Positions 1 through 21,847 of a stretch of 21,847 bases of DNA are shown in pieces. The DNA is from an uncultured virus (IMG/VR IMGVR_UViG_3300031834_000003) (Duplodnaviria; Heunggongvirae; Uroviricota; Caudoviricetes). The stretch lies in IMG/VR virus record IMGVR_UViG_3300031834_000003; one strand, written 5' to 3'. Below the pieces are notes generated by a model. It did no database searches and was not told where the DNA came from. It saw only the letters and a list, made by a program, of their open reading frames with translations. How positions within the stretch are numbered: position 1 is the stretch's first letter; the number at the start of each line of letters is the position of its first letter. Made by a program: the position numbers and the translations under genes.

Positions 1-54
1 GTCCTTGATAATGTCAAACAGAGGCCAGCGCCTCTTGAGGTCATCGATATTCAT
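1..54 (-). CDS. Start of a gene running off the window (MNIDDLKRRWPLFDIIKD), possibly a primase/CHC2 Zn-finger protein
   Basis: ATG at 54 with AAGGAG RBS upstream, directly after SSB. The product guess rests on 18 aa only. Confidence 0.4.
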   Translation of the reverse strand, partial: MNIDDLKRRWPLFDIIKD

Positions 55-78
55 GATTCTCCTTTGTTTTTGGGGAGT

Positions 79-104
79 GCCAGGTGGCTTTTACACCACC
101 TGGC
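79..104. terminator. Stem-loop downstream of ssb
   Basis: GCCAGGTGG-N8-CCACCTGGC inverted repeat, with no U-tract on the minus strand. Confidence 0.4.
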
Positions 105-111
105 TATGATA

Positions 112-528
112 CTAGAACGGTGGCGGTGCACCCTGCTCGAGTGCATCAGTCACTTCTTCGTGACCATTGCTTTCGGTCTCACCACGGCTGGAAAGGAACT
201 TAACAGTTGCGGCATTCACTTCAAATGATGCGCCAGCAGTGCCATCTTGCTTGGTCCAGATAGCAGGTCCACCAGTGACCTTATCGGGAGTTAGCCGACC
301 TTCGACCAGAACCTTGCTACCTCTCTTGAGGTATTGATTGCAAGCCTCTCCTTGCTTACCCCAAGCTGAGACACGGAACCAAATGGTTTCCTCAACTTGT
401 TGTCCATCCGACCCAGTGTATTTGCGATTGGTTGCAACGTTGAAATTCGTTACAGCCTGTCCACTGGGTAGATAGCGCATCTCGGGGTCTTTTCCGAGAT
501 TTCCTACAATGATAATGGTATGGTACAT
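112..528 (-). CDS. ssb: Single-stranded DNA-binding protein (138 aa; true start MYHTIIIVGNLG)
   Basis: OB-fold SSB motifs IVGNLGKDPEMRY, WFRVSAWGKQ and GSKVLVEGRL, an acidic tail ending PPPF, and an AAGGAG RBS at 538-543. The ORF-track extension to 678 overlaps a tRNA. Confidence 0.95.
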   Translation of the reverse strand: MYHTIIIVGNLGKDPEMRYLPSGQAVTNFNVATNRKYTGSDGQQVEETIWFRVSAWGKQGEACNQYLKRGSKVLVEGRLTPDKVTGGPAIWTKQDGTAGASFEVNAATVKFLSSRGETESNGHEEVTDALEQGAPPPF

Positions 529-620
529 TTTATTACTCTCCTTTACTAAGATATGTTTTAACTGGTGTAAATCACCAGCACAAACCAACCAAAAGAAACA
601 TCCCCCATTGTTATTTCTTG

Positions 621-693
621 GACAAGTGAAGAGATTTGAACTCTCATTATCTTGATTCACAGTCAAGCTCTCTGCCATTGAGATACACTTGTC
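621..693 (-). tRNA. tRNA-His(GUG)
   Basis: Minus strand folds as G-ACAAGTG TA TCTC AATGGCA GAGA G CTTGA CTGTGAA TCAAG ATAAT GAGAG TTCAAAT CTCTT CACTTGT-C. Full cloverleaf with GTG anticodon and the G-1:C73 His identity pair; CCA is not fully encoded. Confidence 0.92.
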
Positions 694-791
694 TACGTAC
701 TAGACCACAAATTCACACCCATTCTCCGGTTCTATGCTTGGACACTCTCAAATAGAGGTTCTATGAAATCCCGGAAACGGTCTACTCATTA

Positions 792-1019
792 TTAGAGTGG
801 AAATGGTACATCACTTGCCCACGCTATGAACGTGAGCAGAAGAACAAAGCCTGCTGTTGCCAGTAGGAACAGGAAGACTGTTCCTGCTAACATTTCTGAC
901 TTAATTGTCTTTTCGTAATCGATGAGCAGTTTGTTATTCACGTTACGTTCAATCATGAGACGTTTCTTTCCCAGTTCGTCTAAGCTTTTATAAAGCTCAT
1001 CACCCACATCAATGTTCAT
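792..1019 (-). CDS. Hypothetical protein with C-terminal transmembrane helix
   Basis: 75-aa ORF, AAGGAG RBS, hydrophobic C-terminal segment. Confidence 0.75.
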   Translation of the reverse strand: MNIDVGDELYKSLDELGKKRLMIERNVNNKLLIDYEKTIKSEMLAGTVFLFLLATAGFVLLLTFIAWASDVPFPL

Positions 1020-1038
1020 GTTTTCTCCTTAGTACTTA

Positions 1039-1515
1039 TTATTCGCTTGGGCATATTGGGTTACTTTCTCTCTATGGCTCGCTCTCTGTCATTGGTTTAC
1101 TTCAACGATTTGGCTCGCTCTTTCCATTTGGGTTACTCTCGACTTATGGCTCGCTTTTGATATTTGGGTTACTTCTTTGACATGGCTCGCTTTTCTGCAT
1201 TGTGTTACTTATGTATAGTGGCTCGCTTGAATAGACTGGGTTATTTCTTTCTCTTGGCTCGCTTTCCTTTTATGGTTTACTTGAATATATAGGCTCGCTT
1301 GCTTTCCCTGGTTTGCTTGAGGCGTGTGGCTCGCTTTCCTTTCGTGGGTTACTCAACCAAAATGGCTCGCTTATCAGTGATGGTTTACTTTCCTCATTTG
1401 GCTCGCTCATCTATCTTGGTTTACTTGCATAATTTGGCTCGCTACCCTTTTTTGGATTTCTCAATACTTGTGGCTCGCTCTCGTAAACTGGTTTTCTTCT
1501 ATTCGATGGCTGACC
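1039..1515 (-). ncRNA. TIGR-type array: 13 units of 36 nt (9-nt edge repeat, 9-nt spacer, 9-nt loop repeat, 9-nt spacer)
   Basis: Plus-strand TGGCTCGCT recurs every 36 nt from 1075 to 1471 (AGGCTCGCT at 1291; degenerate copies at 1039 and 1507). A second repeat, TGGKTTACT, sits exactly 18 nt out of phase. The intervening 9-mers are all different. Confidence 0.93.
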
Positions 1516-2188
1516 AGCCAAAATCTTCTGGTAGATATATATGCGTATGCCCTAAATGCTCATGAACATAAGGTGCACGAATTGGTAATCCTTCAATCTG
1601 GCGCCACACTAACCAAAGATGTGATAACCACATTTTTACCATTCGACCTGTAGCCGCACGATGTATATGCAATGGAGTCCAATCACGACCCTCGGTATAA
1701 TACTCTCGACTAGAGTCGTAAATAGCACGATATGGACTGTTGCATTTTAGGAAACTTCCTGCTATTAGAAAGCAGGTTGAGTGAAGGCGGGCATTATAAG
1801 GTAAAGGAACTCCTGAGGTTGGTTTATCTCGCTTACCATTTGCATCCATGCCATAGCCTGCATACTTCCATAGAGCGCTGATAGTATTTGCTCTGTGAAT
1901 ATCAACCACACAAACTACCTTAGCAGCCAGAATTCGTCCAATTCCTTTGACTTCAATCATGCGCTCAATTATTTCAATCCCCTTAGTTGCATTTGCAATG
2001 TCCACATCCAATTCGCTTTCTAACTCATCGAAACGAGCTAACCAGCGGTTCAGTATTTCTACTGTACCATTGGAAGGGACATCAACTCCTCGTGAGATTG
2101 CATCGAGGCGATTAGAAAATCCAATTCTGTTTTTCTGTATTGCTCTATCGCGTAGGTCCACTAGTGCTCTTAGAATGTTTTCGTCCAT
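1499..2188 (-). CDS. tasA: TIGR-associated Nop-domain protein without nuclease domain (TasA-like; IS110/IS116-type RNA-binding domain)
   Basis: N-terminal coiled coil (IQKNRIGFSNRL), then VKGIGRILAAKVV, ISALWKYAGYG, PYNARL, SPYRAIYD and HIHRAA..RMVKMWLSHLW. Only 229 aa, no RuvC/DEDD or HNH domain visible, and it abuts the 36-nt array. Confidence 0.88.
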   Translation of the reverse strand: MDENILRALVDLRDRAIQKNRIGFSNRLDAISRGVDVPSNGTVEILNRWLARFDELESELDVDIANATKGIEIIERMIEVKGIGRILAAKVVCVVDIHRANTISALWKYAGYGMDANGKRDKPTSGVPLPYNARLHSTCFLIAGSFLKCNSPYRAIYDSSREYYTEGRDWTPLHIHRAATGRMVKMWLSHLWLVWRQIEGLPIRAPYVHEHLGHTHIYLPEDFGWSAIE

Positions 2189-2208
2189 GTTTTCTCCTTA
2201 ATACTATT

Positions 2209-2421
2209 TTATACCTGTTTTTCCATATTCTCATCATCTTCCCCTAGGAAAAACTTAGTAAATTCTGAGCGCTGAGCTTTCATAATTACCCCATTGCCAT
2301 TACAAACATTACAGCCACCAGTGCCAGGATATTTAGGACCGGTGGCTGTACCTTTACATGCTGGGCAAATTACTTCAATGCTTCGAGGATTGCTAGAAGT
2401 ATCCATAGAGGTACTACGCAA
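2209..2421 (-). CDS. Small DnaJ-type Cys-rich Zn-finger protein (start uncertain)
   Basis: CPACKGT and CNVCNGNG (CxxCxGxG-like) motifs. Confidence 0.65.
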   Translation of the reverse strand: MRSTSMDTSSNPRSIEVICPACKGTATGPKYPGTGGCNVCNGNGVIMKAQRSEFTKFFLGEDDENMEKQV

Positions 2422-2492
2422 ATTCCAACGAAGACAAGTACGCCTAATAGCATCTCCCCTACTTTAGGGGTATCTTGAGGTTGTGGTCTCAT
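2370..2492 (-). CDS. 40-aa membrane peptide (not in ORF track)
   Basis: MRPQPQDTPKVGEMLLGVLVFVGICVVPLWILLAILEALK, with ATGA overlap with the upstream ORF. Confidence 0.6.
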   Translation of the reverse strand: MRPQPQDTPKVGEMLLGVLVFVGICVVPLWILLAILEALK

Positions 2493-2614
2493 TTCTTCTT
2501 CTCAATGAAACCAATCCCTGGAATTTCAACTCCATGTGGAGCTTTTGCCATTGCTATTGCAATCACTATAATGGATATTATTTCTATTCCAATACAGATA
2601 TAGCAAATAGTCAT
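2489..2614 (-). CDS. 41-aa membrane peptide (not in ORF track)
   Basis: MTICYICIGIEIISIIVIAIAMAKAPHGVEIPGIGFIEKKK, with ATGA overlaps at both ends. Confidence 0.65.
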   Translation of the reverse strand: MTICYICIGIEIISIIVIAIAMAKAPHGVEIPGIGFIEKKK

Positions 2615-3138
2615 TTCTTCTTCTCCATCCTCTTTTCATAGCCGGTGAGTTGGTGATAGTAACCAGCCTGTTCTCGATTCTTGTCTGACCCTGATTTCAA
2701 ATACTCGAGAGTGTTGGTTATCATCCATGCTACTGAGGCGGCAAAGCCCCAGTTGATGATGGTGTGACCGTAGTTTGGAAACAATGCTACTGTTAGTAAT
2801 AGAACTTCAGCTGCCCAGGCGCCTGTGCAAACAGGACATGATACTAATTCGCATACTGCCCCATAAATTCCTAGATTGCATTTTGCAGCTGTATAGTTTC
2901 CATAACCATTCTCGTGTTCTTTCTCGACTGTGAACCCTGTTCGAAATGGTTCACCAACCTTTAGAAAAGTAATACTGCAACCAATAAGACTGGCTGCAAA
3001 TGCTACCTTCATCAGGTCAAATTCAGTCAGAGTGTTGGGATATAACGAGGTAATGTAAACGAGAGTGAATAGAATAACTGGTGCTGCCAACAATCCTACA
3101 TATAGTCCCAACCTATTATCTTTCATAAAGAGCTTCAC
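2611..3138 (-). CDS. DUF1360-like membrane protein
   Basis: Multiple TM segments and a CELVSCPVCTGAW motif resembling the (G)ELLxCPxCxxxW signature. Confidence 0.65.
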   Translation of the reverse strand: MKLFMKDNRLGLYVGLLAAPVILFTLVYITSLYPNTLTEFDLMKVAFAASLIGCSITFLKVGEPFRTGFTVEKEHENGYGNYTAAKCNLGIYGAVCELVSCPVCTGAWAAEVLLLTVALFPNYGHTIINWGFAASVAWMITNTLEYLKSGSDKNREQAGYYHQLTGYEKRMEKKK

Positions 3139-3168
3139 TTTCTTGCCTCACTTTCCATTATATCAATT

Positions 3169-3190
3169 TAGGGGAGGTTTCCCTCCCCTA
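3169..3190 (-). terminator. GNRA-capped hairpin (terminator or processing site)
   Basis: TAGGGGAGG-GAAA-CCTCCCCTA on the minus strand just after the stop at 3195, with a weak U-tract. Confidence 0.55.
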
Positions 3191-3194
3191 TTTA

Positions 3195-3377
3195 TTAGAG
3201 GCTTACGAGATAGTTGTACCAGAATGCCAGCATAATCAGGTCAATTCCTACCCACATAATAATTACCAATATAGCTCGTAGTCTGTTATGTTTTGAGCAG
3301 GGTCTCAGCCATTCATTAGCGATTAGTGCACCTGAGAAAATAAGCCATATCAATGCACCTTTCTCAAAAGGTGTCAT
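3195..3377 (-). CDS. Small two-TM membrane protein
   Basis: 60 aa, two hydrophobic helices, ATGA-coupled to the upstream gene. Confidence 0.7.
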   Translation of the reverse strand: MTPFEKGALIWLIFSGALIANEWLRPCSKHNRLRAILVIIMWVGIDLIMLAFWYNYLVSL

Positions 3378-3604
3378 TTCGGTGCCCAGAAGACATTCTT
3401 CCAGTACTTGTGGACCTGGATGAGCGGATTGGGAACAGCCGTGAAGACTTCTTTCTCGGTTTTGAAGTCCTTGGATTTTGCAATCCAGACCCCATTGACT
3501 TCACGAACCAACTCAGCCCGAATGCCATTTCTACTGGCATTTCCAATTACGATTGTGTCTCCCACCTCAGGGATGGGAGCCTTGCTCGACTTGATGTATT
3601 TCAT
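3374..3604 (-). CDS. Hypothetical protein
   Basis: 76 aa, AGGAG RBS. Confidence 0.75.
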   Translation of the reverse strand: MKYIKSSKAPIPEVGDTIVIGNASRNGIRAELVREVNGVWIAKSKDFKTEKEVFTAVPNPLIQVHKYWKNVFWAPK

Positions 3605-3674
3605 GATAATCTCCTATTGAATGTGTGGCTACTTTCTAGTGCAAGAAATACTAAAAAGTAGCCACGGGAATAAT

Positions 3675-4007
3675 TTAGCTGCGCACTGCTTCGTAAATGC
3701 CGCGTGCAGCAACTTTATGCCAACAGATGTTGGCGGAAACGCCAGTAGGCGTAGTGCAATGTGGGCAATCACAAGATGTGTGCCCATTGACCTGCAACGT
3801 ATAGAAATGTGTTGGGTCCTCATGACTAGGAACCCGAAAGAACTCCAATGATTTGGAATCCATCTCAATTTCCGGCAAGTGCTGGATTGCTTTCTTCACT
3901 TGCTCTTGAGAAATCAGCGTATTTACATGCGGATTCTTTGCCAGAATTGCAATAGCAATGATTGATTTCATCACCATTGCTTTATTCAACTTTCGATACT
4001 GAGCCAT
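3675..4007 (-). CDS. SWIM zinc-finger protein
   Basis: CDCPH...CWHKVAA (CxC-Xn-CxH) and GGAGG RBS. Confidence 0.85.
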   Translation of the reverse strand: MAQYRKLNKAMVMKSIIAIAILAKNPHVNTLISQEQVKKAIQHLPEIEMDSKSLEFFRVPSHEDPTHFYTLQVNGHTSCDCPHCTTPTGVSANICWHKVAARGIYEAVRS

Positions 4008-4175
4008 TTAGCCTCCTTTCATATTAGTTTCAATTGTGCCTGCTAATAGCTTGATAGCACATTTAACTAGTGCTTGAGTGAATTCCAAAGGTGTAACTTC
4101 TGGTCTTCTCTCTTTGACATCGTTGTATAGATGAATAACATCACTAGCCAACGATTCTGATAAATCTCTATCCAT
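4008..4175 (-). CDS. 55-aa hypothetical protein (not in ORF track)
   Basis: MDRDLSESLASDVIHLYNDVKERRPEVTPLEF...; its stop abuts the next ATG (TAAATG). Confidence 0.65.
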   Translation of the reverse strand: MDRDLSESLASDVIHLYNDVKERRPEVTPLEFTQALVKCAIKLLAGTIETNMKGG

Positions 4176-4489
4176 TTTGTTTTCCCTTTCTTGAATAATA
4201 GCAAACTCATCCTGTCAGTCGCAATGACTCCGGCAATTCAGCCTACAGCTGGATGAGTTGAGATGATGTTTTATCTGGATGATTGCTCATAGAAACTCCG
4301 TAGATACTCCATAGTATCTTCGTAGTATCTTCGTAGTTATTTCAGAGTGCCTGAGTGAGTGGCATGTCCCCGAATCGGTAACCAGCCGAATGTGCCTCTC
4401 ACTCGCGTAGCTAAATAAAAATACTGGAATAACACCGTCGAGATTCTCAAAGGCTCGATATTTATCCTGCACATGTTATTCCAGTAAAA

Positions 4490-4595
4490 TGGGTGGATGG
4501 GATTTGAACCCATCTTGATGAGTGTTCCACGGCATACTCGTGTGAGATATGCACATGTTAGTTCATCTCTCTGGTGTAGCTATCACTACCACCCA
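4490..4595 (-). ncRNA. tRNA-like element (perfect acceptor stem and T-arm, aberrant middle)
   Basis: TGGGTGG/CCACCCA 7-bp stem and ATGGG-TTCAAAT-CCCAT T-arm; 106 nt with no canonical 7-nt anticodon loop. Confidence 0.7.
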
Positions 4596-4628
4596 ATACA
4601 AAACCAAACCAAAAGAAACACCCCCCAA

Positions 4629-4922
4629 TTATAGTTCGTTGCCCCATTCTTCTTTTACATCTCTCAAGTCTAACCATGCTTGAGTAACTTTCTCTTCCTT
4701 GACTTTTCTTTCTTCTTCAGGCAATAACCGTTTATCAAATTCAGGGCGGTTATCTACAATTTCCGGGAAATCAGGATGCACGATGTATTGTGCATGAGAT
4801 GGGCTGCATCTGATATGTCTTGGATAGTTCAGAGCAAATGTTGGGCAGTCCATCGCAATTGCTACGAGGATTGTTGCATCCTCGTTATGAGCTACTGGCT
4901 TACCACATTTATCGCAATTCAT
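4629..4922 (-). CDS. Hypothetical phage protein (Cys/His-containing)
   Basis: 97 aa, N-terminal CDKC and RHIRC motif. Confidence 0.75.
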   Translation of the reverse strand: MNCDKCGKPVAHNEDATILVAIAMDCPTFALNYPRHIRCSPSHAQYIVHPDFPEIVDNRPEFDKRLLPEEERKVKEEKVTQAWLDLRDVKEEWGNEL

Positions 4923-5004
4923 TTCTCATCTCACTTTTCTTGTGCAAGAAATATCGGTAGCAGGTAGTTTGAAAAGTACCTGTAGGTAACTACCTGCTAC
5001 CTGA

Positions 5005-5214
5005 TTAGTTTCGAGAACCTGATGCGGATACAATTGCCGCACCGTTATGTTTGAGAAAGTAGATTCTATCCAGCAACTGCTTTTTGAGCGTTGCTACTTC
5101 TTCTTTGAGTGCGGGAACAAGGGTATCATGTGCACTCTCTTCAGCTTGAGCATAACCATAAGCTGATGCTTTTGTTATTAGTGCATCTATCAATCTTTCA
5201 GCTTCGTCGTCCAT
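5005..5214 (-). CDS. Hypothetical protein
   Basis: 69 aa, GGAGG RBS. Confidence 0.75.
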   Translation of the reverse strand: MDDEAERLIDALITKASAYGYAQAEESAHDTLVPALKEEVATLKKQLLDRIYFLKHNGAAIVSASGSRN

Positions 5215-5227
5215 AATAACCTCCTGA

Positions 5228-5497
5228 TTAATATGGCAAATCTAAGGCAACTGCTAAAGCTGCCTTATCTAAGCCGAGCTCATTCATTGCTTCGAGATAT
5301 TCAGTGCGTGATAACTGCTTGGTTAATCCAATCATGCCATAGTAGATACCTACCTCGCAGTCTGGCTCTACATCGCAAAAGTATGCATAGCAAGGACGGT
5401 CATAGCCATGAGCAACAGTTACTCCACTTACAGGCATTGGAATGCCGAAGACTTTCACTGCCGCTTGTGCATCAACAAGACTGTAATAACGTGACAC
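5228..5497 (-). CDS. Hypothetical protein
   Basis: 89 aa, GTG start, AAGGAG RBS. Confidence 0.7.
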   Translation of the reverse strand: MSRYYSLVDAQAAVKVFGIPMPVSGVTVAHGYDRPCYAYFCDVEPDCEVGIYYGMIGLTKQLSRTEYLEAMNELGLDKAALAVALDLPY

Positions 5498-5521
5498 ATT
5501 GCTCCTTTTCTAGTGCTAGAA

Positions 5522-5896
5522 TTAATAGATTACTTTGGCTTTACGCATTGCATAGCCTCGCTGTACATAGTTCGTGTATAGCCTGAACCATGCCCATTGC
5601 AATCTAGCAAATGGGGTTATGCGATGCATATGATACATGTGCTTATGCTGCTTAGCTCTTGCCTTATTGATGCCTGATGTATAGAGTACTGTACCCTCAG
5701 GCATACCCCTTCTGACTAGCTCATCCTCTATAGCCATGTGCCTATATACATCATGCATTGATACACAATGCTCGAGTACATAGGCATAGCTACGCCATAA
5801 GCTAATCAACTCATGTACATCCATGATTAGCAAATCGCTGTTATCCATTAGCTTCTCTGCTATCATAGATAAGAGTAGGTGCTGTGCTAGATACAC
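5522..5896 (-). CDS. Hypothetical protein (true start probably internal, near 5848)
   Basis: ORF in the operon orientation; the annotated N-terminus overlaps the upstream gene. Confidence 0.55.
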   Translation of the reverse strand: MYLAQHLLLSMIAEKLMDNSDLLIMDVHELISLWRSYAYVLEHCVSMHDVYRHMAIEDELVRRGMPEGTVLYTSGINKARAKQHKHMYHMHRITPFARLQWAWFRLYTNYVQRGYAMRKAKVIY

Positions 5897-6032
5897 ATAC
5901 AGCTATAGTACCCTCATTAGTGTACTTACTACGTGCTTGAGCAAGTACTATAGCATCATTCATGTTGAATGCTCGTACTATCTGTATATCAAATTCACGT
6001 ACAACAACAAACCATAACTGTTTCATCATCAT
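5841..6032 (-). CDS. Small hypothetical protein, paralog of 6041-6259
   Basis: Aligns along its length with the neighbouring ORF. Confidence 0.75.
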   Translation of the reverse strand: MMMKQLWFVVVREFDIQIVRAFNMNDAIVLAQARSKYTNEGTIAVCVSSTAPTLIYDSREANG

Positions 6033-6040
6033 CCTCGCTG

Positions 6041-6259
6041 TTAGTCACAGCTATCTCTATTCCATATCAATTGAGGCGCTGTATCACATGCATATACTAG
6101 CTTAGTCTCACCATCATACTGACTATGAGCATCAGCTAGTATCTTAGCATCATCTACATTCGCTGCCTGCACTATGTGCACATCATGTTCCCGTATAACA
6201 ATGTAATATGTCATATCCTTACCATCCTCGCTGTCAATCATTACTAGATATACACCCAT
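6041..6259 (-). CDS. Small hypothetical protein, paralog of 5841-6032 (probable start MTYYIV at 6214)
   Basis: Shared VxRExDxxIVxAxNxxDAxxLAxAxSxY...TAPxLI pattern. Confidence 0.75.
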   Translation of the reverse strand: MGVYLVMIDSEDGKDMTYYIVIREHDVHIVQAANVDDAKILADAHSQYDGETKLVYACDTAPQLIWNRDSCD

Positions 6260-6466
6260 ATACGTACTCTACATCTGTACCACTTACTCTAGTATAACTA
6301 TACACTTATCATTCATTTCATTCATGTATAGCATATCAGCATAGTACAGACTGTATACAGTACCCTATGTAGTTAGTGTCACATATAGCTAAATATGCCT
6401 ATAAATGCTGATTTAGGGCACATATAGGCACATTTAGGGCTATATTTAGAGCTATTGAGGTGATTA

Positions 6467-6547
6467 TTACAGGCATTTCCACATGCAATAGCCTGCTAAT
6501 GCACCTGCTATAAGCAGTGCTAAGCCCAGTACATCTTGTGGATTCAT
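6467..6547 (-). CDS. 26-aa hydrophobic peptide (not in ORF track)
   Basis: MNPQDVLGLALLIAGALAGYCMWKCL, with AGGAG 9 nt upstream. Confidence 0.5.
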   Translation of the reverse strand: MNPQDVLGLALLIAGALAGYCMWKCL

Positions 6548-7085
6548 GCTTATTATCTCCTATGCAACGTATATTGATTGATTTGAGTGTTATGAGGTGT
6601 AAAACAGTGTTTTAGTGCTCACCCACCGGGACTAATGCAATAACAATTGCTTGATTACATGCATATTTCTTGCACAAGAATTAATAGACATAGGACTAGC
6701 CTGCGATGCACGCATTCATCCACTAGAGGCTAGTCCTTAGGCATGAGCTAGACAAGTACTCATGCATGGCACATTTATGTAGGCTGTGCCTTAGGATGCC
6801 TGTAGCCCTCATCCTCGTCCACCTGCACTCTTTCTTCTCATAGGACTGCACACTTAGTACTGTGCATGAGAGTGCGACCAGAGGTAGTTGCTCGCCCTAC
6901 CAACTATGCAACGTCATACAAGATGCACTACGTTGCCTATGCATCCTTGGAGCAGGCATGTTGGGCAATGAGCTAATCTCACCCACACCACCAACACACA
7001 CCCACTCACAAGAAGCACCCACCCATGTATGCATATAGCCTATGTATGGGTACATGCATAGCATTGCCTATTGTTGATTGAGATT

Positions 7086-7116
7086 AAAAAAAAGATGCCC
7101 TCCCTTGCGGGAGGGC
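7086..7116 (-). terminator. Rho-independent terminator
   Basis: GCCCTCCC-GCAA-GGGAGGGC then ATC and T8, right after the stop at 7124. Confidence 0.9.
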
Positions 7117-7123
7117 TATGATG

Positions 7124-7426
7124 CTAGAAGGGGAAGTCTTCGGAGGTGGCGAAGACCTGGCGTTTCGAGACAGTGACCGTGTAGTCGGTGTGGAAAGCCT
7201 TGATTGCTTTCTTATCGACTACTTCGGTGCGAGTCCACACCTTGACGGTGAGGTCCTGGGAGTAGACAGCCATGCGAGTGTCATCTGCAATGGAGATTTC
7301 GATGCAGTTGAATCGATTGCTTGCCCAGCGGCGACGGCTCTGCACTTCGGCTAACTTCTCTACGAGAGAGCAGTAAGTCTTGACGGAGCCGTTGGGAAGC
7401 TGATATTTAGTTACAATTCTAAACAT
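7124..7426 (-). CDS. Hypothetical early protein with SSB-like acidic tail (EDFPF)
   Basis: 100 aa, AAGGAGG RBS, own terminator. Confidence 0.8.
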   Translation of the reverse strand: MFRIVTKYQLPNGSVKTYCSLVEKLAEVQSRRRWASNRFNCIEISIADDTRMAVYSQDLTVKVWTRTEVVDKKAIKAFHTDYTVTVSKRQVFATSEDFPF

Positions 7427-7455
7427 GTGGAGACCCTCCTTCAGGGGGCTGTACT

Positions 7456-7485
7456 AATATAGGCTATCGAAAGACAGCCAATCAA
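7456..7485 (-). promoter_or_regulatory. Putative sigma70-type promoter
   Basis: TTGATT-N18-TATATT upstream of 7426. Confidence 0.4.
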
Positions 7486-7683
7486 GGGAAGCATCCCCCG
7501 TACTTTCGTGAGCTCATCAGGGGGGACCCCCTACTACCCTCGCACATGCAGAGTAGCGGCTCATGAGTAGGCTATGGGAGGGGGGGGGTGGGAAACTCTA
7601 TATATAGTCGTGCAGAGATACGTTACACCTTCTTAAATAGTGGGGGGATGAAATGGTGAGATAATATAGGAAAGGAGAGAGAC

Positions 7684-7875
7684 ATGAACAGATGCGGGTA
7701 TTGTGGAAAAGAATTCAATAATCAGCTATTCATATTCAGTATAGGGGATAGGAGATATCATCCGCAGTGTTGGGGGGTAGTAATGGATAGGCTCAGCGGT
7801 CTTATAGAGAAGCTTGAATTGAGTGATGATGAATTCGAGAAGTGGCTTAAGGAGGATGAGCATGGACGTACTTAA
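7684..7875 (+). CDS. Small Zn-finger-like protein
   Basis: CGYC...HPQC and AAGGAG RBS. Confidence 0.75.
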   Translation: MNRCGYCGKEFNNQLFIFSIGDRRYHPQCWGVVMDRLSGLIEKLELSDDEFEKWLKEDEHGRT

Positions 7876-8047
7876 GTTAGAGCTTGGGTCGCACCAGTAT
7901 ATAGACACTAAGGATATTAATGAGGTTCATATTCGTTATATTTGCGGCAAAGCGAGTGACGAGATGATTGAAGCGATATTGAAGTATCGCAAAGCGGGTC
8001 AATCTATACGTTTAGCGATTCGAGTGCAGTTAGTAGAGGTTGAATGA
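7862..8047 (+). CDS. Hypothetical protein (start MDVLKL)
   Basis: AGGAGG RBS upstream of 7862; ATGA-coupled to the next gene. Confidence 0.65.
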   Translation: MDVLKLELGSHQYIDTKDINEVHIRYICGKASDEMIEAILKYRKAGQSIRLAIRVQLVEVE

Positions 8048-8463
8048 AAGCGAAGCCAATGAGAGGGAAGAGTAAGGAACAGATATGTATTGATGAGGTA
8101 TGCAAGTATATTGGGCATATTTGGGATAGTGAGGTGAAGGCATTCAAGGGGAACAGGGGCACTCCGAGGTACTATGCGTTATCGGAGAATATAGTGAAGG
8201 CGGTGCTGGAGATTGAGTGTGTAGACAGGGAGGCTGGGGGCGAGATTGAGGTAGGGGATTGGAGGCGTGTTATGGACCGTGGGACTGAGTTCAAGGTAGG
8301 GGCGTATTATGTAGTGAGGTTCAGTGACCGGATAAAGTATGGGGAAGTGAAAGAGGGAGGCAAGTTGGTAGTGAAGGACATGTTTGACCTGGGGGAGATT
8401 GAGGAGATTGAGGCAGCGTTGAAGATAGGGAAGAAAGAGGAAGTACAGATAAGGTTGATTTGA
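8044..8463 (+). CDS. Hypothetical protein
   Basis: 139-aa ORF in operon. Confidence 0.7.
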   Translation: MKAKPMRGKSKEQICIDEVCKYIGHIWDSEVKAFKGNRGTPRYYALSENIVKAVLEIECVDREAGGEIEVGDWRRVMDRGTEFKVGAYYVVRFSDRIKYGEVKEGGKLVVKDMFDLGEIEEIEAALKIGKKEEVQIRLI

Positions 8464-8464
8464 C

Positions 8465-8707
8465 ATGGCATATTTTAGTAATGGAACAGAGGGTGATTAC
8501 TATTGGGAAAAATATTGCAGTCACTGTTTGCATGATGATGGTTGTCCAGTCATGGACATTCATACGTTATATAACTATGATGCAGTTGGCAACGATGCAG
8601 ATATGAAACTAGCCCATGTTCTGGATGCACTAATTCCACGAGATAAGGATGGATATAACAATAAGTGTAATATGTTCGTGCCATTGAGTACAAAAAATGG
8701 GGGGTAA
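8465..8707 (+). CDS. Cys-rich hypothetical phage protein
   Basis: FSNGTEG...CSHC...CP...C pattern. Confidence 0.75.
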   Translation: MAYFSNGTEGDYYWEKYCSHCLHDDGCPVMDIHTLYNYDAVGNDADMKLAHVLDALIPRDKDGYNNKCNMFVPLSTKNGG

Positions 8708-8771
8708 ACGATTCCGCAAAAATGAGGTAAAATAGAAGTGCCTAAGCTTGACTGAGGTTCTCCATTGCAAA

Positions 8772-8807
8772 GCCCGTGATGTTCCCCGCATCACGGGCCT
8801 CCTTTTT
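8772..8807 (+). terminator. Rho-independent terminator
   Basis: GCCCGTGATG-N7-CATCACGGGC followed by CTCCTTTTT. Confidence 0.8.
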
Positions 8808-8810
8808 AAA

Positions 8811-8854
8811 TAAAGAAGACGTACTCAATTGAAGAAGGAAGATTGAGTACGTCT
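8811..8854 (-). terminator. Terminator-like hairpin for leftward transcripts
   Basis: 13-bp arms at 8817-8829 and 8842-8854, followed on the minus strand by TCTTTATTT. Confidence 0.65.
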
Positions 8855-9149
8855 CTTTGAGGCTAAGCCTCTCTAAATAGCCTCTGCCGTTTCCAGGCCT
8901 CCTGACGGATGGTTTCAAGCCTCTCTACATGTCTGCTGGCATTCCGCAGAAGCAAGACCGTTGCATTCGCTCAGATTTTCACTGGTCGGGCTATTTAGTT
9001 TTACAGGCCACTATTGGAGTTATCGGCATGTGATGGTGCTTTCAACCTTGTGCCTGCTTGAATTATTATAATGCACAAACCCGCTGGTGGGGGCAGCGGG
9101 TCTGCGTTACTACAAGGAGATTCTCATGAACCGGTGCTATTATACTACG

Positions 9150-9356
9150 CTAATTGCAAAACCAGAGTATCCACTCATGGACTTTGTGCAGCTGTACTTG
9201 TATATCTTTCATTTTATTAGCTTTCTCTAAGTACGGGGACCGTCTATCAAGCATAGCTCGCTGATAGTACTGTTCAGCATGACTAAGCTCTGTCTTAGCC
9301 TTTAAGAGAGCATCTCTAGTGAGTTCAGCGTAGTACCGGTCTAAATCACCGCTCAT
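9150..9356 (-). CDS. Hypothetical protein
   Basis: 68 aa, ATGA overlap. Confidence 0.7.
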   Translation of the reverse strand: MSGDLDRYYAELTRDALLKAKTELSHAEQYYQRAMLDRRSPYLEKANKMKDIQVQLHKVHEWILWFCN

Positions 9357-9604
9357 GGTTTGGACAGGTCACTCATGATAGCGCCATCGGCATAGCCACC
9401 AAGGTTGTCTTGTGGCTCGATTTCTGCGAGGGCGATAACATTACCCTTGATGACGCCACCTTGCTCAACCACGGTGACCACGGCATTACCAGAGTGAAAC
9501 TCGACCTGGGCGATGGGCACATCATACAGCGATATCTCAAATGTGCCTCCATCTTGAAGAATGATAGTTGCAACATCGTTACCACTTACTGAAACTTTGA
9601 ACAT
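9353..9604 (-). CDS. Hypothetical protein
   Basis: 83 aa, GGAGG RBS. Confidence 0.75.
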   Translation of the reverse strand: MFKVSVSGNDVATIILQDGGTFEISLYDVPIAQVEFHSGNAVVTVVEQGGVIKGNVIALAEIEPQDNLGGYADGAIMSDLSKP

Positions 9605-9613
9605 ACTAGCCTC

Positions 9614-10231
9614 CTACTCTGGGAAACTTACCTGGGTATTTCTTGGGATATAACGACCCCGAGCTTGCTTGATGCTTCCTTCCTTTATCATGTTTTTCAT
9701 GATGTATAGAACCACCGAGGTGCTGGACACCTCGCACATCTCCATAACGTCTCTGACTGTAGGCGGGACTTGATGGAGAGTATAGAAGTCACGCATCTTC
9801 CTCAGGATTAAGTCATGGCTGTATTTAGACATTGTTTTTCTCTCAAAGTTTTCATAGAACTGGTTCCAGAAGGATGTAGTAGAGTTACCTATCATCTCGC
9901 AGATTACCTCCTGGTCTTCTATTAGGTCTAAACTTATAGCATAGACGTAGTTCATGATTACATGTTGAATTTCATGACTTACAGTTCCTGAACCAAACTT
10001 GTTTATCACGAGGTGGATATCAGCAAATTTCTTGGGAAGGCTAATGAATGCCTCGTTGTCTTTTAGTTTGATTCTATAGGGATTGACATGCGTATATCCC
10101 CAACAGTCCTTACAACCAGTAACCAGGCGCCGCATACTTTCAATATCTTTCCAGATGAATGTAGTGAAGTAGATTGGCGGGTCAAACTCCACTTTCCATG
10201 TTTTCAGGATTTCTGGATGATGGTTATGCAT
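9614..10231 (-). CDS. HExxH-motif domain fused in frame to a LexA-type winged-HTH DNA-binding domain
   Basis: SHEIQHV in the N-half, and FYTLHQVPPTVRDVMEMCEVSSTSVV..MKNMIKEG in the C-terminal 72 aa. Confidence 0.75.
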   Translation of the reverse strand: MHNHHPEILKTWKVEFDPPIYFTTFIWKDIESMRRLVTGCKDCWGYTHVNPYRIKLKDNEAFISLPKKFADIHLVINKFGSGTVSHEIQHVIMNYVYAISLDLIEDQEVICEMIGNSTTSFWNQFYENFERKTMSKYSHDLILRKMRDFYTLHQVPPTVRDVMEMCEVSSTSVVLYIMKNMIKEGSIKQARGRYIPRNTQVSFPE

Positions 10232-10270
10232 AGCTTATTTTACCAATGCCTATACGTGACCTGTCAAGAG

Positions 10271-10576
10271 TTAGATTTCTAGCTTCTCTTTTAGAGTACG
10301 TATTCTATCGAGCGCTCTGCCTATCTCTCTATCTATATGTGTGGCTAATTCTACATTAGGGGAGAAGGAGGGTTGAGAAGAAAGCAATTCTTTATTCATA
10401 GGGATAGGTTGTTCTTGAGTTTGAGGAAGATATGGTTTCATAGATTGCTCAAACTCTGCCAGTTCTTTATTTAGCAGGTCAACACGTTGATTAAGATTTT
10501 CCAGATGTACTGTGATACCCTGTCTCGGTGCATTCATTCCAGCTTCTGTAACATGATAACCACCAGTTTGATTCAT
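10271..10576 (-). CDS. Coiled-coil hypothetical protein
   Basis: 101 aa, AAGGAG RBS. Confidence 0.75.
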   Translation of the reverse strand: MNQTGGYHVTEAGMNAPRQGITVHLENLNQRVDLLNKELAEFEQSMKPYLPQTQEQPIPMNKELLSSQPSFSPNVELATHIDREIGRALDRIRTLKEKLEI

Positions 10577-10585
10577 ATCATCTCC

Positions 10586-11314
10586 TTATTTTGTATATCG
10601 GTCTGTAATAATAGCTAACTCACCTTCTTTGGCAAGCAGCTTGTTTAGAGTACCGGTACGAATACCAACGAGAGGAGGCCAGTCGGTTCCCCATGACTGG
10701 GCTATATAAACGAGGTCAAGCGAAGTTGATGCACCAACGATAGCATAGCAGTGACGTCCCTCCAATGGTTCAGGAGTAGTCGGGAAATCATCTATCATGT
10801 AAATACCTTTTACTAACCTCGGATAGTTCATGAAGGGAAACCACTCAGTTGCAACTGGGACTGGTACTCCTCTTGAGATACTCCAGAAGATAGCCTTACA
10901 GTTATGGTCCCAGCGATACTCACTAATACCATCGGCTTTATTAGGCTTTGTCATTCGTGTACGAAAAACCTCGTCAATCATTACATGCCCAAGGTTCTTT
11001 AGACACCGGCAGCCACCATTGAGCGTCGTTCCTTGATTATCGCCATTTTGTGTCGAGAAGACGTAATCGAAGTCCTTGGCGTTCTGCCAGAGCCACATCC
11101 AGTCGTAGGTATCTCCATAATTCAGCATTGCCATGATGATACTAAGGGCAACACCAACGCAGGCTGGATTGTCTTTCTGGTTGTACTTTCTCTGGTAATC
11201 AAATGGTAAGGTAAGCTTTCGCTCGAGTATGGGTGGTGGTGCCATACCTGCTAACATTGGATATTTCTTCTCATGGTCACGATTAGGTTCTGGTAATGCT
11301 CCAAATGCTCTCAT
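10586..11314 (-). CDS. Papain-like (C1) cysteine peptidase
   Basis: YNQKDNPACVG (oxyanion Q, catalytic C), GRHCYAIVG (catalytic H) and QSWG (variant of NSWG). Confidence 0.85.
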   Translation of the reverse strand: MRAFGALPEPNRDHEKKYPMLAGMAPPPILERKLTLPFDYQRKYNQKDNPACVGVALSIIMAMLNYGDTYDWMWLWQNAKDFDYVFSTQNGDNQGTTLNGGCRCLKNLGHVMIDEVFRTRMTKPNKADGISEYRWDHNCKAIFWSISRGVPVPVATEWFPFMNYPRLVKGIYMIDDFPTTPEPLEGRHCYAIVGASTSLDLVYIAQSWGTDWPPLVGIRTGTLNKLLAKEGELAIITDRYTK

Positions 11315-11574
11315 ATCTTATCTCCACTTCTTACCTTTATGATAAGGTCTTCTATGACGCCTGTTTCCTCGATGATTACAAGTAGCCGGTCCCAGATTGC
11401 ATCCGAGGCTATATCCCAGAACAGTCTACCTAGCATACCACTTATAGCAGTACGGAGGTGTGGGTCTGGAATAAGTTTGGGATAACGTGCTCGAGGAGTA
11501 GGGAATATATCCTCGGGATATGGATTTTCAGGCCACCAGGATGGTTTCTCTTTTACTTGTATTTCATCTTTCAT
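11311..11574 (-). CDS. Hypothetical protein (start MKDEIQ)
   Basis: ATGA overlaps at both ends; WWPENPYPEDIF motif. Confidence 0.7.
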   Translation of the reverse strand: MKDEIQVKEKPSWWPENPYPEDIFPTPRARYPKLIPDPHLRTAISGMLGRLFWDIASDAIWDRLLVIIEETGVIEDLIIKVRSGDKI

Positions 11575-11882
11575 GGATAGGGCGTCCAGGTTACGTACCA
11601 AATAGTTGAAGTTACAAATGGAGTTGCTGATGGAATAGCTGTAATCTCAATCGGTATTTCAGTATTCACCTCGGTAAATATTATGATGGGACAGGGAGGA
11701 AACTCAGATTTTATACACTTGACTTGTTTCGTGACATATGCTCCATTCTTGAAACCAGAGATGAAGCACATCAGACATGTTCCTTTTGCCTGACCTATTA
11801 ACTGGCTGGAGAACCAGAAATAAGCAAATAAGAGCATTGAAATTAGAATAAGACATATTAGGATAACTACTCGTTTATACAT
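11571..11882 (-). CDS. Membrane-anchored or secreted protein with Pro/Thr-rich tail
   Basis: N-terminal hydrophobic helix, GGAG RBS. Confidence 0.7.
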   Translation of the reverse strand: MYKRVVILICLILISMLLFAYFWFSSQLIGQAKGTCLMCFISGFKNGAYVTKQVKCIKSEFPPCPIIIFTEVNTEIPIEITAIPSATPFVTSTIWYVTWTPYP

Positions 11883-11891
11883 TTGCTCTCC

Positions 11892-12089
11892 TTATAGAAG
11901 TTGTGGCTGACCCTTCACTTTCATTATCCAAGCCTCGGGAATATCAGCTTTACCATCACACTCAGGCCAAGTAGGACAGCCCAAAAACTGGTGAGTAGTT
12001 TTATGATTAGTTCGTACAATCAACTTCTCACCACATAACGGGCAAGAGACATTACTTTCATAACCATCTACGAATTTAGGAGTAGTCAT
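11892..12089 (-). CDS. Stand-alone topoisomerase I-type C4 zinc-ribbon protein
   Basis: CPLCGEKLIVR...FLGCPTWPEC. Confidence 0.85.
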   Translation of the reverse strand: MTTPKFVDGYESNVSCPLCGEKLIVRTNHKTTHQFLGCPTWPECDGKADIPEAWIMKVKGQPQLL

Positions 12090-12114
12090 TATATTTTTTC
12101 TTGCACAAGAATTG

Positions 12115-12366
12115 TTAGGAATCTACTTTTGGTGCAGCGTCAGGAAGCTCGGCTATAGCCTTTTCCATCTCGAGTTGGATGAGCTCGAGTAGTAAAGCTT
12201 TTAAGATATCTTTTTGACTGGGTGCGTGGGAGAACACATAGCCTCGATACTTGAGATACATCTGTGCAGTTGTGACACAATCTTCAGGCTGTGATTCGAG
12301 ACGTCTTTTCAATCCGATGACGGTATTGACCCGTACTTTACGCTCTAATTCTTTATCCGTTGCCAT
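12115..12366 (-). CDS. Hypothetical protein, first gene of the leftward unit
   Basis: 83 aa, GAGG RBS. Confidence 0.7.
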   Translation of the reverse strand: MATDKELERKVRVNTVIGLKRRLESQPEDCVTTAQMYLKYRGYVFSHAPSQKDILKALLLELIQLEMEKAIAELPDAAPKVDS

Positions 12367-12468
12367 TTTACCCTCACTGAGATTACTCTGTTCTCAACGG
12401 TCTTCACGGGGAGAGAGGTCCGTGGGTCAACAGGCCGTAGCGCCGTAAGGCAAGAATGCCTCCCAAAG

Positions 12469-12518
12469 TATTGTAACATACGATAATGACAGGTCTTCTA
12501 AAAAAGCATGTTACAATA
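12469..12518. promoter_or_regulatory. Back-to-back extended -10 promoters (TGTTACAAT on each strand)
   Basis: 11-bp inverted repeat TATTGTAACAT/ATGTTACAATA in the divergent intergenic region. Confidence 0.65.
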
Positions 12519-12559
12519 TTTTATCGTTTCATTAACATTAGACTGAAAGGGAGAGAAAC

Positions 12560-13042
12560 ATGCTGAATCCAACTGTAGTGTGGTACTTAATTGGTGCTCT
12601 GGCTATCCTCTGTGTTCTGTACGTTATCATGCCTATTATCCAGGCGCTGGTCAAAAACAAGGTTCTTCCCCCGCCTGATGAGATGCAGAAGACAATTGCT
12701 GAGCGCTTAGCCCAGCTTCAGGTCATCTTTGAGATAGCTATCCAGGTGGTTCGTTACCTCGAGCAAATGGGTAAGCTTAAGAGGCTCACGAATGAGGAAA
12801 AGAAGTCTCAGGCTAAGCTTCTCGTAAAGCAATTGGTAAGCGAACTGAAATTGGATTTACCCTTTGATGTAGATAAGCAGATTGATATTGCTATTGAGGC
12901 TGCGGTCAATCTGATGAATTCCGAGAAAGCAGTCGAGTTACCAATTCCGGTGGTCAACGTGACCCCGGAAATCAAAGAGGTGCGGGTATTCACTAGCGCA
13001 CCAATCCCCATTATTCCTGTTGAGGCAGAACCGAAAGGTTAA
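12560..13042 (+). CDS. Holin, LL-H-like family
   Basis: N-terminal TM helix, VVRYLEQ..., EEKKSQA and IDIAIEAAV pattern. Confidence 0.7.
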   Translation: MLNPTVVWYLIGALAILCVLYVIMPIIQALVKNKVLPPPDEMQKTIAERLAQLQVIFEIAIQVVRYLEQMGKLKRLTNEEKKSQAKLLVKQLVSELKLDLPFDVDKQIDIAIEAAVNLMNSEKAVELPIPVVNVTPEIKEVRVFTSAPIPIIPVEAEPKG

Positions 13043-13051
13043 GGAGATAAG

Positions 13052-13780
13052 ATGGACTCTGTAATGTGGTTGGCTATTGGGATTCCACTAGCATTGATGG
13101 CTGCGCTATTCATTCGAACATACCGTCGAGGGGGCAAGATTGGTCTAGAGCATATCTCTACCATGATTACGGTTTGTGTTCTTGGTGCTTTGGCTTTTGT
13201 ACTATATAAGGCTGAAGTAATCAACTGGATAACGACATATGAATCCGTAACCGCTATGGCTGGTACCACTATGGCTTATGGGACTAACTGGCCTAAGGTT
13301 TTAGCTGACCTAGTAGTAATTCTCGATATTGCGTCTCTTGTGGCAGTTTTTACTCCACAAAGCAAGTTTGCGGATGAACCAATCCTGGTCAAGACCATTG
13401 TATCCTTGTGGGCTATCTCTGTAATAGCTGATATGTTTGGGACATGGTACTTTGCTGCTCTCCAGCAACAGAGCGGTACGGTTCGAGCACCCGCAAGCAT
13501 TTCAGCATACACATGGATATTCCCACTCGCAATAACTATCCTGATTACTGGGGTACAGGTTGGAATACTCCGTGTCTTTGGTTTAGTGCTGGAAATGGCA
13601 ATAAATGGCAGGCTCACTACTTCATTACGTAAAGCCAGTTCTAATTATTTCCCACCTGTCAAGTCTAAGCCCATATCGTTTGACAGTTCTCCTGGTATGA
13701 GTGCAGCTGAACGGCATGGACACTCAAACGCAGACTTCTTGCAAAAGATGGGAAATAACAATCGAGAGAAGGTAGCTTGA
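13052..13780 (+). CDS. Multi-pass membrane protein
   Basis: About 5 hydrophobic segments, AAGGAG RBS. Confidence 0.75.
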   Translation: MDSVMWLAIGIPLALMAALFIRTYRRGGKIGLEHISTMITVCVLGALAFVLYKAEVINWITTYESVTAMAGTTMAYGTNWPKVLADLVVILDIASLVAVFTPQSKFADEPILVKTIVSLWAISVIADMFGTWYFAALQQQSGTVRAPASISAYTWIFPLAITILITGVQVGILRVFGLVLEMAINGRLTTSLRKASSNYFPPVKSKPISFDSSPGMSAAERHGHSNADFLQKMGNNNREKVA

Positions 13781-14064
13781 GAGTTATAGACAAGTCTGTT
13801 ATACATGATGTGCATCAGAGAGATGGTCAATGCCTTTATGGAAGTTGGAAAAGAGACCCTCACTGTATTGGCTATCTCTCGGCACATCATATACAGAAAC
13901 GAAGTCAGATAGGTCCAGATATTGAAAGTAATCTCATAACTCTCTGCATGTTTCATCACGAAATGGCTGAGAAGCATTTGATTACATCGGGAGAGCTTAG
14001 ACATATTCTGAGGGAGTTATATGGCTACTCATACACGGAAGAAGAATTGGGTCAAACATCATAA
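13777..14064 (+). CDS. HNH endonuclease
   Basis: RDGQC...C...AHHIQKRSQ.G.D..SNLITLCMFHH. Confidence 0.88.
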   Translation: MRVIDKSVIHDVHQRDGQCLYGSWKRDPHCIGYLSAHHIQKRSQIGPDIESNLITLCMFHHEMAEKHLITSGELRHILRELYGYSYTEEELGQTS

Positions 14065-14227
14065 ACGTTCCGAAGATAAGTTAGAAGAAACAATCCACAA
14101 AATCAATATCAAACGTCCTGCACCCTCGCAGCATAAATGCCCATCATGTGGCTGTGTTGAGTATTACTACGATAAAGATACCAATGAATACTATTGCTGT
14201 AACATAGACTGTGGAGCAATCTGGTGA
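14021..14227 (+). CDS. Small Zn-ribbon protein
   Basis: CPSCG...CCNIDCG. Confidence 0.65.
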   Translation: MATHTRKKNWVKHHKRSEDKLEETIHKINIKRPAPSQHKCPSCGCVEYYYDKDTNEYYCCNIDCGAIW

Positions 14228-15000
14228 CCATCTTTGATAATCTGAACGTCTGGATAAAGGGAGTAGAAGCATCTCTAGTCAACTTTCTGAGTGCTTTTGT
14301 TCCTTGGTGCGCTCCTCTCGCTCCAGCCTATTTATCCTACACCCACATGATTAACGAGCTTGGTTTCCCTCAATGGGTTGCTCTAGCAGTTGCTTTTGTT
14401 GTTGAGGGATTAGGGCTTGCGACTATCAGTACTGCTATGTCGTTCTGGTCCCACAATAGGAAATACACCTCGACTGAGCGTCATGCACCAATAATGGTTC
14501 CTATAGCAGCTTTCATCAGCTACCTCGCCATTATCATGACCCTGAACGTCTTGATTGAGATAGCAAAGATACCATCTGCAAATTTAGATATCCAATGGGT
14601 GAGAGTAGTAGCTTTTGCATTGCTGGCATTCTTCAGTGTTCCAGCAGCTGTCACACTCGCAGTACGCACTCAGCATAAAGAATTGATTGACGAGCTTTCT
14701 GAAGAGCGTGAATACAGGCGTCTTGAACGTCGTAGGCAGCGTGTTCAAGTTGAACAAATTGGTAAAGTTGAACACCAAGTTGAACAGGTTCACTCGAAAT
14801 CTCAGGATGTTTATGACTGGCTAACTGCCAATGATAAGGTAAGTCATTGGAAAAATCATAATGAGGTTCCGAGTGCCAGAGAAATCGTTTCTGAGTTTGC
14901 TACTTACAATCAGTCTATCAACCCCAGTTCTGCTCAGAACGGGCGAGACCGGTGGATAAGAGACAGAGAGAAAGGACGCCTCGAGGCTAATCGTGGATAG
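14224..15000 (+). CDS. Membrane protein (4 TM plus coiled coil and possible C-terminal HTH; DUF2637-like)
   Basis: TM-rich N-half, charged helix and PSAREI motif. Confidence 0.65.
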   Translation: MTIFDNLNVWIKGVEASLVNFLSAFVPWCAPLAPAYLSYTHMINELGFPQWVALAVAFVVEGLGLATISTAMSFWSHNRKYTSTERHAPIMVPIAAFISYLAIIMTLNVLIEIAKIPSANLDIQWVRVVAFALLAFFSVPAAVTLAVRTQHKELIDELSEEREYRRLERRRQRVQVEQIGKVEHQVEQVHSKSQDVYDWLTANDKVSHWKNHNEVPSAREIVSEFATYNQSINPSSAQNGRDRWIRDREKGRLEANRG

Positions 15001-15002
15001 AT

Positions 15003-16529
15003 ATGGGATATCTGACCGCAGGTGATAAACAGATGCTCCCTATTGCACTTAGGGAGAATAGATGCTTTCATATCGCTTGCGGTTGGTACTTTCGAGGCTG
15101 GCAGCCTCTTCCATATCAATATGCCATTCACCAAGCTGTTTCACCTAATCTAACTGAAATCTGGGGGGTTGGCGCCGGTAAGACAGTCCTAGAGACTGCT
15201 TCAATGGCAATCGACTGTATAACTACTCCCTGGTTCAGAGCATTGACTACATCTATAACTGCTAAGCAAGCCGAGCTATCCTATGATGTATTCATGCAAT
15301 GGATGCAAGGAAATCCACATCTTGAGCACCTCGTAATTGATATGAGGAAGAAACCCTGGCCGTGGGTTCAGTTTTACAACTATGCTGAGTGGGAGTGGCG
15401 TACATCAGGTTTTGGTGAGCAAGGCGCTAAGCTTATCCGTGGTGATGAGTTTGACCGTATCTTACGAGATGAGGCAGGCTTTGACCCAGTAGACGATTGT
15501 ATCAAGGTCTTACGTACTCGCTTGCGTGGAAAGCGTCCAGACGGTACACCTCGTATGGGAAGGCTAGACGTAGTATCCACTCCAACAGACGTACTATGGC
15601 TAAGGCAGCGCTTCGAGAGGGGTATCCCTGGACATCATACCTTTGTACTCAGCGAGAATAAGATACCGATGTATCTATCCTCGCAAGTCACTACCTATCA
15701 GAATACTCATCTTTCGAAACAAGATATCGAGGCGATGGAAGCTGAGTTGTCTGATGAAGAGATAGAGGTTGAGATGCTAGGTAATTGGCCTACTTATGGA
15801 TTAGCCAGGTTCCCTGCTACACATGTGAGAGCTTGTATTGATTACAATCTACTCAATACAGCTTACGAAAAGATTAGACCAGAATCAGGAAATCCTGCCG
15901 CAGGGTGGGATATACAGGAACATGCCAGACATGGTGTCATTAAATGGGAAATGCCTTATACCCCAGACGGTATCTATATTATGGCTGGAGACCCCGGTTC
16001 CGGTAACTTTCCAGAAAGGGGGAGTGCCCCTATCGGTGTTTTGGACATCTCACACAATCCATGGACCCTGGTGTATTTTGAATGGGTCTCTGGCACAGGT
16101 TCTATTACCCCCTTCCTCGAGAGATACGATTATGCTCGCAGAAAATACCGCCCAATGCACAAAGTACTTGATACCACTGGAGACCAAAAGTGGATGCAGG
16201 AAATTGCCTTCTATCGTCAGAGTATTGAGACAGATGGAATTAACTTTGGCGCTGATAAGAAGGCAATGATAAACGTTCTCCAGGATACCATTACCAGTCA
16301 TGACTTCAGAATGCCCTACATTCGGGGAATAGAGCGACAACTCACCTCGTATGACCCAGACCTCGATACCAAGAAGAATAAAATCCCCCAAGACATTGTA
16401 ATGATGATGGCAATGCTGATGTTTGTAGCCCAGTCAGCTACTGCTAATCAGATGACCAAAGAAACTCACGACCAGTACAATTACAATCGGCATAACAGAG
16501 CAAGCTACTCGAGACGGAGGCGAAGATGA
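15003..16529 (+). CDS. terL: Terminase large subunit
   Basis: Walker A GVGAGKT, Walker B IRGDEFDRILRDEA, VSTP coupling motif, TYQNTHL, and RNase H-like AGDPG...QDIVM. Confidence 0.92.
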   Translation: MGYLTAGDKQMLPIALRENRCFHIACGWYFRGWQPLPYQYAIHQAVSPNLTEIWGVGAGKTVLETASMAIDCITTPWFRALTTSITAKQAELSYDVFMQWMQGNPHLEHLVIDMRKKPWPWVQFYNYAEWEWRTSGFGEQGAKLIRGDEFDRILRDEAGFDPVDDCIKVLRTRLRGKRPDGTPRMGRLDVVSTPTDVLWLRQRFERGIPGHHTFVLSENKIPMYLSSQVTTYQNTHLSKQDIEAMEAELSDEEIEVEMLGNWPTYGLARFPATHVRACIDYNLLNTAYEKIRPESGNPAAGWDIQEHARHGVIKWEMPYTPDGIYIMAGDPGSGNFPERGSAPIGVLDISHNPWTLVYFEWVSGTGSITPFLERYDYARRKYRPMHKVLDTTGDQKWMQEIAFYRQSIETDGINFGADKKAMINVLQDTITSHDFRMPYIRGIERQLTSYDPDLDTKKNKIPQDIVMMMAMLMFVAQSATANQMTKETHDQYNYNRHNRASYSRRRRR

Positions 16530-16738
16530 AACGCATAATAATTGATATGGCAGAAAATGGTTTTATTGCCTTTGACAATTCGGGAAGTTCTGGAACTTTC
16601 GTTTTTAACGAGGAAGAGCAGTTATTTGAATATATTAGGAAGTTACACGATGAATATCTCGATTTGACAGGTGTAACTATATCGGATGAAGTAATGAAAC
16701 GCAGACTTAAAGAAAACATGCAAGATAAAAATGCCTAA
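16526..16738 (+). CDS. Hypothetical protein
   Basis: 70 aa, ATGA overlap, GGAGG RBS. Confidence 0.7.
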   Translation: MKRIIIDMAENGFIAFDNSGSSGTFVFNEEEQLFEYIRKLHDEYLDLTGVTISDEVMKRRLKENMQDKNA

Positions 16739-17180
16739 TGGTAAAAGTCATACTATAGCAACTTTCGCTACGCATGGAGCCGTTATAGCTCTTATGCTTT
16801 ATTACTATCGCATTTTTCTTGCACAAGAATTATTCGGGATATCCATTGGGTTCCTTATTACTCTCTATATCAATCCAGACATGGACTTGCGTAGAAGGTT
16901 TCCTAGACAGAGACCAATTGAATGGTTGCCTTGGCTTTTTACCTGGCCTTACTCTCGCATTACTTACCATCGTTCCTTATTGTCCCATGGACCTGTTATA
17001 GGTACAGCATTCCGTATTTTTTATATCTGCGCACCCATTTGGGTGCTTTTTTATTTTGCTAAGATAGACATCTCCCCTGTATATCCCATACTTCCCTGGG
17101 TTGCCCTAGGAATGGTGATTTCAGATACAATCCATGTGATATTAGACATAACAGTAACATCGGTGCGGAGGTCGTTATGA
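16731..17180 (+). CDS. DUF2227-like membrane metal-binding protein / putative hydrolase
   Basis: MPNGKSH, PDMD, HRSLLSHGPVIGT and SDTIH..LD motifs. Confidence 0.82.
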   Translation: MPNGKSHTIATFATHGAVIALMLYYYRIFLAQELFGISIGFLITLYINPDMDLRRRFPRQRPIEWLPWLFTWPYSRITYHRSLLSHGPVIGTAFRIFYICAPIWVLFYFAKIDISPVYPILPWVALGMVISDTIHVILDITVTSVRRSL

Positions 17181-17407
17181 AGTTTCTATTTCAATGCCAG
17201 AAGTGTAGAGAAATCTATGAGGTAGAAGGGAAGATTGGAACCTCTCCTAATCCTCCACGCTTTGGTAATCTTTGCGAGTGTGGTGGAGTTATTACACGCA
17301 GATTTACACCTCTCGCAGACCATTGGTACACCTCGGGAGTTTACAAGACCGATAAGGCACTCTATCCAACAGGAGGGGACAATGACACAGACAGGTATGA
17401 CAAGTAA
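17177..17407 (+). CDS. FmdB-like zinc-ribbon protein
   Basis: FQCQKC...CECGG..TRRFTP......SGVYKTD. Confidence 0.75.
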   Translation: MKFLFQCQKCREIYEVEGKIGTSPNPPRFGNLCECGGVITRRFTPLADHWYTSGVYKTDKALYPTGGDNDTDRYDK

Positions 17408-17457
17408 GATTTATACTCGCGACTATCGGAAGCGTTAGTTGACAGGAGTATTACCAT

Positions 17458-17739
17458 ATGGTAACATTTATTGTACAAGTATCCCTTGAAGTCAAAGATT
17501 TAATCGGAGCAATCCGAAAAATCGAGTACGGGACACTTGACAATGTGGAGATAGAAGATGCTGAAGGTAAAAAAGTAAACGTCGAGGTCAATGAAGCAAC
17601 CAAGCGATTGGTGGACATCATTCAAGGTGGTAATAACTTTTTTAGCAGCATTCGGATAGTAAGTTCATCTCCAGTTTTTGTGGAACAAGATTTTGAATAT
17701 AAAGGCTTCAAGGGAATAAAACAAATCAAGTTAGGTTAA
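17458..17739 (+). CDS. Hypothetical protein, DUF2292/YezD-like
   Basis: LIGAIRKIEYGTLDNVEI... and C-terminal KQIKL; GGAG RBS. Family resemblance is by eye only. Confidence 0.55.
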   Translation: MVTFIVQVSLEVKDLIGAIRKIEYGTLDNVEIEDAEGKKVNVEVNEATKRLVDIIQGGNNFFSSIRIVSSSPVFVEQDFEYKGFKGIKQIKLG

Positions 17740-17761
17740 ACAAGTTGGACATTCCGACTGG

Positions 17762-17790
17762 AAAACCAGAGGCAATCCCTCTGGTTTTTG
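17762..17790 (+). terminator. Intrinsic terminator immediately upstream of the portal gene
   Basis: AAAACCAGAGG-CAATC-CCTCTGGTTTTTG. Confidence 0.8.
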
Positions 17791-17794
17791 TATT

Positions 17795-19411
17795 ATGGGC
17801 TTAGAATTATTTAGTGATGTCCTAAACTGGTCACAAGATATATCCCCTCAAACAATCCAAACTTGGGAGAGCGAGTATCTTCTGCGTGCTGAACGCAGAA
17901 GGTATTTTACTGGGGAAATATTCAAAGAAAAAATTGAATCGGATGCACCCAGTTCAGATGACCCCGAGTTGTTTCCAATCGGTCTCAATTTAGTAAAGAT
18001 GTTGTGTCAAACGCAAGCTGATAGTCTATTCGGAGCCTGGGAAGAGAATGTAGTTACTTTTGAGCCTCCTCAGAACAGAGTAGTAGATACTGCGGATAAA
18101 GAGGCTTCAGAGCTTGCCCAGACCATTCTTCGCTCTAATAACGCTAACTCCCAGCTATGGGAGTTGGCGGTTGACCGAGAGATATACGGGGGAAGTGTTC
18201 TAAAGATTTCACCGGCATTTGGTTCAGCAAAAGTACCTGGCTTCATTCGTTGGAGCCGCATTCCAATCGATAGCTTTTATCCAATCTGGGACCCTGACGA
18301 TTTAGATACCTTACTCGAGGTCTATGTAGTTGTAGCAATGACCCGTGAGCAGGCGAAGGCTAAATATGGTTATAGCGCTTCGAAAGATATCGTCAATCGG
18401 GTTGAGCACTGGACACAAACAGAATACACGAACCGATTGGATGAGACCCCATTAGAAGAGTACTCCGGGCAGAACCCATGGGGATTTGTACCTTACGAAT
18501 TCATTCCTCGTCTACGGACTACACATTACTATGGAGATAGTCTTACTGAAGACATCATACGTATTCAAGACGAGCTTAACATGCGAGTGGCTGATTTAGG
18601 GGAGGCTGTCAACTACAACTCTCATCCTATCCGATATGGTTACAACCTCCCCAAGTCTTTCAATACTCAAAACTATCCAGTAGGAGCTAACATACTCTGG
18701 GACTTAGGTAAGACCCTCGGTGCATCCAATCCTCCAGTAGTAGGAATACTGGAGGCAAAGAACCCACTTCCAACTGGTACATTCGATTACATCAAGTTTG
18801 TTTACGACTGGGGACTTACCAGCGAGAACACTCCTCCTATTGCTTTAGGTCTCGAGGAAACCAGTCAACGTACTGGTGTATCCCTCGAGGTCAAGATGTA
18901 TCCACTCATTAGAGCAACCTCACGCAGTCGTGGTTATTTTGGTTCTGGTCTATCCAGAGCAATGGCTAAGAGCGCCATGATACTGGACCAGAAAGATATC
19001 TCAGTTGATTTAGGGGGAGCTACTAAACGAGCTCTAAAGAAACTAATCAATCGTGAACTAATCCCCCATTTTGCATCCATCCTCCCTCGTGACAAAGCTG
19101 CCATAACAGACCAAGTACAGAAAGAATTAGCAACTGTACCACCTACCATAAGTCTGGAGACTGCCGTAAAGGAACTAGGACATGGTACTTCAGAGGTAGG
19201 AAGAATTATCGAGATGCTAAATGATGACGATTTGTACAAGCGCTCTCCTGGGGAAGTACAGAAAGAACTCCTGGAGCAGCAAGCAGAGAACACAATAATT
19301 CAGCAAGAAAAGCAATCGGTTCTACGGCAAGAGGAGCAGAAGGCAAAACCAAAGGGGATGAATGCGGCTACCGGAAACAATCCTAACGAAGGAGGTCAAG
19401 GTGCTCGCTAA
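17795..19411 (+). CDS. Portal protein (SPP1 gp6-like)
   Basis: 538 aa, downstream of terL; NLVKMLC...LFG, NPWGFVP, YGDSLTEDII.IQDELN and TGVSLE motifs. Confidence 0.88.
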   Translation: MGLELFSDVLNWSQDISPQTIQTWESEYLLRAERRRYFTGEIFKEKIESDAPSSDDPELFPIGLNLVKMLCQTQADSLFGAWEENVVTFEPPQNRVVDTADKEASELAQTILRSNNANSQLWELAVDREIYGGSVLKISPAFGSAKVPGFIRWSRIPIDSFYPIWDPDDLDTLLEVYVVVAMTREQAKAKYGYSASKDIVNRVEHWTQTEYTNRLDETPLEEYSGQNPWGFVPYEFIPRLRTTHYYGDSLTEDIIRIQDELNMRVADLGEAVNYNSHPIRYGYNLPKSFNTQNYPVGANILWDLGKTLGASNPPVVGILEAKNPLPTGTFDYIKFVYDWGLTSENTPPIALGLEETSQRTGVSLEVKMYPLIRATSRSRGYFGSGLSRAMAKSAMILDQKDISVDLGGATKRALKKLINRELIPHFASILPRDKAAITDQVQKELATVPPTISLETAVKELGHGTSEVGRIIEMLNDDDLYKRSPGEVQKELLEQQAENTIIQQEKQSVLRQEEQKAKPKGMNAATGNNPNEGGQGAR

Positions 19412-19607
19412 GAAGAAAACCAAAAAGAAAAAGAAATCAGGTATCCATATCAAGGAAAGCAAGAAGGGTACCTTTACAAAGTGGTGCAAAGCACACGGGT
19501 TTAGCGGCGCTAATAGTTCTTGTGTAGCAGCCGGTAAGAAAAATAAGAGTGCTGCAATCCGAAAGAAAGCGAATTTTGCGGGAGCAGCAAAGAAGTGGAA
19601 ACACTAG
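19401..19607 (+). CDS. Small highly basic protein (GTG start)
   Basis: GGAGG RBS at 19391; Lys-rich, IHIKESKKGTFT...RKKANFA. Confidence 0.75.
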   Translation: MLAKKKTKKKKKSGIHIKESKKGTFTKWCKAHGFSGANSSCVAAGKKNKSAAIRKKANFAGAAKKWKH

Positions 19608-19620
19608 AAAGGAGTGAGGT

Positions 19621-19950
19621 ATGTCGCTTACAAGGAAATGCGCTACTGGTGCTGCGGCACTATCAATGACGGTGCCTGCTCCAGCAGCCGGTGGAGAACT
19701 GAAAGGTGTGTATGTGCATGTTAGCGTCGCTCAAGGAGGCGCTGGCAATATCACCATCAAGTATGTAGGTGATAGTGCAGCTTACACCACGGTTCTTTAT
19801 ACACTTACAATGCAAGCTGTAACTGACCTTTATATTTCCAGCGTACCGGCATACATCGCTCCGGGAACCTCGCTCCTCATCGAGTGGGCTAACGCTGAAG
19901 GCAAAACCTATGGAGTTACCGCTGTAGTTGAGCGGAATTCCCCTGGTTAG
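19621..19950 (+). CDS. Small beta-rich putative virion protein
   Basis: 109 aa, Ala/Gly/Thr/Val-rich, located in the head module. Confidence 0.65.
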   Translation: MSLTRKCATGAAALSMTVPAPAAGGELKGVYVHVSVAQGGAGNITIKYVGDSAAYTTVLYTLTMQAVTDLYISSVPAYIAPGTSLLIEWANAEGKTYGVTAVVERNSPG

Positions 19951-19993
19951 TATTCTCGAGTCTTGTGACTAAAGGATGAAGGAGTAACGAAAA

Positions 19994-21433
19994 ATGGCTT
20001 ACTTAACTGCTGGAAAGATTACAACGATTGTAAATCTCCTCAAAGCAAGTCTGTTCAAATCCTCGATGACCACTGTGCTCACCGAGGTTGCCGCGGCTAT
20101 TGCTGCCGACGCTGGTAGTCTGGGTGATGTTCCTGCCGTAAAAGGCGTTACCGAGGCAAGTAAGTTGCTGGCGGTTGGCGCCGACAAGCATATCGATACC
20201 TTTGCTATTACCGAAGGTGGTCTCAAGATTGGTGCTGGTGCCGGTACCGCTATGACTGCCAGTGCTGCTGAGTTGAACTTCAACGACGGTCCTTCCGTTG
20301 GCGTGGCTATGGCAAGCAAAACCGCTGTGCTTGGCACCGACAAGAACCTCGATGAACTTCACCTCGCCAAGCTGTTCCTGGGTGCTGGTGCTGGTACAGA
20401 GATGACCTCGACTGCGGCTCAACTGAATTCCATCCCTGCCAGTAAAGGTCGCAAAGCTACCGGTCAGTTACGTGTAGCTGCTGCGGTTGTTGATGCTGAG
20501 ACCGTGACTATTGGCGCAGATGTCTACGAGGTTGATACTCGTGACGTTTCTCACGTCACTGCTGGTCGTGTTCGCCTCAATCTGAGTGCTGGTAGTACCG
20601 TCAAAGCGCAGGGCAAGCTAACCATCGCTGAGCCTGTGACCGCTGGTGACACTATCGTCATCGGCACAAAGACGTACACCTTCGTCCCGAAGAACACTGC
20701 GGGTGCTGATGGCGAAATCGACATGGGTGATAGTGAAGCCCATACCAAACTGAATATCGTCATTGCCCTGAAGGGTGGCGCAACCTGGACCGCTGGTGGC
20801 GCAAACGCCAATCCCGCAAGTGCTTTCGTTACTTGTGGTGCCGCATTTGCTGGCGACGACCTCGTTGTGACTGCTATCGCTGGTGGAATCAAACCTGACG
20901 TTCCTACAACCGAGGGTCTGACCCACATCAGCAACATCTGGGACGGTGTTATTCTTGGTACTGAACGGATTGGCGTTGAACCTACTGCTGGCGAGTTCAC
21001 GACTGCGCTGGTAGCTGCAATCAACGACCCCGCTCGTACCGAGAATGTGACCGCAATCCGTGTCAGTGCCAATGTTGTTCTGGTTTACCACGACATCATC
21101 GGTCCTGACGCAACGGCTACAACCGAGACGCTGTCTGGCGTCAACAATGCTTGGGATGCTGCGGCACTTCACGACGGTGCTCTTGCGAGTTCTCTGTCGT
21201 TAGCTGCAATCGCACGTGTTCCAAATGCGGTTGAGGTTGCAACTGATTACCTGCTTGTTCCTCTCGACTTTGTTCCTACTGCGGTTGTGATTGATGTTCG
21301 TACAACTGCAACTGGTGCTAAGGTAGCCTGGAATGGTGGCTGCACCATCCTCGCTTCTGGTCTTCAGATTGACAACTTGTCAACTGTTGACTGGTCTGCC
21401 GCCGAGACGCTTTACATCTTGGCGTGGGCATAA
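19994..21433 (+). CDS. Virion structural protein (fiber/decoration-like) with internal repeats
   Basis: 479 aa, Ala/Gly/Thr-rich, biased codon use, repeated motifs. Confidence 0.75.
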   Translation: MAYLTAGKITTIVNLLKASLFKSSMTTVLTEVAAAIAADAGSLGDVPAVKGVTEASKLLAVGADKHIDTFAITEGGLKIGAGAGTAMTASAAELNFNDGPSVGVAMASKTAVLGTDKNLDELHLAKLFLGAGAGTEMTSTAAQLNSIPASKGRKATGQLRVAAAVVDAETVTIGADVYEVDTRDVSHVTAGRVRLNLSAGSTVKAQGKLTIAEPVTAGDTIVIGTKTYTFVPKNTAGADGEIDMGDSEAHTKLNIVIALKGGATWTAGGANANPASAFVTCGAAFAGDDLVVTAIAGGIKPDVPTTEGLTHISNIWDGVILGTERIGVEPTAGEFTTALVAAINDPARTENVTAIRVSANVVLVYHDIIGPDATATTETLSGVNNAWDAAALHDGALASSLSLAAIARVPNAVEVATDYLLVPLDFVPTAVVIDVRTTATGAKVAWNGGCTILASGLQIDNLSTVDWSAAETLYILAWA

Positions 21434-21441
21434 GAAAATAA

Positions 21442-21463
21442 GCCCGAGGGGAAACCCTCGGGC
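21442..21463. terminator. GAAA-capped hairpin
   Basis: GCCCGAGGG-GAAA-CCCTCGGGC, with a U-tract only on the minus strand. Confidence 0.6.
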
Positions 21464-21486
21464 ATTAGAAAAACGGGAGACAGAAA

Positions 21487-21847
21487 ATGCCTGAAACAAC
21501 TGAGCAGCAAGAAACAACACCGGAAACCCCTGTTACTCCTCCGGTTGTACCTCCTGCACAGCCTGCGAAGATTTCCGAGGACTGGGAAGCTCGCTACAAA
21601 GGAACTTCCACAGTCATCAATCGCTTGAATGCTGAGACTGCCGAATGGAAGACTAAATATGAGCAAGCCCTCGCTGATGCTGAGCAGCTTCGCTCACAGG
21701 TCAACCTGAAAGACGTGGAAAAAACAGTCGCAGTTGGAGAGCGAGATAAGCAACTATCCGAACTGGTAAAGGCTAAGACCGAACTCGAGTCCGAAATCAC
21801 TAGCTTACGTGCTCTAAAGCGTAAGTTAGACATTGCTAAAGAGCTTG
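21487..21847 (+). CDS. Capsid scaffolding protein (partial, runs off window)
   Basis: MPETTEQQ...Pro-rich N-terminus, DWEARYKG motif, long coiled coil, GGAG RBS, position after portal. Confidence 0.75.
   Translation, partial: MPETTEQQETTPETPVTPPVVPPAQPAKISEDWEARYKGTSTVINRLNAETAEWKTKYEQALADAEQLRSQVNLKDVEKTVAVGERDKQLSELVKAKTELESEITSLRALKRKLDIAKEL

Follow-up and report, generated by a model that had tools for sequence, protein, structure and literature searches.

What appears to be one intergenic leader is present twice in the stretch of DNA of a novel sediment phage that was analysed (the window, 21,847 nt), where its copies flank the tasA gene and a 13-unit TIGR array inside a long minus-strand gene series that would form one operon. 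The duplicated leader was probably left behind by recombination between short homologies in translation-initiation regions around a tasA plus array cassette of 1169 bp, as judged by analogy with other phage loci. Rather than transposition, it most likely reflects the ordinary shuffling of genes at their boundaries through short homologies. The mechanism would be of a known phage gene-shuffling kind and ordinary as such; the cargo, a TasA-TIGR system, is topical. TIGR-Tas systems are newly described. The cassette reading of the locus is plausible and gains support by analogy from the Microcystis phage Mvi-JY20, from a second bracket in the window and from gene indels between related phages.

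The direct repeat and the TasA-TIGR unit

The 15-mer CATGTTTTCTCCTTA occurs exactly at 1017-1031 and 2186-2200, and no third exact copy could be found in the 21,847 nt. With up to two mismatches allowed, the only further site in the window is located at 13040-13054 on the minus strand (2 mismatches). Shuffled sequence contained 0.07 matches on average, and three matches were reached in 0 of 100 shuffles. Over 20 nt (1017-1036 and 2186-2205) the two copies are identical at 19 positions, the sole difference being a G at 1032 and an A at 2201. The repeat search stretches the pair to 23 nt (1014-1036 and 2183-2205, 21/23 or 91% identical) with a spacing of 1169. The sequence-only reading had reported a 20-bp direct repeat with 15 identical bp (19/20 overall), which was reproduced with exact coordinates, and the count of the 15-mer that it had proposed as a check resulted in two occurrences only within the 21.8-kb window.

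Each copy has the minus-strand sequence AGTA[C/T]TAAGGAGAAAAC-ATG, which is composed of AGTA[C/T], the 7-nt Shine-Dalgarno site TAAGGAG, the 5-nt spacer AAAAC and the start codon ATG. The start codons closing the copies are those of the ORF at 1499-2188 (tasA, 229 aa) and of the ORF at 792-1019 (75 aa). Copy A (2186..2205, minus strand, AGTATTAAGGAGAAAAC-ATG) is the complete tasA leader, and copy B (1017..1036, minus strand, AGTACTAAGGAGAAAAC-ATG) comprises the leader and the start of the 75-aa gene, beginning 6 nt past the truncated edge repeat that closes the array. The earlier description, which assigned the copies to the ribosome-binding sites and starts of tasA and the gene following the array, is therefore accurate, as they are the complete initiation regions of both genes. 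Direct repeats are present at both edges of the segment, each on a gene boundary, and the copy-to-copy distance of 1169 bp corresponds exactly to leader, tasA and array.

The junctions were also found in contigs from other sequencing runs that are not flagged as a possible source of the window, namely X10 (843-1048 and 1824-2223), X5 (956-1230) and X9 (726-1263 and 1470-2283). As both junctions are spanned by such contigs, the repeat arrangement is no assembly artefact. The window stretch is present in 19 sediment runs, all recorded as DNA.

The tasA gene (1499..2188, minus strand) encodes a 229-aa solo Nop-domain TIGR-associated protein without a nuclease domain. It matches phrog_4285 with an E-value of 5.5e-35, and a phmmer search against PDB revealed 9mty_A (E 1.7e-22) and the TasH chain 21kl_A (E 1.5e-19). 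Residues 76-221 align with residues 174-319 of 9mty_A, a 331-aa TasR-type chain, and residues 6-226 align with residues 71-308 of 21kl_A; since the alignment is confined to the non-nuclease parts of the TasR-type and TasH chains, the protein is classified as TasA rather than TasH or TasR. The Pfam search gave a weak PF02371 match only (E 0.021) and no match for HNH or PF01548, and the DEDD/RuvC catalytic part is absent. A Nop-type RNA-binding Tas protein without a fused HNH or RuvC nuclease is what defines the TasA type of TIGR-Tas. In total, 164 TasA homologues were found, the best of them with 63-65% identity apart from one 99% self variant, whereas the identity amounts to 35% for the Mvi-JY20 protein and 29% for the Salicola phage CGphi29 locus.

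The adjacent dual-repeat TIGR array (1043..1515, minus strand) consists of 13 units of 36 nt in strict register, each composed of the edge AGCGAGCCA, the 9-nt spacer A, the loop AGTAACCCA and the 9-nt spacer B. Its first edge repeat is degenerate and located inside the 3′ end of tasA, and it ends with the truncated edge repeat AGCGA at 1047-1043, after which the next start codon follows at 27 nt. An adjacent array of about 36-nt units with two spacers of about 9 nt is likewise a defining property of TIGR-Tas. As far as described in the texts of Faure et al. (2025, PMC12045711) and of the preprint of Xu et al. (2026, 10.64898/2026.09.09.750476), published TIGR-TasA systems share with the window the solo Nop-domain Tas protein, the 36-nt dual-repeat array with 9-nt spacers and the truncated edge repeats with which the array opens and closes. 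The window array differs from them in running directly into the ribosome-binding site of the next gene. According to the main text of Faure et al., TIGR arrays typically end in a rho-independent terminator, a typical but not defining feature; no terminator-like site could be detected after the window array on the minus strand, scanned from 2975 to 1. Promoter-like matches in 1-7500 numbered 13, compared with 18 expected from shuffles, and neither a promoter-like nor a terminator-like site was found within the repeat. Text searches of PMC12045711 and of the preprint revealed nothing on cassette boundaries.

The possibility that the 13 tigRNAs target the repeat itself or other parts of the window was considered and rejected. 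None of the 13 units matches the repeat, and window-wide only three matches were found, each with 3 mismatches, which is about chance level.

The missing tigRNA match also bears on the idea that the repeat is kept identical as a common control site, at which, for instance, a translational repressor or an RNase would act on both leaders and co-regulate tasA and the genes after the array. Such a role would be compatible with an origin by duplication. The identity of the copies continues past the Shine-Dalgarno site for 5 nt in the upstream direction, a stretch of which ribosome binding demands little, and both copies are without listed differences in the X9 strain, which is diverged by about 1%. 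Moreover, in another Tas locus (L062), tas has a palindrome-bearing 21-mer in common with a gene at a distance of 2.4 kb. Set against this are the limitation to two copies in 21.8 kb and the result that no candidate regulator was found in the window with Pfam and PHROG profiles. A common control site is considered improbable.

Start-region statistics and the operon neighbourhood

The 45 start regions of the window were compared in all 990 pairs. The pair of tasA and the 75-aa gene showed the top identity (20/23) with a 15-nt in-register exact run. Runs of this length occur in 2 of the 990 pairs, the next longest run being 9 nt, and both outlier pairs belong to neighbouring genes, each bracketing one unit, namely tasA/75-aa gene and the 40-aa/41-aa ORFs. 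A position-specific model derived from the start regions of the window itself predicts 1.4e-4 pairs of at least 16/17 identical positions, and 0 of 2000 column shuffles reached 16/17. A chance origin of the repeat is thereby rejected, the shared Shine-Dalgarno bias included.

The same numbers were used to weigh convergence, in which both genes would have been selected independently for the same very strong initiation region and share no common history. The 8-mer TAAGGAGA stands before five gene starts in the window, and the identical 20-mer was found before open frames of at least 54 codons in 3 unrelated viral and 11 unrelated bacterial contigs, where by an arithmetic estimate assuming uniform composition about 2 would be expected by chance in 596 Gb. 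The sequence can thus also be reached by convergence or by selection for strong initiation. However, the remaining TAAGGAGA genes have nothing in common past the 8-mer, both outlier pairs are neighbours, and the 14 occurrences in the collections correspond, by estimate, to a per-gene frequency far too low for two in 45 genes. Together with the model expectation and the column shuffles given above, these results make convergence an unlikely explanation, which nevertheless ranks ahead of the common control site.

The base composition of tasA fits its host phage, as convergence would have it. The GC content of the gene is 0.428 and its GC3 is 0.322, compared with window means of 0.454 ± 0.041 and 0.441 ± 0.090. 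A foreign composition of the module was rejected on this basis, so that any insertion would be old rather than recent or would come from a similar phage.

The genes from about 7100 to 1 are all located on the minus strand. In the order of this strand, the DUF1360 protein gene (2611-3138), the first in the listed operon order, is followed by a 41-aa ORF, a 40-aa ORF, a 70-aa ORF, copy A, tasA, the array, copy B, the 75-aa gene, a tRNA-His gene and an SSB gene. The 70-aa ORF (2209..2421, minus strand) encodes a CxxC zinc ribbon with weak likeness to DnaJ_CXXCXGXG and Anti-TRAP below the cut-offs, and its stop codon lies 3 nt before copy A. For the product of the 75-aa orphan gene (792..1019, minus strand), which has a hydrophobic C-terminal half, no Pfam or PHROG match was found, and a search among 5.8 billion proteins revealed a 99% self variant only. 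The tRNA-His gene (620..692, minus strand) and the SSB gene (112..531, minus strand; PF00436 with an E-value of 1.3e-29) are located downstream in the same orientation. The gene content of the window is phage-like, including a portal, a terminase-like protein, a holin and a scaffold-like protein, and the other genes are mostly orphans. A recombinase gene could not be found in the 21.8-kb window with Pfam and PHROG profiles.

A second bracket (2489..2628, minus strand) is formed by the 18-nt junction repeat AT[G/T]GAGAAGAAGAAATGA around the 41-aa ORF (2489-2614). Its copies at 2611-2628 and 2489-2506 are identical at 17 of 18 positions, and each consists of the last codons of a gene (EKKK), the stop codon and an overlapping ATG that starts the following gene. 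The second bracket is also present in the contig of the 99% variant (L092).

As a side observation within the window's own population, the X9 strain appears to lack a 55-aa gene (4008-4175). The breakpoints, which are weakly supported, fall into two leaders, in each case within the Shine-Dalgarno site; the shorter side comprises 21 nt, with 8 other letters intervening.

Other Tas loci and gene indels between related phages

The set of Tas loci comprised 78 IMG/VR loci with a Tas alignment and two cultured phages. The bracket test was carried out on 81 loci, of which 48 were testable; 28 had no adjacent array by the detector used, and 5 were located at contig ends. A bracket above the null of the respective locus was found in 3 of the 48 testable loci, namely Mvi-JY20 (37), the window (17) and L013 (15). 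As 45 of the 48 are without any, a bracket as a general property of Tas loci was rejected. The 15-mer of L013 was rejected as a bracket as well, for it is GC-rich, is not located at a start and is probably due to chance.

Mvi-JY20 (PP438412) provides an independent parallel to the window. In this phage, a TasA-like gene, a downstream dual-repeat array and a terminator are enclosed by a perfect 37-bp repeat, both copies of which represent the leader of the downstream gene; the repeat unit measures 1129 bp. The 37-mer is present in two copies only in 107,975 bp with up to 3 mismatches allowed, and the repeat ends 1-5 nt before the start codons. The arrangement differs from that in the window, where the repeat measures 20 bp and the array is not followed by a terminator. 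With its two TTGAC motifs the 37-mer looks promoter-like by eye, and it was discarded as a promoter after the sigma-70 consensus scan did not call it. An empty site of Mvi-JY20 was also searched for; no DNA relative was found among phages, the downstream protein led to two irrelevant loci, and the 37-mer is absent from IMG/VR.

A comparison of 20 window proteins with 82 loci resulted in matches for TasA and four distant SSB matches only, and the flanking genes of the window were found in none of the collected Tas loci. Judged from these sequence comparisons, tasA with its array would be the travelling unit, and it is the sole unit common to other phages. The closest tasA homologues are preceded by sequences unrelated to the window leader, which indicates that the window leader is local and is not carried along with tasA.

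Start regions that share at least 14 nt with a site within 3 kb were found for 5 of 72 tas genes and for 18 of 1152 other predicted genes (odds ratio 4.7, Fisher p 0.009), in a test that included the window, relied on crude gene calls and always had tas in a central position with full flanks, a bias in favour of tas. In the three further tas cases of this count, L046, L053 and L062, the tas leader is shared with a neighbouring gene and the module is not bracketed.

These observations were considered with regard to a class-wide explanation, in which TasA-TIGR modules would be travelling cassettes that move as fragments or circles with one leader copy, integrate at initiation or promoter regions of the recipient and duplicate the leader. 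The 20-bp bracket of the window and the 37-bp bracket of Mvi-JY20 would then be two fresh scars, and the excess of 5/72 over 18/1152 start regions would be their statistical trace. A DNA-bending, RNA-guided TasA complex might aid the recombination, and the main text of Faure et al. (PMC12045711) speculates on help of this kind for integrases. Little probability is assigned to such a general class.

The bracket test also bears on transposition. IS110-family elements typically generate no target duplication, or a very short one. The sequence-only reading had taken the repeat for a possible target-site duplication and had pointed to the relationship between Tas proteins and IS110, so that an IS110-like or Tas-guided element would have transposed into the operon. 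The repeat does flank the module exactly, and a Nop-like RNA-binding domain is, as far as described in the literature consulted, common to IS110 and Tas proteins. However, TasA is a solo Nop domain that lacks the DEDD/RuvC catalytic domain and has no PF01548 match, the bracket lengths are unequal between the loci (20 and 37 bp), and the two window copies differ at 1 of 20 bases. Furthermore, only 3 of 48 loci are bracketed at all, and repeats of this kind are also found around small unrelated genes; the window repeat is a functional leader and no duplicated target. The proposal was abandoned, as a target-site duplication is very improbable, more so than any other explanation considered here.

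Recombination between short repeats at gene starts, by comparison, could be observed directly in related phages. An all-against-all comparison of the collected loci resulted in 11 rows of clean indels, some of which represent one event seen in several pairs. In L014, a 144-aa gene directly after the TIGR array is located between two 21-nt start-region copies, AATAA[C/T]AAAAAGGTGAGCGAA, which are identical at 20 of 21 positions. In its relative L015 (about 92%), the 144-aa gene is absent and a single 21-nt copy joins the same flanks, so that for this analogous pair the single copy at an empty site is seen. The loci L085-L089 contain insertions of 290-1378 bp bounded by imperfect repeats of 15-19 nt, which consist of a Shine-Dalgarno site and a start/stop overlap, and the short allele carries one chimeric copy. 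For two further indel events, the overlap comprises 6-8 nt. Among related phage contigs, indels of whole genes between start-region repeats of 15-21 nt are thus common.

One indel involving a tas-like gene was examined separately. In Racecar, a 2017-bp segment of Talia1610 with a distant tas-like gene is missing, with breakpoints at a stop codon and an ATG. Due to an overlap of 1 nt only, it was rejected as a repeat-mediated case, and no dual-repeat array could be detected in the Talia1610 segment by TRF.

Proposed leader recombination at the window locus and known systems

By analogy with these indels, we infer that the window locus originated or could be resolved by recombination between leaders. 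Incoming DNA consisting of leader, tasA and array may have undergone a crossover in the leader already present before the 75-aa gene, which would result in the order leader-cassette-leader. The same two copies, with 15 identical bases in direct orientation, would be a substrate for renewed loss of the cassette, which could in this way be deleted or inserted. The earlier claim that insertion or deletion would be clean agrees with the gene map, as a crossover between the copies would spare the zinc-ribbon gene, a leader and the 75-aa gene.

As it has neither a terminator of its own nor a convincing promoter, the cassette is probably read within the operon. TasA-dependent processing of tigRNAs is known from the main text of PMC12045711, and the transcripts would presumably be cut in the edge repeats in this process. 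A fragment starting in the last edge repeat would carry copy B about 10 nt downstream, and copy B would provide the 75-aa gene with the same strong ribosome-binding site as tasA, so that the operon could keep working. Due to the lacking terminator and the presumed cutting in the edge repeats, the second copy would thus supply the 75-aa gene with its own ribosome-binding site. The window locus can be regarded as a TasA-TIGR unit that is wired into a phage operon without its own promoter or terminator and in which the second copy of the ribosome-binding site would offset the cost of transcript cutting.

The genome collections were searched for relatives of the locus with an empty site. A megablast search of 1-6000 against phages gave no relative, and neither did IMG/VR searches in which TasA, the DUF1360 protein and the 75-aa protein were each used alone. 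The SSB query resulted in 9 loci that have SSB alone in common with the window. The one JGI metagenome scan, with DUF1360 as query, revealed one 1540-bp contig, which is collinear with 2395-3934 and ends short of the module. Overall, relatives of the flanks with an empty site were found neither in the phage records nor in IMG/VR or the JGI contigs searched, and the joint of 1036 to 2206 was absent from the X5, X7, X9 and X10 contigs over 1-6000, contigs being known to drop rare variants. The notion of a swappable cassette put forward from the sequence is therefore upheld in part, by analogy with other phages, whereas at the locus itself neither an empty site nor an excision junction was found. 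Together with the cultured phage Mvi-JY20, the window offers two loci that are amenable to PCR tests for gain or loss of a Tas module through recombination between leaders.

Recombination between leaders as proposed for the window resembles two phage systems. In T4-type phages, ORFans are flanked by PeSL elements, with crossovers mapped between the Shine-Dalgarno site/ATG and the -10 box in the portion of the study referred to here (Arbiol et al., 2010, PMC2839356). According to the same portion, regulatory repeats flank accessory genes as in the window, and recombination between copies gains or loses genes and leaves one chimeric copy; deletion forms and mini-circles are the products in the case of PeSL. 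PeSL is, however, a composite of an early promoter, a terminator stem-loop and a Shine-Dalgarno site that is present in many copies per genome, in variable regions, whereas the window repeat comprises only a Shine-Dalgarno site, a spacer and the ATG, occurs in two copies in 21.8 kb and is not a composite motif. The segment of the mycobacteriophage LRRHood described in the relevant part of Pope et al. (2011, PMC3029335), with a size of 1.35 kb and containing genes 43-46, is bounded by direct repeats of 29 bp, of which relatives possess one copy only. It is likewise an accessory segment of 1-2 kb between short direct repeats at a gene boundary, and it differs in that the single-copy empty site is seen in its relatives, whereas the window phage has no relative in the collections searched. 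The same part of PMC3029335 reports a duplicated C-terminus for gene 68 of the mycobacteriophage Island3, and the second bracket of the window likewise duplicates the end of the upstream gene.

Leader repeats at Tas loci and in unrelated genomes

In the Microcystis phage Mvi-JY20 (L001), tas, the TIGR array and a terminator are enclosed by two identical, directly repeated 37-bp copies of the intergenic leader (L001 2912-2948 and 4041-4077, corresponding to PP438412 21329-21365 and 22458-22494), and no further copy exists across the 108-kb genome. In three more Tas loci, the tas leader is approximately a copy of the leader of a neighbouring gene, namely in L046 (99-136 and 355-392, 36/38), L053 (3228 and 4913, 16 nt) and L062 (4974 and 7406, 21 nt), where the leader copy includes the palindrome CAGAACATGTTCTG.

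The 20-mer shared by tasA and the 75-aa gene, AGTA[C/T]TAAGGAGAAAACATG, was found as an exact match in 14 unrelated contigs, which are viral (L095-L097) or belong to bacterial genomes (L100-L110). In all 14 it is followed by an open frame of at least 54 codons, one of which resembles ribosomal protein S13 when inspected by eye.

A second junction repeat, AT[G/T]GAGAAGAAGAAATGA, was detected on the minus strand of the window operon. Its two copies (2489-2506 and 2611-2628, 17/18 identity) bracket a 41-aa ORF (2489-2614), and each contains the final codons (EKKK), the stop codon and an overlapping ATG. The 99% variant contig L092 carries this repeat as well.

Whole-gene insertions and deletions between relatives

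In L014, two 21-nt copies of a start region (6226-6246 and 6691-6711) enclose a 144-aa gene that immediately follows a TIGR array. The relative of L014, L015 (about 92% identity), contains a single copy (4554-4574); the two contigs differ by an indel whose empty site is documented. Several whole-gene indels of 290-1378 bp were also identified between related members of the SSB-related viral contigs L085-L089. Their edges are imperfect 15-19-nt repeats comprising the Shine-Dalgarno site and the start/stop overlap, and the short allele retains a single chimeric repeat copy.

The Arthrobacter phages Talia1610 (L098) and Racecar (L099) were compared as well. The 95-98% identical Racecar (L099 2421-2424) and Mimi lack a 2017-bp segment of Talia1610 (L098 2125-4141) with three genes, among them one for a distantly Tas-like protein (26% identity). 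The breakpoints are at the stop codon of one flanking gene and the ATG of the other and lack a long repeat; no dual-repeat array was detected by TRF.

Strain variation around the module

Relative to the window, the array of the sediment strain X9 has lost one 36-nt unit (1255-1292) and repeated another (1364-1399), and 12 other letters differ near 1470-1493. The unit content of the array changes from strain to strain, at a tasA identity of about 99%. An X9 contig furthermore skips 170 bp (window 4020-4191), with 8 other letters in between, and the 55-aa ORF at 4008-4175 may have been removed in X9; the evidence is weak, the shorter side of this match spanning 21 nt. Both ends of the skip fall within the Shine-Dalgarno portions of adjacent leaders, which have CCTTTC in common.

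Contigs from the runs X5 and X9 match 341-616 identically and then continue with unlike sequence, beside the tRNA-His 3′ end (window 616-620), and an X10 contig matching 793-894 departs from the window exactly at the stop codon of the 75-aa gene (793). Both places resemble breakpoints of a mosaic that coincide with the ends of genes.

Array end and an HNH endonuclease gene

No terminator was found at the end of the window's TIGR array, where the final, truncated edge repeat and the start codon that follows lie only 27 nt apart (window 1043-1019). In this respect the array is unlike those of the compared loci L001, L002 and L005, and unlike the arrays called typical in the first TIGR paper (PMC12045711). 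Elsewhere in the window, a small HNH endonuclease ORF (13777-14064; PF01844, E 1e-4) is located upstream of a terminase-like gene (15003-16529).

Follow-up and report, generated by a model that had tools for sequence, protein, structure and literature searches.

A dual-repeat TIGR-TasA system with a nuclease-free Nop protein and a 13-unit array in an uncultured phage

The locus described here is a genuine and canonical dual-repeat TIGR-TasA system carried by a phage. It consists of a gene, tasA, for a nuclease-free protein made of a coiled coil and a Nop domain, and an adjoining array of 13 units of 36 nt, and it lies in a stretch of 21,847 nucleotides from an uncultured virus (IMG/VR IMGVR_UViG_3300031834_000003), which we call the window. 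A TIGR-Tas identity had been proposed in the original prediction, and the family of the protein, its fold, the grammar of the array and its strand all fit a TasA of the solo-Nop kind. That the locus works by the guide-RNA mechanism set out below is, in our judgement, probable. The TIGR-Tas family was published in 2025 (Faure et al., PMC12045711), and a subsequent study has reported 6,685 arrays and shown RNA-guided repression by TasA (Xu et al. 2026, 10.64898/2026.09.09.750476); with thousands of loci already catalogued, one clean phage example changes little in itself.

The TasA protein

The tasA gene occupies 1499..2188 on the minus strand, where a protein of 229 amino acids had been claimed beside the array, and its reading frame is intact. 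The product matches the NCBIfam equivalog NF052498 ('TIGR-Tas system RNA-guided endonuclease') with 174.5 bits against a cutoff of 100, along the entire profile (1-215 of 215), whereas the IS110 model NF033542 gives 16.8 bits against a cutoff of 140. Its sole match in Pfam is Transposase_20, at 15.6 bits and below the cutoff of 21.3, and in PHROGs it belongs with phrog_4285, named 'transposase' and filed under integration and excision (E 5.5e-35). Sequence search of the PDB aligned residues 76-221 to 174-319 of TaTasR (9mty; E 1.7e-22) and residues 6-226 to 71-308 of SpTasH (21kl; E 1.5e-19).

An AlphaFold2 model built on 33 relatives has a pLDDT of 93.8, and Foldseek matches it best to TasH (9w04_B, TMq 0.88), followed by TasR (9mty_B, 0.77) and then by IS621 (8wt9_C, 0.64). 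In the predicted model and the fold search, two long N-terminal helices (3-32 and 42-68) correspond to the coiled coil of TasH and TasR. The structure prediction and profile comparison that had been proposed as a check thus recover a Nop fold and a TIGR-Tas profile above its cutoff, with the IS110 model far below its own.

The N-terminus of TasH is an HNH domain (Faure et al. 2025, PMC12045711), and since the alignment of residues 6-226 starts at residue 71 of TasH, TasA represents the part of TasH that lies behind that domain. No HNH, RuvC or DEDD domain was found in TasA with Pfam, and the alignment to the non-nuclease part of TasH leaves no room for one; the protein had been described as devoid of RuvC and HNH, and so it is. 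Two of its residues, Y207 and H214, align to Y289 and H296 of SpTasH, and across 33 sequences the conservation of both is 90% or higher. In SpTasH this tyrosine and histidine are described as a metal-independent catalytic pair that cuts pre-tigRNA (PMC13421893), and Xu et al. (10.64898/2026.09.09.750476) report that dual-repeat systems conserve this pair, which stem-loop systems lack. All residues that are invariant in the family alignment are kept, the window protein being itself the reference row of that alignment.

Array architecture and spacer variation

The array (1044..1511, minus strand) consists of 13 units in exact 36-nt register, with starts, when registered on AGCC, at 1511, 1475 and onward to 1079, and an end at 1044. 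Each unit is composed of AGCCA, a spacer A of 9 nt, a loop repeat AG-N4-CCA, a spacer B of 9 nt and AGCG; in full, the edge repeat is AGCGAGCCA. Periods of 36 and 72 are detected at 1055-1443 by Tandem Repeats Finder. The pattern CCA-N9-AG-N4-CCA-N9-AG is matched 19 times, always on the minus strand, whereas 100 shuffles give 0.05 matches on average. The unit number, period and strand given by the original prediction are therefore borne out, and our reading of all 13 spacer pairs (26 spacers) is identical to the one it gave. Its loop consensus, AGTAAMCCA, holds in eight of the 13 units and is one or two letters off in units 1, 2, 6, 8 and 9; its unit start, AGCCA, fails in unit 7, which begins AGCCT. 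The array had also been placed directly 3' of the gene, and it does adjoin tasA on the same strand, but unit 1 begins 13 nt within the coding sequence.

Edge and loop repeats alike carry a box C before the spacers and a box D after them, with letter frequencies across the 26 repeats of A 0.96, G 0.96 ... C 0.96, C 1.00, A 0.96. The boxes are intact in 23 of these repeats, and units 7, 8 and 9 have one damaged box each: on direct reading of the sequence, the edge box C of unit 7 (1260..1295, minus) is CCT, the loop box D of unit 8 (1224..1259, minus) is AA and not AG, and the loop box C of unit 9 (1188..1223, minus) is ACA and not CCA. Both ends of the array are truncated. Unit 1 (1476..1511, minus) has an edge repeat truncated at the 5' end and overlaps, with this repeat and part of spacer A, the last codons of tasA and its stop codon, a TAG (1501-1499) that falls within spacer A, and the last unit, unit 13 (1044..1079, minus), ends in a 3'-truncated edge repeat in which AGCG is followed by A. 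Because of the damaged boxes in units 7-9, and of the coding sequence that constrains unit 1, the number of working guides may be below 13.

The gap within the edge repeat is CGAG in 12 units and TCAG, with a G-U, in the truncated first edge; the loop gaps are TAAC in six cases and TAAA in four, plus others. The end letters of CGAG are complementary, which provides an extra pair and agrees with the published edge-phase rule that a 4-nt edge gap must have complementary ends (Xu et al. 2026 preprint, 10.64898/2026.09.09.750476); since the edge gap never varies, this complementarity comes without support from covariation. Loops of TasR arrays are described as A-rich and variable (Faure et al. 2025, PMC12045711). 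The precursor RNA of the array has no stable fold (z +0.29), and dual-repeat arrays have been reported to lack a stable precursor fold (Faure et al. 2025, PMC12045711). No terminator-like site was found 3' of the array and no clear promoter flanks it.

The last letter of the spacers is far from free. Position 9 is a purine in 25 of the 26 half-units of the window array; for 13 close loci the share is 93% (246 half-units) and for other loci 94% (697 half-units; 943 in total), and the preference for A or for G differs between loci or lineages. Equal letters at position 9 of spacers A and B occur in 216 of 354 pooled cases, where 162 are expected, and within loci in 203 where 190.4 are expected; covariation of the two positions as an overlap between half-sites was considered and rejected, since the excess is nearly gone within loci and is read as lineage preference. 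Judged from these letter counts, position 9 seems to belong to box D, as an extension that differs between lineages, more than to the freely varying letters of the guide. In a large clade there may accordingly be 16 base pairs that are freely read, on either side of a purine-pyrimidine step fixed at the centre; for SpTIGR, Faure et al. (PMC12045711) give 16 variable letters per guide. The word 'purine' is absent from the main text of the preprint by Xu et al. (10.64898/2026.09.09.750476). Spacer positions 1-8 are themselves skewed, with A at 0.40 and C at 0.13 against a background on the same strand of 0.28 and 0.23.

An apparent variant of the array comes from one metagenome run, X9, in which a contig of 466 nt with a depth of 4.1 matches 816-1264. 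Its changes are clustered in spacer A (1138-1146) of unit 11 (1116..1151, minus) and at loop position 1132, with identical flanks; at its loose end the end of unit 6 is joined to unit 8, and unit 7 is missing. Two further runs, X5 and X8, gave contigs that show no difference from the window wherever they cover the array. The X9 variant is a single contig of low depth and may be an error. That it records the loss or gain of a unit and the replacement of half a guide between samples, and that the array grammar is at the same time slightly tighter than published, is possible as a joint proposition, and we hold it only tentatively. If both the variant and the position-9 rule are true, a series of sediments could show guides of a TIGR array being gained and swapped, which is an open question in the field; the occurrence of this phage in many sediment metagenomes, with at least one apparent array variant, offers a natural series for following guide turnover.

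Related loci and phage setting

A protein search returned 164 relatives of TasA, and the best 120 of these are 198-307 aa long and 45-65% identical, with one more at 99%. When viral contigs were searched with the single TasA protein no close relative was found; an alignment was needed as the query, and this gave a set of 78 viral and eight genome loci (n=86, 1.3 Mb). In the DNA beside the closest relatives the edge repeat is again AGCGAGCCA and the loop repeats are rich in A, with wholly different spacers, and the arrays lie either upstream or downstream of tas, always on the tas strand. Among 87 sources (the window and the 86 loci), a simple detector found box-type chains on the tas strand in 43 and on the opposite strand in none. 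CGAG is the commonest or joint commonest edge gap in 42 of the 43 arrays, and the loop gaps are A-rich and variable. Besides tas, the window genes found in any of the 86 loci amount to weak SSB matches and one weak match (42% over 67 aa) between the ORF at 16731-17180 and locus L022; as there are no other shared genes, tas and its array travel as a self-contained module.

Some related loci show arrangements of their own. In L010 (10661-11250) and L011 (3870-4570) a small gene separates the array after tas from a second, short array in a shifted register, a split layout that is absent from the window. In L002, a GCTGCGGC-rich tandem repeat of coding appearance, 2 kb upstream of tas (7547-7845), gave a period-36 signal of 0.80; we considered it as a TIGR array and rejected it as an unrelated tandem repeat.

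In the window, tasA is preceded at 5 nt from its ATG by a ribosome-binding site, AAGGAG (2194..2199, minus), and the gene directly upstream (2209..2421, minus) stops at 2209, 21 nt before tasA, which places tasA inside an operon. This upstream gene encodes 70 aa with two CxxCxGxG-type motifs and has sub-cutoff matches to the DnaJ central domain and to Anti-TRAP; on these motifs its product weakly resembles a DnaJ-type zinc finger, and not a nuclease, and it was not found beside tas in the relatives. On the other side of the array, the next gene (792..1019, minus) encodes 75 aa without a family match; because its ATG stands 24 nt past the array end and it has an AAGGAG site of its own, the array is embedded in a polycistronic minus-strand unit. 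Between this gene and the SSB gene sits a tRNA-His with anticodon GTG (621-692, minus; ARAGORN, and 66.5 bits with the Rfam tRNA model), which overlaps the first codons of the longest SSB ORF (112-678). The SSB domain match begins only at residue 54, so that the true start of SSB is probably further in.

That the system is encoded by a phage, as had been claimed, is supported by the gene content of the window, which has a G+C content of 44.4% and carries genes for SSB, a holin, a small HNH protein, a weakly matched terminase large subunit, a portal and a scaffold-like protein. A comparison of the window with the deposited phage collection gave no match, and the record closest to it, G001, an 8-kb piece of the same phage, lacks tas. 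The phage recurs in 19 sediment-metagenome runs, all of the DNA type, nine of which contain at least half of the sampled words. Adjoining a switch in gene strand, a 205-aa protein (9614-10231, minus) has a weak match to a LexA-type DNA-binding domain; a repressor role is possible for it, and would point to a temperate lifestyle. The Chloroflexota host that had been suggested is not clearly supported: among cellular homologues the closest, with 50% identity, comes from Ornatilinea apprima, but others are in MAGs of Gammaproteobacteria, Nomurabacteria and Saccharibacteria.

Mechanism, targets and alternatives

The closest counterpart in architecture is FpTIGR-TasA of Flavonifractor plautii (PMC12045711), which we compare by its description. 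It too is a solo, nuclease-free coiled-coil and Nop protein with a 36-nt unit composed of an edge repeat, a 9-nt spacer A, a loop repeat and a 9-nt spacer B, and in both systems a box C, CCA, precedes the spacers and a two-letter box D ending in G follows them. Residence in a phage is a further point of likeness. The window system differs in that unit 1 overlaps the end of the coding sequence and in that the array is without a terminator. Its box D is AG, whereas TasR arrays are described with UG (Faure et al., PMC12045711).

SpTasH of Salicola phage CGphi29 (PDB 9w03, 9w04 and 21kl; PMC13421893) shares the fold, the tyrosine and histidine pair, a dual-repeat array and the phage origin, but it has an N-terminal HNH domain and cuts both strands, whereas the window TasA is without the first ~70 residues and without any nuclease. 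With TaTasR (9mty; PMC12045711) the Nop C-terminal domain is shared, and the model of its tigRNA fits the window array, with its box C/D pair, the additional pair of the edge repeat and a loop rich in A; TaTasR, however, carries a RuvC domain at its N-terminus and leaves 8-nt 3' overhangs at its breaks, and the window protein has no RuvC. A more distant likeness exists to the bridge-RNA recombinases of the IS110/IS621 group and to Nop5 of box C/D snoRNPs, which share the Nop-type RNA-binding fold and, as Faure et al. (PMC12045711) point out, a two-part guide logic; the window system lacks the DEDD recombinase domain, the single bridge RNA and the fibrillarin partner of these systems.

The mechanism that we propose starts from what is observed at this locus, namely the array, the family and fold of a protein that has no nuclease domain and keeps the dyad, and the strand and operon in which the two lie. 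The tasA gene and the array would share a minus-strand transcript, in an operon, early or of the replication module, that continues to the 75-aa gene, tRNA-His and SSB. A dimer of TasA would bind the transcript at the box letters, and Y207 and H214 in its C-terminal part would cut within each edge repeat, giving up to 13 tigRNAs of 36 nt. Each of these would then steer a TasA dimer to an 18-bp DNA site, one strand of which would pair with spacer A, while spacer B would pair with the opposite strand over the adjoining 9 bp; read along one strand, the site would be spacer A and then the reverse complement of spacer B. This order is preferred because of the published C-5 cleavage rule and 8-nt 3' overhangs (Faure et al. 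2025, PMC12045711); the other order would lead to 10-nt 5' overhangs. Having no nuclease, the complex would remain bound, bend the DNA and keep a host gene or a competing mobile element from being transcribed or replicated.

Processing to 36 nt, dimer formation, DNA binding and repression are carried over into this scheme from published relatives. FpTasA, a dual-repeat system, binds 36-nt RNAs (Faure et al. 2025, PMC12045711), and MbTasA binds DNA and represses both reporters and one chromosomal gene (Xu et al., 10.64898/2026.09.09.750476). Binding rather than cutting, which we would expect of the window TasA, agrees with this later work on other TasA proteins by Xu et al. and Guan et al.: MbTasA, dead TasR and PlTasA (Guan et al. 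2026 preprint) are nuclease-free and are described as capable of tigRNA-guided DNA binding and gene silencing, the activity that we propose here. PlTasA and dead TasR have stem-loop guides and no Tyr/His loop, whereas the window system, known from its sequence, is of the dual-repeat type and keeps the loop. As the proven MbTasA and the structurally solved PlTasA either use stem-loop guides or are not stated in those reports to be dual-repeat, repression by a dual-repeat TasA would be an extrapolation. The compact window protein (229 aa), with its intact dyad and 13 natural guides, is a candidate for asking whether dual-repeat TasA represses as stem-loop TasA does.

In searching for target sites we tested both spacer orders and used as controls spacers joined to a wrong partner or reversed. 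In the window with its array masked, the best site has three mismatches, no better than mispaired-spacer controls, and exact 9-nt half-sites number seven, as against seven for reversed spacers; a search of the array itself for self-referential guides gave a best site with five mismatches. The 86 related loci (1.3 Mb) contain no site at zero or one mismatch, and their counts equal those of the controls. Five of the 13 guides (1, 6, 11, 12 and 13) were scanned as exact 18-mers against viral contigs: guides 6, 11 and 13 have no match, guide 1 has one contig, and guide 12 matches four contigs of a single lineage with near-identical flanks, in a gene for a tape-measure protein of 2403 aa. This tape-measure site was considered as a target and is taken as chance, the other 12 guides being not above controls on that 76-kb phage. 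Guide 6 has 13 matches in metagenome contigs, in eight unrelated contexts, and a single match with two mismatches in two Chloroflexota genomes that bear tas relatives; 401 genomes of the phylum of Ornatilinea hold no exact match to it, and two one-mismatch matches, against two for the backwards control. The search for 18-bp sites in both orders, which the original prediction had put forward, thus yielded no site above chance in any collection scanned, in agreement with the published statement that TIGR spacers, being short, match falsely at many sites, and that few natural targets are known.

Several alternatives to foreign-gene repression by a working guide system have to be weighed. The complex of TasA and tigRNA might serve the phage's own DNA transactions, guiding or bending DNA in integration, replication or partition; Faure et al. 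(PMC12045711) raise a bend of nearly 180 degrees, assistance to an integrase and occasional ParB neighbours, and the locus does stand in a replication-type module adjoining SSB. In the 21.8-kb window, which is part of the phage genome, no guide has a site above mispaired controls, however, and exact half-sites are no more frequent than with reversed spacers; neither an integrase nor ParB was seen among the 29 proteins scanned, and we think this use improbable. TasA could instead be a targeting module that recruits a separately made nuclease, in which case targets would be cut. The phage does encode a small HNH protein (13777-14064), but its gene adjoins the terminase gene, 11 kb off and on the opposite strand. 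Packaging-associated HNH proteins typically have such a place beside a terminase. Modularity is a feature of the family, in which TasH has a fused HNH and TasR a fused RuvC (Faure et al., PMC12045711), yet the same authors report no clear protein partner of TasA, and a partner gene is not apparent among the 86 loci, which besides tas have only the weak matches to SSB and, in L022, to the ORF at 16731-17180 in common with the window. A recruited nuclease is hence hardly to be expected.

The locus might also be a decaying relic whose protein or array no longer works, given the damaged box letters in units 7-9, the array that has no terminator and the target searches that found none. This sits poorly with an intact reading frame behind a strong ribosome-binding site, with a protein that keeps every invariant residue of its family (as the reference row), with boxes intact in all but three of the repeats and with X5 and X8 contigs that do not differ from the window where they cover it, and we consider decay very unlikely. 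Most easily dismissed is the reading of the locus as no guide system at all, a fragment of an IS110-type transposase next to an unrelated tandem repeat, to which the PHROGs name, the weak Transposase_20 match and the name 'transposase' given to some relatives could be said to point. It is contradicted by the NF052498 score, above cutoff where the IS110 model falls far short, by the Foldseek matches, by the absence of a DEDD or RuvC domain and by the arrays of the relatives, in which the exact TIGR box grammar and strand recur in otherwise unrelated phages; we regard it as almost certainly wrong. The labels that suggest it persist in public annotation, where PHROGs and some JGI names still call Tas proteins transposases, and could mislead the annotation of phages.
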